Shown here piece after piece: positions 1-64,000 of a DNA stretch of 64,000 nt. Within the stretch, counting starts at the first letter, position 1, and each line of letters starts with the position of its first letter. This DNA is from a virus (Duplodnaviria; Caudoviricetes), in the IMG/VR virus record IMGVR_UViG_3300022661_000051; one strand, written 5' to 3'. The notes under the pieces were generated by a model that was given only the letters and a program-made list of their open reading frames with translations, did not search any database and had not been told where the DNA came from. Made by a program: the position numbers and the translations under genes.

Positions 1-90
1 CTCAGTAATCTTCGAGACTATAGATAACTTAATTAAGGGATTTAATGATAAAGTGTAAATCTCATCTATTACTTTTGAATATTCGTTCAT
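1..90 (-). CDS. 5' part of a hypothetical protein running off the left edge (MNEYSKVIDEIY...)
   Basis: ATG at 90-88 preceded by AAGGAAAGGA; frame is open to position 1. Confidence 0.55.
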   Translation of the reverse strand, partial: MNEYSKVIDEIYTLSLNPLIKLSIVSKITE

Positions 91-137
91 GGTGTGTTCA
101 TTCCTTTCCTTTAGTCGTTATAAGACTAAACAAGGAC

Positions 138-617
138 TTATTCTTTGAAATACTTATCGCGTATCATAAGCATATAGTCAACAATTTCCTTAGACGACGA
201 TGTATCATCGAAATGATTTCTGATCGCGCTTCTAGTAGTAAAGAGGCAGTGTCTATTTTCTAGAAATAAGAATCTACACATCTGTTCTTTATATATTGGC
301 GCGATAGATTCTACTATTTTAATAATAGCTGATTCTGTTGTTGGTGGCACGAATAAAAATATTGAAACTTGTAATTCTTTATCATGTTCGCTTAATGAGC
401 TGCACATCGATAATCTAGGTTTGCAAGGTTTAGAGTCTGAAGGTATCACTGTAATTTTATTAAAATTGATAGATGGATATGGACGAGTATCAAACTGAGC
501 ATCTATATTCATCTTATGAAACTCCAGAATCATTTGGTAAAGCAATTCAGGATTTTCAAGTATATCTTCTATTGTATTAGATTTCATCTTCATTTCAAGT
601 ATTTTTGAGTTTGACAT
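138..617 (-). CDS. hypothetical phage protein
   Basis: 159-aa ORF with GGAGGA RBS upstream; no recognisable motif. Confidence 0.75.
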   Translation of the reverse strand: MSNSKILEMKMKSNTIEDILENPELLYQMILEFHKMNIDAQFDTRPYPSINFNKITVIPSDSKPCKPRLSMCSSLSEHDKELQVSIFLFVPPTTESAIIKIVESIAPIYKEQMCRFLFLENRHCLFTTRSAIRNHFDDTSSSKEIVDYMLMIRDKYFKE

Positions 618-638
618 AAGTAAATCCTCCTGGTTATT

Positions 639-676
639 AAAAATAAACCCCAGACAAAATCTGGGGTTTATTTTTT
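639..676. terminator. intrinsic terminator hairpin with A/T tracts on both sides
   Basis: AAAAATAAACCCCAGA-caaaa-TCTGGGGTTTATTTTT. Confidence 0.75.
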
Positions 677-1796
677 AAAGATTGGTTGAAACAATTCGTC
701 GTTCATTGATATATACAGAGATCATCCTATTATATATCCTGAATGTCATAGCTTCTGCTGCAGTATGACGTTCATCCGGATTATTAATAAGATCAAGCTC
801 TTCTGTTATAGCATTCATCAACCTAGGTTCTATTTTTGGATTGTTGATGTTTTCTTCATTTAAAAACTTTTTAAGTTTTTCTTCAATAACATCGATATCC
901 GGATTTCTATTACTATTATTGATCACCCTTGCTGGAGGATCGATAATAGTAATATCCGATTCGTTAATATCTACAACTGGCGTTGTAGATGGGGTACTAA
1001 AACCGGCACCAGTATCATTGATCATTGATGTCGGCACTTCTTCCATTGGTAATGGAAGAAGAACTGGAGCTAAAGCCGTTGTTGTATTCTCGAGCTTATT
1101 CTCCTCTGTAGTTGACTGTGACTGCTGCTGAGCTGCAGTGTTTGCCTGCTGAATAACATTGTCCATCTTCTGAGATAATGCCTTTATGTCTTCAGGCTTT
1201 ACCTCTCCGTTCATTATCTGTGTATTGGATACCATCCCCCCAAGCGGTTCACTTCTGTACCACTTGATCTTGGATATCACAAAATCTCCAATACTCATTA
1301 AGACGGAAGTCGAACAATCAGATGGAGCATATATACGTCCATCAAATATCGACTTATCAATCAACTGACCGGCCGGTCCATTTAATGTTACCATAAATAA
1401 ATATGGATTAGGTAACGGACTTTCTGGGGCGATATAATCTTCAAGGGTAATTGAATAACCCTTGATATCTAAACCAGGGCATGTCTGGTTGATATATGCA
1501 GGTACCTGTGAAATACTATTCCACCAGTATCTGCAGGCTTCGCACCATCCAGCAATAGTGAATTCTTTATTGTTAAGATTTCTCTGTGCTGGGTTTTCAA
1601 TACACTTATCAGCAACCATTTGGTGCTGCTGATAGTTGTACATTTCAGAATGGTTATTCATTCTGTTATCCGCCGGAATCTTTCCTGCAAGTCTATCAAG
1701 ACCCATCTGAAGATTCTTCAGATTATTTGATGTTTCGATATCGCCTGCCATTGCAGCTGATACGATTCCATTTAAAAGATTTGATGTTGTATTCAT
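675..1796 (-). CDS. hypothetical early protein
   Basis: Long ORF; start moved to ATG 1796 (MNTTSN) because AAAGGAGAGA lies just upstream; early promoter at 1856-1871. Confidence 0.75.
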   Translation of the reverse strand: MNTTSNLLNGIVSAAMAGDIETSNNLKNLQMGLDRLAGKIPADNRMNNHSEMYNYQQHQMVADKCIENPAQRNLNNKEFTIAGWCEACRYWWNSISQVPAYINQTCPGLDIKGYSITLEDYIAPESPLPNPYLFMVTLNGPAGQLIDKSIFDGRIYAPSDCSTSVLMSIGDFVISKIKWYRSEPLGGMVSNTQIMNGEVKPEDIKALSQKMDNVIQQANTAAQQQSQSTTEENKLENTTTALAPVLLPLPMEEVPTSMINDTGAGFSTPSTTPVVDINESDITIIDPPARVINNSNRNPDIDVIEEKLKKFLNEENINNPKIEPRLMNAITEELDLINNPDERHTAAEAMTFRIYNRMISVYINERRIVSTNL

Positions 1797-1855
1797 AGTA
1801 TCTCTCCTTTGAATATATAAGTTTTTTGTTTTTGAAGCTATATATGCTTCTCTTT

Positions 1856-1871
1856 TCACCTATATTATATA
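1856..1871 (-). promoter_or_regulatory. early-type phage promoter
   Basis: TATATAAT-ATAG-GTGA matches the motif found 9 times upstream of genes. Confidence 0.65.
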
Positions 1872-1886
1872 TAAGTGAAACTATTT

Positions 1887-3404
1887 TTACAGCCTGATAA
1901 ACGGGTTGATACCGTTCTTGCTTCTTTCTTCCATAATACGAAATGCAGTATCTTCCAATTCGACATTAGTAAAACGCATTTCTTTTGTCGAAAGCGCATA
2001 CTTTTCAAACAGCGGAAGATTGTTTATATAGTATTTACTAGTAGTAGAACAAGAATCATCTATTAAATCTATATAGAAAGTATTAGCGCCTCTTGTTCTA
2101 CCTAAACGCTGGCGGTTCTGTGTTTCTGATTTGTAAGGCTCGGCTAATTGTACTGAACATACAACGTCAGAAATATCCAGAGCTGCTCCTGCTGATTGTG
2201 ATGTAGTAAGAATTATATTTTTACTCTTGGCAGATTCTTTATCATCGTTTATAGATGTATATATACCTACCATATTATCGTATTCTGGATAGTTGCAGAT
2301 TATCCATTCATACATATACATTACCGCATTATTAGTTGATAAGAAGATTAACTTCTTACCTCGCATTCTCGATATGATATCCATTATGACACGACATATA
2401 AGATCAAAATTTCTCTTGTATATAACCTGGTCACAATAGATTAATCTATTGAATCCGTATAATGTATTACACTTACTAATCTCTTTAGCGTCAAGACCGG
2501 ATTTATATCTAATAGCGATATATCTGGTTCTGGGATCGCTATTGGGATCGAATAGTACAATATTTGGCACGTTCTTAAAATAAGTCTGAAAGATCTCGTT
2601 TTCCCTTTCGTCAGACTTTGCCGGAGTAGCCGTTAAGTATAACGTTCTATAAACATTGGTGTGGAAGTCTATAGCCGTTATATTATCAAAATGCAGATGA
2701 GCCTCGTCAAATATCTTTATACCTATTCCTAAGTGTGTAAATAATTGACTTATATAATCCCATCCGTTATTACTAGCAAGACTAGCAATAGTACCATGAG
2801 TAATAAGATATATCTTATTACGATCGATCTCTTCTGGAGATTTAGACATTAGAATTCTAGCATGGTCCGATCCATCTATAAAACAAATGTCTCTTGGTAA
2901 TATATTTGTGTGCTCAGTGATTCTAGTTTTCCATTGATTAAGCCAATCAACCGAGCAAGTTATTATTACCGACTTTATATTAAGAGCAGACATATAAGCA
3001 ATACCCAAATATGTCTTTCCTGCTCCTGTATTTAGATTCACTGCTAACTGTGAATAGTTTTTAGTGTATCTATACTGCCCTTTGCCTAATAAGAATGATA
3101 ACGTTTCTATCTGTTTTTCATTCTTAGGTTTATACCGAACAAGCGTTCGATCATTATTATACCTAAACGGAGAATTCTTATTCTCATAATAGGCTTTAAC
3201 TCCAATAACTTTTTCAAGAAGAGATATATCCATACCTCTAGGAAGTGTAAGAGTTTTATTGGTATCGTCATATTCTATACACTTATAGTGTAAAGAATGA
3301 GTTACACCATCCCAAGTTCGAAAACAGTTTTCTATCTTAGGATAATCACCAAATGTATAATCGTTAATGATTATACAAGTTTGTTTTACTACGATTTTGT
3401 ACAT
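1887..3404 (-). CDS. superfamily 2 (DEAH, UvsW-like) helicase
   Basis: Walker A NTGAGKT, IFDEAH, LTATP, motif VI QRLGRTR; start at ATG 3404 after AGGAG. Confidence 0.9.
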   Translation of the reverse strand: MYKIVVKQTCIIINDYTFGDYPKIENCFRTWDGVTHSLHYKCIEYDDTNKTLTLPRGMDISLLEKVIGVKAYYENKNSPFRYNNDRTLVRYKPKNEKQIETLSFLLGKGQYRYTKNYSQLAVNLNTGAGKTYLGIAYMSALNIKSVIITCSVDWLNQWKTRITEHTNILPRDICFIDGSDHARILMSKSPEEIDRNKIYLITHGTIASLASNNGWDYISQLFTHLGIGIKIFDEAHLHFDNITAIDFHTNVYRTLYLTATPAKSDERENEIFQTYFKNVPNIVLFDPNSDPRTRYIAIRYKSGLDAKEISKCNTLYGFNRLIYCDQVIYKRNFDLICRVIMDIISRMRGKKLIFLSTNNAVMYMYEWIICNYPEYDNMVGIYTSINDDKESAKSKNIILTTSQSAGAALDISDVVCSVQLAEPYKSETQNRQRLGRTRGANTFYIDLIDDSCSTTSKYYINNLPLFEKYALSTKEMRFTNVELEDTAFRIMEERSKNGINPFIRL

Positions 3405-3428
3405 CACTGTTTTCTCCTTAACATAAAT

Positions 3429-3453
3429 AAAAGGGAGCACTATAGCTCCCTTT
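3429..3453 (-). terminator. hairpin between the RNAP and helicase genes
   Basis: AAGGGAGC-actata-GCTCCCTT followed by a U tract on the minus strand. Confidence 0.55.
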
Positions 3454-3454
3454 C

Positions 3455-5623
3455 TTATTCATCGTTATGTTCCACCTTAACAAACGCCGGTACTCCCTTA
3501 ACTTCAACTTCTGGTGTCGAAGCAATAAATTTCTGTGGCTGTACATGATGGAACAAATCATATCTTGATGGTTTCTTCTTCTTAAATGATAACGGATTAT
3601 AAAGTGTCTTTGCAATGTTATCGAACTGAAGAGAAACAGTTATTGATGGATTTGTTTCAAGAGCTCGTCTCAATGTTAAGACTTGATAATTCGTCTGGTT
3701 TGGAACATCCCAATCTGGTGTTGTGAGAATATCATCTGAAGATCTTATTTGATTCATAATGATAATTTCAGAATGAACGCTCATAACATTATCAAGACCG
3801 CAGTCTATAAGGTTTGAAAGGAATTCCTGTAAGAATTCTTCCTTAGTAAACGACTCGGTCACTTTCTTAAGATTAAGAGTGTTGAAGGTCTTCTTCAACT
3901 TATTAGACAGGTCATCATTAAAGATTCCCATTTCAAACATAGGAATCTCCTCTACCTGAAGTAAATGAACCGGAATTGAAATTAATTCATCATCATTATT
4001 TAAACCCCTACTGTGCACGAGTTTACTCAGCTCTGGAGTTATAAACAAGTTATCGTTTTCCTGAGTATGGAATTCGATATTAACTCCATCTTCATCAACG
4101 ATTCTGAATGAATTTATATATTCTTTGTCGATGCTTGAATCGTCGTCATCATCGTCGCCGAACTCAATAGTTTCAATACAGATATCATCTCTTGAAATAA
4201 CAACACAGCATTTCTTTGATACCTGTAATGATGGATCCATAGATACAATACCTTCTTCAATATTAAGATATTTATCTATATCTCCTACCCATTTAGGATT
4301 GTAGATCTTAACTTCAAGAAGATGCTTAGCGGAAAGCATTACCTGAGTAAGAATAGCAGATATGATCTCAGCTGCAGTTTTACCTACGTTAAAACCGCTA
4401 TTGGTGTTGAATAATTCACCATAACACTTTTTACATATACCAAGTCCTTTAGCTGCACTTGAGCATGTAATTGGAGATCTTAGATAGATAAGTTTACCGA
4501 TAGCTGGATGATTATCTACCAACATATCGCCATGACCGATATTAAATTCTAATCCATGAGGATCGTATCTATAATATCGATCTGCAAATAATTTTAACCA
4601 TTTCTTGTTAGGAATGATTATAGGTACATAATTCTTTGTATGGCAGTCATAAGTTGGATCTGGTTCTGATGTTCCAGGTTTACAATACAACGATGTATCC
4701 ATACAATTCATACCTAAACGTTTTGCGCTAGAACCAGAATCAGCAGTGTTTCGCTTAGTAATAATCTGAGCAATTCTGCCGTTGCCAGAGTCTATAAAGG
4801 TCTCCTCTAAAGTACGAAGACCTCCGACTAAATAAGAACCCTCGATTGTATAAGCACCAATTCCGCCTTCACCATTAGGCTTGGCACCAACAATAATTCC
4901 AAGTTCTTTCATCTGTTTATCCTTCATTCCGACCTTTGCTCTTGTAGCATCTCCAAGACCAATACTACGTCCAATGAACTTCTTAGCATTAACGAAGAAT
5001 TTTTTCATTGTATTGACGTCTTCCATTGCTCTTGGATTTATCTGGTCAACTGGACAATCTCTATAACGTTCTTTACCATGAATAAGTTCATCAAATTCAG
5101 GTGATGCGTTACAAAGATCGATAAAATCTTCTATGCATATTGCATTGTTGAAGAACATGCCGAATTCATCGACAAATCTTAACAAACTCAGCGAAGTGTA
5201 TATCAAGTTGTTAAGGTATTCGATTCTCATAGTGGATCTATTGGGATCGATACAATACTTATTGATATATTTTTCGATGGCGTTTCTGGTAATACCATCC
5301 TTCTCCAAGAATATATGTCTGGGACGTACACGACGTCCAGCGTTGATTATGAATGACCACATTGAAATATTTATCAATGCATCTGCGGTGGTCAAATGAA
5401 TAACTACTCCGTCGCCGAAGTCGAAAGTTATTCGGGTGTTTTGCAGGTTTTCATTTTCAATATAATCTCTGAATAAATTCAGAAGACCATTGTAATAATC
5501 CATATGATTATCTGGTGTGATATCATCGGTCTTAATTATAATTTGCTCTCCCTGGAATATCTTGTTGAATACTCCATAGTCAGTCATATAATTGACCGGT
5601 GTTGTTTGTTCAATATTGTTCAT
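3455..5623 (-). CDS. phage multisubunit RNA polymerase beta'-like subunit, C-terminal half (probably non-virion RNAP)
   Basis: Bridge-helix TADSGSSAKRL, Zn site RSPITC...GICKKCYG, trigger-loop GKTAAEIISAILTQVMLSAKH; no DxDGD. Early promoter upstream and adjacent helicase resemble phiKZ gp74-gp75. Confidence 0.9.
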   Translation of the reverse strand: MNNIEQTTPVNYMTDYGVFNKIFQGEQIIIKTDDITPDNHMDYYNGLLNLFRDYIENENLQNTRITFDFGDGVVIHLTTADALINISMWSFIINAGRRVRPRHIFLEKDGITRNAIEKYINKYCIDPNRSTMRIEYLNNLIYTSLSLLRFVDEFGMFFNNAICIEDFIDLCNASPEFDELIHGKERYRDCPVDQINPRAMEDVNTMKKFFVNAKKFIGRSIGLGDATRAKVGMKDKQMKELGIIVGAKPNGEGGIGAYTIEGSYLVGGLRTLEETFIDSGNGRIAQIITKRNTADSGSSAKRLGMNCMDTSLYCKPGTSEPDPTYDCHTKNYVPIIIPNKKWLKLFADRYYRYDPHGLEFNIGHGDMLVDNHPAIGKLIYLRSPITCSSAAKGLGICKKCYGELFNTNSGFNVGKTAAEIISAILTQVMLSAKHLLEVKIYNPKWVGDIDKYLNIEEGIVSMDPSLQVSKKCCVVISRDDICIETIEFGDDDDDDSSIDKEYINSFRIVDEDGVNIEFHTQENDNLFITPELSKLVHSRGLNNDDELISIPVHLLQVEEIPMFEMGIFNDDLSNKLKKTFNTLNLKKVTESFTKEEFLQEFLSNLIDCGLDNVMSVHSEIIIMNQIRSSDDILTTPDWDVPNQTNYQVLTLRRALETNPSITVSLQFDNIAKTLYNPLSFKKKKPSRYDLFHHVQPQKFIASTPEVEVKGVPAFVKVEHNDE

Positions 5624-5689
5624 AGCTTCTTTTCCTCCTATATTATTTATAGAATTGTTTTCGAAGAAGTGAATCTCTACTTCTACTCA

Positions 5690-5705
5690 TCATCACTATA
5701 ATATA
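5690..5705 (-). promoter_or_regulatory. early-type phage promoter
   Basis: TATATTAT-AGTG-ATGA upstream of the beta' gene. Confidence 0.6.
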
Positions 5706-5723
5706 TAAATTCAGGAAAAGTTA

Positions 5724-5747
5724 TGAGAGTCGGTCACCCGACTCTCA
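5724..5747 (-). terminator. terminator hairpin
   Basis: TGAGAGTCGG-tcac-CCGACTCTCA just after the stop at 5759. Confidence 0.65.
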
Positions 5748-5758
5748 AATAATTTTGT

Positions 5759-6217
5759 TTAACCCTTATCTCTGTTATTAAGGTCTGAAGTTTTAAGCAT
5801 CTTAGACTGGTTAGAGCCCTTAAGATATGCCTTCTGACCCTGGATAGCAACCTTCTTAGCTGCATTAGCGTACTTCTTCTTGATTGCTCTAAGAAGCTTT
5901 CTTTCATTAACTCTGTTAAGAACAAGCTTCTTCCAAAGAGCATCATTCTTCTGCTTAGCGATCTGAAGGGCAGCCATTGTTGAACGACGAGTAATATCGT
6001 CATTCTTATTAAGACGGACAAGTGTCTTTCTTGAAGTGATGTTCTTCTTCTCAAGAAGAGCAACCTCGCCGCTCTCAAAGAGAGCTCTCTTATCCTCGTC
6101 AGAATCTGCGTAGTGATCGTCATAGAAGAACTGTTCCATAAGTTCATCAAGGTTGATATCGATATCTTCAAGTGTATCTTCATTAGTGTAGCCCTTAGAG
6201 CTTGTAAAAATACCCAT
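5759..6217 (-). CDS. putative internal virion protein with acidic N-half and very basic C-half
   Basis: AGGAGG RBS; MGIFT N-terminus shared with head proteins at 37114 and 38464; two late promoters upstream. Confidence 0.7.
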   Translation of the reverse strand: MGIFTSSKGYTNEDTLEDIDINLDELMEQFFYDDHYADSDEDKRALFESGEVALLEKKNITSRKTLVRLNKNDDITRRSTMAALQIAKQKNDALWKKLVLNRVNERKLLRAIKKKYANAAKKVAIQGQKAYLKGSNQSKMLKTSDLNNRDKG

Positions 6218-6247
6218 AGATAAATTCCTCCTTTATATAAATATAAT

Positions 6248-6291
6248 TATTAGTATGTTTAAATTACCTGGGAAGGTATTATAATATTGTT
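6248..6291 (-). promoter_or_regulatory. two tandem late-type promoters
   Basis: AACA-TACTAA-TA (6259-6248) and AACA-ATATTA-TA (6291-6280). Confidence 0.65.
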
Positions 6292-6336
6292 CTTTCAAGA
6301 AAAAATAAAGAGGATGAGAAGAAAAAAAGAATGGCA

Positions 6337-6744
6337 TCAAAAGATGCCATTCTTGGTAGGATCGATGGCCGCCTCGACCATCTGTCCAATTAATAAAGCC
6401 TTCTCGAGGCGTTCCAAAGTCCTGAGCTTTTTAACGCCCTCATAGTTCTGGCTTAACAGGACAAGCATCTTGTCCCATTCTTCATTAAGGTTGCGGTGGT
6501 GGTTAGATTCGTTTAAATCTAACCATCGCTGAGCATCTTCATGCTCAGCGTAGTGTCTTGAGTGGAGCTCTATCCACTCATTCACGTCACATGGATTCAT
6601 GTCGAAAATCCATGTGATAACTTTAACGGCCGCCTCATAAAGACCGCCGTTAAAAGCAAGTTCACCATCATAGATGTGAACTTGCTCAATTTCGTTCGCA
6701 ATCTGCTGCACTGACCTAGTAGCTGTAGTAGTGATATTTAACAT
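6337..6744 (-). CDS. hypothetical early protein
   Basis: 135-aa ORF, AGGAGG RBS, visibly more GC-rich than neighbours, early promoter at 6880-6895. Confidence 0.75.
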   Translation of the reverse strand: MLNITTTATRSVQQIANEIEQVHIYDGELAFNGGLYEAAVKVITWIFDMNPCDVNEWIELHSRHYAEHEDAQRWLDLNESNHHRNLNEEWDKMLVLLSQNYEGVKKLRTLERLEKALLIGQMVEAAIDPTKNGIF

Positions 6745-6751
6745 AATGATT

Positions 6752-6881
6752 TGGGCCTCCTAGCCCACACTCCGTAGGAGTGGCCCGATGACTAGTCGGG
6801 ACTTTTCTTGGTATCATAGACTTTCTGCAGTGAAGCCTATGATGAATAAGGTATGTAAAAGATTTATATTATTCCTTATTC
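6752..6881 (-). promoter_or_regulatory. structured 5' leader with five consecutive hairpins
   Basis: Stems at 6844-6881, 6813-6843, 6784-6800, 6768-6782 and 6752-6767; the last has the RBS in its loop/stem. Confidence 0.6.
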
Positions 6882-6895
6882 ACTATAATTATATA
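6880..6895 (-). promoter_or_regulatory. early-type phage promoter
   Basis: TATATAAT-TATA-GTGA. Confidence 0.65.
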
Positions 6896-6934
6896 TATCT
6901 GAAAATATGAAGTTTTACAAATTATACATACTCT

Positions 6935-6946
6935 AACAATATAATA
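6935..6946 (+). promoter_or_regulatory. late/middle-type promoter of the DNA polymerase gene
   Basis: AACA-ATATAA-TA. Confidence 0.6.
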
Positions 6947-6997
6947 CAACAACATAATCGTACCTAATTAGGCACGTTTAGGAATTAGGAGGTTCTT

Positions 6998-9579
6998 ATG
7001 GAAACAACTACAAACACGATTAATATCAACTCTCCGGCTATTGATATTTATAGGAATGAAATGCTCGATGCTCTCAAACTTTCATTCCCTGCAATGTATG
7101 AAAGCGATCTTATCGATGCTATAAACTACTCTATAGCTAAAAGATCAAAAGACTCAAATTGTGTACTTGATAATAACTACACAAAGAAAAGACAGGACAC
7201 TACCCTCTTCAAGGTTCTTGAATATATTATCGATAAAGAACCAATTATTACAGTGGCGGGTGTAATGTTTAAAAAACACGGCTCGGAACCAAATCCGTAT
7301 GTAGATCTCATTCAAAGCTTCTTAAAGATGAGAGGTGTATATAAGAATGAGATGTTTAAATATCCGAAAGGTTCTGATATGTTCGAAAAGTATAATCTTC
7401 TTCAATTATCAGAAAAAGTATCAGCTAACGCCATGAGATAAGTACGTACGTGGCAGCTTATAGTAATATAAGCTTAAGAATGCATTGAACTGCTGGGAAA
7501 CCCTAAAGCTTGGTCCACCACAACGTAATCCGAAAGGATAAGCGTGATGGTTTGAAAAGGACCAAGATAGTTGACTACTGTACAGTAGTCAACTAATGGG
7601 TAATCAGCAGCTAAGAATCTAAAGAAAGGAGGCGTAAAATTATTATGAATATTTTTGAAAAGGTATATACTAATCCAACTAATGGAGAACATTGAGTTGT
7701 TTAAAGAGCCGTTCTAAATACAAAAATATTTCAAGTAATTATAATTTCTAAGATTAAAGTTCAACGACTATCCCGTAAGGGAGTAGAACTCAAGCGAGTT
7801 CGAAGTGGTGCACTCCTATATTTGTTATAGGATGAAGATATAGTCTGTCCCTTTTAGAAATTTAAGGGAAGTTCATAAGAGAACTGCGTATAAGTAGCGA
7901 CTATACGTGACATACAACGATACGGTGCATCAGGAATGTGCACATCTGTATTTTATAATTTATATGTAGCTCAGAGTGTAACTATGCAGGGTCAGAGTTG
8001 TATCTCGACAGCAATCATGCTCTTTGAGTCGTTTATGGCTAATAACGTTAAGTTTGGTTCTCTTAACGAAGCTATTACATTCATTAATAATATTCGAAAA
8101 GAAAAAAGAACTTATATGGATTATGCGGTTATAGATAGAGACATTACTGTTCAGGAATGTTTCATGCAGGTCGTATCTACATTCGGGTTCTATTATATCC
8201 CAACAGAAAAGGATATGATGATTATATGGGATATACTTAATAAACTTCCTCAGCAGGATATAAATAGAATATTCTATAAGAATAATCTTTTCAACTTCGT
8301 AGACAATAGATATGTCATGAATAAAATCATTGAGGTTTTATCTACTCTTAAAACTCCATTTATGGATCCTAATGATCCTCCGGAAGAAATTAAAGACTCG
8401 CTTGGAGAGGTGTATGATCTTCTTAAAGAATGGGTTTATTATGATCAGCAGTATATGGATAGAATTGATAGAGCATATAACATGTACCGTTGCGTTTCTG
8501 TACTTACCGATACCGATAGTTGCTTTATAAGTTTTGACGGATGGTATAGATATATTCTCGACAAGATTTATAATATTCCGATGAGGATTAAAGAAATCGA
8601 AATGAATGAAGATACTGGTGAGGTATCACCCGCAGAACAGATTAGTTATGATTACGATTTCTATAAAGATGAAATCATTGAGTTAAAACAGACAATTCGT
8701 CCAAATATAATCGGACCTGGTGTTGGTTTCAGATGTTCTATTATCAATATTCTTGCATATACAATGGGAAAATTGTCCATAGATTATATGTATAAATACT
8801 CAACAAACTCTAACGCTACAACATGTGCCGATGGTTCTAAGAGAGCATCATATTATATTCTTAAGAACGAATTCCAGCTTAAAAGAGCTCTCGTTACAGA
8901 TAATAAAAAGAACTACTGTTCGTATCAGGAGCGACAGGAAGCAAGCATCATCCCTGCAGAAAAAGCTCTTGATATTAAAGGTATGCCTATCAGAAAGGTT
9001 GGAATACCAAAAACAACAAGACATGCTCTTGAAAGTATATTGTTTGATTGCATATTAAATGCAGGAGATAATATCAGTCAAGTTGAGATTGTTAAGAGAC
9101 TTGCAATATTAGAAAAGAGAATTTATAATTCGATTATGGCAGGAGATAAGGAATTCTTTAAACCTGTTAGAATTAAGTCTATGGCAGGATATGACGATCC
9201 AATGGGTCAGTTCGGAATAAAAGCATCCGTTGCATATAATGAATTAAGAGACGCCAACGCAGAACCTATTGACCTTGAACAGAGAAATAGTATATTGGTG
9301 GTTAAGACCGATATTACTGATAAGAATGTGGATATTATTAAAGACACATTCCCACATCAATACGAAAAAATGATAGCATTATTGAACGATGAAAACTTTA
9401 AGAAAGGCATTACTAAAATAGCATTACCTGAGAATATAGACGTTCCAGAATGGCTTAAACCTTTCATTAACTTTAATGAGATTATTAATGATAACTTAAA
9501 GACGTTCCCAAGCGAAGCTGTCGGTATTGATAGGCTTGATAAAGATAGTGTTAACTACACAAATATCATTAGACTCTAA
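6998..9579 (+). CDS. family B DNA polymerase subunit (split phiKZ/AR9-type), spliced: join(6998..7434,7920..9579), 698 aa
   Basis: Removing the intron restores motif B K-VSA-N-AI-YG; motif C LTDTDS; KKNY and DIKG downstream. Confidence 0.9.
7435..7919 (+). mobile_element. group I self-splicing intron without an intact homing endonuclease
   Basis: 5' exon GCCAU pairs with IGS GUGGC (7450-7454), giving U.G at the splice site; terminal G7919; core elements AACTGCTGGGAAA, AATCAGCAG, GTTCAACGACTA and AAGATATAGTCT (P7 GACUA/UAGUC); excision restores the frame. Confidence 0.92.
7645..7695 (+). pseudogene. 16-codon mini-ORF in an intron loop, probable homing-endonuclease remnant
   Basis: AAGGAGG followed by ATG-AAT-ATT...CAT-TGA (MNIFEKVYTNPTNGEH) in an AT-rich loop between the Q and R elements. 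Confidence 0.45.
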
Positions 9580-9594
9580 TACAGTATATATTTG

Positions 9595-9610
9595 TATATT
9601 ATAGTGGTGA
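9595..9610 (+). promoter_or_regulatory. early-type phage promoter overlapping a 5' hairpin
   Basis: TATATTAT-AGTG-GTGA; hairpin GGTGAGAAGGA-gcaa-TCCTTCTCACC. Confidence 0.65.
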
Positions 9611-9655
9611 GAAGGAGCAATCCTTCTCACCAATTATATTTTGGAGGTAAAGATT

Positions 9656-10531
9656 ATGACTATCAAAAAAACCCTATTAAGAGATCATATGGAAAAAACA
9701 TGTAAAGATCTATGGAAAGGACATGAACAAGTTGCTCAAGAGTATGAACACTGCTTCCGTGGTAAATGGGTATCTCAGATATTTAATTATCTTAATGGCA
9801 AGATTAATAAAAATCGAGCAGCTACAATCGAAATCGTAAACGAACCCTCTAGACCCGACATAGGATGGTCAGGAGCTTCAATCGTGTATATAAATTATAT
9901 ACAAATCAAGTTATTGATGAATACAACGTATGGTATATCATCTATACTGCATAATCATCAATCGTGCGTGAAGAATCAAACGCTAAGACTGATGAATATG
10001 GTATTTGATGTTATCGCACATGAATTATCACATATGGATCAAGCGATAGACGATAAAAGATACAATTCTGATAAAGAATATAAGAATTGTATAGAGAATG
10101 CAAATATGTTCAGATCATATAAATGGATCGTTGATAATTTTGGTTCTCTTAAAAAAGAATTTCCTTATCTCGATTTTGAGTATTTCAACGATAAATTGAA
10201 TAATGTCGTGAGCAATATTCCTTTTAACTTTGAAAACCCAAAAGAACATATTGTGAAAATAATCGATAGATATTTTCAGCTCTTCATTAATGATGCATCT
10301 CTCGTCCCATATTTATCTTATGATATAGATAAATGTACATGGGGTGATTTAATTATTGGTACTAAAAGGTATCCGCTTTCGGATCAAAAAGAATGTCTTA
10401 ATGTAATTAATGGAGTCATCAATTCATTCCTGTATAAATATAATGGTAAAAAAATTCCAGCAATTATATACAAATATACAGACTCTAATATACTTGACAT
10501 TGCAGTTATGTTACCTAAGGACTTATCATAA
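9656..10531 (+). CDS. HExxH-containing, possible zincin-like metallopeptidase
   Basis: VIAHELSHMDQ plus a downstream E (IENAN); ATG 9656 after GGAGG. Confidence 0.6.
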   Translation: MTIKKTLLRDHMEKTCKDLWKGHEQVAQEYEHCFRGKWVSQIFNYLNGKINKNRAATIEIVNEPSRPDIGWSGASIVYINYIQIKLLMNTTYGISSILHNHQSCVKNQTLRLMNMVFDVIAHELSHMDQAIDDKRYNSDKEYKNCIENANMFRSYKWIVDNFGSLKKEFPYLDFEYFNDKLNNVVSNIPFNFENPKEHIVKIIDRYFQLFINDASLVPYLSYDIDKCTWGDLIIGTKRYPLSDQKECLNVINGVINSFLYKYNGKKIPAIIYKYTDSNILDIAVMLPKDLS

Positions 10532-10539
10532 ATGTATCT

Positions 10540-10571
10540 AAACGGGGGCGATTAGCTCCCGTTTATTTTTT
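10540..10571 (+). terminator. intrinsic terminator
   Basis: AAACGGGGGC-gatta-GCTCCCGTTT followed by ATTTTTT. Confidence 0.7.
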
Positions 10572-10590
10572 ACCCTTTATTTTTTAGGTG

Positions 10591-10602
10591 AACATTATTA
10601 TA
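10591..10602 (+). promoter_or_regulatory. late-type promoter
   Basis: AACA-TTATTA-TA upstream of the giant tail gene. Confidence 0.7.
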
Positions 10603-10634
10603 AATTACCCTATTCTATGAAGGGAGGATTTATT

Positions 10635-13600
10635 ATGCTTAAAATCAAAGAATATGCTAAGAATGTAGGTAAATCTGTAGTATATACTGCGTCTGAAGTT
10701 CTTGGAGAAGAGTATAGTACCGTCAAAGACTTTACTACGACGAATCAAGAAATTTTTAAAGAAGCATATGGTGCTGTAAGAGATTACCGTACAACATTCG
10801 CAAGAGTTAAGAAAACAGTCGAACAGTCTGATGTCTATGTTGCTGCTAACTTAGACATTAAGAACTTGTTCGAAGATATTAAGTCGGGTAAGTTCTATAA
10901 TAAAGAACGAGACCTTGAATATGAGAGCAAATTCGGCGGTGATCTTGTAAAAGACACTGGCTGGGATATGGATAGCGAAGACTTTGACTGGAGCGATAAC
11001 GCTGATATCACTGCAGGAGATAAAGTGATCGCTACTGCTATTAAAAAGAATAATAAACTTTCGACTGCTATAATGGCAGACGTTATTACTACTGGAAACA
11101 AGGCTATTGTTGATACATCGAGAGATAATACAACAATGCTGTTTGTTCAGCAAGAAAGATTAATGAATAAATTTGGAGGTAAGCTCGATACTATTACTTC
11201 AATCATGAAGAATCAGAATGAAGCTTCATCCAAGATGCAGAGTCAGCATTTCCAGAACTCTGCAAAGTTTATGACAAATATAGAAAAGAAGACCGATAAG
11301 ATTGTCGCTCAGTTGGACGAGATGTTACAAATGCAGCGTCAGGTATATCAGTCTCAGAATCAGCAAGAAAAAGAAAGAAAAAGAAATACTGTAACGGATA
11401 TCGCGTCAAGTGGTATCCCTAATCTTCGCGAATATGGAAAACAGATAAAATCTAATGCATATGATTTCATCAACCAGTTATCTGGTGGCGCCCTTCAAAT
11501 GACAGGTGCAATGGAAGGAGCTAATATCTTAGCGATGTTTGCTGCCAGTCCATTAAAAATGGCTGTCGAGTCGGTAGTTAGAAAATCTATAAGCTCAGAA
11601 TTTAAATCTGCTTCTAAGGGATTTAATGAAAACCTTAGGGGATCATTCTCAAATTTAATGAGTAGAGCTTATAATGCTCGAATGAATGATGAAGATAAAT
11701 TTGCACAAATGTTAGGTTCTATATTTGGACTTAAATTTGATAAAGAGTCCGATACTATGGATACTGGCAAATTTAATAAAGGTCCCGTACCATTCGATGG
11801 TATAACCAAGAAAGCAGTTACGGAAGTTATCCCTTTCTATCTTAGAAAGATGACTTCTATGATTACAGGAGAAGATGAACAGATCTTCGACTATAAAACT
11901 GGAAAATGGACAACTGTAAAAGCTGTTCAGAAGAGGCATAATGATTGGAAAGATGCTGGCCATAAACAAGCATTTGGCGATATCCTTTCAGTTATGCATG
12001 AATCTATAGGAAAGAGTCCAAATGCTGTTATGACATCTAAGTTCAGTCAGGATCGTCTGGATGAACAAATGGACAAATTCCAGAGAGCATTGTACAGAAC
12101 TAATGGTGATTTCAATAGTATTCTGAACAAACCGATGGAATACGGTCTTGATTCTGATTTTGTTAACTTCATTAAGAAAATCTTTAGAGATAACGAATCT
12201 CAGGGACAGTATTATTATAAGACTGAAGAGGTTACTGGTGCTAAGGGTAGAACTCGTACCAAAGTTACTGGTATTGACAGATCTAGAGGTGCTGGTGGTG
12301 TAAGAACAGGTGTTAATGTTCGTAATGCTATTTCTAATTACGCTAGAACCGCATTCGATACTAAGGCTCAAAGGGCACAGACCTTTAGAGATATGGAAAG
12401 AGATCCAGATATTCTTGAGAGAATACTCTATAGTGAAGGTATCTTAGGTGATCCTACGAAGGATAAGAATATTATGGGCGTTCGAAATCAGCATGGCGAT
12501 TTTAATATGGAACGCGCATTTAAATCTCCATTTGCTCAAGCGATGCTTTATGTGCAAGATAATAACGGATATAACTTATTTGATTATCTTCGTCACATGA
12601 AAATTGATCTTTCTGCTATAAGAAATAATGGATTATTTGGTCTTGGTTCTACAACTACAGACACATCAAATATGATGGAGTTTGAAAAGACTAAAGACTA
12701 CAAACCGAAGTTTAATTATAAATATGGCGGATCAGGTCGTGAGAAAGATGAGAAACGAAAAGCTCGTGATTATGACAACTATAATCAAAAATATATCAAT
12801 GCTGTAAAGGAATGGGAAGAGAAAGGTAGAATAGGCCCGAAGCCTCGAAAAGCTGAAGATTATGTTGACCTTGCCGGTTTTATTGCTGATCAGCATGATA
12901 AACTTGAAAGGGATCTTAAGAAAGATTTCGACAATAATAAAAAGAATAAGAAAAATATTTACGATACTCTTGCTGACTGGGGTCTTATGACTAAGGAAGA
13001 AGCTCGTAAATATACAGATAAAAACTTCGACCCTAAACGTTCCCTTACGGAACAGCTTAGAGGGGAAGTTGGAGGAATGAGCAAACTCGCTATTCTGGGC
13101 GATTATGCTCGTCAGATGGTTCAGAAACCTTGGGAAGCTGCTACAGATGCTGTTATAAAAACAGACGTATGGCTTCATAATCTTTTCTTTGAGCACGCTT
13201 TTAAACGTACTAAGGAAGACGGAGAAGTAGTTGAAGAAAAGGGTCTTTTCGGAATGATGAAAGAAAAGTTTAAACAGGGCTTTGAAGATCTTACCGATAA
13301 GATTTCTAATAAGATTTCTAATGCTGTCGAAAAGTTAAATGAAAAATTCGGAGAGAAGTTCTTTAAACCTGTCAAAGAATTCCTCTTAGGTAAAAGAGCC
13401 GATTCCGAATCTGACTATCAGGGCGGACTTTTAAGCGGAGTTCTTAATGCCGGTCGTAAGTATTTTAAGAAAAATGCTGAAGATGTTAAGAATTATGCTA
13501 AGAGAACTCTTAAAGATACTAAAGATAGCATCTTTGGTAAAAAGAGTGAAGAGACGGATTCCGTCACTCCAGAACCGGATGTTCCTATAAAGTATTATCA

Positions 13601-16600
13601 GGATACTGCAAAGAAGAAAGCTTTAATGGCTGCTATCAAAGAATTTGAGGCTGTATATTGGGATTCTCCGTTGTTATCAATATATGAAAACTTCTATCCT
13701 AATCATGTAAAGATATTCCCAAGTAATACTGCTATAAAGAAATATATCCTCTGGTGTGAAGCTCATAAAATTCCAGAAAAGGAAGTAGCGACCGCAGGTC
13801 CTATGAAGAAATACTTCTTTGATATTACCACTGATCATAGCTCGAAGCATTATCAGAGTATTATCAATAGTATTAATCGTCTCGATCGTCTTAAAGACAG
13901 AAAGCTGAAAGTGATTCCTGAAGGGGAAGAAGTTCCAGCATATGATAACTTAGCATCAGACCAGACTGTATTAGCTAAAGCAACGGAATCAAAGTACAGA
14001 AGAAAAAAGGTTAAATCACCTGAAGACTTGCGAAAAGAGCTTCTTAAAAAGGGAGTATTCCCTGCAGAGAATGCTTCGGAAGCTATCGCTGAATATATAA
14101 ACTGGCTTTCTAGCCAGGGTATTTCTTTAGATAGAGGTCTTGATAAAAATAATATAAGTAGATTTCAATCTAAAAATAAACAGTTCGCATCTTCTGAAAG
14201 AAGAGACGAAATGATCGAAGCTATTAGATCTCGTACTGCTACTCTTAGAGCTAAGCATGGAAGAGAAGCTATAAATTCGAATCAAGATACTACTACAACT
14301 ACAACAAATTCAGCAGATACTATATTTAATCATGTCGAAAATGTTAAGAAGAATAATGAAATTTTAGAGAAGATTCTTTCTCCTCTTAATAAAATATCAT
14401 CTCTCCTTGAAAAGATAGCCAATCTCCCTGTAGTAGGAAATAATAATCCTCCTTCAGGAATGGCTAAAGGTGGTATTAATACAGGAAGTGCATTCCCATC
14501 AGTATTATCACCTGGAGAAACTCTTACAGTTCCTGGTCGTGGAACTGCTACTATTCAGAAAACAGGAATTTATAATATTCCGACTGGAGGTATTGTAGTT
14601 AACCCTAAGGGAGCTGCTGGTAGATCTGCAGATGCTGCTAGAGAAAGAGCTTTTGTTAATAAATTAAGCTTCAACGCTGAACCTGGCGGAAAAGATTCTA
14701 ACCTTGTTAAGATCAATGAATACGTCAATGGTAGTGAAGGACAGGAGCTTATTGGTAATGCAATGGCTAGAGGAACTATGGGCCTTGGTGCTGGTATACT
14801 CTTAGGAGGACCATTACTCGGAGCCGGTATAGGTATTGCTTCAGCTTTTGCAAATAAATCAAATGGTTTCGCTAATGCTATTTTCGGAACAGCTACTGGT
14901 GAAGTAGATGAAAATGGTAAACTGAAACGTCACGATGATGGACTTCTTAGTAAGGAATTGCAGAAAGCTATTCCTGATATTAAGAAATTCGGATTACTTG
15001 GAGCTCTTGCTGGTCTTATAACTCCATTTGGACCTGTAGGAGGATTACTTATTGGATCTGCAGCTGGTTTTGCTAAAAATAATGGTCTTATACAGGAGAC
15101 TCTTTTTGGTGAGGGTGGACTTATAGATCCTAAGAAGAAAGAAAAACTTAAGAAAGCACTTCCTGCTATGGGACTTGGAGCTCTTGCTGGAGCATTCCTT
15201 GGTCCTTTCGGCTTACTCGGAAATGCGTTACTCGGTTCCGCTGCTGGTTTTGTTACTACTACAGATTCGTTCAAAGATGCTGTTTTAGGTAAACAAGGTC
15301 CTGATGGTAAACGAATTGGAGGATTCGTAGGTCTTTTGAAGAAATCTGTTGATCCTCTTAAGAATTTCGGAAGCACTATAATCAACGGAACACTCGATGC
15401 TATCTTTGGTAAAAAGAAGGGTGAAGGTGAAGACGCTAAGCGTGAAGGTGGAATATTTGGAATGCTTAAAGACCAAGTAGTAATGCCTTTAGCTGAAGGT
15501 ATCAAACCTATCATTCAGGAAATTAAGAATAGATTTAAGGATATTACTAATTTCGCTAAGGATAGAATTAAGAAATTCAGTGATTCTCATGTTGGAGGTC
15601 ATCTTACTGACAAATTATCTAATGCTGGTGCTGGACTTGCTCGAGCTGGTATAGGTATCGCTAAAGGTGCCGCATGGGTAGGAGCTACTCCTTTAATGGC
15701 TGGAGCTCATGCTATTAAAGGTTTAGGTAATCATTTAAGAAGAAAGCAAATTCGTCGTGGTAGAGCATCAGACTTAACTGCAGATGAAAGAATTGCTTTC
15801 CGCCAGAGAAACTTCTTAGCAGGAGAGGTTGACGAATATTCTGAATTCGATCAGGCCCTCAGCACTATGTCAAAGACTCGAAGCGTTGAAGAAATGAAAC
15901 GTGTTAGAGATATGATGGGAATGTTAGCCGGTCGTGAAGACATGGTTAATGATGAATTAGTAAATGCTAAGAAAACAATGTCCGACCAGTTCGACAATTA
16001 TCTTCAGGGTAGTGGACGAAAAGGAAAGACCGGTACTGCTCAGATTATGAAGCAGATCAATAGAGGTAACTTCGAAGGTGCTCTTAAATTAATCGAACGC
16101 GGCGATTTTGACACTAGAAAGGGAACTCCTCTATCAGATGCCGATAAAGCTAATATGATACAAGCAGTTCATGATCTTGCTAATACTAACAAATTAGCTA
16201 AAGAACGTGTTGCTAATATCAAGGCTTCTGGTGTGGATATTGAAAAGACTTTAATGGATGAACTTGGTATCAAGTTTGATCCTCGTAATAAAAAGATGAT
16301 TCGTCAGTATCAGGAAATGATTAATAGAGATATTGTTCATAAAGAAGCTGGCGAAAAACTCACAGGCGAAAGAGATCCTCTTAAGAATAACACTATAGCT
16401 GTTGATAGACTCACTGAAGTTCTTGAAGATAGTCTTAAGGTTCAATTAGGAGAGGACGAAGCTATACGCAAAAAGTATAAGATTCGTAATAAAAAGAAAG
16501 CTTGGAACTCAATGTCTCATGCTGAACGTCTTGAAGCTATTTCTAAGAATCCAGATGAATGGAAAGAAATATCTCAGAATACCGATAATGGCGAAGCTCT

Positions 16601-19600
16601 TACTGGTTATAATGAGGCTATTAAGGATTTAAGACGTAAGAAAGATAATGAGTTATTCGATACTTTCAAAGAAAAGGGTCCTGAAGGAACCGCTGATTAT
16701 ATTTATAGATCATTAGGCACTTCAGCCGCAAAGATTTGGGATGATTCTGTTAAGGATAATCCTCATTTAATGAGTAAGTCTGGTAAATATACTCTGGTTC
16801 TTGATGGCGATATATACGAATGGACAAATAAGGAAGAGCATGAAAAGATGCGCGAAGCTTATATCCGTAAGTATGTATTAACTAAAATTCAGAATCCTGC
16901 AGATCGTGAAAGAGTAGCCAAAGCAATGCTCAAATCCGAAGTTAAATTCAAAGGTCTTGCTAAACCATTTGCCACTTTTGAAAAACTCGGAATAGGTAAA
17001 ACTGCTGCTATACTTATGGCTGGTCCTTTAGCTGTAGGTGGGGTGGTTGGAGCTTCGTTAGCCCTTAAAGGAGCTAAAGCTGCATCTCCTCATATTAAGA
17101 ACGCCGCTTTCAATTTAAAACAGAAAGCTAAAATAGGAGCTGGAAATCTTAAGCAGAAGCTTAATTACGATCCAACCGATGAAGAGCTTGACGTTAATGC
17201 TCAGTATGCAAAACTCTCTGCTGAAGAGAAGGAAGAAATTCGTAACAATGGCGGTATTGCTAAATGGCGTCAGAATTATCTTAAGTCTCATAAGAGAGGA
17301 CTTATAGCTGAAGCTAAGAGAAAGCTTTATTATGATCCTGCTGATAAGATTAATAAGAAAATCAGAAAAGATTATAGTAAGTTATCTGATACAGAAAAGG
17401 ATGAGATTCGTAGCAATGGTGGTATTGCTAAATGGCGCGAATCAAAACTTAAGGATTATTATAAACAGGACAAACCTGGCTTGTTAGTCGGTGTTCGAAA
17501 TAGAGTCGTTGCTTCTGAAAAACGTATTAAAAACGGAGAAGCAAGCGGAACTGATCGAATCATCGCTGCGATCAATAAGGGCGTTAAAACGTTAGGTGAT
17601 ATCGTTCATAAAGACGATAAGAAAGAGCCTAGCAAATTAACCAAATGGTTAAGTAGTGCGTTTGGTATAGGTAAACTGGTAGTTGGCGTACCTCTCATGG
17701 TAGGCTTTATGCATCAGACACTTATGCCATTCTTAAAAAATAAAGTGGGACCTTGGATTCTTGGTAAAAAGAATCAGGAAGGTGAATATGAGGGTGGATT
17801 ATTCTCAGGAATAGTTAATCCGCTTAAGAATTGGTTTGGTAAGAAGTTTGCTAATGTAAAACATTGGTTTGCTAATACTGGACCTTATACGGACCCTAAT
17901 ACAGGTTGGTCTGGTGCTCTGATAGGTGTTAAGAATATCTTTGCGAAGGTTGTTGACACTTGGAAGGTCGGAGCTGAAGTTCTTATAGAAAAATGGGTTC
18001 CTAGAATAGTAGAAACTTTGACAGCAAATCTTGTTCCTACATTAGTTGCTGCGTTGAAGGGTGCTGCTAAAGGTATCTGGGGATTTCTTACAAAGAAAGA
18101 TGGCCAAACTGAAGTAGGTTCGACCGCATTTAACCTTGAGAGTTTCACTCCTGGAGGTTATAATGACCCAAGTAGCGGAGGCTCTGGTAGTGCATCAAAG
18201 TCATCTATAGTTATTCCAAATACTATTACGGGTTCTACGAAATCTATCGGTACTATGGAAAGCACTTCTGTTAAACCGAGCGGAACATCATCAAAGAACA
18301 TGTATTTTGGACCTAAGGGTGTAATTGAAGATGATACAGCGGCCGCTACAGGTGGATCTAAGATGGGGGCTGCTTATCCTAATCCTCCGTCTCAGTTAAA
18401 AGCTGCAGCTACTAATGATAATGATGTAGTTGAAGGTGGAAAAGATAAAGCTGGTCAGACCGTATATTATGCAAAAAGTGATAAAAAGAAAAAGAATCCA
18501 TTAAGAAAGGGAGTCGATGGTAAATACTATTCGGCCGCTGATCTTATAGAAATGGCAGATCCTTCACTTGTCGGAGATGAGAATTGGGATGCTATGCTCA
18601 ATGAAGACGCCGACAATGCGGATCCTAACGATGCTCTCGATACTCATAACACTGTTCTCAAAAGAATGGCTTGGGCTATGACTACCAAAGCCGGAAGAAA
18701 ATCTATGGGTAGAGCTGGTAGGGTTCTTGGTAAGTTCAGTAAGGGATTCTCTAAAATATTACCAGTATGGGCTAAACCTGCAGGATGGGCTGGACGAGTT
18801 CTTGGTAAGGGTATGGACACAGTTGGTAGCCTCTCTGAAAAGGGGGCTTCTAAAGCTAAAGCTAAACTCATAGAAAGAGCTTCAAAACACGCTGCTACTA
18901 ATACCGCAGCAACTTCTGCGGTAGATAATGTTGTAACCAAGTCTAAAGTTCCTGGTGGGGCAATGATGGATGATGTTGCTGACATCGCAACTTCAAAGCC
19001 AAAGGCAGGAGCAATGATGGACGATATATCGGACGTTGCAGGTAAAAAGTTTAAAAATGGTGCATTAATGGACGATGTTGCTGACATCGCAGGTAAGCCT
19101 AAAGCAAATAAAATTGGAGCAATGATGGATGATGTTGCTGACATCGCAACTCCAAAGGCTGGAGGAAAGAAAGCATCTAAATTAGCAGGTCTTGTTGATA
19201 AGATCAAAAAGCCATTTGCTAATAAGGGAGCAGGTAAATCTAAAGTTGGAGAGAAAGTTCTTAAGGAAGCTGCTGAAGAAGCAGGAGAAGGTGCAGCTAA
19301 GAAAACAGCTAAAAATGTTGTTAAGGAAGCTGCAGAATCTGCTACTAAGAGTAAGAATGCTGGAGTTATCGGTAAGATACTTGATCTTATTAAGGGTGCT
19401 CTTAAGAAACTCTTTAACAGTAAAGCGTTTACTAAAGTTCTCGGATCTAAGGGTGGTACTATAGCTAAGAAGGCTGTTGGTGCTATCGGTAAAATCATTT
19501 CAGGACTTAAGACAAAACTTGATGATCTCGCTGCTAAAGCAATTGCTAAGATTGCAAGTAAGCTTGGTATTCAGGTGGGTGCAGCTGCTACGGGTGTTGG

Positions 19601-22600
19601 TGTGGTTATCAATATCGCAATGTATATTGGAAGCTTCATTTCAGGCTGTAGTGATGCTAGAAATATCTTAGGTATTATATCAGAACCTACTGCACTTGAA
19701 AAAGCATTAGCTGGTGTTGTAGCGTTCATTACAGATAACTTCCTTATCGTTATTCCTAGAAGTACGGTTGCAAGTATCGTTATCGATATCTTAGGACCGA
19801 TTATTGCTAAGGAAGAATATGAGGAGTTTAAACAGAAACAGGAAGAAGATCAAAAACGTCTTCAGGAATTTAACCAGATTCATGGTACCGATTATACTCT
19901 TGAGGAATATAACTATAAATACAATAGAACAATGCTCCAAAAGATTGGTGACGGTGCTAAGAAGGCGCTTAAATTGGCCGGTAAGGGTCTTAAAGCTAGT
20001 ACGAAATTCTTATTAGCCAATCCAGTTGAAAAAGCCAAGACTGTTGTTAAGGTAGCTAAGAAAGCTGGTAAAAAGGTAAAGGGTGGTATTAAGAAGCTTG
20101 GTAAGGGTATTAAGAAGCTCTTCGGAAATGCGGAGGCTGATGAAGGACTCGAGCCATTCCTTGACGATGACGGAATGCTTGCAATTCCTGATGAGGCAGA
20201 GGAAATGATCGATTCAGAAGGTGTTCCTGTTGAAGATGAGACTAATAATCTTACATTCATAAATCGCCATCCGATTTTGAATTTTGTTAATAAAGCTAAA
20301 TCTGTTCTTAGTGGAGATATGAGCATCATTGAAGCGCTTAAATCCTCTACAGAAGATAATGCTAAAAACTTCAAAGAAATCATTGCTAATAATCCTCTTA
20401 TTGGTACTGTAACAAATGGCTTCAATGATATTAAATCTCTACTTAGTGGAGAGAAGAGTGTCGGAGAAGTTATAAAGGGCGGTATCAAGAGAAAAGCTGG
20501 TGGAATTAAGTCTCTTATTGGTAAACTCAAAGAAACTACAATAGGAAAAGCTATTTCATCAAAGGTTGATACTATTAAGACTGGTATAAGCAATGCTAAA
20601 TCCGTTATTAAGGGTGATATGAGTATTAAAGATGCTATCAAGTCTACATTCGGAAAAGGCGTTGATAACGCTAAATCTGTAATTGGCGACTTTGGTATTG
20701 GTGATGCTTTAAACAAAGCTACTGGCGGATTTAAACAGGTGGGTAATTTCATAAAGAAATTTACTTCACAGAATAAAACAAATAACGATTCTATAGACTC
20801 TGGCAAGATTGATCCGTCAAATCCTAAATTCTGGGAGATTAAGGATCCTCAGTCTGGAAATCCGTTTATAGATTCTATGTTTAAGATGAAGGAAAACATG
20901 AGTCGACTCATTAAAGCACCATTCTCTATGGTAGCCGAAACTATGAGTAACGTAAATAATGTAATTGGTCCTTCAGGTATATCTGAATCTTCGTCATCAT
21001 CAAGTGGTTCTTCCGATGAAGCTACAAAGGATAAATCAGGAAAACTTTCGATATGGCAGAGAATTAAAAATAAATTTAAGGGTATCTTTGGCAAGGGTAA
21101 AGACGAAGATAGAGAATCTGGTAAGGGTGATGATGGTCATATTTATCAGAGAGATTATACTGGTTCTTTCCAAACACCTGGAGATACAGAATCTCAATCT
21201 CTTGCCGATTCAGGATGTGGACCTGCAGCTGCAGCAACTGTTCTGAATAGATATGGTAAGAAGGGCAATATGCGTAGTGCTGCTAAGTTTGCAACTGCTA
21301 ATGGCTATAAAGAAGTCAATGGAGGAACCTATCCAGAATACTTCAAGGACTATCTGAATAGAAATGGCATTACTGCTAACGAAACTCAAAGTAATGAGGA
21401 AGTTATTAATTCTCTTGCTAACGGTAAACCTGTTATTATGATGGGTCAAGATCGTAAGAATAAGGGAACTACTCCTTACGGATCTGAATATTCGCACTAT
21501 GTAGTCGCTACAGGATTAGATCGTAACGGTAACGTTATCGTTGAAGATTCTGAAGATAAACGTGGTCAGACTAGATATAATCTTGGCGAAGTATTGAAAA
21601 ATACAAGTGTTAAGATTACTACTGGTGGTCATGGTAAATTCGGTCGTGGAGACAGTGCATTGTCTGTATTAAGCAACTATAGCTCATCTATGGTTAAGGC
21701 TATATATGGACCTTATTATAGTGCATTGTTCGGCGATGACGATGCTCCTACTGGAGGAAATTCTACAAATAATACAATATATTCATCTGGCAATAAGGGT
21801 TCAACAAATATGAACTATGATGCAGATATTACGGATTCTGGAGAAACAGAGTCTCGTAAGAAAATAATCTGGGATTATTTCGTTAAGAACGGATTTTCCG
21901 ATACTTTAGCGGCTGCTATTATGGGTAATATGCAAAGAGAATCCGGATTTAATCCATCTATATCTGAAATTGCTAGTGGTGTAAAAGCCAATAGAGTTGA
22001 AGATATTCCTCATAACAGAATGGGTACTCATGTTAACGGTTCAGGTATGGGATTCGGACTTATTCAGTGGTCATATGCTGAAGGTCATGCAGCGTTATAT
22101 AACTGGTGTACTGGAAATAATTGTGATCCTAATACTCTTGATGGACAGGTTAAATGGGTAGTTGCTCAGATGAAGGGTACTAATATAGAAGCTGCCACTA
22201 ATACCAACAACGCAGCAATGTTTAATGGCGCAGATGGTCATGGAACTATGTCATGGAATTATGATCTTATTAAGCGCAAGGGCGGACTTGAAGGTTTTAA
22301 TAATATGAGCATTTCAGAAGCTGTTACAGCATTCTACGACTGTGTCGAAAGAGGTTGGAACCGAGATTCTGATATTAAACTTAGTATCGGATATGCAAAT
22401 AATATTTACAATCAATTCGCATCTGGTTCTGGTAAGGGTAAGGGTTCTAATACTGATCATACATCTCCAACTATTAGTAGTCGTCCAAGCGGTAGAGCTA
22501 ATAAGAGATATAACCGTCAGGAATTTATTAATACTAAGATCGGTAAGCGTGCAGCCAGATATGGATATGGTATCAGAAGGTATGGTTCTGGTAAGTATGG

Positions 22601-24158
22601 TAGAGCTGATGAAGAAGAAGAAGAAGCAACTACTACAACAACAGCAGTACCTGAAGATACAGCACCTGCAAATAGTGGAGCATCTTTATTAACACAAATC
22701 GGAGATTATAGCGGTAAACTCGTAAAACAAATTTACGGCGATTACTATACAGCATTATTTGGTGATGATTCGAGTGACGGTAACAGTGGTAATAATAATT
22801 ATGAAAATAGCGATGTTATTGCAGATTTATCGTTGCATGACACAAATGCTATTGGACAGATAGTTTACACTGCAGCTGCAGTATGGAAAGCTATGGGTCC
22901 AGTTTCGTATAGTAATTATGTTGTCGATACAATTACAGTTAATGGTAGATCAGTTAAAGCAAGAAGAGACTGTTCTGGATTTATGTCTGGTGTGGTTCAT
23001 GCTTTAGGTTATAAAACTATTAACGATTGGGGTGGAAATGATAGCATGCAGGCTCATAATTTCCATTCAGTAAATATCGGAGACTTTATTAAAAATGAAG
23101 ATGGATCTGATACTGATGACTGGGTAGTATTCCCACTGAAAAGTATCGATGATCTTAATCCTGGAGATATCGTTTCCAGTACAGAACATTGTGAAATGTT
23201 TTTGTATAAGACTGGAAATAACGAATACCAGCAATTCGGATTTAATGCCGGCGATGACGACCCTATTAAGAAAAGTTACAATTTCGCTACCGCCCTTCTT
23301 AATGTTGCGGCTAAACATAGTTCCAATGGAGAATTTGTTGGGCCTCATGCAGATGTTAAGCGCATAATAGAAGAGGCGAGACAGACAGCATCGGCAACAT
23401 CTGTTTTATGGGCGGGATGTTCAGGTTGGGAACATAAACCAAGAATGGATATGGTTTGTCGTTATAGAGGAAGAGCCGCAGGTCCGATTGAAAAGTCTGA
23501 GTATGCTAATAGCGGTAACGGAAGAGGCAAAAATATCAAATCTTCCACATCAGCAAGAGCTAACTCGTCAATGTCGAATCAAGAAAAATTTCAATCAAGA
23601 TTTAATAATAAATTATCTAAAAACAGACGACATGATCCTCCTATCCTTAATTCTAATAGACTTGCTACCGCATCTAGTACAAAATTAAGTCCATATTCAA
23701 CACAATATTACGAATCTCATAAACATCAAATCCAGAATTCTGTTCGTACAGGCGGTAGAGGAATTAACAATAATGGACACTATTCCAATATTAATCCTTC
23801 TACTGGTCTTCCATACGAGTCAGACTACGAGACAAATAATTATTCAACTACTACATACAATAATAATTCTAACACATCAAATTCACAGGATATGAGTGCT
23901 ATGATTGCAATACTTGAAACTATTGCCGATAATAGTGCTAAGACAGATCAGATTGTTCAGCTCCTCGCTGCAATTGTTACAAACACTTCAGTAGATTTGT
24001 CTAAGTCTAATGAAAGTAACAATAAAATTCGTAATTTGATTAATCAAATGAAGAATAACAATTCTAGTTCGTCAGCTCCTGTAATGGGTTTAAATAATAT
24101 ACTTTCTAATAATGGAACTAATATAGCTGATGCAGTTTATGCTATTGCAAAAAGTTAA
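10635..24158 (+). CDS. giant tape-measure-like tail protein (~4500 aa) with C-terminal C39-like peptidase, phage tail lysozyme and NlpC/P60-like amidase domains
   Basis: Long helical K/A/G-rich body with Gly-zipper hydrophobic segments. YQ..SGCGPAAAATVL..HYVV..D (~21135-21625); IMGNMQRESG..GFGLIQWS (~21850-22425); RDCSGF..PGDIV..HCEM (~22900-23470). ATG 10635 after GGAGG. Confidence 0.85.
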   Translation: MLKIKEYAKNVGKSVVYTASEVLGEEYSTVKDFTTTNQEIFKEAYGAVRDYRTTFARVKKTVEQSDVYVAANLDIKNLFEDIKSGKFYNKERDLEYESKFGGDLVKDTGWDMDSEDFDWSDNADITAGDKVIATAIKKNNKLSTAIMADVITTGNKAIVDTSRDNTTMLFVQQERLMNKFGGKLDTITSIMKNQNEASSKMQSQHFQNSAKFMTNIEKKTDKIVAQLDEMLQMQRQVYQSQNQQEKERKRNTVTDIASSGIPNLREYGKQIKSNAYDFINQLSGGALQMTGAMEGANILAMFAASPLKMAVESVVRKSISSEFKSASKGFNENLRGSFSNLMSRAYNARMNDEDKFAQMLGSIFGLKFDKESDTMDTGKFNKGPVPFDGITKKAVTEVIPFYLRKMTSMITGEDEQIFDYKTGKWTTVKAVQKRHNDWKDAGHKQAFGDILSVMHESIGKSPNAVMTSKFSQDRLDEQMDKFQRALYRTNGDFNSILNKPMEYGLDSDFVNFIKKIFRDNESQGQYYYKTEEVTGAKGRTRTKVTGIDRSRGAGGVRTGVNVRNAISNYARTAFDTKAQRAQTFRDMERDPDILERILYSEGILGDPTKDKNIMGVRNQHGDFNMERAFKSPFAQAMLYVQDNNGYNLFDYLRHMKIDLSAIRNNGLFGLGSTTTDTSNMMEFEKTKDYKPKFNYKYGGSGREKDEKRKARDYDNYNQKYINAVKEWEEKGRIGPKPRKAEDYVDLAGFIADQHDKLERDLKKDFDNNKKNKKNIYDTLADWGLMTKEEARKYTDKNFDPKRSLTEQLRGEVGGMSKLAILGDYARQMVQKPWEAATDAVIKTDVWLHNLFFEHAFKRTKEDGEVVEEKGLFGMMKEKFKQGFEDLTDKISNKISNAVEKLNEKFGEKFFKPVKEFLLGKRADSESDYQGGLLSGVLNAGRKYFKKNAEDVKNYAKRTLKDTKDSIFGKKSEETDSVTPEPDVPIKYYQDTAKKKALMAAIKEFEAVYWDSPLLSIYENFYPNHVKIFPSNTAIKKYILWCEAHKIPEKEVATAGPMKKYFFDITTDHSSKHYQSIINSINRLDRLKDRKLKVIPEGEEVPAYDNLASDQTVLAKATESKYRRKKVKSPEDLRKELLKKGVFPAENASEAIAEYINWLSSQGISLDRGLDKNNISRFQSKNKQFASSERRDEMIEAIRSRTATLRAKHGREAINSNQDTTTTTTNSADTIFNHVENVKKNNEILEKILSPLNKISSLLEKIANLPVVGNNNPPSGMAKGGINTGSAFPSVLSPGETLTVPGRGTATIQKTGIYNIPTGGIVVNPKGAAGRSADAARERAFVNKLSFNAEPGGKDSNLVKINEYVNGSEGQELIGNAMARGTMGLGAGILLGGPLLGAGIGIASAFANKSNGFANAIFGTATGEVDENGKLKRHDDGLLSKELQKAIPDIKKFGLLGALAGLITPFGPVGGLLIGSAAGFAKNNGLIQETLFGEGGLIDPKKKEKLKKALPAMGLGALAGAFLGPFGLLGNALLGSAAGFVTTTDSFKDAVLGKQGPDGKRIGGFVGLLKKSVDPLKNFGSTIINGTLDAIFGKKKGEGEDAKREGGIFGMLKDQVVMPLAEGIKPIIQEIKNRFKDITNFAKDRIKKFSDSHVGGHLTDKLSNAGAGLARAGIGIAKGAAWVGATPLMAGAHAIKGLGNHLRRKQIRRGRASDLTADERIAFRQRNFLAGEVDEYSEFDQALSTMSKTRSVEEMKRVRDMMGMLAGREDMVNDELVNAKKTMSDQFDNYLQGSGRKGKTGTAQIMKQINRGNFEGALKLIERGDFDTRKGTPLSDADKANMIQAVHDLANTNKLAKERVANIKASGVDIEKTLMDELGIKFDPRNKKMIRQYQEMINRDIVHKEAGEKLTGERDPLKNNTIAVDRLTEVLEDSLKVQLGEDEAIRKKYKIRNKKKAWNSMSHAERLEAISKNPDEWKEISQNTDNGEALTGYNEAIKDLRRKKDNELFDTFKEKGPEGTADYIYRSLGTSAAKIWDDSVKDNPHLMSKSGKYTLVLDGDIYEWTNKEEHEKMREAYIRKYVLTKIQNPADRERVAKAMLKSEVKFKGLAKPFATFEKLGIGKTAAILMAGPLAVGGVVGASLALKGAKAASPHIKNAAFNLKQKAKIGAGNLKQKLNYDPTDEELDVNAQYAKLSAEEKEEIRNNGGIAKWRQNYLKSHKRGLIAEAKRKLYYDPADKINKKIRKDYSKLSDTEKDEIRSNGGIAKWRESKLKDYYKQDKPGLLVGVRNRVVASEKRIKNGEASGTDRIIAAINKGVKTLGDIVHKDDKKEPSKLTKWLSSAFGIGKLVVGVPLMVGFMHQTLMPFLKNKVGPWILGKKNQEGEYEGGLFSGIVNPLKNWFGKKFANVKHWFANTGPYTDPNTGWSGALIGVKNIFAKVVDTWKVGAEVLIEKWVPRIVETLTANLVPTLVAALKGAAKGIWGFLTKKDGQTEVGSTAFNLESFTPGGYNDPSSGGSGSASKSSIVIPNTITGSTKSIGTMESTSVKPSGTSSKNMYFGPKGVIEDDTAAATGGSKMGAAYPNPPSQLKAAATNDNDVVEGGKDKAGQTVYYAKSDKKKKNPLRKGVDGKYYSAADLIEMADPSLVGDENWDAMLNEDADNADPNDALDTHNTVLKRMAWAMTTKAGRKSMGRAGRVLGKFSKGFSKILPVWAKPAGWAGRVLGKGMDTVGSLSEKGASKAKAKLIERASKHAATNTAATSAVDNVVTKSKVPGGAMMDDVADIATSKPKAGAMMDDISDVAGKKFKNGALMDDVADIAGKPKANKIGAMMDDVADIATPKAGGKKASKLAGLVDKIKKPFANKGAGKSKVGEKVLKEAAEEAGEGAAKKTAKNVVKEAAESATKSKNAGVIGKILDLIKGALKKLFNSKAFTKVLGSKGGTIAKKAVGAIGKIISGLKTKLDDLAAKAIAKIASKLGIQVGAAATGVGVVINIAMYIGSFISGCSDARNILGIISEPTALEKALAGVVAFITDNFLIVIPRSTVASIVIDILGPIIAKEEYEEFKQKQEEDQKRLQEFNQIHGTDYTLEEYNYKYNRTMLQKIGDGAKKALKLAGKGLKASTKFLLANPVEKAKTVVKVAKKAGKKVKGGIKKLGKGIKKLFGNAEADEGLEPFLDDDGMLAIPDEAEEMIDSEGVPVEDETNNLTFINRHPILNFVNKAKSVLSGDMSIIEALKSSTEDNAKNFKEIIANNPLIGTVTNGFNDIKSLLSGEKSVGEVIKGGIKRKAGGIKSLIGKLKETTIGKAISSKVDTIKTGISNAKSVIKGDMSIKDAIKSTFGKGVDNAKSVIGDFGIGDALNKATGGFKQVGNFIKKFTSQNKTNNDSIDSGKIDPSNPKFWEIKDPQSGNPFIDSMFKMKENMSRLIKAPFSMVAETMSNVNNVIGPSGISESSSSSSGSSDEATKDKSGKLSIWQRIKNKFKGIFGKGKDEDRESGKGDDGHIYQRDYTGSFQTPGDTESQSLADSGCGPAAAATVLNRYGKKGNMRSAAKFATANGYKEVNGGTYPEYFKDYLNRNGITANETQSNEEVINSLANGKPVIMMGQDRKNKGTTPYGSEYSHYVVATGLDRNGNVIVEDSEDKRGQTRYNLGEVLKNTSVKITTGGHGKFGRGDSALSVLSNYSSSMVKAIYGPYYSALFGDDDAPTGGNSTNNTIYSSGNKGSTNMNYDADITDSGETESRKKIIWDYFVKNGFSDTLAAAIMGNMQRESGFNPSISEIASGVKANRVEDIPHNRMGTHVNGSGMGFGLIQWSYAEGHAALYNWCTGNNCDPNTLDGQVKWVVAQMKGTNIEAATNTNNAAMFNGADGHGTMSWNYDLIKRKGGLEGFNNMSISEAVTAFYDCVERGWNRDSDIKLSIGYANNIYNQFASGSGKGKGSNTDHTSPTISSRPSGRANKRYNRQEFINTKIGKRAARYGYGIRRYGSGKYGRADEEEEEATTTTTAVPEDTAPANSGASLLTQIGDYSGKLVKQIYGDYYTALFGDDSSDGNSGNNNYENSDVIADLSLHDTNAIGQIVYTAAAVWKAMGPVSYSNYVVDTITVNGRSVKARRDCSGFMSGVVHALGYKTINDWGGNDSMQAHNFHSVNIGDFIKNEDGSDTDDWVVFPLKSIDDLNPGDIVSSTEHCEMFLYKTGNNEYQQFGFNAGDDDPIKKSYNFATALLNVAAKHSSNGEFVGPHADVKRIIEEARQTASATSVLWAGCSGWEHKPRMDMVCRYRGRAAGPIEKSEYANSGNGRGKNIKSSTSARANSSMSNQEKFQSRFNNKLSKNRRHDPPILNSNRLATASSTKLSPYSTQYYESHKHQIQNSVRTGGRGINNNGHYSNINPSTGLPYESDYETNNYSTTTYNNNSNTSNSQDMSAMIAILETIADNSAKTDQIVQLLAAIVTNTSVDLSKSNESNNKIRNLINQMKNNNSSSSAPVMGLNNILSNNGTNIADAVYAIAKS
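18957..19148 (+). repeat. four tandem coding repeats GAMMDDVADIA
   Basis: Units start at 18957, 19008, 19059 and 19116 with near-identical DNA (gcaatgatggatgatgttgctgacatcgca). Confidence 0.9.
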
Positions 24159-24164
24159 ATAATT

Positions 24165-24192
24165 CGAGGTAGGGCTAGCCCTACCTCGTTTT
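24165..24192 (+). terminator. intrinsic terminator
   Basis: CGAGGTAGGG-ctag-CCCTACCTCG-TTTT. Confidence 0.75.
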
Positions 24193-24197
24193 ACCCG

Positions 24198-24209
24198 AAC
24201 AATTTATTA
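24198..24209 (+). promoter_or_regulatory. late-type promoter
   Basis: AACA-ATTTAT-TA. Confidence 0.7.
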
Positions 24210-24236
24210 ATATCTTAGAAAGGATGTGAATCTATT

Positions 24237-26402
24237 ATGGCAACAGCGCAGGATGTTTGTAATGCTACTGGAGGGACGACTACTTGTGCAGTTAACGTAG
24301 CATATGATATAACGTCAATGCTCGAAATCGATAAAAAGAAAAATAATAAACTGTTATCATATCAATTTCTCGCAAAACAAGAAATTCCTGTATATAGTGA
24401 CAGATCTATGGGTAGATGTACAGGAGATATCATATTAAGAATGAAACCTGGTACTGTTTATAATATTAGTGATATAGAAATGGCTAGTAAAATGGTCGGT
24501 AATACAACATATGCTGACCCAGATTCAAGATCATGGTCTGCTAAAATTATGATCTATCCAGATGGAAATGGAGAAGCTATGACTTCAGTTGTTAACGGTT
24601 ATATAGCTCTCAATCAGGGAACATCTGATAATTTTAATTTTGGAGCATATATGTTATTAGGTGAGTATAACACCCTCGGCCTTAATGTTCGAAATATAGA
24701 TGATTTTCCTGAAAACTCACTAATTAAGCAATTAAATGCTATTCCGTTAATTACTAGTGACTACAAATTGAATCTATCTCAAGTTTCAGATATTAATGAG
24801 CTTAGAGATTTTAATAATAAAAATGCTAATTCTGCATTTGGCGGTGGAGGTTATCAACTTCCAACTCCAATAATCAAGAGCTATTATGCTACAATGCCTA
24901 CTAGCTGGAAGGTTGGATCCGGTATTCAAGAAGTTGAAGATTATAATGCATCTCTCGATTCTATGGATATATCTAAACTTCGAGGAGTTTTTGGAATGCC
25001 ATTTCAATGGCTTCCGACTACCGACTGTCGAGTAGATGGTTCCGAGGATGAGCATGTATTCGGAACCGCTTATACCGAAGCTATTGCTAGTAGATTACCG
25101 CTATTATATTTAACTCCAGGTACTCCTACATTTCTGGCAGATAGTAAATCTGGACGAGATACTCTTATTTCTGATGTAGTTCAGTCTATTGCTGGGTCTA
25201 ATACGGATCATCTTAATAATCTTTTGGATGGGTATGCTGGAAAGTTTTATTCTATCGAACCATTATACTCGGAATATTTTAAATATGTAAATCCAATGTG
25301 TAGAATGGGTGCAATCTTTTTAGGACTTGAACCTCCTGCAGATGCAACAGATGAGGAACGAGATTATTATAAGATCGATGGTTATCTTCCTAAAAATTAC
25401 AATTGGGCTTGGAATAATAATGGCGATTATAATGGAGATTATAGTGGTAATGAGGACGGTGGTTCAAACAATACAGGATTTGGAAGTGTCGCTGCGGGAC
25501 TTAGAGACTTACAGAAAGCTATATACTACAGAAATGCTATTCCGTTCTATATAAATTCTGATACTCAGTTTACAGATAACTTTACAAACGAAACAACAGA
25601 ATCTTCTCTCGCTTCATCAATCAACGGTCTTTCAGATAAGGCTAGAGAACTACAATATCTTATTGGCACAACAACAAATGTTGTTGCTCAACAATTTGAT
25701 GCTGCTCAGAATGTTCTTGCTAACTCAAGAGAAGCTGTTGAAAATTTTGTTGCTAAATTTACCGATAGCGGAAATATATTTAGCGGTCTTTTCAAAAACA
25801 TTAAGACTGTTGTTTCTGGCGGTAGATTACAATTTCCAAATATATGGTCGAATGCAACTTTCGGAAGATCTTATAGTGTTACGATAAATCTTGCTACTCC
25901 GAATCCAGACAAAATGTCTTGGTGGTTGTATATATACGTTCCATTGTGTCATTTAATCGCATTGGTTGCTCCTCGCGGAGAATTCCAAAATGGATATACT
26001 GCGCCATTTATAGTAAAAGCTTTTTATAAGACATATAATATCGATATGGGAATAATAACCGATATGCAGATTACTAAGGGTAAAGATGGAGGTTGGACTA
26101 AAGATGGACTTCCAACATCAGTATCTGTACAGTTTACTATTCAAGATCTATATCAATCATTATCCCTTACTCCAGCGGGACCATTGTTCAAATCGAATGT
26201 AATGCAGAATATCGCAGAGTTAGACTATCTCGCTAACCTCTGTGGTATCAATATTAATGAGCCAGATACTATCAGAATGGTTTCGATGTATGTAACGTTA
26301 AACATTCAAGACGTATTCCTAGATGTACCTACCAACATTACTACAGGAATGGGTAATAAAATTTCTAACAAACTTTCCGCAATTTACCAGGCATTTGTTT
26401 AA
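24237..26402 (+). CDS. putative baseplate / tail-tube-fold structural protein
   Basis: Follows the tape measure; C-terminal FGRSYSVTINL...DGLPTSVSVQFTIQDL resembles tube-initiator-type proteins; late promoter. Confidence 0.55.
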   Translation: MATAQDVCNATGGTTTCAVNVAYDITSMLEIDKKKNNKLLSYQFLAKQEIPVYSDRSMGRCTGDIILRMKPGTVYNISDIEMASKMVGNTTYADPDSRSWSAKIMIYPDGNGEAMTSVVNGYIALNQGTSDNFNFGAYMLLGEYNTLGLNVRNIDDFPENSLIKQLNAIPLITSDYKLNLSQVSDINELRDFNNKNANSAFGGGGYQLPTPIIKSYYATMPTSWKVGSGIQEVEDYNASLDSMDISKLRGVFGMPFQWLPTTDCRVDGSEDEHVFGTAYTEAIASRLPLLYLTPGTPTFLADSKSGRDTLISDVVQSIAGSNTDHLNNLLDGYAGKFYSIEPLYSEYFKYVNPMCRMGAIFLGLEPPADATDEERDYYKIDGYLPKNYNWAWNNNGDYNGDYSGNEDGGSNNTGFGSVAAGLRDLQKAIYYRNAIPFYINSDTQFTDNFTNETTESSLASSINGLSDKARELQYLIGTTTNVVAQQFDAAQNVLANSREAVENFVAKFTDSGNIFSGLFKNIKTVVSGGRLQFPNIWSNATFGRSYSVTINLATPNPDKMSWWLYIYVPLCHLIALVAPRGEFQNGYTAPFIVKAFYKTYNIDMGIITDMQITKGKDGGWTKDGLPTSVSVQFTIQDLYQSLSLTPAGPLFKSNVMQNIAELDYLANLCGININEPDTIRMVSMYVTLNIQDVFLDVPTNITTGMGNKISNKLSAIYQAFV

Positions 26403-26418
26403 AAATAAACCTCCCTGA

Positions 26419-26430
26419 AACAATAGAATA
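26419..26430 (+). promoter_or_regulatory. late-type promoter
   Basis: AACA-ATAGAA-TA. Confidence 0.7.
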
Positions 26431-26468
26431 AGAGCATGTATTCTTATTCTATTGTAGGAGGTGATTTT

Positions 26469-27176
26469 ATGTCAAAGTCTATAAAACAAAAACAGAAAGA
26501 ATATGAAGAGAAATATGCTGGTATTCCTCTAGATTTGGAGGGTCGTTTAAATTATATGTATGACACCATGAAGATAGATGATCGAACAGCTCAAGCTATC
26601 TTAATGGAACGAGAGAGAAGAATGAATTCTCTATACTATACACAAATAAAAATAGTATTATACCAAGAACCTCAAGGAGCAAAACGTCCTAGATATCGAA
26701 TTATTAATAGAAGTAATGTTTTATCGGCAGCGAAGCTTGATCCAAGCTTTGTTCATGTTTATTCTCCAGATGCAGCGGATAATCATAATTATATGAGAAG
26801 AATGATTACAGATGACGATTTTAATAAAATATCACATCTTATATGTACTCCATGTGATGTGGAGTATAGGGCTTATTTTCCAACACCAAAAGATTTTAAC
26901 AAAGTCGAAACTTTCATGGCTGAGATCGGATTGTCTCGACCTCTAGTAAAGCCTGACTTTGATAATATAGAAAAAGTGTATGCTGATATGTATAACGCTA
27001 ATATCTGGATCGATGACGTTCTTACTATAAGAGGATTAATAGACAAGTTTTATTCTATTCTTCCTAGAGTAGAGATCGATCTAAAATATCTTAATGCCGT
27101 ATATAATAAAAAACAATACAATAGTATAATCAAGCGGAAGGATTATACTCCAGACATGAATTTATATTACATATAA
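26469..27176 (+). CDS. rusA: RusA-like Holliday junction resolvase
   Basis: EPQGAKRPR and KPDFDNIEKVYADMYNANIWIDD match the RusA KPDxDN...D...DD signature; ATG 26469 after AGGAGG. Confidence 0.8.
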   Translation: MSKSIKQKQKEYEEKYAGIPLDLEGRLNYMYDTMKIDDRTAQAILMERERRMNSLYYTQIKIVLYQEPQGAKRPRYRIINRSNVLSAAKLDPSFVHVYSPDAADNHNYMRRMITDDDFNKISHLICTPCDVEYRAYFPTPKDFNKVETFMAEIGLSRPLVKPDFDNIEKVYADMYNANIWIDDVLTIRGLIDKFYSILPRVEIDLKYLNAVYNKKQYNSIIKRKDYTPDMNLYYI

Positions 27177-27190
27177 AGGAGGACCTTAAA

Positions 27191-27571
27191 ATGAGTAGTA
27201 CATATATGTACGGCGGATCCGGTAGATCCGTTGTTAATGAAATGACTAAAATAAGAAAATACTTTTGGAGAGAGATATATACAAAAGAAGAATTAAGAAA
27301 CGATCTTATTGAAAGATTAAAGACGACTTTTGCGTATAGCGACATCGATTTCGATACACAGAGTATGCAGATCAATATCGATAATAAAAGAAGAGTTGAA
27401 TCTTCAATGGAAGTAAATACTAAGCTAACAATAGCATTTACTAACTTTCTTAATAATCTTGAGCATGCTGGAGTTATAAACGGTAGTTTATATCGTATGT
27501 GCATCGGAAATGTTTCTATGATGTTTCTTATGAGACTGAATCATAAAACAAATATTATAGTAGGACTTTAA
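27191..27571 (+). CDS. hypothetical protein
   Basis: 126-aa ORF with AAGGAGG RBS. Confidence 0.75.
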   Translation: MSSTYMYGGSGRSVVNEMTKIRKYFWREIYTKEELRNDLIERLKTTFAYSDIDFDTQSMQINIDNKRRVESSMEVNTKLTIAFTNFLNNLEHAGVINGSLYRMCIGNVSMMFLMRLNHKTNIIVGL

Positions 27572-27581
27572 AAAATAAAAT

Positions 27582-27607
27582 CCCTGGAGGAGTAATCTCC
27601 TCCAGGG
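27582..27607. terminator. bidirectional terminator between convergent genes
   Basis: CCCTGGAGGAG-taat-CTCCTCCAGGG. Confidence 0.75.
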
Positions 27608-27613
27608 TATCTT

Positions 27614-28543
27614 TTACGATTTTAAGTCATTAAGCATTTCTTCGATGTACGCTTCATCGATATTAGCGATCTTACATGTATCAAGAGTTGTAAGGAATGT
27701 AAACATTACTTCACAATGTTCAACGACCTTATCCATATTAAGAGATGCATTTTCAACAAAGATCTTCTTAGCCTCTTCATTCTTAAGAGCCTGTCTTGAT
27801 ACAGCATAAACCATAGCTTCGAGGACATTCTGTACTTTGCCTTCTCTTATATCCATGATCTGACGCTGACCGATGAATGCATGAGATTCAGCAAGGGCTG
27901 TACCGTTTGCTTTTTCTCTGCTCTTCTCGATCTTCTCTTTTGTATTAGCAAGAACATTCTTTATTTCCATCTTACCTTTAGTATTAGAGTCGATGAATTT
28001 CTGTGTAGCATTCATTACTCTGTTTCTAATAGTATCGATAGCCTTATCTGCTGATACATTGTCAAGAGATTTGAAGAATTTCTCTTTGTCTTTCTTATCA
28101 ATTGTAAGAGAAGACTTATCCTTAGGATCTGCCTTCTCCATAATAGATGTTACGCTGTTATTGATCACGTATGCCAATTCCGAAAGCATATATGATGCAG
28201 ATTTAAATCTGTTCAAGAGATCAAAAGATCCTTCTTCCTGAACAAAGTTTGTTGCGAGCTGTCTTACAAGAGTCTGATTATATTCCTCTTTAAGAATAAT
28301 AGAATCGATACAAGACGACACCAAGCAAACAATAGATTCTGTAACAAGAGCATCTGTTACTGATTTCTTAAAATCGCTTAATGCAGTAGATTCTGATTCT
28401 CTTGAATAGAGCATCTTATAAAAATCATTTTCAGCTGATTGTTCAAGAGCTATATCGTTAGCCTTTCTCTGAGCTTTGAGCTGCGCTTTTTTATCGGCAA
28501 CTTCATTTTCTCTAAAGATAAGTTCGAGTTCTTCTTTAGTCAT
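27614..28543 (-). CDS. putative late structural or scaffold-like helical protein
   Basis: 309 aa, AAGGAGG RBS, own late promoter. Confidence 0.65.
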   Translation of the reverse strand: MTKEELELIFRENEVADKKAQLKAQRKANDIALEQSAENDFYKMLYSRESESTALSDFKKSVTDALVTESIVCLVSSCIDSIILKEEYNQTLVRQLATNFVQEEGSFDLLNRFKSASYMLSELAYVINNSVTSIMEKADPKDKSSLTIDKKDKEKFFKSLDNVSADKAIDTIRNRVMNATQKFIDSNTKGKMEIKNVLANTKEKIEKSREKANGTALAESHAFIGQRQIMDIREGKVQNVLEAMVYAVSRQALKNEEAKKIFVENASLNMDKVVEHCEVMFTFLTTLDTCKIANIDEAYIEEMLNDLKS

Positions 28544-28570
28544 ATTTTAACCTCCTTATTCGGTTTAATT

Positions 28571-28582
28571 TATTATAATGTT
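28571..28582 (-). promoter_or_regulatory. late-type promoter
   Basis: AACA-TTATAA-TA. Confidence 0.7.
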
Positions 28583-31500
28583 TAAGTAACTATTCTGATA
28601 TCGATAACGGCCTCTCCTGTATAGTCGTCAGTAGCCACATTTAAGAACTCTGGAACTACGGTAAGCATTTCCATGTTCTCGTCTGTAATGATATGCTGAT
28701 AATTTGCATCGTTACCGTTAAATCCAACAAATTCGAAATATATAAGGTATTCTGAATAGTTGTTTTCAATTTCGGTAGTGAGATTCGGGAAATGAATATC
28801 TTCAAGATCTTCAAGTTTCTCAATATAATCCTTAATATCATTAATAATAAGAGGAATGATATTATTCTTATCACTTTCTTCATTATAGAACTTGGTTCTA
28901 AATGTAAGACTGAGTGAAACGTTATCAATAACTCCTTGGGTCGTACCATCAATAGGATTGGTTGTTTTATACATATTAGATGGTCCATATGTATTAAAGA
29001 ATTTAAAGTCAAGACCAAATGTAGTTTCAAGCGGATCTATTGCTGCTAAAACATACAATATCTTTTTCTTCATTTCTTTAATGAAACCATTGATTCGATC
29101 TTCATCAATACAATAGAAATTCTTCACTACAGGAACTCTATTTACAACGTAGCTTGGAAGGCCCGCAGTTTGAACCATTGTAACGTACGAATTCATGAGA
29201 TTCGAATAGTCATAGAGTAATGTTATACCTCCATCTTGTGCTTCGTATACATTTGTAAGCACCATATCGTTTAAAGAATAACCAAGAATCTTTTCGATAT
29301 CTTCAATACCATCGGAACTATTGTCTTCCGAGAAGTATGGATCTGAAGGCTGTTCTGGTTTTACAACTAAATCCTTAAATTCGGTTGAAGTTGGAACGAT
29401 AGTAGATAATGGAATCTCGCCTCCTAAGAAGTTTGAAGTTCCAAAATATGTATGACTCAAATCATCCATATACTGATCTTTTGTAGTGTTTGCGTCAAAG
29501 TCATATTTATAAAGAATATAGATTCTGAATTTCGTTGTTGTATTAAGATATGCGAAAGGAAGAATCGTATTTGTATTTGGTTCGTACAGATCGTATTCAT
29601 CCTTGAATTCGGCGTTTCCGATATAGATATTTCCATTGTCGTCCATAACTTCTTGAGAAACAAGCTCCGAATCTGTATCTACATTCATAAATGACTTAGT
29701 ATACAAATTGAATGTGTATGACATAACATTAGTGTTGTATATTTTGTTACCATTATATTTTCCGAATGTATACATAATCGGATTATTGTTTTTATAGAAT
29801 ACACCAACGACTCTTGTACGATTTATCATTTCAGATGTCACCGTTCCAATATTTGGAGTTATATCTACATCAATATTATACTTATATCTATCCTTATTAA
29901 GATATGAAGGACGAGTTACCTTTACATGAGATGCGATAAACTGTATCGGAGAATTACTATTGATACAATTAAAATTCAGCATCTTCTGTTCATCGATAAT
30001 ATCGAGATAATATTTTGCATCGACACGATGGCTATCGATTTCCTCGCTATCAGTAAGAACAATCGAAAGCGGATTAGTATATACGAATTTTGTACTCTTC
30101 TGAATATAGATAATATCGTTATTCTTCAGATTATGCTTAACCTTATCGAAGAGCGGTGCCGATGATGACATCTTGCCACATTCACTACAAATATAATTTT
30201 CATCATATGTTACATCTTCAGGATTACATGTACATGGGTCTCTTAATGCTGGAGCGTTGACCATATTGAGATCTACAGCATCCGGCAATCTATACTGTCC
30301 ATAATCGTAACAATTATCGATAGGATTATATACAAGTAGAGTAACCGTATGAGGACTCGAACCTTTATATTCTACATACATTACTTCACCATCTACATAA
30401 TCACTATAAGTTCCAGTTTCCTCGTCGTAAATCTTAACTCTGACGAAATCACCTTTTTCTAAGTTAAGATATGTGTAACTTAAATATGTTTCCTGTCCTT
30501 CAGGTTTTATCTCTCCTGGAGGGGTGCTATCTATAGAATATGTGACAGCATTATACGTTGTATAACCAACATAATTCTTTGAAAGGAATGGAATTGGCCC
30601 GCTATTATTTAAATAAAGCGGAGTTCCACTTTCAAGATAATACTTATCAGATGTTTTAGTTGGCTGATTTTCTGAAGATAAATAAATCGGAATCGTATTT
30701 GTCGGAGTTACATTATTATTTGCGTCTTTCATTAAGCAATAAGTATAGTATATTCTTGTGAGAATATTATCTTCTTTTCTGAATACATGAAGAACGGAGT
30801 TCTCATTATTGATACTATTAAAGTAATTTCGAAGATCTGATAAGAGAGTGATACTTCCTCTAGAAAGCGCTTCTTTAGGAATTATTCTCTGAAGTTCCGG
30901 AACTGTTTTTCTATCAAGACCTCCAGTAGAGCCATCTTCAGAACGCTGCTGTACTATCATATACAGATTAGTATAGTCGTCGGATGTAAGTCTGACCGTC
31001 AAGTCTTCACTGTACATGAAGTTACCACCAGAACCCTGTGTAGTCCAAACATGAATTTTAACATCTGCATTTGTTCTTGGTTGATAAACATTTGGATCGA
31101 ATCTTAAACGAATAGTGTTTGTATTGATATACTGATAATAACAATATAATTCCGTTTCCTGATTATATAATCCATCATATACTGGAACCAGAGGAATTGA
31201 CTTGTCTGAGTTGTTTTCAATTACTTCCATTGTAAAATGAGACATTTGACCTTCGAATGTGAAGTTTAATGTCTTATTAGCGATCTCATCAGAACCTACT
31301 ATCTTTTCTACAATTTCAGTATATTCTACCTGATGAATTGTAGTTGTCAAAGTAATAAAATTATCCGAGAGATCTTTATAAATAGCTATAGGAGGTAAAT
31401 ACTCATTATCTATATCCGATATTGGATTTGGTACTGATAAGTCGTATTTAGCCGTATATACATATTTCATATTTGTACCATTAACGGTATTCGTAAGATC

Positions 31501-31953
31501 AGAATAACTGATAATGATATCATATGGAATATGGAATTCACATTCATTAAAATATATTGGCGTGGAAGATTTCAATCGGAAATTTCCATTAACCATATTA
31601 TTTCTTAATGCTCTTTCAGGAAACATTAAAAATACTTTCATGCTTGCTGGAGTCGCAGTAATTTTATTAACTCCTAAAGATAGTGCATGAGTTATTACGT
31701 TTCTGTCAAATTTAGCTCTTGTAGCGATAGCTTCATTTGCAAGTTCTGAAGCTACAACAATAGCATTTTGTAATAATGAAGAAAACTGATAATTCAGATA
31801 TCCATACATTCCCGTAACTAACGTTTCGGGAGGATATTCAATATCAGTCTCTAAACTCTTTTTCTTAATATCATCGACAAATGCGGTTATATCATAAATA
31901 TCCGAGTTTAGAATTTTATCTGTATTAGAGATATTGGTGATTTTTGTACTCAT
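28582..31953 (-). CDS. baseplate wedge subunit (T4 gp6-like)
   Basis: NEAIATRAKFDRNVITHALSLG, TTQGSGGN and GGLDRKTVPELQR..ITLLSD match the gp6/baseplate-J pattern. Confidence 0.75.
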   Translation of the reverse strand: MSTKITNISNTDKILNSDIYDITAFVDDIKKKSLETDIEYPPETLVTGMYGYLNYQFSSLLQNAIVVASELANEAIATRAKFDRNVITHALSLGVNKITATPASMKVFLMFPERALRNNMVNGNFRLKSSTPIYFNECEFHIPYDIIISYSDLTNTVNGTNMKYVYTAKYDLSVPNPISDIDNEYLPPIAIYKDLSDNFITLTTTIHQVEYTEIVEKIVGSDEIANKTLNFTFEGQMSHFTMEVIENNSDKSIPLVPVYDGLYNQETELYCYYQYINTNTIRLRFDPNVYQPRTNADVKIHVWTTQGSGGNFMYSEDLTVRLTSDDYTNLYMIVQQRSEDGSTGGLDRKTVPELQRIIPKEALSRGSITLLSDLRNYFNSINNENSVLHVFRKEDNILTRIYYTYCLMKDANNNVTPTNTIPIYLSSENQPTKTSDKYYLESGTPLYLNNSGPIPFLSKNYVGYTTYNAVTYSIDSTPPGEIKPEGQETYLSYTYLNLEKGDFVRVKIYDEETGTYSDYVDGEVMYVEYKGSSPHTVTLLVYNPIDNCYDYGQYRLPDAVDLNMVNAPALRDPCTCNPEDVTYDENYICSECGKMSSSAPLFDKVKHNLKNNDIIYIQKSTKFVYTNPLSIVLTDSEEIDSHRVDAKYYLDIIDEQKMLNFNCINSNSPIQFIASHVKVTRPSYLNKDRYKYNIDVDITPNIGTVTSEMINRTRVVGVFYKNNNPIMYTFGKYNGNKIYNTNVMSYTFNLYTKSFMNVDTDSELVSQEVMDDNGNIYIGNAEFKDEYDLYEPNTNTILPFAYLNTTTKFRIYILYKYDFDANTTKDQYMDDLSHTYFGTSNFLGGEIPLSTIVPTSTEFKDLVVKPEQPSDPYFSEDNSSDGIEDIEKILGYSLNDMVLTNVYEAQDGGITLLYDYSNLMNSYVTMVQTAGLPSYVVNRVPVVKNFYCIDEDRINGFIKEMKKKILYVLAAIDPLETTFGLDFKFFNTYGPSNMYKTTNPIDGTTQGVIDNVSLSLTFRTKFYNEESDKNNIIPLIINDIKDYIEKLEDLEDIHFPNLTTEIENNYSEYLIYFEFVGFNGNDANYQHIITDENMEMLTVVPEFLNVATDDYTGEAVIDIRIVT

Positions 31954-31967
31954 TGATTATCCCTCCT

Positions 31968-33215
31968 CTATTGTAACCAAATTAATTTATAGAGGTCACC
32001 TTCGCCCCCGCTTGTTCCGTGCTTTTTACCTTTTCGAACAATATATGGGTATGATCCCCATTTAGTATTAGGAACAGCTTTTTTAGTGTTGTAAAGTTTA
32101 ATAGCTTTTGAATTGATAGTGTTGATCTTGTCGTCTTTTCCTAAACCATTAATTCCTAATGATAATTCAGTTAAATGATTAAGTTCAGTGAAAACATATG
32201 GATTAAGATCTCGAACAATCTGTCCTTTGAAAGTTATAGTTTCACTAATAGGAGGTTCAAAATTACTCATTCCGTCTCGAGGAACACTTAATGGATGAAC
32301 TCCTATAATTTTAGCAAAAAAGATTATTGTGTTTGTATCGTCTACAACAATCTTCCAAATAGAAAATTGTTTATAGTTTATCATATCTTTAATATATGCA
32401 TTCTTAGTTGGACGAATTTCTCTCATATATTCTTGTCTATGATATTCATCATACGCTTTGAAAAAGTTATAAACGTCGAGATACTTAGTATCTCGAAACA
32501 TAAGAGAAAAATCTACAAAGTAATCCGAAATTTCAGAACCGTCTCTATAAGACGTTCCGATCTGATATAGATTTGTATTTGTTAAAGTTTCCGACGCTGT
32601 AATTCCAGGTAAATCTAATGTAGAAGCTACTTGGTTCGATAGCAGCGGAATAAATTTGTTTTTCACATTAAATCCGTTTGGATATATTGATGAGGATTCG
32701 TTATCGAAGGTCTGTTGTAATGATAATAGACTTGCAGGATTTTGTTCTTTTGCATATAAGAAATATGGAGACTTCTTTAATGGCTCATATAATTCAAACG
32801 ATTTATGAACGTCGAATATATGAAGATCTGGTTTTGAAAAGAATAAGTATTCTCTTGCAGATAAACATTCATGGCTAGGATCGAGTATTCCATATCTAGC
32901 AAATTTGTTAAAACGATCCCCATGAATTTGATCTCCATCGAAAATATTACTATCGTTGAGAATGGATCTCATAGTAATAACATTTTGAGCAGTCTCGCCA
33001 GGATTATCGTAGTTGTTAATATCTTCTTGAACGATATCAATATCAGAATATGGGAGTCTGAATGGATATCGATACCTTTTATTTCTTTCGCGATCAGAGA
33101 TGGTTATTGCCTTAGAGTCTGGTGTTTTTTCTGGGTGGAGATGTTCAGTGATACCTCCATCTTTATCTTTTATTCCATTTATATATTTTGAGTTTCTAAT
33201 CTCATCGAAAACCAT
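31968..33215 (-). CDS. putative tail-tube-fold baseplate protein
   Basis: LDLPG...FSLMFRDT...IIGVHPLSV...TITFK resembles the gp19/gp54-like tube fold; start MVFDE after GGAGGAGG; upstream of the wedge gene. Confidence 0.55.
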   Translation of the reverse strand: MVFDEIRNSKYINGIKDKDGGITEHLHPEKTPDSKAITISDRERNKRYRYPFRLPYSDIDIVQEDINNYDNPGETAQNVITMRSILNDSNIFDGDQIHGDRFNKFARYGILDPSHECLSAREYLFFSKPDLHIFDVHKSFELYEPLKKSPYFLYAKEQNPASLLSLQQTFDNESSSIYPNGFNVKNKFIPLLSNQVASTLDLPGITASETLTNTNLYQIGTSYRDGSEISDYFVDFSLMFRDTKYLDVYNFFKAYDEYHRQEYMREIRPTKNAYIKDMINYKQFSIWKIVVDDTNTIIFFAKIIGVHPLSVPRDGMSNFEPPISETITFKGQIVRDLNPYVFTELNHLTELSLGINGLGKDDKINTINSKAIKLYNTKKAVPNTKWGSYPYIVRKGKKHGTSGGEGDLYKLIWLQ

Positions 33216-33247
33216 AAAATTATCCTCCTCCCTTTGATAGGTCATAT

Positions 33248-33259
33248 TATAGAAATGTT
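33248..33259 (-). promoter_or_regulatory. late-type promoter
   Basis: AACA-TTTCTA-TA. Confidence 0.7.
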
Positions 33260-33282
33260 CGGCCCAAAAAAATCTTCACTTA

Positions 33283-33298
33283 TATATCATAAAGGTGT
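33283..33298 (+). promoter_or_regulatory. early-type phage promoter
   Basis: TATATCAT-AAAG-GTGT. Confidence 0.55.
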
Positions 33299-33412
33299 AA
33301 AGAGTAAAGGTGTGACTACTTTTTGGATGTACACAACATCCCCTTCCCTTCACTATAACAGTATTGTATTTTAATAACAACGATTTTTTAACTAAGGTAA
33401 GGAGATGGTATT

Positions 33413-33694
33413 ATGCCAATGAGAGACGTACAGAAAATGTTTAGAGACCAGGAAGAATTTGCGGCTAAAAGAGCAGCCCAGTTAGATGTAATGTATAACG
33501 ACGAGATTAATCGTATCTACAATGAACGAATAGCCGAGGGTTGTTCAAGTTCAAATGTAGATAAAGCAGTTAATCCGATTATTCATATATCTACACAGGC
33601 ATCTAGTAATTGCAATTTCAATATAACTTTAAGCGATTCTCAGTTCGAAGCTTTCAAAGAGATGGTTAGAGATACATTGATGTTATTGTCCTAA
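33413..33694 (+). CDS. small hypothetical early protein between late structural operons
   Basis: 93-aa ORF, AAGGAG RBS, bracketed by a 14-nt inverted repeat. Confidence 0.7.
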   Translation: MPMRDVQKMFRDQEEFAAKRAAQLDVMYNDEINRIYNERIAEGCSSSNVDKAVNPIIHISTQASSNCNFNITLSDSQFEAFKEMVRDTLMLLS

Positions 33695-33732
33695 TTATCA
33701 CATATTGTGGTCACACCTTTTTATTTTTTGAA

Positions 33733-33744
33733 AACATACTAATA
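33733..33744 (+). promoter_or_regulatory. late-type promoter
   Basis: AACA-TACTAA-TA. Confidence 0.7.
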
Positions 33745-33774
33745 AAATTATTAAATTAGAGGAGGTTAATAAAA

Positions 33775-35352
33775 ATGAATGGTAGAGAATACTTTCACGA
33801 ATCAGTTGTTCGTGATATCGTAGATATACTAACTTCAGTAAAAGATTACGATGAAGTACAATTCCTCAAAAATTCAAGTACGAATAGAAGTTTTAAATCA
33901 ATAACTTCTGCAACTAAGGATCTTATTCTTACTTTCCCAGTTTTGGTAAGTTCTGATGCTGATCCTGCTACTGCATGTATGATCGCTAAAGCACAGGAGA
34001 AGAAGTGTGCTTCTCTTCTTCATATGCTTTTCACTGCAATTTGCGTTGATTCTAATGAAGACGTATTTGACTATGTAAAGAAATTCCATACAAATCTCGG
34101 CGCTATGGATGGAAGTCTTGAAGATTATACAGATTCTTTGGATCGTCTTGCTGCATCCCTCGAAGGTTATGAGTTTGTCGGTAAGATTGACAAGCCTGTT
34201 TTAAATGCTGTTCTTGAAGATCTTAAACAGTCTAATTATACGCTTCCTGATGATGTTAAGGAAACAGGACTCGATGAATACTCTATTATTCCAGCTTGGA
34301 CAACTGGCGGAAAAGCTCAGGTTATTCATGAGTATGATAAATCATTATCTCCTGCTGCATATGCTTATTCTAAAGCAAAAGAGAAGTATGAAGATAGAAT
34401 AAACAATTTACAAGGCGTTATCGATAATAAGGATAATATAATAGCAAGAAAAAATGATTCTATTCGTAGCGCTAATATAGCAAGAGGTGAAGCTGAAAGA
34501 CGTAACGCGTCATTAAGCGATAAGAATAATTCTCTCATGCTAAAGAATCGCGATTTGAAAAATCAGCTTGATAATGCAAAAAACGCTTCAATGAACGGCG
34601 GAGGTAGAAATAACGATTATGACATCAAGAATTCTCTTGATTATGCTAAGTGGAAAGAAGCTTCATATAAAGCTCATGATCTTACCATTCTTAATAATGA
34701 ATATAAGAAAGCTAATGAACTTCAGCCTACTATGATGGTAGTTAATTTCATTCAGAAGGGTGAAGCTGGTTCTCCATCAATGGCTACTACGGCTGTTATT
34801 GGCATTAAGTGCAAAGTATATCCGGTTTCATCATCAGATATATGTCGCAGAATAATTTCAAAGATTGAAGATAAAAATGTTCTTAATAGCTTTATCAGAG
34901 CTACAACAAATGAGATCGGATTCTTCCGTGATTTTCTTTTTGCAATTGATAAAGCAAAGATCGATGCTATGTCATATGGCAGATCTTCAACTTCAAATAA
35001 ACTCTGGAAGGTTCTTGAAAGACGTTCAACTAAGAGTAAGTTCAGAAGAGCGCTTAAGATGTCCAATGACGCTACTGCTATCAGTACACTTGTTCTTACA
35101 GAGAATGATGTTGATTATCTCCAGAAGAACAATAATATCGATATAGAAAAGCCGGCGACTGCAAGAAAGATTCTTGACGCTTATAACTTTATGTGTATCG
35201 TTATTGCAAATGAATCTATCGAAACTGCGTCGTTCCTTTATGATACCGGCGATGATAATTACGAGAGACTTACATTCTCAAATCTCGAAAGAGAAGCCAG
35301 TGATAATGGCTATAAGAAGATTGTAAATCTCCTGACAAAAATGAACCGTTAA
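33775..35352 (+). CDS. putative virion structural protein with central coiled coil
   Basis: 525 aa, late promoter, GGAGG RBS, located in the head-protein cluster. Confidence 0.6.
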   Translation: MNGREYFHESVVRDIVDILTSVKDYDEVQFLKNSSTNRSFKSITSATKDLILTFPVLVSSDADPATACMIAKAQEKKCASLLHMLFTAICVDSNEDVFDYVKKFHTNLGAMDGSLEDYTDSLDRLAASLEGYEFVGKIDKPVLNAVLEDLKQSNYTLPDDVKETGLDEYSIIPAWTTGGKAQVIHEYDKSLSPAAYAYSKAKEKYEDRINNLQGVIDNKDNIIARKNDSIRSANIARGEAERRNASLSDKNNSLMLKNRDLKNQLDNAKNASMNGGGRNNDYDIKNSLDYAKWKEASYKAHDLTILNNEYKKANELQPTMMVVNFIQKGEAGSPSMATTAVIGIKCKVYPVSSSDICRRIISKIEDKNVLNSFIRATTNEIGFFRDFLFAIDKAKIDAMSYGRSSTSNKLWKVLERRSTKSKFRRALKMSNDATAISTLVLTENDVDYLQKNNNIDIEKPATARKILDAYNFMCIVIANESIETASFLYDTGDDNYERLTFSNLEREASDNGYKKIVNLLTKMNR

Positions 35353-35377
35353 TTTTTTGTAAAGGAGGGTTAAAATT

Positions 35378-36991
35378 ATGGCTATTTTTACTGAATCAGA
35401 GCTTAATGATCTCTTTGAAGAGAAATGCAAGCCGGACTTAGATAATAAAGCTGATAATGGTGATACTAAAGCTTCTAAAAAGAGTCCTAAGAATACAATG
35501 AAACTTCGTCTTAAAGAAGACGGAGATCTTGTGGATGATGATATAAATAATGACGGTTATACTTCTATCGAGGAAACAATTGATATTAACGGTAAGAAGT
35601 ATCGTCTCATGACAAAATCCGACGAAAAGAATGCCGCTGAAAGGGGTATTTCTGTTAAGGATGCTGTTATTATAAACGGCAAGAAATATATCTATGATCA
35701 GAAATCCCAGAAGGCCTATGATAGAAAGCATCCTATCGAAACTCTCTCAAGAAAGACAGGTGCTGCTCTTGGAGCTGCTGGAGGTGCAGTTATCGGAGGC
35801 GCTGGAGGTGCTGTTGCTGGTGCCGCTCTTGGTACAACAGCCGGATCTCTTACCGGAGCTGTAATTGGTTCTACAACTGGAGGTACAGCTGCTACTAGAG
35901 CTATTCGTAAGGTAACAGATATTCCTGACAAAGTTTCTAAGAAAATAAAGAAAGAAGAATTCGACTTCAGAACAGTATACAGAGATCCTGGATATACTGC
36001 TGCAATGAATGAGTTCTTTGATATTGATGATCATCAGAACAGGCGCATTATGCTTGCGATCAATGAAGATGACCAGAGTAAAGTTCTTGTAGGTCTTACT
36101 GCAAAGCTTTATGAAAATATCATCGATAAGGTAGATGATATCGACTTCGGTGAGATTCCTCTCACTAAGGGTGAGTTCACAAAACTTCCTAATTATACAA
36201 CAATCATGGATTCTCTCTCTACAATGAGAAATCTCCTTGTTGAATATAAACAGGATACTGCTCCTGTAGACACAATCTATAATGCAGTGTCAAATATTGT
36301 TGATATGACACCTACATGGAAAAAGGCATATAGTCTCAATGTTGAACTTCCGATGGTAATGTATAATACTATCGCTCTTTCAATTATTGAAGCTACAAGT
36401 TATATGATATCTATGTGTGTTGAGTACATTAAGTCTCCTTCACATGATACATTCCAGATTACAATAGATAAAACTGCTCTCAATAAGACAAAGGGTCATA
36501 TGGTCTTCGAGAATCTTCAGAAGTTTAATGATGCTTGTCGTAAGGGACAGGTCGAAAAGGCTATGGATTATGTAATTAAAGAAAACTCAAAAGGCTTCGG
36601 TGGTATGGAAATCGGCGCTGGTGCAGCTATCGCTGGAGTTACTTTACTTCTCTTCTGTATAATTCCGATTATAAGAGAGCTCATCTTCTTGTTCTACTAT
36701 TCAAGAGTGAGTGTATCTGAGTATTTTGAGGCTCAGGCTAGTATGCTTCAGGTTAATGCATATAATGTGGAGAATAATCGTCCTGATCTTACAAAAGAAC
36801 AGAAAAAGAATATTTCTTCTAAACAGATGAAGATTGCTGAAAAGTTCAGAAACTTCAGCAATAAGATCAGCATCGATTGTAAGGAAGCTGAAAAGAAAGC
36901 TTCTAAAGAGATGGCTACTTCTAATAAGAAATATAAAGTTGAAGATGTCGTTGATACAATGCCAGATTCAGCTAGTAGTGCTCTCTTCTAA
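35378..36991 (+). CDS. putative virion (head/ejection) protein with glycine-zipper and hydrophobic segment
   Basis: MAIFT N-terminus; GAALGAAGGAVIGGAGG zipper; hydrophobic IGAGAAIAGVTLLLFCIIPII. Confidence 0.6.
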   Translation: MAIFTESELNDLFEEKCKPDLDNKADNGDTKASKKSPKNTMKLRLKEDGDLVDDDINNDGYTSIEETIDINGKKYRLMTKSDEKNAAERGISVKDAVIINGKKYIYDQKSQKAYDRKHPIETLSRKTGAALGAAGGAVIGGAGGAVAGAALGTTAGSLTGAVIGSTTGGTAATRAIRKVTDIPDKVSKKIKKEEFDFRTVYRDPGYTAAMNEFFDIDDHQNRRIMLAINEDDQSKVLVGLTAKLYENIIDKVDDIDFGEIPLTKGEFTKLPNYTTIMDSLSTMRNLLVEYKQDTAPVDTIYNAVSNIVDMTPTWKKAYSLNVELPMVMYNTIALSIIEATSYMISMCVEYIKSPSHDTFQITIDKTALNKTKGHMVFENLQKFNDACRKGQVEKAMDYVIKENSKGFGGMEIGAGAAIAGVTLLLFCIIPIIRELIFLFYYSRVSVSEYFEAQASMLQVNAYNVENNRPDLTKEQKKNISSKQMKIAEKFRNFSNKISIDCKEAEKKASKEMATSNKKYKVEDVVDTMPDSASSALF

Positions 36992-37014
36992 TCAGATTAA
37001 ATAGCCTTTTCAAT

Positions 37015-37026
37015 AACATAATAATA
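37015..37026 (+). promoter_or_regulatory. late-type promoter
   Basis: AACA-TAATAA-TA. Confidence 0.7.
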
Positions 37027-37113
37027 AATCTGGAAGTATTTCACCAGAGGAGCTTTATATATTATATAATGTATAATACTTTAAACAAATTTTTTATAAG
37101 GAGGATATTCAAT

Positions 37114-38403
37114 ATGGGTATTTTTACTAATAATACACTTTCAACAGTTGGCGGAGTAGACTATACTCAGCTTCCTGCTCTCGAAGGTTATGATGCTACT
37201 ACTGGTTTTGCAGTAGCTATGCTTGAAACTCAGCAGAATGACATGGCTCTCTTCAATGCCATCGTTATGGAAGACTATAAAGAACTTAAGGCTGTTCAGG
37301 AAGGTTACGAAGTAATCAACGAATCTGCCGCTGACGTTCTTAACAAGATCAAGGAGTTCTTCGTTAAGCTCCTTCAGAAGATCAAGGGTATCTTCAAGGC
37401 ATTCCTCGGAAAGCTTTCACAGGTATTCGGCTCTAACAGAGGCGTATATGACAAGTACAAGAAGCAGATCGCTTCATATACTAACTGGAAAGACTTCAAG
37501 GTTAAGGATTTCCGTAAGGTTAAGGGTGACAAGAGTGGTCTCGATGCTATTACTTCAGCCGCAGGTTACGAAATTAATAATATGACTTATAATATCGGCT
37601 ATAATGCATCAGGAAAAAATGGCGGAGGCTATATCTGCACCGATGGTAAAATTAAATATTCTGATATGATCGGAAATGAAGCTCTTGATACTGATGATAT
37701 CTACGAAGATCTTATCAAGGGTAGACTTAAATCATCAGAACTCAAATCAGAACTCGACACTGATATTAAGAATATGAACAAGGCATTTATGGATACAGTA
37801 TTTGATGATGCCGAGACAGCAGATGAGTGGAAGGCAAGTGATATTACCGGAACTAATATTGGCCTTGTTCTTTACGATGCCGACAAGATCAAGAAGACAG
37901 TAAATGATCTTGCTAAAAATCTCGAGTCTAATATCAATAAGATAATCAATAAGATCGATACAGAGCAGGGTAAGATCGCTAAGGAACTTGTAAAGAAAGA
38001 CGGTAAATATAACTCCGCACATATAGCTGCAACTGCCAAGACTGGTACAAAAAATAAGGCAGATATTGCTACAACTTCAAATTATTCTTTCGATACAGAA
38101 GCTCCCAGCAGCACAACGATAATGAATTATGGTGGAACAGGTAAAGGAAGCCTCGAAACTCTCAACAAGATGATTTCAAATGTAAATAAAATTGCTACTC
38201 AGGAGCAGACTCTTATTCAGTCTCTCAATGCAGCTTCACTTTCTGCAATGAAGTTCCTTATTTCACAGGCAAGAAAGGTATGGGCATCAGCTGCAGCTTA
38301 TTCTTCAAGAGAGCATAAGAACGAAGGCTACGAATTCTATACAGCAATCGGCGAAGCTTCTGCATATGACTTTATGTCAGATATGGAAGCTATTAACGCA
38401 TAA
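37114..38403 (+). CDS. internal head protein, paralog 1 (phiKZ inner-body-like)
   Basis: MGIFT start after AGGAGG; acidic propeptide ending INE|S, then amphipathic helix KIKEFFVKLLQKIKGIF. Confidence 0.7.
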   Translation: MGIFTNNTLSTVGGVDYTQLPALEGYDATTGFAVAMLETQQNDMALFNAIVMEDYKELKAVQEGYEVINESAADVLNKIKEFFVKLLQKIKGIFKAFLGKLSQVFGSNRGVYDKYKKQIASYTNWKDFKVKDFRKVKGDKSGLDAITSAAGYEINNMTYNIGYNASGKNGGGYICTDGKIKYSDMIGNEALDTDDIYEDLIKGRLKSSELKSELDTDIKNMNKAFMDTVFDDAETADEWKASDITGTNIGLVLYDADKIKKTVNDLAKNLESNINKIINKIDTEQGKIAKELVKKDGKYNSAHIAATAKTGTKNKADIATTSNYSFDTEAPSSTTIMNYGGTGKGSLETLNKMISNVNKIATQEQTLIQSLNAASLSAMKFLISQARKVWASAAAYSSREHKNEGYEFYTAIGEASAYDFMSDMEAINA

Positions 38404-38463
38404 TAATAAATTTCAAAAATTATTACTTTATAATAAATAAAATAATAAGGAGGAATAAATACT

Positions 38464-39669
38464 ATGGGTATTTTTACTAATACAGCTGCTCTCAATGAGG
38501 GCACATCATATGTTGACCTCTTCTCTCCGGCTGAAGTTGAACTTCAGACGGAGGGTTGCGAGATCAATTTCACAGAAGCTGCTGTTGTAGCAGTTGCTGA
38601 ATGTGAAGAGGTATATAACAAGTCAATGAAGGCTATCGGTATCGGTGAGCTTATGTTCATTGAAAGCCATGGTCATGAAATTATCTATGAGGCAGTTGAC
38701 CTCAAAGCAATCGGCGAAAAGATCAAGATGTTCTTCAAGAAGATCATCGATAAAGTAAAGTCTATTCTTCATGCCTTCATCGTAAAGATGTCATCATTCT
38801 TCTCTTCAGGTAAGGGATTTGTTGACAAGTATAAGAAGGAATTCGTTCGTAAGTGGGCAGATGTTAAGGGTGACTTCGAGTTCAAGGGATACAAATTCTC
38901 AATCGCAGGTATATCTAAGAGCGATAAGGTTGCTAAGGATAATATGGAAAAATTCAACACTAAACTCGGCGCTATCCTGGCAGGTGTAGGCATTGCTAGC
39001 GGAGATGTTACATTTGATGCTAGCGTGACAACAGATGATCTTTCAACAAAAGCTAAGAAGATCAAGGAAGATTCTGAAGAGGAAGCTGATAAGGCAAGAG
39101 CTGCTGCTTATGATCTTTTTGCAACTAAATTTGCTACAGGAACTAAATCAACAGCTACATCTATGGATTCAAAGGAATTCTCAGAAGAGCTCTTCAAGGT
39201 TCTCAGAAGCGGCGAAGATACTAAGGAATCAATTGAAAAGAGTTCACTTTCTACAACAGATATTATCGCTCCTCTTGAGAATGATAAGAAGGTTAAGGAA
39301 GCTGCTACTACAGTATCAGAGTCTATCGTAAAGCAGGCTAATAAGTGTATCGATATTATCGATAAGGCTGTTACTAAGATCGTTAAGACTCTCCCTACAA
39401 AGACTGGTAATGATAAAAAGGCTGCAGATGATCTTGGTAATGCTAAGATTGCATTTATCACAGCAGTAAGTGATCATGTACTCAAGCCTTATGCAAGTGC
39501 TTGTGTAACTGGTCAGGGAATCGTTCTCCAGGCTATCAAGGATAATGTAAGCCAGAATAAGGCTATCATGGCTAAGGTTATTGCCGGCGGCAAGAAGATG
39601 ACTGAAGAGTCAGTTGACTACGGTCACGGAAGCACAGGCAGTTTCCTTGACAGCGTTGTAGTAAGATAA
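38464..39669 (+). CDS. internal head protein, paralog 2
   Basis: MGIFT start; IYE|A then KIKMFFKKIIDKVKSIL...FEFKGYKF. Confidence 0.7.
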   Translation: MGIFTNTAALNEGTSYVDLFSPAEVELQTEGCEINFTEAAVVAVAECEEVYNKSMKAIGIGELMFIESHGHEIIYEAVDLKAIGEKIKMFFKKIIDKVKSILHAFIVKMSSFFSSGKGFVDKYKKEFVRKWADVKGDFEFKGYKFSIAGISKSDKVAKDNMEKFNTKLGAILAGVGIASGDVTFDASVTTDDLSTKAKKIKEDSEEEADKARAAAYDLFATKFATGTKSTATSMDSKEFSEELFKVLRSGEDTKESIEKSSLSTTDIIAPLENDKKVKEAATTVSESIVKQANKCIDIIDKAVTKIVKTLPTKTGNDKKAADDLGNAKIAFITAVSDHVLKPYASACVTGQGIVLQAIKDNVSQNKAIMAKVIAGGKKMTEESVDYGHGSTGSFLDSVVVR

Positions 39670-39698
39670 TTGATTATTTATTCAACGCATAATATACA

Positions 39699-39726
39699 AT
39701 GGGAATACTCGAAAGAGTATTCCCAT
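39699..39726 (+). terminator. terminator or processing hairpin with GAAA tetraloop
   Basis: ATGGGAATACTC-GAAA-GAGTATTCCCAT. Confidence 0.7.
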
Positions 39727-39772
39727 CTACTTTGATTTTTTACTATACTATCTATATAAAGGAGGAGTTCGA

Positions 39773-40924
39773 ATGTCTCTATTCTCTAATAATAAATTTA
39801 TGGTTCTCGAGAATAGCGATTCTCAGAAATCAGAGCTTTTCGGTGTTGAGAGTATGTCTTCTGGTCATGCTAGCGACGCTGAGACTTATTCGTTTACTAA
39901 CGAGTCATTTGACTTTGTTGTCGAATATACAAGAGAATACAATACTGTTCTTAAAGAATTCTATAAGAACATTCTTGAATCTAATGATAATCAGGAAATT
40001 ATCAACGAATCATTCTCAGATTTCTTCTCGAAAGTAAAGGCTATCATCAAGAAGTTTATCGAGTTTATCAAGAAGATATTCGCTAAATTTGTTACTAAGA
40101 TGCACAGTCTTTTCAAATCAGAAAAGTATCTTGAAAGAAATAAAGATAAATTCTCACAGTTTGAGTCGAGTGACGAATTTACATATAAGGGTTATAATTT
40201 CACAAAAATGCTTGACGATTGTCCTACATCAAAACCCGTATCATCATGGTTTGCTGACGGTGGTGCAAATGCATCTGTTACAGATCTTTCTGGCGATGAC
40301 CCTCTTGGTGCGATTACAAGTAAGTATGAGAAGTTCATAGACGGACTTGACGACTTCTATGATAGTTTCAGAGGACAGGTTCTTGGAGTCGACTACGATA
40401 TTACATCATCCGACTTTGACAAGGAATGTCGTGAAATCTTCCGTGACGGAGATTCTGATCCTATAGATATCACTATCGATTCTACAAAGGTTATGGAATG
40501 CTATACTCAGTTCCATAATTATCATGATCTTATCAAATCTATCGAAAAGACTAAGAATGATCTTGAGAAGGATTATGATAGTCTCGCTAAGGCATTTGAG
40601 AAGGGACTTAAGAAGGAAAAAGACGGCGACGGCTGGTTCTTTACTTGGGATCCTTCCGTTACAAGAACCAATGTTGCAGTTGATGCTGCTGAGTTTGGCA
40701 ATAAGATAGATTCTGCTGGCAAGAAGCAGATTAAAAATGACGTATACAACAAGATCGATATGTATATGAAGGCTAAAGTTACACAGATTCATAATATGTC
40801 ATCCATTCATACTCTGGCTTTCAGTGCTAAGCTTCAGGCTGCTAGAGATTGTTTTGTTCAGAATAAGTCAATTCTCTATAAAGCTCTTGCAAAGATCCAG
40901 GGTCATAAGAAGACTGCTGTATAA
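39773..40924 (+). CDS. internal head protein, paralog 3
   Basis: MSLFS start; INE|S then KVKAIIKKFIEFIKKIF...FTYKGYNF. Confidence 0.7.
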   Translation: MSLFSNNKFMVLENSDSQKSELFGVESMSSGHASDAETYSFTNESFDFVVEYTREYNTVLKEFYKNILESNDNQEIINESFSDFFSKVKAIIKKFIEFIKKIFAKFVTKMHSLFKSEKYLERNKDKFSQFESSDEFTYKGYNFTKMLDDCPTSKPVSSWFADGGANASVTDLSGDDPLGAITSKYEKFIDGLDDFYDSFRGQVLGVDYDITSSDFDKECREIFRDGDSDPIDITIDSTKVMECYTQFHNYHDLIKSIEKTKNDLEKDYDSLAKAFEKGLKKEKDGDGWFFTWDPSVTRTNVAVDAAEFGNKIDSAGKKQIKNDVYNKIDMYMKAKVTQIHNMSSIHTLAFSAKLQAARDCFVQNKSILYKALAKIQGHKKTAV

Positions 40925-40938
40925 GGAGGGAGGATAAT

Positions 40939-42399
40939 ATGTATAATACAATGGAATATACTGATAGTGTTGCACACTTTTCATTTCTTGAAAGTATGAT
41001 TCATGAACAGAATGAGATGGCTGATTATATCTCAGAATGTGTTATCCTCTCAAACCCTAATAAGAAATATGCTCTTAACGAGCTTGCTTCATTTAACGAA
41101 GGTGCTTTCGGCGATAAGGTTAAGGGTATGTTTACTCGTCTCAAGAGCTTCTTCTCAAGAATATGGCAGAAGTTCCTTGAGAAGCTTAATGCTTGGTCTA
41201 TGGATAATAAGAAGTATCTTGAAGAGTATAAAGATATCATTCTTGGTAAGAAGGTTACTCTCGAATCTGTTAAGATGAGAAATCATAAAGAGGGAGTAAA
41301 TCGTATTATTAATATATACAAGAACAAAGTTAATAGCTTTGCTGTCCCTCTTAAATATGATGAAATCGGTTTCGAAGATGATAACATTAATAGCATAAAT
41401 AAATCTGCTCGAGAAAATATGGCTAATGACAATGAAGCTCGAAACAATGCAGAAAAGGCGTACACAAGAGGCCAGTATACTAGTGTTCTCGAAACATTAG
41501 ATATAAATTTAGGAGTTAATCTTAGCGACGATGATGAATTAAATGGTATAGCTGCATCATTAACCTCTTATTTTAATGGAGGTAATGAAGATGAAACATG
41601 GAGTACAACCAAAATCAATGATAACATGCCTCATATGTTCGATATGTTATATCAGTATAATGATTATGTTGCAGGCTTAACAAAAATGAAAGAAGCGTTC
41701 GTTTCTGCAATGGATAAGAACGAAAAGGCTTATATTGCTCAGTTTGAAAAAATGAAGAAACTTGCTAATACTGAAAATGAAGCTAATAAACCTAATGCAA
41801 CCGAATCTCAGAAAACTTCTGGAGCCGAGGCAGGTTCTGCTCTCAACAAGGCAATTGAAGATGTAAAAAAAGACAATGCTCAGAATGAGGCATTTTCAAG
41901 AGTTTATGGAAAAGCTATAAATGAATCAGAAGTTAAGATCGATAGAGGTTCATCGTCTGCAGCTGGTTCGTCAGCAGGTACTGATTCTGATCGTCCTGAT
42001 ACTGTGAAGTCTGGTACTAATAAAATAGATACTAGCTCGAATAAAAAATCTGGTGCTGATATTTCGAAAAAGGGAACAGATACCGCAGCTCAGATAAAAA
42101 CTGGTGTTGATACTGATAGCGCAGCAAAAAGTGCCACATCTCAGTTCGCTAATCCCAACACTAGACAGGCATCATCAGAACAGCTGGATAATTTCCAGTC
42201 TCATGCAACAGCACTTATTAAAGCATATTCTACTGTAAGAACAACAATCTTCGGTTCTATGCTTAATGGTCTTCAGAATATGAGAGGAGATTATATGGCT
42301 ATTGTAAGAGCTCATGTTAATTCCTATCTTGGTGCTGTAAATAACCCAGATTCTGATACAAGTAGAAAGAGTTCTACTGATAAGGATACTAATCTTTAA
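40939..42399 (+). CDS. internal head protein, paralog 4
   Basis: FNE|G then KVKGMFTRLKSFFSRIW...KKYLEEYK; further QNE|A and INE|S sites. Confidence 0.65.
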   Translation: MYNTMEYTDSVAHFSFLESMIHEQNEMADYISECVILSNPNKKYALNELASFNEGAFGDKVKGMFTRLKSFFSRIWQKFLEKLNAWSMDNKKYLEEYKDIILGKKVTLESVKMRNHKEGVNRIINIYKNKVNSFAVPLKYDEIGFEDDNINSINKSARENMANDNEARNNAEKAYTRGQYTSVLETLDINLGVNLSDDDELNGIAASLTSYFNGGNEDETWSTTKINDNMPHMFDMLYQYNDYVAGLTKMKEAFVSAMDKNEKAYIAQFEKMKKLANTENEANKPNATESQKTSGAEAGSALNKAIEDVKKDNAQNEAFSRVYGKAINESEVKIDRGSSSAAGSSAGTDSDRPDTVKSGTNKIDTSSNKKSGADISKKGTDTAAQIKTGVDTDSAAKSATSQFANPNTRQASSEQLDNFQSHATALIKAYSTVRTTIFGSMLNGLQNMRGDYMAIVRAHVNSYLGAVNNPDSDTSRKSSTDKDTNL

Positions 42400-42404
42400 T
42401 ATAC

Positions 42405-42434
42405 ACAGGGCTGGTTCTCCAGCCCTGTCTCTTT
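42405..42434 (+). terminator. intrinsic terminator
   Basis: ACAGGGCTGG-ttct-CCAGCCCTGT-ctctttt. Confidence 0.75.
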
Positions 42435-42444
42435 TGCTCTCAAG

Positions 42445-42456
42445 AACTTTATTATA
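42445..42456 (+). promoter_or_regulatory. late-type promoter (AACT variant)
   Basis: AACT-TTATTA-TA. Confidence 0.55.
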
Positions 42457-42472
42457 AAGAGAGGTGTTAATT

Positions 42473-43666
42473 ATGTCAAAAGAAATTTTTCAATACAAAT
42501 TAGTGTTTCGTTATGTGGACTCTGAATCTAATGACGAAATTAATATAGATGCTGAACAGATTCAGTATATCGCAATAGATAAAAACTATGAAGAGACAAA
42601 TATGCCAGTTATTGCTATAATCGGATCTATAGAGAAGAACGTTCTGGACGAAATGATTTTAAATATAGATAAGAATATTGTCAATCTTGGTATATACAGA
42701 TATGACGTTTCAAACCAATCTGACGGTATTACTAAGAAGTATTTTCAGGATAGATTTATTTATATTATTCCAGATGATATATCTAAAACTGCAGAGATTG
42801 ACTATCCGAATGGTGAAGATAAACCTGGTCTTTATAAAGACGTAACTATATGGCTTCTTCCACAAGATGCCGTTAATAACAACAGAAGAGTTATCAATGG
42901 AGTGTTTAAGAACGCTTCTATGAACTCTTTGATATTGAATATGACTACTACATATTTAGGAAAGGTTCTCTTAGAACCGTTAAAATATGATAATAAATTC
43001 GATCAAGTGGTTATTCCTCCACAGGATTCTATATCGTCTTATATAGCGTTTCTGAATAATAACTTGTCAGTATTCTATGATACTGACTATAGATTCTTCA
43101 TCGACTTTGATATGACATATATATTATCGTCTGAAGGTAATATTGTTAAGAGTAAGAATCAAGATATATTTACGGTCGAGATTAATGTCAAAGATATAAT
43201 TGCTGACTCGGATGACGATCCTGGTATGTATGTCGATCAGACTAATAACAAGTATATTATGTATGTAAATTCATCGCAGGTTGAATATACAAAAAATAAT
43301 ATAAGTAACAAGATAGTAAATAAAGTTACCACCATAGATACATCTGGTAATGTACAAGAAAAGGTCTTAGCATCGAATCAGACAGGAATAACTAAGACTA
43401 TGAATCAAATCATTAATTTGGACAATGATGATAGTAATGCTATTAATACTATAGCGTCTAACATTGAATCTGGTAATATCAGAATATCTATTATCAAGAA
43501 TGATTTAGATGCGAGTATGTTTACGATAAATAAAGAATACATCATTAATGATCCATTACATTCTGAATATAATGGTAGATATCTGTTGGTATCTACAAAA
43601 CAATTTTTCGTAAAGCAATCCGAATACTTTGTTATGTCAACAGTGTTAAATTTCAAAAAGATATAA
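42473..43666 (+). CDS. putative baseplate hub-like structural protein
   Basis: Beta-rich ~400 aa; C-terminal YNGRYLLVSTKQFF resembles hub-protein ends; late promoter. Confidence 0.5.
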   Translation: MSKEIFQYKLVFRYVDSESNDEINIDAEQIQYIAIDKNYEETNMPVIAIIGSIEKNVLDEMILNIDKNIVNLGIYRYDVSNQSDGITKKYFQDRFIYIIPDDISKTAEIDYPNGEDKPGLYKDVTIWLLPQDAVNNNRRVINGVFKNASMNSLILNMTTTYLGKVLLEPLKYDNKFDQVVIPPQDSISSYIAFLNNNLSVFYDTDYRFFIDFDMTYILSSEGNIVKSKNQDIFTVEINVKDIIADSDDDPGMYVDQTNNKYIMYVNSSQVEYTKNNISNKIVNKVTTIDTSGNVQEKVLASNQTGITKTMNQIINLDNDDSNAINTIASNIESGNIRISIIKNDLDASMFTINKEYIINDPLHSEYNGRYLLVSTKQFFVKQSEYFVMSTVLNFKKI

Positions 43667-43668
43667 AA

Positions 43669-43702
43669 AAGAAAGCCCCGAATGAACGGGGCTTTCTTGT
43701 TT
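43669..43702. terminator. bidirectional terminator
   Basis: AAGAAAGCCCCG-aatgaa-CGGGGCTTTCTT between convergent genes. Confidence 0.8.
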
Positions 43703-44166
43703 TACATGTAGGGATCTTCTTCCTTATCTCCAAAGAGACGGTCTATTATTTCTTGTTTAGATTCGTCTTTTTCGAATCCCATTTTTTCAGCAAGGGTTAC
43801 AACCGCTGAATTTATATTAGACAGTAATATACTTATACTGTCACTAATAATTATATCGTCTTGTGTAAGCGAATGTTCTTTTATAAACTCTCGAGAAACC
43901 GACATTGTTGGCGCTTTTGTTGAAGTTATTTTTATTGATCGCCCATTAATTTGTCTATTACGATATTCGTTTATTATTATATCGTCATTACAAGTACTTT
44001 CTATAGAGATAAGTGGGAATTTGATTTTAATATTTTCTATAGAAGATAATAAACGATTAAACGGATTAGTATTTATATCATTTCCAATTAAGATAAATAC
44101 TTTTTCATATTTAATGTCAGTTTTTGCCTCATTATTTCCTGTTATTATACGGAATATTCTTGCCAT
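43702..44166 (-). CDS. hypothetical protein
   Basis: 154-aa ORF, AGGAGG RBS. Confidence 0.75.
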   Translation of the reverse strand: MARIFRIITGNNEAKTDIKYEKVFILIGNDINTNPFNRLLSSIENIKIKFPLISIESTCNDDIIINEYRNRQINGRSIKITSTKAPTMSVSREFIKEHSLTQDDIIISDSISILLSNINSAVVTLAEKMGFEKDESKQEIIDRLFGDKEEDPYM

Positions 44167-44227
44167 AAATATTTACCTCCTACTAATAGCCATTAGGCGT
44201 TATGATTGATTAACTAGATACTGTTAA

Positions 44228-44263
44228 AAAATATAGGCTAGGATTAGTCCTAGCCTATATTTT
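44228..44263 (-). terminator. intrinsic terminator
   Basis: AAAATATAGGCTAGGA-ttag-TCCTAGCCTATATTTT. Confidence 0.75.
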
Positions 44264-44289
44264 ATTATACCACTGTTACCAAGTTCGCA

Positions 44290-44979
44290 TTAATATCTAC
44301 CGCTCTTTACCCAAATAGCAATTAACCATTTAAGAGGAGCGTTAGAATCCATTTCGCTTTCTCTCATTTTAGAGAGTCGGCTTTCGAGTTCTTTTATTTC
44401 TTCATCGCCTAAATGTTTTACATTCATTGGCGTGCGACATACAGGACAGCTTTTCTTTATATAACTCGCATTTATTAACGAGCCACAATGCTGACATTCG
44501 ATTTTTCTCTGCTTTTCCTGTTCAGTAAAATACGCTTTCTTTTCGTCAATTTCTTTTGCAAGGTTATTGTACTCTTCTGAAAATACAGTATTATGAAGGT
44601 CCTTAAATCTTATTGCGTAATACCCTAACTCTTTACGATCATTAACGACATGCCTATAGTCGAACCTCATATTAAGAATCAAACAATCTTTTGCGTTGAA
44701 CTGCGACCAAAAAGCATCTCTTTCATCGTCGAAACTACCAACGTAATTAGTAAAGCTTTTCTCCCTACAGCTTCTATATTCTTCATCGAAGAATTCAATT
44801 TGACGAGCTTCAAAAAAATTTCTGAATATTCTTTCTTTAGCGCGTTTATTATTTTGCTCGTCAATATATTCTTCGACAGCAGTTTGGATTTCTTCTCTTG
44901 TTGCAGAGCAAGGCGCTTCTAAGAAGCAAACATTAATACCCATAGTTTCTTCTGTCTGTGAAGTAAATTCCTTTATCAT
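44290..44979 (-). CDS. hypothetical protein with C-terminal zinc ribbon
   Basis: CQHCG...CPVCR; GAGGAGAGG RBS. Confidence 0.75.
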   Translation of the reverse strand: MIKEFTSQTEETMGINVCFLEAPCSATREEIQTAVEEYIDEQNNKRAKERIFRNFFEARQIEFFDEEYRSCREKSFTNYVGSFDDERDAFWSQFNAKDCLILNMRFDYRHVVNDRKELGYYAIRFKDLHNTVFSEEYNNLAKEIDEKKAYFTEQEKQRKIECQHCGSLINASYIKKSCPVCRTPMNVKHLGDEEIKELESRLSKMRESEMDSNAPLKWLIAIWVKSGRY

Positions 44980-45076
44980 AATAACCTCTCCTCTTCGACT
45001 AGATAAATCTTATCAGAATTACAGCAAAGCGTGTCTACATTAAAGAATCAGGAAATTTTGCATAGTATGTATACCA

Positions 45077-45343
45077 TTAAACATTACTCATCCCTGTTAT
45101 TTCTTGTATAACTTTACTGATCTTGCTATAACAAGAATCGCAGAGCTGGAGCTTGACGCTTCCAGCTGCTGCCTTTATGAACGGCTTATCCTTCGTTGTT
45201 TCCAGCATTGGCTGGATTAAAGGAAAAGTCTCTACTTGATGAAAATTATATTTCACCGAAGTTTGAGGGGTACATATAACCTGCTGCTGAAAATTACAGC
45301 CGTCGCATTTTAATACTCCCTTATATGTGTTTTCAGTGAACAT
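45077..45343 (-). CDS. small zinc-finger-like protein
   Basis: CDGC...LCDSC; GAGGTG RBS. Confidence 0.7.
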   Translation of the reverse strand: MFTENTYKGVLKCDGCNFQQQVICTPQTSVKYNFHQVETFPLIQPMLETTKDKPFIKAAAGSVKLQLCDSCYSKISKVIQEITGMSNV

Positions 45344-45354
45344 ATTATCACCTC

Positions 45355-46590
45355 TTACTTTTTATTAATATCATGAAGTTTAGACATTTCTGACGAGAGC
45401 TTTCCGATAATCTCGATCACATTTGAAAGGATATCATCGACTGATTTTTTAGGTTCTTTGTTAGATTTAGTAGCAGTAGTGGTTTCTTCGCTACAACACT
45501 TAGGGCAGTTGCTGCAATCACCATCACAACGATTGTCATCATCAGAAACTGGAACGTCTCCTCTCAGCTCAGGCTCAGAGCACTTTTCGGATTTTCTTTC
45601 TTCTTCGCCTTTCTTAATAGCCTCAAGAGATTCCTGATTAAGTCTTTCTATTGCTTCATCGGCACTCATGAGCATATCAGAAACGATTTCATCGAAATCC
45701 GGCTCGTTATTTACAACAACAGTCACTGGAACTGTTGATGGAACATAAACCTTTCCATCGCAGAAGAACTTGCAGTAATTGTTACTACCATCGGTCATAT
45801 AACTGAATACTTCTTCTGTTCCTGCAAGACCGAAACTATTTTCGACAACGATATACATATTGTTATTCTGCTTAGATCTAGGCAGATAATTATACACATA
45901 TGTCTGTCCGTATCTTTCCATAAACATTTCAAAAAGATCGGACTCGTCCTTACTCTTTATGTCAAGAGAGGATGATGTATTCATTAATAAATCGAATACT
46001 CTTGACATATTTCTAAGGCTGTTTATATTGCGAATCACATTACAAATCGCAATATCATCAGCGATTCCCATAATAAGAAGCTGAATAGGAGTTAATTTAT
46101 TTGTCGAAGTTATTTCCTTTATTACTGTATTCGACTTATTATCTATACAGTAGATGTCACAGCTTTTTGTTGAGCTACAGATTATAACCTTTACCAGATC
46201 AGAAAGTTCTGATGTGTTTGTATATCTGAACTGAGGGTAAGTTATTGCATCATTGATATCGTCTTCGACATCATAGTTTTGAATAGCTTGGCCTACTCTA
46301 TAAACTCTAGGTACCGCTGCGTATGCCATTTTTGGCTGTGCCATTTTTGGATCCTGTATATCGTATATGATAATTGCAAGCTCTGTTCTGATGAATTCTC
46401 TGATTCTATCGAGTTCGCTACTACTCATCATATCCGAGTCGCAGCTGCAACAGATAATATTATTTTTTGAATTTATCGTGAGTTCACAATAGAACTCGAT
46501 CGCTTCCTTATTGTTTCTCTTATCGAGAATCTCTTTCTGTACATCAAATGAAGTCTTTCCGTAAATTGTAGTATTGTTGTTCATGTTCAT
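45355..46590 (-). CDS. hypothetical protein with a Cys cluster near the C-terminus
   Basis: 411 aa; CDGDCSNCPKCC; AGGAGG RBS. Confidence 0.75.
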   Translation of the reverse strand: MNMNNNTTIYGKTSFDVQKEILDKRNNKEAIEFYCELTINSKNNIICCSCDSDMMSSSELDRIREFIRTELAIIIYDIQDPKMAQPKMAYAAVPRVYRVGQAIQNYDVEDDINDAITYPQFRYTNTSELSDLVKVIICSSTKSCDIYCIDNKSNTVIKEITSTNKLTPIQLLIMGIADDIAICNVIRNINSLRNMSRVFDLLMNTSSSLDIKSKDESDLFEMFMERYGQTYVYNYLPRSKQNNNMYIVVENSFGLAGTEEVFSYMTDGSNNYCKFFCDGKVYVPSTVPVTVVVNNEPDFDEIVSDMLMSADEAIERLNQESLEAIKKGEEERKSEKCSEPELRGDVPVSDDDNRCDGDCSNCPKCCSEETTTATKSNKEPKKSVDDILSNVIEIIGKLSSEMSKLHDINKK

Positions 46591-46625
46591 ATATCTTTAC
46601 CTCCTGAAAATTAGACCCAGGGCCA

Positions 46626-47771
46626 TTAAAGCCCTGGGTTATCGTATAATCTTATTATATCAATCGGATTCTTGACATAATATTTGTCATTGATTTCCTG
46701 TAATCCGACAGGATCGATCTTGGAGTAGAACCAAGACATATCTGATGCTTCAGGATATGCCTGATACAGATTTGTCATCTTGACTAGATCTACTCTAGAA
46801 TATCTATAAGAGAGATTCAAAGTATAACCATTCTCATACTCGGAATGTTTACTAAGAATCTTCTTCTTTGTTAACGGCATAAGAACATTATCGATAGCTT
46901 CGGGAGTGTTATACGCCGGAAGAATTAATCTATCTTCTAAAAGCTTTGTTAATATCTTAACTGCATCTTTAGAAGAGTAATAAGAATATAATGCTCTTTC
47001 TTTAAATGATGTAAGAGCAATGTATAATGAAAGAAGTTCAGGTGGTAAATTCACGTTCTGAGCTTCTTTGATATGATTTACGTATGATCTCCAATGAAAC
47101 CATACGTTATTTCGTTCTACGCAAAACGAGGCATCCATATCGTTCGTTTTGCGTGGTCTGAAGACGAACGAATTTGGATGAATTGTAGGAATTTGCCAAG
47201 AAAGCAAATCCTTTGTTATTATTATATTAGGACAGTTATTATTACCGTATCGATTCAGTAGATTGTTAATCATTACTGACGGGATAACATGTCCTGATAT
47301 AAAATATAACCTGGAGAAATATGGGACTAGAAGTTTAAGTAGAGAAATGTTCTTCTCTATTTCTTCATCCCTTGGTTTACATGGAATCTTGTCCGATCCC
47401 ATTTTTTGAATAAGACCATCGTTAAGCACTCTCATATCTTGTACTAATTCGATGGACTCGTCAGAGTGAATGATGTGTATATTTGTTATTACACCATGTC
47501 TACTCCAATAGTATGCTCTAAAATGAGCACACATATTAAGAACTGCTGCTGAAAGGAGCAAGTCATCTCCCCATACAGTTCTTTTATATAATGGTCGCAA
47601 TATAGTAGCCATATCAATAAACAGATTGATCTCTGTTGAATTTGCATATGGACTATTTGCGAATTGATTTAAAGTAATCTCTTTAAGCTTGTCGTACTTA
47701 ATAAAATTACTATAGATAAAGTATTCCAACGGAATACTATTTATCTTTGAATCCATGTTATTGTTAAACAT
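46626..47771 (-). CDS. divergent 5'-3' exonuclease / T4 RNase H (PIN/FEN)-like protein
   Basis: NLFIDMATIL and NIIITKDLLSWQI resemble FEN/RNase H motifs, but several acidic ligands appear absent. Confidence 0.45.
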   Translation of the reverse strand: MFNNNMDSKINSIPLEYFIYSNFIKYDKLKEITLNQFANSPYANSTEINLFIDMATILRPLYKRTVWGDDLLLSAAVLNMCAHFRAYYWSRHGVITNIHIIHSDESIELVQDMRVLNDGLIQKMGSDKIPCKPRDEEIEKNISLLKLLVPYFSRLYFISGHVIPSVMINNLLNRYGNNNCPNIIITKDLLSWQIPTIHPNSFVFRPRKTNDMDASFCVERNNVWFHWRSYVNHIKEAQNVNLPPELLSLYIALTSFKERALYSYYSSKDAVKILTKLLEDRLILPAYNTPEAIDNVLMPLTKKKILSKHSEYENGYTLNLSYRYSRVDLVKMTNLYQAYPEASDMSWFYSKIDPVGLQEINDKYYVKNPIDIIRLYDNPGL

Positions 47772-47782
47772 GGTTATCCCTC

Positions 47783-48184
47783 CTATCCTAACAACTCGTT
47801 CGGATCATAGTAATCATCTTCACAAGTTCCTGCGGATTCGTCGAAGAATTCATCGTCTTCTCCGAGTATGGAGTTGAGACTTTTTCTGAAATCGTCCCTT
47901 GATGATATTTCCTTAAGAAGTTCTTTAGTATTTCCATGTCCGGAAGCTATAAGAATTCTGGCAAGTTCACCTGGTCCTTCTTCAGTTAAGAAAGTCATTC
48001 CTTTAGCAGCTTGTTCGCTACCATCCGGATTAACTCTCCATCGTCTTAATTCTAATCGAGCCGTGGGGTTGTCCCCCCAACGAATCTTTCGAAAAGCATT
48101 AAATTGATTTCCTTCTTCTTCAAAAGGAAAGTCGACTCCGTCGACAACTTCAAATTTAATGACAGGGTTAACTTTCTTTTCCAT
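47783..48184 (-). CDS. PC4/YdbC-like single-stranded DNA-binding protein with acidic tail
   Basis: FRKIRWG..LELRRW..KGMTFLTEE matches the PC4-like pattern; D/E-rich C-terminus. Confidence 0.65.
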   Translation of the reverse strand: MEKKVNPVIKFEVVDGVDFPFEEEGNQFNAFRKIRWGDNPTARLELRRWRVNPDGSEQAAKGMTFLTEEGPGELARILIASGHGNTKELLKEISSRDDFRKSLNSILGEDDEFFDESAGTCEDDYYDPNELLG

Positions 48185-48196
48185 AGTAACCCTCCT

Positions 48197-48478
48197 TTAC
48201 ATGAAGATATCTTCGCTAATCAGCTCAGGAAATACTGTATTTCTTATAAGCTGTTTAGCTTTTCTTGCGATCTTCTTAGCCTCGATACGATCGACGAATC
48301 TACCTTTCGAAGTTATAAACCCTTCAAGAATAGAATCTTTATTTTGATCAGGATCGATACCAAGAGCAAGACATTTATTAAAGCAATTAAAATGTCTTTT
48401 GCCCTGCACGATAATATACGATTCAGAAATCCTTATCTTCATTGCAGAGCAAAGAATTTTTTCTTTGAATATATTCAT
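48197..48478 (-). CDS. small phage hypothetical protein
   Basis: ILCSA..GKRH..EGFITSKGRFVDRIEA; start moved to MNIF after GGGAGG. Confidence 0.7.
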   Translation of the reverse strand: MNIFKEKILCSAMKIRISESYIIVQGKRHFNCFNKCLALGIDPDQNKDSILEGFITSKGRFVDRIEAKKIARKAKQLIRNTVFPELISEDIFM

Positions 48479-48510
48479 TTTATATTCAAACCTCCCTGAC
48501 AAAAATTAAA

Positions 48511-48532
48511 GTGGGGCATATAATTGCCCCAC
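48511..48532 (-). terminator. terminator hairpin
   Basis: GTGGGGCA-tataat-TGCCCCAC flanked by A/T tracts. Confidence 0.65.
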
Positions 48533-48548
48533 CTTATTTTTTATCTGA

Positions 48549-49592
48549 TCACTGCTGGTAATTCTCAGGCATGCAGTAATCAAATACGGTATTTGTGGTC
48601 GGCGAGAGTGCAACTACTGCACCTGCAGTGTTAGCGAACTCTCTGATTGCATTCGTATCAACGCGATTGATACGAACAACGAATTCAGCTCCAGCACAAG
48701 CAGTTGCATAATAGCACTCATATGAGTAACCCTTTCTCTGCTTGTAACCTTCTGAAGCTTCTGTTCCGTTAAAAATGTCCTTCACGAGCTTGTTAAGGTC
48801 GATATAGACATTCATGAAGCAGTTCTCGATTCTGCGTCCGGTTGCTGCTTCCTGGTTAACACATCTCACATCATGTGAGATGATACCCCAATCGATCTTG
48901 TTGATTGGAGTGTAAGCGTACTTACTAAGAGCTTCTTTAGCTTCGTTAGTAAATACTACAAAGCCGCTATTGCCGCCGGCAGCGTTCATATTACCGTTTG
49001 CAATATTAAGCTTGTTGATCTCTTCAAAGACGCTGTTTGAATTGTTGGCCTTACTGATAATGTGGTCAAGCGCAACAATCTTGTCCTTAAAGCCGTCTAC
49101 GGCTCTAATTTCAGAATTTGTCATATATCTGAAACGGAGCCAACAACCAACCTGATGGCGCTTTGCAGGTACACGATACTTATCAGCATATGCCTTCTCG
49201 ATTCCATTTGTTGAAACTTCGATTCTACAATCTACGAAGTCAACAAAAAGGGAGTTGAACATTTCGTTGATCAGAGTAGCAAGATGGCCCTGGCGAAAAA
49301 GCATATCGCCGGTCATCGTTGTAAATCTCTGAGGTTCCGTAACCTCGATAGTTGTTTTTGAATTTGTAGCCGCAGTATTATCTGCAGACTTTTCAGTTGA
49401 AGTTTCTTTATTTTCTTCAACTTCACATTCACAAGTTGCTGCGATTTCAGCAACTGTTCTTGTTGAAGATACTTCGCCGTTTTCCTCAACAATGTTATTA
49501 CCGGTTTCAGTTATTGTTGCAATTGAAGCCTTCATTGACTTCGCAAATTCGCCGATGTTTGTACCATCGTACACAATTTTTTCCTTTGCCAT
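48549..49592 (-). CDS. hypothetical early protein
   Basis: 347 aa; AGGAGG RBS; early promoter at 49658-49673. Confidence 0.8.
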   Translation of the reverse strand: MAKEKIVYDGTNIGEFAKSMKASIATITETGNNIVEENGEVSSTRTVAEIAATCECEVEENKETSTEKSADNTAATNSKTTIEVTEPQRFTTMTGDMLFRQGHLATLINEMFNSLFVDFVDCRIEVSTNGIEKAYADKYRVPAKRHQVGCWLRFRYMTNSEIRAVDGFKDKIVALDHIISKANNSNSVFEEINKLNIANGNMNAAGGNSGFVVFTNEAKEALSKYAYTPINKIDWGIISHDVRCVNQEAATGRRIENCFMNVYIDLNKLVKDIFNGTEASEGYKQRKGYSYECYYATACAGAEFVVRINRVDTNAIREFANTAGAVVALSPTTNTVFDYCMPENYQQ

Positions 49593-49657
49593 TTTAGAAA
49601 TCCTCCTGTTAGTTAAATATTTTTATTTAGAGAAGAAGTTATTTCTTCGTCTCTATT

Positions 49658-49673
49658 ACACTTATATAGTATA
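49658..49673 (-). promoter_or_regulatory. early-type phage promoter
   Basis: TATACTAT-ATAA-GTGT. Confidence 0.55.
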
Positions 49674-49681
49674 CAAGTGTT

Positions 49682-50662
49682 TTACTTTTTACCAAGCATA
49701 AAATCTACGACTTCCCTAGTCTCCGTATCAGTATCATAGTTTATGAGCGTAAGAGATGGTCCAGTCACGTAGAGCATTATATATGTGGTATCATCTGCAC
49801 GAGAAGTTAAGAATATATAATCCAACTTGACCAATGAAAGATCAATTGTTCGATCGTATTCATATAACTCGTATCGTGTAATAACATTCGTTATATTCGA
49901 ATGTTCATATATAGTCGTAAGAATACTTTCCGATAAAGAAGGATTTACTGGTTCTTCTTTATCATCAGGAATCGCGTAGTCTTTTAACGACTCTTCGATC
50001 AAAACACACTTCTCGTTGTTAGCGAGAAATATGTTATTATAAAGAATATTAGTCAGATCCTCGATCATATTGAACAATGTCTGTTTGAAATTGTACTGAT
50101 ATTTTTCGGGGATCTGTTCGAAACCTGTAACCTTGTCTATTTCTCCAACGATAAACAATGAAAGGAGATGTTTAATAAGGTAGAAAGGCTCGAAACGATG
50201 TATGTTAATAATGAAGGTTATTGGAGAGATAGAAAGCTCTTCTCCTTCATTAATAGCCATATAATCTTTCGAAACTATTGTCTCGAAATACACCGGAGCG
50301 TTACGAGTATCGAACGCTCTTATATTACAACACAATCTGTTATCCGATTTGGATTTTGTGACTGTGATATATATGTCCTGTTCATGAGAAATATCTTTCG
50401 TTACTCCTTTTACTGTAACGAATCTATACTCATTTTTTATATAGTAATCGTTGAATGGAATTTGTACTTGTCTTTGAACAAGTTCATCATTTTCATTTTT
50501 ATTAAGTTCAACGCATTTAAGTATTTTCTGTTTTGTTGAGCTTAAATACTTTGAAACGATGTAGAACAATCTATAGTTCTCATCGTCTATAAATTTATAT
50601 AAACACATACCAGTATTTATATCTTCATACTTGATCTTTGACGATTGTCGTTGTGATTTCAT
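49682..50662 (-). CDS. hypothetical early protein
   Basis: 326 aa; AAGGAG RBS; early promoter at 50687-50702. Confidence 0.8.
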   Translation of the reverse strand: MKSQRQSSKIKYEDINTGMCLYKFIDDENYRLFYIVSKYLSSTKQKILKCVELNKNENDELVQRQVQIPFNDYYIKNEYRFVTVKGVTKDISHEQDIYITVTKSKSDNRLCCNIRAFDTRNAPVYFETIVSKDYMAINEGEELSISPITFIINIHRFEPFYLIKHLLSLFIVGEIDKVTGFEQIPEKYQYNFKQTLFNMIEDLTNILYNNIFLANNEKCVLIEESLKDYAIPDDKEEPVNPSLSESILTTIYEHSNITNVITRYELYEYDRTIDLSLVKLDYIFLTSRADDTTYIMLYVTGPSLTLINYDTDTETREVVDFMLGKK

Positions 50663-50686
50663 TTAAAACACTCCTTATTATAAGTA

Positions 50687-50702
50687 TCGCTTTTATAATA
50701 TA
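50687..50702 (-). promoter_or_regulatory. early-type phage promoter
   Basis: TATATTAT-AAAA-GCGA. Confidence 0.55.
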
Positions 50703-50710
50703 CAAGCGTT

Positions 50711-51259
50711 TTAAGATTTATAATGATAATCTTTTCCGAGCTGATCTTCGGTCAGATTGAACTTGGAAGTTGTAGGATCGAGCTGTCCCTGATATCTTCC
50801 TCTGTACAGAAAGTCTACATCTCCTTCAGGAGCAGTAAAATGCACCTGAGCAATAAGCATATCTGGATATATCTTAACAGGTTCGATGACGAAAATTTCC
50901 AAAGTGTATGTTCCTTTGAAGCCGACGTCTCCAAATCCTGCTGTAGCGTGAATAGATAATCCAAGACGACCAACTGAACTTCTACCGTCAATACTTGATA
51001 TGAAGTGATCGCTACTGATTATCTCCTGTGTAGCTCCTATGTATAATTTTCCAGGAAGAAGGATCAAACCCTCTTCAGGAATCTCGATTGTTTCAAATTT
51101 GAGGTCTTTGCGGGAATCCAGAACAATTTCATTATATACCTTAAGTTTGTTTGCGAGTTTTACGTTATATGAATTAGGATTGAGCTGGTCAATATTAAAT
51201 GGATGTATTCCAAGACGACCAGCTTCTCTTTCTTTAAGAATCTGCGAAGCTGTCAACAT
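50711..51259 (-). CDS. dcd: dCTP deaminase (trimeric dUTPase superfamily; possibly bifunctional DCD-DUT)
   Basis: QLNPNSYNVKL, GRSSVGRLG, AGFGDVGFKGTYTLE, YRGRYQGQ. Confidence 0.85.
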   Translation of the reverse strand: MLTASQILKEREAGRLGIHPFNIDQLNPNSYNVKLANKLKVYNEIVLDSRKDLKFETIEIPEEGLILLPGKLYIGATQEIISSDHFISSIDGRSSVGRLGLSIHATAGFGDVGFKGTYTLEIFVIEPVKIYPDMLIAQVHFTAPEGDVDFLYRGRYQGQLDPTTSKFNLTEDQLGKDYHYKS

Positions 51260-51291
51260 AATTAATTCCTCCTATATAGGTATGATTAGAT

Positions 51292-51303
51292 TATATTATA
51301 GTT
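51292..51303 (-). promoter_or_regulatory. late/middle-type promoter (AACT variant)
   Basis: AACT-ATAATA-TA upstream of dcd. Confidence 0.5.
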
Positions 51304-51343
51304 ATTCATGTAATAAAATATTACTCAAACATTAATTCAATTG

Positions 51344-51359
51344 TATATTATAATGGTGA
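51344..51359 (+). promoter_or_regulatory. early-type phage promoter
   Basis: TATATTAT-AATG-GTGA. Confidence 0.65.
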
Positions 51360-51396
51360 ATAACATAAACCAATAATCTTTTTGGAGGTTGATATA

Positions 51397-52344
51397 ATGG
51401 ATAAAAAAGTAATCAAGGTGCACAAGCACAGACAGCTCTATAGCTATGATGTAGCTATAGATAAAGAGAGTTCAGAAGTATATACTGATCTCATTGCAGC
51501 AGTAAACAAATTCTATGAACTCTCAGAAAAGAAATTCCGTGAGTTCGTAGTAACTTACACCTATGGCGGAGCTCCTATAGGGGCTATGACTATAAGTAAA
51601 AATTATCAGACGTTCTTCAATCCTGAAATTGAGAAGAACAAATTCAACGGTACTGTCGATATTATCGGCAATGCCTGGTTTGTTCAAAAAGAACGAGAGC
51701 AGCCGGAAGATCCGACACCGAAAGAGGATGAGATCTTAGCTCATCTTCAAAAGAATGAAAGTGTCTATTTCGATAGATACAAAGAGCAGTTGAAAGACGG
51801 CAAATGGGATAAGTCATTTATCGATAAAAATGATCTTAAGGAATTTCAGGACGCTGAATGGAGAAAAATCATGAAGGCTGACGATCTGTTACCTAAGGAT
51901 CAAAAGTTGCCAATGACAACTAAAAACAAAATGTTGAACACGGCAACAAAAAACTTCATAGCAGAAAAAGCCACTGCTATGGGTGTTCACGAAGCTTGGT
52001 TTATTAATACGATAAGTGATGATGTAATAAAATCGCATATCGTGAAAATAAAACAGTCAGAGGTATCTGCAATGTACGGTCAGAAGTTCAGATACGTAGC
52101 AGATCCAGTAGCTCTGCAGAAAAAGAGAACTCAGCGTGCTTATAAGCTGAGCAGTAGATCTGTAGACGATGGATACTTAGCAAATAGACCGTATGATGAG
52201 TCTAAAGTCGACATCGTCAGATGTACCGAAAAAGCAATTCGCTATTTCGATATGATTGGCGAAAAGAAAAGAAACCGTCTGATCTCAACAAGAGATAATA
52301 TTGGGTTTAAGTATTATACATATAAACCCGCAGGACGGTATTAA
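51397..52344 (+). CDS. hypothetical early protein
   Basis: ATG 51397 after GGAGG; about 315 aa. Confidence 0.8.
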   Translation: MDKKVIKVHKHRQLYSYDVAIDKESSEVYTDLIAAVNKFYELSEKKFREFVVTYTYGGAPIGAMTISKNYQTFFNPEIEKNKFNGTVDIIGNAWFVQKEREQPEDPTPKEDEILAHLQKNESVYFDRYKEQLKDGKWDKSFIDKNDLKEFQDAEWRKIMKADDLLPKDQKLPMTTKNKMLNTATKNFIAEKATAMGVHEAWFINTISDDVIKSHIVKIKQSEVSAMYGQKFRYVADPVALQKKRTQRAYKLSSRSVDDGYLANRPYDESKVDIVRCTEKAIRYFDMIGEKKRNRLISTRDNIGFKYYTYKPAGRY

Positions 52345-52399
52345 TCATGAGAATCTTCTCGACGATTATGATGACAAAAAAGTCGAGAATGAATAAAAG

Positions 52400-52428
52400 A
52401 GGGAGGTCAAAGACCTCCCTTATTTTTT
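52400..52428. terminator. bidirectional terminator
   Basis: AGGGAGGTC-aaa-GACCTCCCT-TATTTTTT. Confidence 0.75.
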
Positions 52429-52429
52429 A

Positions 52430-55201
52430 TCACTTTAAGAAATTTAATAATGCTTTAGCTGAATACTTGAGGGTATTATGAGTAATCTTAACACTATGAT
52501 CCGAGAATGGTGTATTATGATAATACTCAGCAAAGTTGAATGCTTTATCGTACTTTGTTAAGTTAGAGAAGTTCTGTGTAAAGATATTCTTAGCCATTGC
52601 CCTATTACGAACCAACTCGTCATATCTTTCTTTTTTGATATTTTTCTTTGTCATTTCCTTCTCAATAGAATCTATCAGAAACCATAATCTTGCAAGTTCA
52701 TACTTTATTCCCTCAAGATCTGTAGCGTTTCGATAAGCTTCAAGAAGCTGTGCGGTTTTATCAATCTCATCACCATAATCGATATTACCCATACGACACT
52801 TATAGATAATGAGATTACCGTCCTCATCGAATTCTACGGGGAATTTCTTCTGTTCATTAACAAAAGTAAAAGATTCTGATACTTTATTATCAGATTTGTG
52901 CCATGTCATCTCCTGACGATCTTCATCAATGTCTTTAGATAATACAAATCCAAGTCGTTCATATAATGCGATAGCGCTTGTGTTTTTCTTATATACATTC
53001 AAAACTAACTTGTCGTTGTTTGATTGTAGAGTTTTGATAATATCAGTCCCTATACCTTTACCTCTATGCTTGTTTGTTATATAAATTTCATCGATAAATT
53101 TCGCATCATTCTTAGGATAAACAAGCAATGATCCAGCTTTATCTTTACCGACGTATATAACTTTATATTTTGAAAGTTGAGCTCTTGTTTCTCTGCTACA
53201 ATAGAAGTTTATATCTTCTAATAACTGAGGATTATTCTTTGGAGCATATTTTACAATAGTATCATATTTCCATTTATATAAGATAGAGATGTCGTCTTCT
53301 GTTGCATGTTTTAAGGTGTATCCCTTTCTATCTTCTGCGAAATATTTAAGATCCTGTAAAGCTTCAAGTATATTTTCATCATATACAGATTCGTTGATAC
53401 TTAATGTATCTTTGTTCTTCTTAAGAAATGAGATCTGTCTTTTAACTTTTACTCCATTATACTTAGGAGCTATACCATAGTATACTTCAAAGATCTTATT
53501 CGGTCTTGTCTTTGCTCCATTGTAAATATCGCTTGGAGCTGGGATTTGCTGATCTCCAACGAGATTTATATCGCCAGACTTTAATACAGTATCTACAAAT
53601 GTACTACAAACCTGCTGGTACTGATCATTGCTTGCTTTATGATTGATATGGAATATCTTATTTGCAAATATTCTAAGATCAAAGTTGGTCTTGTGATTCG
53701 CAAAGTCATAAACTGTTTTCTTAAGCTTAGTAACAACAGGCTTTTCTGCAAAGAATGCAAATACTGAAATTACATTATCTTTGAATGATGAAAGATTTTC
53801 TTTTATGAAGCCCCAGTTATTCTTACGCATATTGAATGAATAAACTTCATTCAGTTCAGGATCGAATGTTATACTAGCGTGTGAATACTCTGACTTGGTA
53901 ACAAACTTTATACCCTGTGATATAACAGGAGTTTTACCCTTTGTCAGAACTAAGAATACTGGTTCATAGGTATCGTCAACAGCTTCATTCAATTCTTCTT
54001 CAGAAAGTTCTGGAATTGAATCAAGCTTAATAAAATGATCGACTGGATAATTTGCCTGAATAAGACACTTTATTCTTGAGGATGCATATTTTCTGTTAAA
54101 CTCATAATCGATTTCTGGGTTCCATCCGAGCTCGAGAATAGATTGTTTTCTTGCTAATATCTTTTCCTTATCTCCAGATTCTTTAATCTTATCGTAGTCT
54201 GAATATAACTTTCTCATAGTAGCTACCCATTCTTTACGATAATCTTCGAATACATGATCTTTACACATATCTTTATAAGAATCAAACCACAAAGGAATAG
54301 ATATATCTCCAACAAGTTTATCATTATCAGGATGATCAGAGTATTTGTTATTGTTGCCATACACTCCAAGATCAATCATTTCTTCTGGAGTGAAGTATGG
54401 TGTATCTACAAATAAAGCATCTCTTCTTTTCGAAGACTCATTTAACTTCTTTCTATATCTATTTTCTGCACACTGAATAACAAATGAATTCTCACCTAAT
54501 GGAGATTTCTCAACAGTAGTTTCATCTGCAGAATTTAAAAGTTCAGATTTTAATTTATTATATCTCTCCTGATTAGAAATTCCATATAACTGACGAGATA
54601 CATCGTCAGATTTTCTCATTATTTCATTAGATTGAGATCTGAATTCGTTGTACTGTTTTTCGAGATCTTCAAGTTTCTCACCAGCAGTGTTACCGTTCAA
54701 TCCTGCAATTATATTATAATTAGACGTTTGGTCGTACATCTTAGCATAATCGTCTGCAGTTTCAGGGTATTGATCTTTTGGTTCTACAAGATTTATACGA
54801 TCAGATTCGTCAAGAGTAACAGCATCCGGTAATTCAATGGTATCGAACGTATGATCTTCGTAACCTTTAACATCATCCTTAATCAGATTTATAAGATGAG
54901 GTTCGATATCATCAGAAAAGTTATCTGTTTTAATCTTGTTTCGATTATTATCATTTCCAGCGAGCGAAGATGTCTTCTTTTCAAGTTTAGTCTTGATATC
55001 TTCATAATGCTGCTGATTAGTTTTATTCCATATTTCAATAGATTTATCATCGCTTAATCTTTGCTGTCTCGGTGTCATAAGAGACAAAAAATTATTCCAT
55101 TGCTGTTCGAGATCTTCTATATCATCTGTATCTTTGATGATGATATAATTTGTGTCTCTCATATAAGCATTCGCAAGGATATTTTTATAGTTATCCGACA
55201 T
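52430..55201 (-). CDS. multidomain late (putative virion) protein with permuted papain-like NlpC/P60 and GNAT acetyltransferase domains
   Basis: YSHASITFD...QVCSTFVDTVL (His before Cys); FIDEIYI..HRGKGIGT..LNVYKKNTSAIALYERLGF; late promoter at 55230-55241. Confidence 0.8.
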   Translation of the reverse strand: MSDNYKNILANAYMRDTNYIIIKDTDDIEDLEQQWNNFLSLMTPRQQRLSDDKSIEIWNKTNQQHYEDIKTKLEKKTSSLAGNDNNRNKIKTDNFSDDIEPHLINLIKDDVKGYEDHTFDTIELPDAVTLDESDRINLVEPKDQYPETADDYAKMYDQTSNYNIIAGLNGNTAGEKLEDLEKQYNEFRSQSNEIMRKSDDVSRQLYGISNQERYNKLKSELLNSADETTVEKSPLGENSFVIQCAENRYRKKLNESSKRRDALFVDTPYFTPEEMIDLGVYGNNNKYSDHPDNDKLVGDISIPLWFDSYKDMCKDHVFEDYRKEWVATMRKLYSDYDKIKESGDKEKILARKQSILELGWNPEIDYEFNRKYASSRIKCLIQANYPVDHFIKLDSIPELSEEELNEAVDDTYEPVFLVLTKGKTPVISQGIKFVTKSEYSHASITFDPELNEVYSFNMRKNNWGFIKENLSSFKDNVISVFAFFAEKPVVTKLKKTVYDFANHKTNFDLRIFANKIFHINHKASNDQYQQVCSTFVDTVLKSGDINLVGDQQIPAPSDIYNGAKTRPNKIFEVYYGIAPKYNGVKVKRQISFLKKNKDTLSINESVYDENILEALQDLKYFAEDRKGYTLKHATEDDISILYKWKYDTIVKYAPKNNPQLLEDINFYCSRETRAQLSKYKVIYVGKDKAGSLLVYPKNDAKFIDEIYITNKHRGKGIGTDIIKTLQSNNDKLVLNVYKKNTSAIALYERLGFVLSKDIDEDRQEMTWHKSDNKVSESFTFVNEQKKFPVEFDEDGNLIIYKCRMGNIDYGDEIDKTAQLLEAYRNATDLEGIKYELARLWFLIDSIEKEMTKKNIKKERYDELVRNRAMAKNIFTQNFSNLTKYDKAFNFAEYYHNTPFSDHSVKITHNTLKYSAKALLNFLK

Positions 55202-55229
55202 AAATGATTCTCCTTTCAGCGATTTGAAT

Positions 55230-55241
55230 TATTAAAATGTT
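55230..55241 (-). promoter_or_regulatory. late-type promoter
   Basis: AACA-TTTTAA-TA. Confidence 0.7.
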
Positions 55242-55278
55242 CCCGAAGTGGATTAATGAGAAAAAAGAAAGAGCCGAC

Positions 55279-55728
55279 TTAGTCGGCCCCTTCTATCTTC
55301 TTCTGGATAGCATTCTTGAAATCGAGAAATTCTTTTTCCTCGATATATCTATCGGGTAACAGAATTCCTTCTATTAAGCTTTTCAGCTCGTCTTTCGAAT
55401 TTGCAAAATGTAAATCTGAAAATTTACATTCAGGAATGTTGTTGATAAAAACAACATCATTTTCGATAAATATATTATCTTCATCTATATTTATCTTATT
55501 CTGACATATTTTCGTTCCAGAGGTGATAGACTCTGCAACGATAAATTTGTCATTAATTGGTTGAAACAATGGGAGTATCGATGGACATGTCATATGGGTC
55601 GGTGTAACGGTATCGATACCCGCTTTTAGGATAAGGACCACATCCACGAGACTCACCCTTGAGAGGACGATTATGTTTCTTGCTGTGTTGCGAGTAGCAA
55701 TCGCAATTTTATACATCGGCTTTTTCAT
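55279..55728 (-). CDS. hypothetical early protein
   Basis: 149 aa; AAGGAGG RBS; early-like promoter at 55785-55800. Confidence 0.75.
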   Translation of the reverse strand: MKKPMYKIAIATRNTARNIIVLSRVSLVDVVLILKAGIDTVTPTHMTCPSILPLFQPINDKFIVAESITSGTKICQNKINIDEDNIFIENDVVFINNIPECKFSDLHFANSKDELKSLIEGILLPDRYIEEKEFLDFKNAIQKKIEGAD

Positions 55729-55784
55729 AAGAGATTTCCTCCTTAAAAATATAAAAAGTAATAGACATGTATGTATTGCCTATT

Positions 55785-55800
55785 CTACTAAAATAATATA
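55785..55800 (-). promoter_or_regulatory. early-type phage promoter (weaker match)
   Basis: TATATTAT-TTTA-GTAG. Confidence 0.45.
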
Positions 55801-55831
55801 TAAATACAATTTTTAAAAATGACGGAAATGA

Positions 55832-55854
55832 CCGAGTAGCATAATGCTACTCGG
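55832..55854 (-). terminator. terminator hairpin closing the orphan transcript
   Basis: CCGAGTAGCA-taa-TGCTACTCGG. Confidence 0.7.
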
Positions 55855-56199
55855 ACAAATTTCATATATCATCATAAAAAGATAAAATTCGGCTTATCGT
55901 CGAGACGACTGTAGATTTACAGGTCTTCTCCCATAACTCTGTAAATCAAGCGTCTCAACGATATAGATTATGTTGTTCTCCCCAAAACAAGTAAGCCCAA
56001 CAAAATAAAGCCCTTGTTCTGGAGAACGCTGGAATGGACCGTAAAAATATTTCTCTCTTAGCATTAAGTAACGAATTTCAATAATACGAACGGTAAGCGC
56101 AAAAAAACGTTTTAGTGAAAGCGAAACCGAACTAATAATTCAAATCGTAAGATTCCAATCACGTCTGATTTATCAGAAGCTTTGAGCGATTATTTTTAC
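55855..56199 (-). ncRNA. candidate structured non-coding RNA of unknown class (~350 nt)
   Basis: Own late-type promoter and terminator, no ORF of 60 aa or more, several nested helices, one G.U pair that works only on the minus strand. Confidence 0.6.
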
Positions 56200-56210
56200 A
56201 TTATATTGTT
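56199..56210 (-). promoter_or_regulatory. late-type promoter of the candidate ncRNA
   Basis: AACA-ATATAA-TG; predicted +1 is G at 56199. Confidence 0.6.
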
Positions 56211-56226
56211 ATATAGTGTGTAATTA

Positions 56227-57318
56227 TTAATTACTACCATTGTTACCTTCAGTATAATAAATAGAATCGTGAACGGCTTCAAGATGTAAAGCGTATTTAC
56301 GAATCTCCTCCTGAGCATGTTCATCAGTTCTAAGAGCCAAGAATGAGATAAGAGAATCGAGACTAAATGTCATATAGATTCTCTTACATAATACATTAGA
56401 AGGTAAGAAGGCTCTTGCATCTTCCTTCTTAAATTTGGATTTAAGAAGCTGCGGATAAATAGACATAAGTTCTGCCGCAAGTTTATCCGGAGTCATATTA
56501 ACTTCCTTGCCGAAGATCTTGATATTGATTGTCTTGTCCTTGATAGAATCGGGTACATAGAAATCGTTACCGGTGTAGTTTACATAACGCTGAGACTCCT
56601 GTGTAATTCCGTTACGATGTCTTACAAGCTGATGAGTGGCAGTTCTTGACATATTCTTGAAGAGAACAGTAAATGGAAGCGTAGTTAATACTTCTGTAGG
56701 TGTAAATCCATATTTGAAAGCGAAATCGATCATTTCGTCCTTATATTCCTTTGAAGGGTATCCATATACTTTAATTTGTGGAGTTTCGATAAGATTCTGA
56801 GTTTCGTTTACATCTTTACAATCGTCTTCAGGACTTAAGATGACATCAACAAAACGATTCATATCGATTCTTCCGGTATGCTCAATACCACAATAGAATT
56901 CTTTTACTGTATGATCGTAAAGAAGAGACATAATATCAGTGAATATCTCGCCATCAAGATTCTCAACCTTTGCTACAAGATCAATAAATCCTCTTATAGA
57001 ACCGCCGATAAGAAGATTAAATGTATTGTCTTCATTCACAGTCATATAATGTCTCAAATACTGTGTTCCTGCGAAGATATCAGCGAGTTCAGGATACTGG
57101 CTTGTAGGTCTGTTAACAAGCATCATAGAGAGGTATCCGTGTTCGAGAACAGAACCGTGACCATGTTTTACTCTCTTAGAGATATACTCTTTCTTTTCTT
57201 CATAAGTAAGGTCTTTAGTGTTATCATAACATGCAGTACATGCTTCATAAATAATGCTAACCGCATCGTTATAATATAACATCATTGAGGATTCTTTGTT
57301 TGTGAATTCAAGTTTCAT
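56227..57318 (-). CDS. thyX: flavin-dependent thymidylate synthase ThyX (extended, partly duplicated)
   Basis: HGHGSVLEH, SRTATHQLVRHR..QESQRY, EDARAFLP, LRTDEHAQEEIR. Confidence 0.9.
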   Translation of the reverse strand: MKLEFTNKESSMMLYYNDAVSIIYEACTACYDNTKDLTYEEKKEYISKRVKHGHGSVLEHGYLSMMLVNRPTSQYPELADIFAGTQYLRHYMTVNEDNTFNLLIGGSIRGFIDLVAKVENLDGEIFTDIMSLLYDHTVKEFYCGIEHTGRIDMNRFVDVILSPEDDCKDVNETQNLIETPQIKVYGYPSKEYKDEMIDFAFKYGFTPTEVLTTLPFTVLFKNMSRTATHQLVRHRNGITQESQRYVNYTGNDFYVPDSIKDKTINIKIFGKEVNMTPDKLAAELMSIYPQLLKSKFKKEDARAFLPSNVLCKRIYMTFSLDSLISFLALRTDEHAQEEIRKYALHLEAVHDSIYYTEGNNGSN

Positions 57319-58405
57319 TTTTATTTCCTCCGTTACGTGAATTTATTAAAGATACCATATCGTTTATAACTATACTTAATGGTATTCTTTGAAAATCGTG
57401 ATTATCTATTGTCCACATAGGAACACGTATAACATTAATCTTATAGTTAATCTTATAATCTGTTTCTAAAATATAGAGAAGATTATAATACAAATTCTTA
57501 TACATATTAGAATAGGACTCTTCGGAGTCTTGTATTATCTTATAATCAATCATCTCATTCTTAGAAGAGTTTTTGATTATTTCTTCCATATAAGGATTGT
57601 TAGAATCGAGCATGACGATATTTAAATTTATAGAATCTTTGTACCCAATCATTTGCTTCAGCGATGGGTATTCCTCAAGTTGTACTGTGAATATACTGAA
57701 AGCTGACTTTACTTCATATATATTAGAATAGAATTCGCTGAACGTTGTGTTTAAATCTTTCTTAAATAAGAACAAGAATTTCTCACAAGCTTCAGACAAT
57801 GCGCCTGATTCAACATCGCAATCAATGACCCCTGTTATAATATCATGCAGATAATTATAATACTTACTATAGAAATTGAATTTTGAGTAGTTATATATAA
57901 ATGTGCTTATATATGATCTATCCAATAAATATGCAGGCAATACCGATTGATCATTTTTATAATCAGATATTATATTACAGAGATGTTTATCTTGATCCGT
58001 AAGGTTGACTCTTACCATAGCATCATAGATTTCTATTAGATGCTGAATATTGTTTGCTATCGTAGGTAGAATAGTATACATAATAGCCTGTGGTCTACTT
58101 TTCACAAGCTTATCTACAACTTCACCGTCTACATTAGTAACTGCTTCCTTAAGATGCTGTAAGAGAATTGGTATTGTACATTCTTCTATCTCTCTAGCCA
58201 TCTTTACAAGGCTATTCATTTCTGCAGTTACATCATTTGTAGGAAATTTAATTATATCTACACTATGTATATTATCTGGATTAGAAGCGATCTTATTAAT
58301 TAGAGTTGTTTTGCCAGCACCATTTAACCCTTCAAAGATATATATTCCTTTAGGCAATGGCGTTATAGGTTCTTTATCTTCTTTATTATAATGTCCTGTG
58401 TACAT
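57308..58405 (-). CDS. tmk: thymidylate kinase-like P-loop nucleotide kinase with large insertions
   Basis: IFEGLNGAGKTT, IKFP, LLDRSYIST; overlaps the thyX start. Confidence 0.7.
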   Translation of the reverse strand: MYTGHYNKEDKEPITPLPKGIYIFEGLNGAGKTTLINKIASNPDNIHSVDIIKFPTNDVTAEMNSLVKMAREIEECTIPILLQHLKEAVTNVDGEVVDKLVKSRPQAIMYTILPTIANNIQHLIEIYDAMVRVNLTDQDKHLCNIISDYKNDQSVLPAYLLDRSYISTFIYNYSKFNFYSKYYNYLHDIITGVIDCDVESGALSEACEKFLFLFKKDLNTTFSEFYSNIYEVKSAFSIFTVQLEEYPSLKQMIGYKDSINLNIVMLDSNNPYMEEIIKNSSKNEMIDYKIIQDSEESYSNMYKNLYYNLLYILETDYKINYKINVIRVPMWTIDNHDFQRIPLSIVINDMVSLINSRNGGNKNET

Positions 58406-58430
58406 GGTGTTAAACCTCCTGTATATTTTA

Positions 58431-58442
58431 TATTATAAAGTT
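58431..58442 (-). promoter_or_regulatory. late/middle-type promoter (AACT variant) for tmk-thyX
   Basis: AACT-TTATAA-TA. Confidence 0.5.
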
Positions 58443-58546
58443 TTACTATGGGTGAAATTTGCTCGCGCTTTGGGGTGTTTGTATTCTGTAATCTATACTA
58501 TAAATCTTATATTTGTAAAATATTAGTATTTTTTTAATATTGAATA

Positions 58547-58558
58547 AACATCTATGTA
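58547..58558 (+). promoter_or_regulatory. late-type promoter firing into the purine-rich repeat
   Basis: AACA-TCTATG-TA. Confidence 0.55.
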
Positions 58559-58706
58559 ATAGAGGAGCAGGGGAAACAGGGAAGGTATTAATAGGAACAG
58601 AGGAAAGAGGGAGCATAATAATAGGAGCAGAGGAGCAAGGGAAGATAATAATAGAGAAAAACTGGAAACAGGGAAATAGGAGCAAGGATATGGGGAGCAT
58701 TATAAT
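58557..58706 (+). repeat. degenerate purine-rich tandem repeat with ~30-bp period and 14 GGA motifs
   Basis: e.g. ataggaacagaggaaagagggagcataata / ataggagcagaggagcaagggaagataata. Confidence 0.85.
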
Positions 58707-58735
58707 AAAATTCCAATTCCAAGACAATTTCCCAT

Positions 58736-58747
58736 AACATTATAGTA
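58736..58747 (+). promoter_or_regulatory. late-type promoter with no downstream ORF
   Basis: AACA-TTATAG-TA. Confidence 0.5.
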
Positions 58748-58823
58748 AGAATAAATTTTTTCATTGTTCATAAAATTCTCTCTGGATTTTATGATTGTCT
58801 CCTTTCAGTTTTGATATATAAAG

Positions 58824-58850
58824 ATAGTCTAGGGATTGTCCCTAGACTAT
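58824..58850. terminator. hairpin / palindrome 1
   Basis: ATAGTCTAGGGA-ttg-TCCCTAGACTAT. Confidence 0.6.
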
Positions 58851-58904
58851 TCTTCTGCCAAATTATTCTATATACTTATTATTCTAATATAATAATCGAT
58901 AAAG

Positions 58905-58935
58905 AACGAGACTAGGGAATTTCCCTAGTCTCGTT
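58905..58935 (-). terminator. hairpin / palindrome 2, probable terminator of the RNAP beta gene
   Basis: AACGAGACTAGGGAA-t-TTCCCTAGTCTCGTT. Confidence 0.7.
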
Positions 58936-58939
58936 TCTA

Positions 58940-61900
58940 TTATTCCTCAACTTCCAAATCAGGATGATGAATATTATAGTCCTGTTTAATTCCCATTATA
59001 TCTTTAACTTGTCTATCTAATTCAACTAAGAACTTATAAGCTAAAGTATACTGTAATGGAGCAGTAATCATACGTTTATCAAATGATACCATTGAAACAA
59101 GACAATCGATAACTTCGTTATCTCTGTAAGATGATCTCGGTTCATTACCAGGATCGAATACTTCTTTAGCAACACCCTTTTGAGCTCCAAGAATAATAAG
59201 TTTATCTCCAATAGAGAAGTCATCTTTATACGAAACATATATTTCAATAAGAACACCTTCATCTACATTCTTCAACTTACCAGTACTGTCAAGACGATAG
59301 TCTGATACATATTCTTTAGCCTTTTCTGGATCGTACTTTTCAATAGTCTTTCTGATTCTGTTCTGAGAATTCTCATAATCCTTAACAATCTTCTGAAGAG
59401 AAGGAGAGAGTTCATCGATCTCTACTGTACGATATATCTTAATATCTTCAATAACACCAGTATTATGAGACTTGATCGGAATTCTACCAAGAGATGTTAC
59501 AGTTTCTTCATCATCTACGAGATTCTTCAGAAGAACGTTTACATCATCATCTTCAAAAGCATTCTGCATTACCATAAGAGGTTCACCCTCTTCAATCTTC
59601 TGTCCAACCTTTACCAGATTATATACGTTAGTATTCTTAGAAAGGTTAACATCAACCTTAGTAACTACATTAGACGACAGAGCATTACTCATATATCTAC
59701 TTACAGCACAAGAATCTTCGAATCCCTCATCTGTAGTAAGAATAGCGATTTTAGCAATAGTTCCCTGATTATAAGTAGCATTATCATCATAACCAATACC
59801 TGTAGTATATGACATAGGATCATAAGCAATCAAGTCTCCAGTTTTTACTGTAGAACCAAGCTTATCTGCAGGTTTAAGTTTAATAGATGTGTAGAAACCA
59901 CCGTCAGAGTTTTTATATACCTTATTATTTAGATCGACATATTCAATTGATCCATCCTTATACTTAACTACGATATGATCAGAAGTCTTCTCTACGACTT
60001 TACCATCCATTTTAGCGTTTATAGAGAAATAATCTGGAGTGAAGTTTGATAAAGCGTCGTCCATACCGTTAGTAATAAGAAGAGGATCACCTCCAGCTAC
60101 TCTCATATCATGCTTAGTACGCTGAGTGAATGACATAGCTTCACGGAACGGGTCATCATGAGTTGTCGAAAGTGGAGTAAGAGCTTCTGCAATACATGTA
60201 GTATTAACGTCATTCATAATATCCTTATTATCTGCAGTATCTTTGATATAACCACGCTTACCAGATATATTCATATTAACTGTTGTCTGACGAGTTTCAC
60301 CAACCGTTGAAGCGAAACCAGTTGACATAGCTAATATACCATTCATCGACTTGTCATAAGTTCTCTTATCCAAACTATATGAACGTTCAGAGTTCATACC
60401 AGATAATCCTTTAAATGAAACCGTATTGGCAGCTTCAGCATAACAAAGATCATTTATAGTAGACGCATCAGATGTAGTATTATCTGTAAGAACCTTATCT
60501 ACAATTGCTGACTGTTTGATAGTCATAACAGCCTTACCAGTTTTCTTCATCTTTGTATGATAATCAGCATAAGACTCTGATAAAGCTTTATATGTATAAC
60601 CAGCAATTAGCTCATTTGTTCTGAATCTGTTTCCGGTAATATCAACGTGCTTATTGAACTTAGAATCTGTAAGAAGATTAGAAGCATAGAATAATGCTGA
60701 ACAGAAATCGCTAGGAAGATTATAAGCTTCACATGTTCTTATAGTGATAGGGTCAAACATCAGGTTATAGAAGTTATCAAGACCATCAGCCTTTATTCTT
60801 CCGCCGAATATATCAAGCATTTCTGTCCACATAGATTTTGTATCTATATCTTTGATAGAATAATCTTCTGTATTACATTCTTTAAGACCATTCATAAGAA
60901 GAGATGACGAATAATCTATTTCATAATATAAGAATGCATCTTTGAACTTGATACAGTCGTATGATTCACGAGGTCTTTTTTCTCTCTTATCACGGATTTC
61001 ATATTTAATTCCTGCTTTATTGAGAGACTTGGTAAGACCTTCGCAATATGCTGCGACTACAATAACTGGAATGGTTGTATTCATGATACTAGCCTTTGAA
61101 TAAGAACATCTTGAGCTAGGCTTAACCTCATTATATATAGCTTCAAATTCAGGATCTTTGATAAGAACACCACGAAGTTTATCTGAGAAGAAACGATCAT
61201 TCTTATCCATATAGATAACATACTTTTCCGAAGAATTATAACCAACAGGAATACCTTTAGAGTAATTGATTTCTTTTTCGTATTTAGAACGGATCTCATC
61301 CTGGTCAAAATAGAATGTCGTGTCTCCGTAAGAAATCGTAGAATATTGTGAGCCGAAGTCGATATAGTCTAAAGGAAGATCGTATTTAAGAGCTCCGAAA
61401 GCATTACTACCGATCTTAATCTTAATCTTATTTCCTGTATATTTACCAAGAGCTTTTGACAACAGATCTGATACTATATTAGACTTACCAAATGTAGTAC
61501 CAAATATTCTGAAGAATATCTTGTTGTAGTTTGTTGTGATCTGGCAGACATCCTTTTCTGTTTTAATAATTGGGAGATTCATGAGCTGTCCGTTGATAGT
61601 TTTATCGTTACCTCTCAATCTCATAAATCTATTATTCTTAAACTTAGGAATATCGAATTTAAGAGTAAATCTTGTACCCTTAATATCCTCCATCTGAACA
61701 GTCCAAGTTTCAATAAGATCTTCGGATGTTGAAGTATCTTCGACCTTAACATCTCTTACAGACACAGGAATTGTTCTTGTTCCAAAGAATGCGAGTATCG
61801 CCATGATATCTTCATCGACATTATATGACTTATTAAAGTTAATGTATTGTAAGTTATCCCACTGATCTGCATTGATCGAGTTGATATTAATTTTAGTAGT

Positions 61901-64000
61901 AGGAAGAGGATCCTTATCTCCAATACTCTCGGAATTAGAAATAAGTTCTTTAACAGTCTTACCTTTAACTGTCTTTTCTCTGAATCTATCATTAAGCTGA
62001 TTGATACGAGATGTTCTTGTAGCAGATGCTTTGATTTCGCTATTTTCTTCATCAGATATATCCTGAATAATATTAGCGATGTATTCTTTTTGATCAAGAC
62101 TATCTATAGCAGACTCTACAGAATCTGAAGAATCAGCAACGTCTTTAATAGCAGCTACAACTTCTGCTTTCTTAGCATCAATATCCTGTTTGTTTTCACT
62201 CTTAGAATTATCTCCCTTAACAGGAGCCATATCTTTACTGAGTTCGTTTCTACTCTTACCTGTTAGATTATAGAGCTGAACTTTCTGTGTAGTTTCGATT
62301 CTATCAATAATATCTGTAACGATAGCGTCAGGAGTATCCTTTATTAAATCGTCAGACTCAATAGGAGAATTGTTGATTATACGGTTAATGTTCTCCATAA
62401 ATCTAGAAAGGAACTTCTTTTCGAACTTATCAAGCTCAAGTTTGAAATAACCATTAGTTCCGAAGAAAATAAACGTAAATTGTTTAATCGCTCCTATTGA
62501 AGCTAAATTGTCCTTCCTCAGCTTACGTACTAAGACCGATATAGGATTGACTGATTTCGTATAATCGAATATATCACGATTTTCCTTGTACCAATCCATA
62601 ACAGGTACGAATATTGTGTTAGAGCGGTATCCTGCCTTCTTAAAACGGTCTTGGTTCGTAACACGATTTAAAAAGTCGAGATACAAATCGATACCTCTAT
62701 CTCTTGTGTAAGCATTATTATTGAAGAAAGCTTTATTATAGTATGAAGTATCGAAGAAGAGATTCATTCCCTTATACTGAGAAATATTAAGCTTAGTATT
62801 CTTAATAACTGGACAACTTTCTTTAATAATTTGATATATATCGAGCACATCCTTCTGATTCTTCAATCTTTCAGGAAACAGCATTTTTTTGAGGATAGCA
62901 TCATGTTTAGCATCCTCTTCAAATATATCATCAAAGACTATAGCGTTAGTTGCAGTTCTTAAATATGAATTACAAAGCATAATCTCGTCCATCATACAAT
63001 ATTCATTCATAGGTGCGGATACGATATCTACATCTTCGATCGGAATTGTTAAAGTATCTTTATTCTTTGAAACAAGTCCAGAGAATGATAATTTTTTGAG
63101 TTGCTGTTTAAGAATAATCTCAAGTTTAACGGCAACTTTAGACATTATAACTTCATTAGTTCCAATACACTTAACGTCTAAGAATTTGACTTTATTATTA
63201 TACAGAAGATATCTTCTTGTATTGAGAATCATTGCAGTTATAACATCATCTTCATTTTGAAGATCTCCCATAGATTTACAGTATACATAGCACTGAAGAT
63301 TCTTGTCTCGAAGATTCTTTTCACAATATGAAAAACCAGAGAGTTCTTTATCGACATACGCCATATTCATATACTTTATATTACTCAATGAAGGATAGAA
63401 ATAGTCGTTCTCTTCTGCATAATAGAATTCACTACAACGTTTCATTTTTTCATTAATATCATTCTTATTATTAAAAGCAACCACCTCTACGTCACGATAG
63501 GTAGTGTATTCTTTTATAGCTTTATAATACTTAGAGAATCTGTTCTTCTCTCCAACTTCAAGATCGGTAATCTCAAAATCATCGAGTTTCTTAATAATAT
63601 TTTTAGCAAGAGTTTCTTCATCTTCCGGATCAACATGGTTAAACATTCGGATGGCAGCTCTTACATGTTCTTCATCATTTAATGGGAACTTTCTCTTAGA
63701 CGGAACTCCAAAGTTCTTATCAGGAATTCCTTTTCTTTTATTGGCAGATAACTTACCCTCAGTAAGACACATATTAATAGAGTCCACTATAGGATCATAG
63801 TCGTACTCCACGCCAACAACATTATTTTCTGTTGTTATAATAGTATTAATAGACTTTTCAATATAATATGACTTAAACCAGTGTCTGTTAATAACAGAAG
63901 TTGAGTTGATCATATTAATAGAAGATTCAATATTTGGTGTTAAAAGGGTAACTACGCTACCCTTATTCTTATCTTCCGACGTAGTTGGAATGATAAGCTT
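58940..64000 (-). CDS. phage multisubunit RNA polymerase beta-like subunit (probably virion RNAP) with long N-terminal extension; 5' end lies beyond the window
   Basis: HDDPFREAMSFTQ, GFEDSCAVS, IGDKLIILGAQKGV and KRM motifs; the frame stays open from 63913 to 64000 and no RBS precedes ATG 63913. Confidence 0.9.
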   Translation of the reverse strand, partial: KLIIPTTSEDKNKGSVVTLLTPNIESSINMINSTSVINRHWFKSYYIEKSINTIITTENNVVGVEYDYDPIVDSINMCLTEGKLSANKRKGIPDKNFGVPSKRKFPLNDEEHVRAAIRMFNHVDPEDEETLAKNIIKKLDDFEITDLEVGEKNRFSKYYKAIKEYTTYRDVEVVAFNNKNDINEKMKRCSEFYYAEENDYFYPSLSNIKYMNMAYVDKELSGFSYCEKNLRDKNLQCYVYCKSMGDLQNEDDVITAMILNTRRYLLYNNKVKFLDVKCIGTNEVIMSKVAVKLEIILKQQLKKLSFSGLVSKNKDTLTIPIEDVDIVSAPMNEYCMMDEIMLCNSYLRTATNAIVFDDIFEEDAKHDAILKKMLFPERLKNQKDVLDIYQIIKESCPVIKNTKLNISQYKGMNLFFDTSYYNKAFFNNNAYTRDRGIDLYLDFLNRVTNQDRFKKAGYRSNTIFVPVMDWYKENRDIFDYTKSVNPISVLVRKLRKDNLASIGAIKQFTFIFFGTNGYFKLELDKFEKKFLSRFMENINRIINNSPIESDDLIKDTPDAIVTDIIDRIETTQKVQLYNLTGKSRNELSKDMAPVKGDNSKSENKQDIDAKKAEVVAAIKDVADSSDSVESAIDSLDQKEYIANIIQDISDEENSEIKASATRTSRINQLNDRFREKTVKGKTVKELISNSESIGDKDPLPTTKININSINADQWDNLQYINFNKSYNVDEDIMAILAFFGTRTIPVSVRDVKVEDTSTSEDLIETWTVQMEDIKGTRFTLKFDIPKFKNNRFMRLRGNDKTINGQLMNLPIIKTEKDVCQITTNYNKIFFRIFGTTFGKSNIVSDLLSKALGKYTGNKIKIKIGSNAFGALKYDLPLDYIDFGSQYSTISYGDTTFYFDQDEIRSKYEKEINYSKGIPVGYNSSEKYVIYMDKNDRFFSDKLRGVLIKDPEFEAIYNEVKPSSRCSYSKASIMNTTIPVIVVAAYCEGLTKSLNKAGIKYEIRDKREKRPRESYDCIKFKDAFLYYEIDYSSSLLMNGLKECNTEDYSIKDIDTKSMWTEMLDIFGGRIKADGLDNFYNLMFDPITIRTCEAYNLPSDFCSALFYASNLLTDSKFNKHVDITGNRFRTNELIAGYTYKALSESYADYHTKMKKTGKAVMTIKQSAIVDKVLTDNTTSDASTINDLCYAEAANTVSFKGLSGMNSERSYSLDKRTYDKSMNGILAMSTGFASTVGETRQTTVNMNISGKRGYIKDTADNKDIMNDVNTTCIAEALTPLSTTHDDPFREAMSFTQRTKHDMRVAGGDPLLITNGMDDALSNFTPDYFSINAKMDGKVVEKTSDHIVVKYKDGSIEYVDLNNKVYKNSDGGFYTSIKLKPADKLGSTVKTGDLIAYDPMSYTTGIGYDDNATYNQGTIAKIAILTTDEGFEDSCAVSRYMSNALSSNVVTKVDVNLSKNTNVYNLVKVGQKIEEGEPLMVMQNAFEDDDVNVLLKNLVDDEETVTSLGRIPIKSHNTGVIEDIKIYRTVEIDELSPSLQKIVKDYENSQNRIRKTIEKYDPEKAKEYVSDYRLDSTGKLKNVDEGVLIEIYVSYKDDFSIGDKLIILGAQKGVAKEVFDPGNEPRSSYRDNEVIDCLVSMVSFDKRMITAPLQYTLAYKFLVELDRQVKDIMGIKQDYNIHHPDLEVEE

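What the first reader, a model, noticed from the sequence alone, without database searches (positions are those of the whole stretch)
55832..56210. Orphan late-promoter-driven structured RNA (~350 nt) of unknown class
Seen: a gene-free 500-bp gap holds a late-type promoter (AACA-N6-TG, +1 at G56199, minus strand) and ends in a terminator hairpin (55832-55854). The predicted first 9 nt, GUAAAAAUA, pair perfectly with UAUUUUUAC (56041-56049). The helix extends imperfectly (UCGCUC/GAGAGA) and closes a 5' domain exactly at the predicted start site; that domain contains the hairpin UCUGA-UAAA-UCAGA. A 3' domain is closed by GGCUUA/UAAGCC (55997-55992 / 55896-55891). It holds a long two-part hairpin (12 bp AUCGUUGAGACG/CGUCUCGACGAU, whose G.U pair works only on this strand, plus 9 bp GAUUUACAG/CUGUAAAUC) and a short hairpin. 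Both hairpins carry GGGAGA in or at the loop, and a complementary GUUCUCC (56027-56021) allows a pseudoknot or alternative fold. I see no tRNA, tmRNA, RNase P or SRP hallmarks. Inference: a novel jumbo-phage ncRNA, such as a protein sponge, translation regulator or virion/packaging RNA.
Basis: partly seen in the sequence, partly recalled or inferred. Interest (0 to 1): 0.85.

Follow-up and report, generated by a model that had tools for sequence, protein, structure and literature searches.

The report
Phage RNA antisense to mobile-element integrase
A giant rumen-type phage has built a 370-base late RNA gene out of stitched, back-to-front pieces of the integrase gene of a Ruminococcus mobile element, so the RNA is probably a weapon that silences that element during infection, although no transcript or silencing has been shown.

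Summary
The RNA gene looks real and is not an orphan. Late promoter, 5' closing helix, long 3' hairpin and terminator-like hairpin are kept in 8 strain alleles, mostly with pair-preserving changes. About 80% of the RNA is the antisense strand of the tyrosine-integrase gene of a tRNA-integrating mobilizable element in a Ruminococcus MAG: five blocks (E down to 4e-31), one out of order, with deletions between. A second late RNA of this phage pairs with the start of the next gene in that element's operon (-34 kcal/mol, stronger than any of 1,458 phage gene starts). The targeted integrase stretch is itself unusually folded (z -7). The codons under the RNA's hairpin loop are among the most variable in both element and phage alleles. 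Best reading (0.55): captured antisense RNA that shuts down the element's xis-int-primase operon late in infection. Rivals: co-opted native RNA or decoy, relic, regulator of phage mRNAs. Expression, host and function are untested. Earlier scan notes described anti-ribosome-site late RNAs in this and other jumbo phages; I found none reporting an integrase origin.

The parts
56199..56210 (-). AR9-type late promoter AACA-N6-TG, predicted +1 at 56199
   Evidence: invariant in 8 alleles; same slot carries a late promoter in 7 of 9 closer relatives
55826..56199 (-). Predicted RNA, about 370-375 nt (343-380 nt in other strains)
   Evidence: transcript not observed
56067..56196 (-). Block 1 (RNA nt 4-133): antisense to integrase nt 861-729; 99/129 identical, 110/132 in other alleles; forms the 5' domain with a variable apical loop
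56031..56053 (-). Block 2 (RNA nt 147-169): antisense to integrase nt 1085-1063, out of collinear order, 21/23 identical (14/17 in the other haplotype); supplies the 3' strand of the closing helix
56006..56032 (-). Block 3 (RNA nt 168-194): antisense to integrase nt 603-578, 23/26; 5' arm of the middle hairpin
55966..56005 (-). Block 4 (RNA nt 195-234): antisense to integrase nt 544-505, 36/40 with a 26-nt perfect run; 3' arm of the middle hairpin and linker
55873..55960 (-). Block 5 (RNA nt 240-327): antisense to integrase nt 400-310, 69/87 (up to 80/91 in other alleles); long hairpin whose loop covers codons 121-125
56041..56049 (-). 3' strand of the closing helix, pairs with RNA nt 1-9
55896..55962 (-). 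Long two-part hairpin (12 bp + 9 bp); outer helix fully paired in all alleles with 7 varying pairs
55832..55854 (-). 10-bp terminator-like hairpin with a weak U tract
56227..57318 (-). thyX, upstream neighbour; marks a clade-wide slot for late non-coding RNAs
55279..55728 (-). Downstream 149-aa gene of unknown function with its own early-type promoter motif (about 55805-55793); swapped for a divergent allele in several strains

Best explanation
The locus is a phage late gene for a captured antisense RNA. Shown by sequence: an ancestor took up, in reverse orientation behind a late promoter, about 550-800 nt of the integrase gene of a Ruminococcus-type integrative mobilizable element (xis, int, D5/P4-type primase, mobC, relaxase, tRNA-Met attachment copy). 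The piece was trimmed by deletions, one block was moved, and it now folds into three domains with a closed 5' end and a terminator. Inferred: the phage's non-virion RNA polymerase makes the RNA from mid-infection. It pairs with the element's xis-int-primase mRNA, plausibly starting loop-to-loop at the hairpin over codons 121-125, and the long duplexes lead to RNase III-type cleavage or blocked translation. A second late RNA covers the primase start codon. The element then cannot excise or replicate in the infected cell, which removes a competitor, hitch-hiker or carrier of an anti-phage cargo gene.
For: Homology to the integrase antisense strand: nhmmer E 4e-31, 9e-18, 1e-13. Five blocks, perfect runs of 26-32 nt, 231-256 identical bases per allele. 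It is the only significant match between the element and any of 8 clade genomes in coding or RNA sequence. Predicted duplex with integrase mRNA is -295 to -352 kcal/mol against self-folds of -95 to -115. The promoter fires in the antisense orientation with +1 at the edge of block 1. Structure is maintained while the locus diverges faster (11-15% plus indels) than third positions of thyX (6-8%). A second late RNA (G000 92749, about 4.4 kb beyond the window) pairs with the primase start at -34 kcal/mol; element background -13 +/- 3; best of 1,458 phage gene starts -27. The targeted integrase stretch folds far better than synonymous shuffles (z -7.1 sense, -5.8 antisense) while a 64%-identical integrase and neighbouring genes do not (z -2.4 to +0.3). 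Codons 121 and 125 are among the most variable sites in 7 element alleles (S/T/M/A; H/Y/F), and phage alleles show S/A/V/D and H/Y/F there; one phage allele matches the element over 34 of 35 nt across this loop.
Against: The host link rests on one short MAG contig pair plus a homologous element in a second genome of the genus; no CRISPR spacer was found in the 25 kb of phage DNA searched against 161 genomes. No harm by the element to the phage is shown: its cargo gene has no Pfam, PADLOC or Atlas match, and the element was not found in viral contigs. Mismatches to the one element allele held as DNA are not biased towards G-U (8-14 G-U against 9-18 pair-breaking transitions). For this window's allele the duplex gain roughly equals the sum of both self-folds. 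The RNA does not cover the integrase start codon. Parallel variation at codons 121/125 could simply mark a tolerant site.
Confidence: 0.55

Rival explanations
1. The element itself makes a folded regulatory RNA from this stretch (a native antisense RNA or a structured mRNA switch). The phage copied and minimised it and uses it as a mimic or decoy, for the element's RNA partner or an RNA-binding protein, rather than as a plain silencer.
For: The hairpins pre-exist in the integrase gene, and the stretch is strongly folded on both strands. The blocks the phage kept are largely those that pair with each other.
Against: No sigma-70 promoter or terminator was found in the integrase region. The sense strand folds at least as well as the antisense strand. 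The second RNA against the primase start has no such native counterpart.
Confidence: 0.15
2. A decaying relic: integrase DNA was picked up by illegitimate recombination into a slot that already had a late promoter and terminator, is transcribed, and does nothing.
For: The locus diverges faster than neighbouring third positions and tolerates 13-36-nt deletions. Part of the structure was inherited from the gene. The neighbouring gene is also swapped among strains.
Against: It is retained in every strain contig examined. All 7 varying pairs of the 12-bp helix stay paired. A closing helix was built from a moved block, flush with +1. An independent second RNA points at the same operon.
Confidence: 0.12
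3. A domesticated multi-target small RNA that now masks translation starts of the phage's own genes (large RNA polymerase beta subunit, a 239-aa polymerase subunit, the prohead protease), whatever its origin.
For: Unpaired modules match these leaders at -23.6, -23.1 and -22.8 kcal/mol. Two modules fit the own genome better than 7 relatives. Late RNAs of the clade are enriched in anti-start motifs (24 against 6.4 expected).
Against: Each module has p 0.07-0.11 against chimeric leaders, with boundaries chosen after looking. The leaders are nearly invariant while the modules vary or are deleted. Across 24 late RNAs there is no own-genome advantage (mean rank 4.3-4.7 of 8). The module sequences are explained by integrase ancestry.
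Confidence: 0.1
4. The sequence works as DNA: a homology patch or cruciform that recombines with, traps or titrates the element's DNA or integrase.
For: Perfect runs of 26-32 nt and mosaic alleles suggest recombination.
Against: Pair-preserving changes are G-U on the transcribed strand. Promoter and terminator are flush with the folded unit. Coding sequence is not a known integrase binding site, and the attachment core is absent from the phage.
Confidence: 0.04

Closest known systems
ICP1 counter-measures against PLE satellites: CRISPR-Cas, nucleases, and Adi, which subverts the PLE integrase (PMC9638900)
   Same: A lytic phage carries a dedicated function aimed at a resident mobile element, in Adi's case at its integrase step.
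   Different: Those are proteins or Cas-guided DNA nucleases. Here it is a protein-free RNA made of the element's own gene, and the element is a relaxase-type mobilizable element, not a shown satellite.
SviR of PLE (bioRxiv 10.1101/2022.04.08.487710)
   Same: A small RNA acting across genomes in a phage-element conflict.
   Different: Opposite direction (element against phage), short seed pairing, and no descent from the target gene.
c4 antisense RNA of P1/P7 and other phage small RNAs (review PMC12197685)
   Same: A folded phage RNA that represses by base pairing.
   Different: c4 acts on the phage's own ant mRNA through short seeds. No C4 match in Rfam. The target here belongs to another replicon, with about 250 complementary bases.
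Cis-encoded antisense RNAs of mobile elements (IS10 RNA-OUT, plasmid CopA/RNAI; own knowledge)
   Same: Long complementarity, hairpin loops as likely first contact, repression of a mobility or replication gene.
   Different: They are encoded opposite their target in the same element. Here the copy sits in a foreign genome, rearranged and only about 80% identical.
piRNA clusters such as flamenco, and RNA anti-CRISPRs (own knowledge; analogy only)
   Same: Fragments of an adversary's sequence are captured in a transcribed locus and turned against it.
   Different: No Argonaute, Cas or processing machinery is evident; a single folded RNA.
Late anti-ribosome-site small RNAs of AR9-like gut and rumen jumbo phages (unpublished scan notes; class enrichment tested)
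   Same: Same promoter class, 5' helix flush with +1, terminal hairpin, same genomic slot after thyX.
   Different: Most are 80-190 nt with short anti-start tracts. This one is 370 nt and traceable to a coding gene.

Membership tests
Any Rfam family (tRNA, tmRNA, RNase P, SRP, 6S, C4, large orphan RNAs) | Covariance-model match at gathering score | tested here: not met
   0 hits in the window and in 8 related loci; best sub-threshold hit 25 bits
Trans-acting antisense RNA | Own promoter and 3' end, no conserved ORF | tested here: met
   Predicted only: promoter and hairpin invariant, ORF frameshifted
Trans-acting antisense RNA | Complementarity to an mRNA beyond chance | tested here: met
   Five blocks against integrase mRNA, E down to 4e-31
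Trans-acting antisense RNA | Transcript exists and represses the target | not testable with these tools
Anti-ribosome-site late small RNA acting on phage mRNAs | Specific pairing with own gene starts, changing in step with them | tested here: inconclusive
   p 0.07-0.11 per module; rank 1-3 of 8 genomes; no covariation
CsrA/RsmA-type sponge RNA | Several conserved GGA motifs exposed in hairpin loops | tested here: not met
   The loop motif is lost in several alleles and the other copy is base-paired
Phage anti-satellite system (ICP1 type) | The target element parasitises or restricts this phage | not testable with these tools
   Element has relaxase and mobC, no capsid genes; cargo unclassified; not found in viral contigs
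Integrative mobilizable element (the donor) | Integrase plus relaxase without a conjugation pore, with an attachment site | tested here: met
   PF00589, PF12728, PF08706, PF21983, PF03432; tRNA-Met 3' copy at the end
CRISPR-like acquired array | Repeat-spacer structure or cas genes | tested here: not met
   Blocks are joined without repeats; no Rfam CRISPR repeat in the window; cas genes were not searched

The most novel reading that the evidence does not exclude
This jumbo phage runs a protein-free, acquired RNA defence against mobile elements. It captures pieces of an element's genes behind late promoters, folds them into stable antisense RNAs (at least two against one operon) and refreshes them by recombination. 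The element answers by folding its mRNA and changing the loop codons. That would be a Cas-free, piRNA-cluster-like memory in a virus, and it may account for other late small RNAs of this clade.
Probability: 0.25. Interest if true: 0.93.

Novelty: new variant of a known kind. Interest (0 to 1): 0.82.

Why it matters
It gives an orphan phage RNA a traceable origin and a named target, which is rare. If it silences the element, it is a new form of phage counter-measure: an adversary's own gene turned into an antisense weapon. Known phage tools against resident elements are proteins or CRISPR-Cas, and the known cross-genome small RNA acts the other way. It also supplies a host clue for an uncultured phage clade. 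It suggests a general search: compare orphan phage RNAs with the reverse strand of host mobile-element genes. It offers an RNA-level arms race that can be tested with two cloned fragments.

Tried and rejected
Rfam, ARAGORN and RNase P searches: nothing. BLAST against isolated phages: only chance 25-50-nt hits. Pattern scans of viral and metagenome contigs: 31 loci, none a homologue by nhmmer. DNA search of 23 clade genomes: no homologue. Complementarity to the 16S rRNA 5' region: no better than shuffles on E. coli rRNA; that motif and an RNase P-like motif are explained by integrase codons. Small ORFs on either strand: not conserved. Own-phage targets: suggestive but not significant. A second late RNA's apparent match to the element's cargo gene is low-complexity. 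Phage matches to many Ruminococcus genomes are an Asp-rich repeat, not host evidence. A pattern for another late RNA's anti-start tract found nothing in 161 Ruminococcus genomes. A covariance model could not be built. Fremin 2023 candidate lists are not held as text, so overlap with them is unchecked. A literature search for a phage small RNA antisense to an integrase mRNA returned no paper with all terms; the library lacks most subscription journals.

Full report
Setting. The window lies in a complete 230.7-kb virus record with direct terminal repeats. Its large RNA polymerase subunit is only about 30% identical to those of LPJP1, SA1, PBS1/AR9 and phiR1-37, so it is an uncultured AR9-like jumbo phage. 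The finding sits in a 498-nt gap between thyX (56227-57318) and a 149-aa gene that has its own early-type promoter motif.

Checking the observation. The opposite strand folds almost as well, and the promoter motif is common by chance, so relatives were needed. ThyX homologues gave 8 distinct alleles from strains of the same species. On these, 97% of cells in an 80-pair model stay paired. In the 12-bp helix 7 pairs vary and none breaks; six change through G-U on the minus strand and one on both sides. The tool's shuffle control is not decisive on so few related sequences (18/500). No RNA family matches. The locus differs by 11-15% plus indels between haplotypes, against 6-8% at thyX third positions, and alleles are mosaic.

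The slot. No sequence homologue exists in 23 clade genomes. Yet 7 of the 9 closest have a late promoter and a folded non-coding unit directly after thyX, each of different sequence and length. Across 32 predicted late RNAs in 8 genomes, anti-start motifs are enriched (24 against 6.4). I therefore first tested whether this RNA masks phage gene starts, a reading also offered by earlier scan notes. Three unpaired modules fit leaders of two polymerase subunits and the prohead protease. But each has p about 0.1, the leaders do not change with the RNA, and the class shows no own-genome advantage. This stays a minor rival.

Origin. A 20-base invariant word found one place in 185,579 prokaryote genomes, a Ruminococcus MAG contig. 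One hit is expected by chance, but the flanks align too: three segments at E 4e-31, 9e-18 and 1e-13. They lie on the antisense strand of a 404-aa tyrosine integrase. The element reads xis, int, D5/P4-type primase, mobC, relaxase, then a copy of a tRNA-Met 3' end, with a divergent 361-aa cargo gene upstream. A second genome of the genus has a 64%-identical integrase followed by a similarly sized gene in the primase position, and a different cargo. The RNA is, in order, integrase nt 861-729, 1085-1063, 603-578, 544-505 and 400-310. The second block is out of order and provides the strand that closes the 5' domain; it is 21/23 identical in this allele and 14/17 in the other haplotype. Direction of transfer is clear: the integrase is an intact member of a family with homologues at 46-99%, and the phage copy has stops, frameshifts and deletions. 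No other part of the element has a comparable match in this or seven related phage genomes, and the attachment core is absent.

Signs of function and conflict. (1) The promoter drives the antisense strand from the edge of block 1. (2) Predicted pairing with integrase mRNA is -295 to -352 kcal/mol against self-folds of -95 to -115. The target's own fold (-186 over the whole stretch) cancels most of this for the window's allele but not for others. (3) A separate late RNA at G000 92749 pairs with the start of the primase gene, which overlaps the integrase stop: -34 kcal/mol, against -13 +/- 3 over the element and -27 for the best of 1,458 phage starts. It was found among 13 RNAs tried (BLAST E 0.004). 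(4) The captured integrase stretch folds at z -7.1 against synonymous shuffles; the 64% homologue, a neighbouring integrase, primase and relaxase do not. (5) Codons 121 and 125, in the loop of the shared hairpin, are among the most variable sites in seven near-identical element alleles, and the phage alleles vary at the same codons with overlapping states. Eight of 18 variable sites fall in the quarter of the protein that the RNA covers, a mild excess. Points 4 and 5 fit an arms race but also fit a native structured RNA in the element or a tolerant site.

Mechanism. Shown: descent, rearrangement, conserved promoter and fold, complementarity. Inferred: transcription by the non-virion polymerase; loop-initiated pairing as in plasmid and insertion-sequence antisense systems (own knowledge); RNase III-type decay or translational block of the xis-int-primase message; loss of element excision and replication. 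Why this helps the phage is open: the cargo has no known defence match, the element has no capsid genes, and it was not found inside viral contigs, although one homologue lies on a 243-kb contig that I could not fetch.

Limits. No expression data. One DNA allele of the close integrase. The host is inferred from short MAG contigs, with no spacer match in the 25 kb searched. Mismatches show no G-U bias.

Comparison and verdict. It works like a long antisense RNA and, in purpose, like ICP1's anti-PLE tools (PMC9638900), with SviR as the mirror case (10.1101/2022.04.08.487710). It belongs to no described RNA family, and my searches found no phage RNA built from a rival element's gene. A real, surprising feature with a testable mechanism: best explanation 0.55, interest 0.82.

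Noticed in passing
G000:C1 92749-92826 (+), about 4.4 kb beyond the window end: Late small RNA whose first 45 nt pair with the start codon and first codons of the same element's primase gene (-34 kcal/mol); an inserted stretch forms its 5' hairpin.
   Followed up: partly
L254:382-951 (integrase nt 295-864): Coding stretch with exceptional RNA folding on both strands (z -7.1 and -5.8), absent from a 64%-identical integrase; possible hidden RNA gene or escape structure.
   Followed up: partly
window 58747-58856 (+): Another late small RNA; 11 contiguous Watson-Crick bases complement the ribosome-binding site of the 923-aa gene starting at 55201 (-23.8 kcal/mol). Not significant in the swap test.
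   Followed up: partly
window 58547-58735 (+); G000 2884 (-), 47941 (-), 202533 (+): A promoter-fed purine-rich unit occurs in about four related copies around the genome.
   Followed up: no
L011:4170-4500, L012:4170-4470, L013, L014, L017, L018, L030 just after thyX: The same slot holds unrelated late RNAs of 110-330 nt; the L011 and L012 RNAs share several short motifs found in no other viral contig. Their origin was not traced.
   Followed up: partly
G000:C1 70899-71182 (+), 73856-74266 (+), 172723-172900 (+), 80714-80808 (+), 92531-92710 (+), 36001 (-), 20490 (-): Further late promoter-helix-terminator units; several carry clear anti-Shine-Dalgarno plus anti-start tracts with no convincing target in the phage.
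   Followed up: partly
window 55279-55728; L118, L120, L130, L131: The early gene after the RNA is replaced by a divergent allele in four strains, so the region is a variable island.
   Followed up: partly
L281:3774-4859 (-) and L282:5475-6887 (-): Different unclassified cargo genes (361 and 470 aa) sit at the same place in two related elements; candidates for anti-phage functions.
   Followed up: partly
G067 contigs C46, C122, C204, C322, C329, C37, C254: Seven copies of the tRNA-Met attachment core in one Ruminococcus genome, suggesting a heavily used integration site.
   Followed up: no
G000:C1 174493-174922 and 214059-214483: Gaps with group I intron-like core motifs, judged by eye only.
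   Followed up: no
L134:1000-6108: In one strain the 1703-aa polymerase subunit is called as two ORFs (730 and 953 aa); assembly error or real split not checked.
   Followed up: no

Follow-up and report, generated by a model that had tools for sequence, protein, structure and literature searches.

Directly behind a late-type phage promoter we found a purine-rich array of five tandem units, which is probably the amplified copy of a 5′ leader module that mimics Shine-Dalgarno (SD) sequences, is carried on AR9-type late promoters and would hold 30S ribosomal subunits. The promoter and one or two units recur as the leader of other genes at three further loci of the same genome. At the array itself no real gene follows, and among strains the array is kept almost free of substitutions, with no reading frame preserved through it. 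The original prediction had read the site as a promoter-fed RNA sponge or an R-loop replication origin. Of this interpretation, the late promoter, the non-coding character and the density of SD and GGA motifs were upheld, but not the R-loop origin.

Genomic setting and late-type promoters

The window analysed here, a stretch of 64,000 nt, corresponds to positions 97112-161111, read on the minus strand, of an IMG/VR record of 230,692 bp that has direct terminal repeats and a G+C content of ~35%. Positions are those of the window unless given as genome positions. The array site is a 534-nt gap between two minus-strand genes, one encoding a TMK-like P-loop protein (57308-58405) and the other the beta subunit of a multisubunit RNA polymerase (RNAP; 58940-63913; PHROG E = 2.5e-128). 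Judged by RNAP beta (~30% identity), the closest isolates are jumbo phages of Listeria and Staphylococcus, and also phiR1-37; a search for related loci by the TMK-like protein found no relatives. Strong GGAGG SD sequences are in use before the genes of this phage. No tRNA genes were found in the whole genome.

Promoter P1 (AACATCTATGTA, 58547-58558, plus strand) fits AACA-N6-TA, with the A at 58558 as the predicted start. In AR9, AACA-N6-TA/G was found at 94 late start sites, with the last base as the start (PMC5312081). The late-type promoter first proposed at this place matches that type, and we take P1 as a presumably real late promoter with its start at 58558. It is preceded by an AT-rich region (58490-58546), located between P1 and the divergent TMK-like gene on the minus strand; this tract, too, had been noted originally and is confirmed from the sequence. 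Its last ~25 nt are common to the other three copies of the promoter described below, and BLAST similarity among them begins at ~58523.

Throughout the genome the motif, usually AACAT[TC]N4TAA, lies 19-40 nt before the SD-ATG of dozens of genes, including those for a 4513-aa giant protein and for RNAP beta itself. Within the window, AACATYN4TAA occurs seven times compared with 3.1 expected, a modest excess over chance; four of these matches directly precede gene starts, P1 and a second promoter, P2, account for two, and the seventh falls within a gene. In four relatives (~67% RNAP identity), the motif is kept before the orthologues of two virion genes. P2 (AACATTATAGTA, 58736-58747, plus strand) is of the exact late type, with a predicted start at 58747, and is identical to the promoters before the genes at genome positions 73062 and 91785. 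Both P1 and P2 are invariant among strain variants.

In core consensus and implied start site the motif agrees with the AR9/PBS1-type late promoters used by the non-virion RNA polymerase, which likewise stand before late/virion genes, and the phage studied here also encodes its own multisubunit RNAP. For the same comparison, its genome carries thyX and TMK-like genes. Unlike in the AR9/PBS1 type, the motif in this phage group is extended to AACAT[CT]N4TAA, and four copies here add a conserved purine-rich initially transcribed region. A further promoter-like motif, AACATCTCTGTAA, lies inside the TMK-like gene (57975-57987, minus strand); it belongs to the rare AACATCT subtype, has no purine leader and probably either matches by chance or marks an internal promoter.

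A purine-rich array of five units behind P1

By repeat finding and alignment with MAFFT, we delimited the array to 58557-58702 on the plus strand and divided it into five tandem units of 27-32 nt (A1, 58557-58588; A2, 58589-58618; A3, 58619-58648; A4, 58649-58675; A5, 58676-58702). Inspection by eye gave the same five units, and their consensus is TAAT(AG)AGGAGCAGRGGA-NNN-AGGGA..TAA. Each unit contains three conserved purine cores (AGGAGC, RGGA and AGGGA) and a TAATAA spacer. The ~30-nt period described in the original prediction was recovered by Tandem Repeats Finder (period 30 nt, 3.1 copies, 58563-58654), and the strong purine bias of the plus strand after the promoter was also borne out: 147 nt (58559-58705) are 81% purine (G 35%, A 46%, C 7%, T 12%). 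When 140-150-nt stretches on both strands are compared, purine skew and GGA density reach the maximum of the 230,692-bp genome here. All 14 GGA counted originally are present in 58547-58735, the genome mean being 1.8 per 150 nt and the next-best site having 12.

Defining SD-like sites as duplexes with CACCUCCUUUC of ≤ −6 kcal/mol, a generic 16S tail that may differ from that of the host, we counted 10 in the array compared with a genome mean of 0.86 per 150 nt. This is the top non-coding value, and the one place in the genome that is denser is an acidic coding repeat. ATG, GTG and TTG are all absent from 58559-58689 (~132 nt). Folded alone, the array has a minimum free energy (MFE) of −16.7 kcal/mol (z = −0.78) and is essentially unpaired, in agreement with the earlier remark that its GGA motifs lie outside hairpin loops.

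Tandem repeats of ~30 nt behind a promoter, with A-rich UAAUAAUAG spacers between the units and no ORF, located in a phage, also recall type III antitoxins. The array would then be a ToxI-like mimic that neutralises a host abortive-infection endoRNase, which we consider highly improbable. Type III antitoxin repeats fold into pseudoknots, but the array units are unstructured and only 70-83% alike. A search of Rfam with E-values up to 10 gave no match on the array, to antitoxin or other families, and weak sub-threshold matches on hairpins only; no toxin ORF was found. Moreover, the module doubles as an mRNA leader, as detailed below.

Sequence constraint among strains

Look-ups of exact proteins retrieved several diverged strains as well as contigs of near-identical sequence from other samples. 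Among the samples in which the phage is present are JGI 3300018475, 3300020079 and 3300019372, SRR32918201 and SRR32918221, and ERZ27316723. For a test of constraint, the window was compared with two variants, one on an ENA contig (233 kb) and the other on a Logan contig. In both, 7-8% of the four-fold sites differ in the adjacent RNAP gene, and the rest of the spacer differs at ~5%, compared with 0-2 substitutions in the 146 nt of the array. P1, array and P2 taken together (~180 nt) have 2 and 0 substitutions in the two variants (Fisher P = 1e-4 and 1.5e-5 versus four-fold sites; 0.035 and 0.004 versus the rest of the spacer). The number of units is five in three diverged strains.

The same comparisons bear on possible reading frames. 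A 65-aa ORF (58540-58737, plus strand) runs through the array, its frame staying open because the period is a multiple of three, and it was called by gene callers on 22 contigs. Nevertheless, this repeat protein, like the minus-strand ORFs of 93 aa or 58 aa, is almost certainly not a real gene, and we rejected it. No SD precedes its TTG, which falls ahead of the start predicted for the transcript. Both variants have a 1-nt deletion in unit A4 that breaks the frame, and in two of the paralogous copies of the module (cassettes B and C) the frame contains stops. The sole database match of the 65-aa ORF was itself, and searches of Pfam and PHROG with the three ORFs overlapping the array found no family. 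Instead of an excess of synonymous changes, there is almost no substitution at all, and the two substitutions observed, both in unit 1 of one strain, would each change an amino acid and together give the spacer of cassette D.

Conservation of this frame with synonymous variation had been named in advance as the sign of a coding repeat; the broken frame and the two non-synonymous substitutions gave the opposite outcome. Few substitutions combined with a broken frame point to a conserved nucleic-acid element and not to a coding repeat. As far as can be judged from the aligned strains, the array is selected as nucleic acid, not as protein. The expectation that it would be conserved without its frame is thus borne out among strain variants, but it does not extend to relatives at ~67% identity, which have no array. 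As this comparison of strains illustrates, constraint without a conserved frame can separate RNA elements from small ORFs in metagenomic phages.

Three further copies of the promoter and leader

The promoter together with the first unit (AACATCT.T.TAATAGAGGAGCARRGGA) is present four times in the genome. Cassette B (genome 2884, minus strand) stands before the genes for a 34-aa hydrophobic peptide and a 398-aa head-tail-joining-like virion protein, cassette C (genome 202533, plus strand) before that for a 255-aa virion structural protein and cassette D (genome 47941, minus strand) before that for a 185-aa protein without a family. With one or two units each, these three form leaders of 66-99 nt, 2-4 times the usual leader length. 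In four of four cassettes UAGAGGAGC is located at +3 of the predicted transcript. Other long-leader late promoters of this genome are without such an SD-like site, which counts against the stabilising role proposed below. Leaders C and D are almost invariant among strain variants; just upstream, the sequence varies among strains at cassette C and has one substitution at D. Because the module forms the leader of late mRNAs at three other loci, its primary role would be that of a cis-acting 5′ leader.

Leader C (L003:1530-1628, corresponding to genome 202544-202642, plus strand) contains a 15-codon uORF, MGALIINSKTLERRK, with no change among six strains. The uORF ends 4-5 nt ahead of the virion gene's ATG, and its stop overlaps the SD of that gene, an arrangement that looks like termination-reinitiation coupling.

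In one strain, the spacer of unit 1 reads ATATA in place of AAACA (58575-58579), which is exactly the cassette D version. Such an exchange suggests gene conversion among the four cassettes, and the strain-level conservation of the array could be partly due to this process. The Logan short-read contigs of variant strains (L033-L035, first 178 nt) all end within P1 and unit 1. They break at a 32-nt exact repeat shared with cassette B, and members of the cassette family cause assemblies of this phage to fragment.

The use of the module as an mRNA leader elsewhere also weighs against the proposal that the array is a replication origin, be it of the R-loop type of T4 oriF/oriG or of an iteron type with direct repeats beside an AT-rich tract. 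Features in its favour are the promoter, the G-richness of the non-template strand and the five direct repeats adjoining the AT-rich tract. Purine-rich RNA forms unusually stable hybrids with pyrimidine DNA, and, as in oriF/oriG, the transcript of the promoter could stay hybridised downstream. An SF2 helicase gene is present within the window as well; the helicase meant in the original prediction is probably the ResIII/DEAD protein at 1887-3440 (minus strand), for which UvsW is only a candidate identity, and it has no bearing on the array site. The T4 origins, however, have middle-mode promoters and a downstream AT-rich unwinding element, whereas P1 is of the late class that drives virion genes, the sequence downstream of it is purine/G-rich (35% G) with short, widely spaced G runs, and the AT-rich tract lies upstream of the promoter, outside the transcribed part.

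The array site also differs from oriF/oriG in having no positional support as an origin. It is located inside a block of co-oriented genes (genome 97-108.7 kb), with no strand switch, and the whole-genome GC-skew check suggested at the outset showed no turn of the cumulative skew at genome 102.4 kb, which is a weak test for phages. The GC skew of this genome tracks gene strands only. Considering in addition that the array is absent from relatives at the same place, we regard an origin of either type as very unlikely, and the R-loop origin was not sustained.

Elements downstream of the array

In the last unit, AGGAG and a 7-nt spacer precede an ATG that opens a mini-ORF of 15 codons (MGSIIIKFQFQDNFP, 58690-58737, plus strand). 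The initial statement that no RBS-led ORF exists here must be amended for this mini-ORF, but it holds for the 65-aa ORF with its TTG. SD and ATG of the mini-ORF are kept in three strains. The encoded peptide is not kept, since a TTCCAA slippage tract just after the array carries insertions of 3 nt or 8 nt, the latter a frameshift, in variants. The uORF of cassette C, also of 15 codons, is paralogous to the mini-ORF.

Behind P2 follows a CU-rich segment, N2 (58748-58823, plus strand), with a hairpin at 58769-58793 and an anti-SD-like GUCUCCUUUC at 58797-58806. The stretch 58747-58862 folds with −30.6 kcal/mol (z = −4.3). Indels in N2 of strain variants spare the stem and the CU motif; in relatives, the alignment of the region beside the RNAP gene gave no convincing conservation of N2. 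P2 would drive a CU-rich RNA of ~110 nt that contains the hairpin and ends at the next element, T1 (predicted unit, 58736-58860). The sequence GUCUCCUUUC resembles the 16S anti-SD.

Hairpin T1 (58824-58850, either strand) is a palindrome with a 12-bp stem and the likely 3′ end of the plus-strand unit; changes among strains fall in its loop. Its paralogue T2 (58904-58936, either strand) is a palindrome directly after the RNAP beta stop. Both are perfect palindromes of the form ..CTAGGGA-N3-TCCCTAG.., and T1 or T2 could terminate transcription in both directions. P1, array, mini-ORF, P2, N2 and T1 (or T2) would together make up a gene-less RNA of ~270-380 nt that is predicted to run convergent with the RNAP gene. 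No ORF on either strand of this unit, whatever its length, had a homologue or belonged to a family.

Distribution of the array

When IMG/VR and JGI metagenome contigs were scanned for exact occurrences of the pattern (promoter and unit), no match turned up outside this phage. The array had no blastn match in isolated phages, and a DNA search of five related genomes returned chance-level matches only. Relatives at ~67% amino-acid identity keep the promoter type and have short leaders with a single SD; the array is absent from them and is restricted to this species-level group. Three relatives (L007, L008 and L010, ~7530-8530) have tRNA arrays exactly downstream of RNAP beta, which is the place of the array here, and in one of the three an HNH endonuclease ORF is located there too.

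In another relative, G001, a different purine-rich tract occupies the syntenic position with the orientation of the array (L006:8340-8610, minus strand of the locus). This tract is 76% purine over 140 nt and includes 13 GGA in 290 nt, three copies of AACCAGGAAGRAC and one strong hairpin. It is preceded by a degenerate promoter-like AAACATCTGATGG (AAATAAACATCTGATGG) and runs into a 139-aa ORF. The G001 tract may be an older or an analogous long purine leader, and the presence of such a leader at this position may predate the array. Going by the genomes searched, the array itself is a young lineage-specific invention.

This narrow distribution, the tRNA genes or another ORF at the same place in relatives, the lack of a gene downstream and the indel variation just after the array would all fit a neutral leftover, that is, an orphaned promoter-leader cassette which lost its gene, was expanded by slippage and has no function. 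Such an origin is unlikely in view of the strain comparison, in which the array and both promoters have far fewer substitutions than four-fold sites and neighbouring spacer and all five units are present in three diverged strains.

A probable leader module mimicking ribosome-binding sites

According to the explanation we favour, the phage carries the module right behind the predicted start at four late promoters of nearly identical sequence. One or two copies make up the long 5′ leader of late/virion operons at three of these loci; at the array locus, the module has been amplified to five units, which would head a late transcription unit devoid of genes. Being unstructured, the SD-like cores, of which the first is at +3, could base-pair with the 16S rRNA 3′ end and thereby retain 30S subunits at the 5′ terminus of the RNA without productive initiation. 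The bound 30S subunit would shield the transcript from 5′-end-dependent decay and raise the local supply of ribosomes. The sequences themselves show the anatomy of the unit, the paralogy of the cassettes, the non-coding character and the constraint; transcription from P1, binding of 30S subunits and the stabilising effect are predictions drawn from sequence features.

Elements of this kind were reportedly described by Agaisse & Lereclus in 1996 and Hue et al. in 1995: STAB-SD, in the cry3A mRNA of B. thuringiensis, and a polypurine stabiliser at the 5′ end of an early RNA of the Bacillus phage SP82. In papers that cite this work, such sequences are presumed to hold a 30S subunit and thereby block 5′-dependent decay (PMC7509114, PMC2358910, PMC12970973). 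Like these, the array has SD-complementary polypurine sequence in a 5′ UTR that is not used for starting a downstream gene. The known elements, however, are single sites, whereas here a ~30-nt unit with three cores begins at +3, is found at four promoters and reaches five copies without a gene. Those features of a stabiliser that can be checked on the sequence are present: the array is complementary to a generic anti-SD, 5′-proximal with respect to the predicted start, free of start codons and single-stranded. By analogy, a STAB-SD-type 5′ stabiliser would be the best-fitting known mechanism, assuming an RNase J decay and an anti-SD of the Bacillota type. The relatives at ~67% identity manage with short leaders and no array, and the module is therefore dispensable for this promoter type.

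A stabiliser needs one 5′-proximal site, and five units before no real gene are unexplained by cis-stabilisation alone. As these five units are kept ahead of no gene, there is room for a trans-acting decoy or sponge RNA that titrates 30S subunits, a CsrA-type GGA-binding regulator of the host, Hfq or the CU-rich anti-SD RNAs of the phage itself, such as N2; we judge this possible, though not probable. The 14 GGA and 10 SD-like sites are single-stranded with no real gene downstream, the five units under selection exceed what a cis-stabiliser requires, and several cores fit ACARGGA, the CsrA-type consensus. The MFE fold also pairs units 2-3 of the array with N2, and ncRNAs from intergenic regions are known in jumbo phages (PMC8545117). 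On the other hand, the module serves as a plain mRNA leader at three loci, and a 30S decoy would compete with the late mRNAs of the phage itself. No CsrA gene was found in the phage, and the Rfam search gave no match, Csr/Rsm families included.

Like CsrB, RsmY and RsmZ, the array presents many GGA on a short non-coding RNA that ends at its own, here predicted, terminator. It differs from them in that its GGA are not placed in hairpin loops, in the missing family match and in that its units come nearer to full SD sequences (AGGAG, GAGG) and double as mRNA leader. We also considered a specific pairing of the array with N2 and rejected it, as its −26.5 kcal/mol is ordinary for pyrimidine-rich windows (mean −24.0, sd 5.8).

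That the array acts as a free-standing late RNA, a trans decoy made of RBS mimics which re-programs translation late in infection, is doubtful. We know of no description of a phage-encoded translation sponge, and an action in trans, if real, would make the amplified copy a phage takeover RNA of a new kind. Returning to the leader module, it would represent a portable cassette of promoter and RBS-mimicking leader that has spread to four late promoters and been amplified at one locus, in jumbo phages with their own RNA polymerases, for which little is known about the control of late transcripts. If the module does stabilise RNA or load ribosomes, it would be a compact natural expression enhancer for Gram-positive systems.

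Additional late-type promoters without an ORF or with unusually long leaders are located at genome positions 70888 (plus strand), 20501 (minus strand) and 166362 (minus strand), which suggests that the phage makes several promoter-fed small RNAs.
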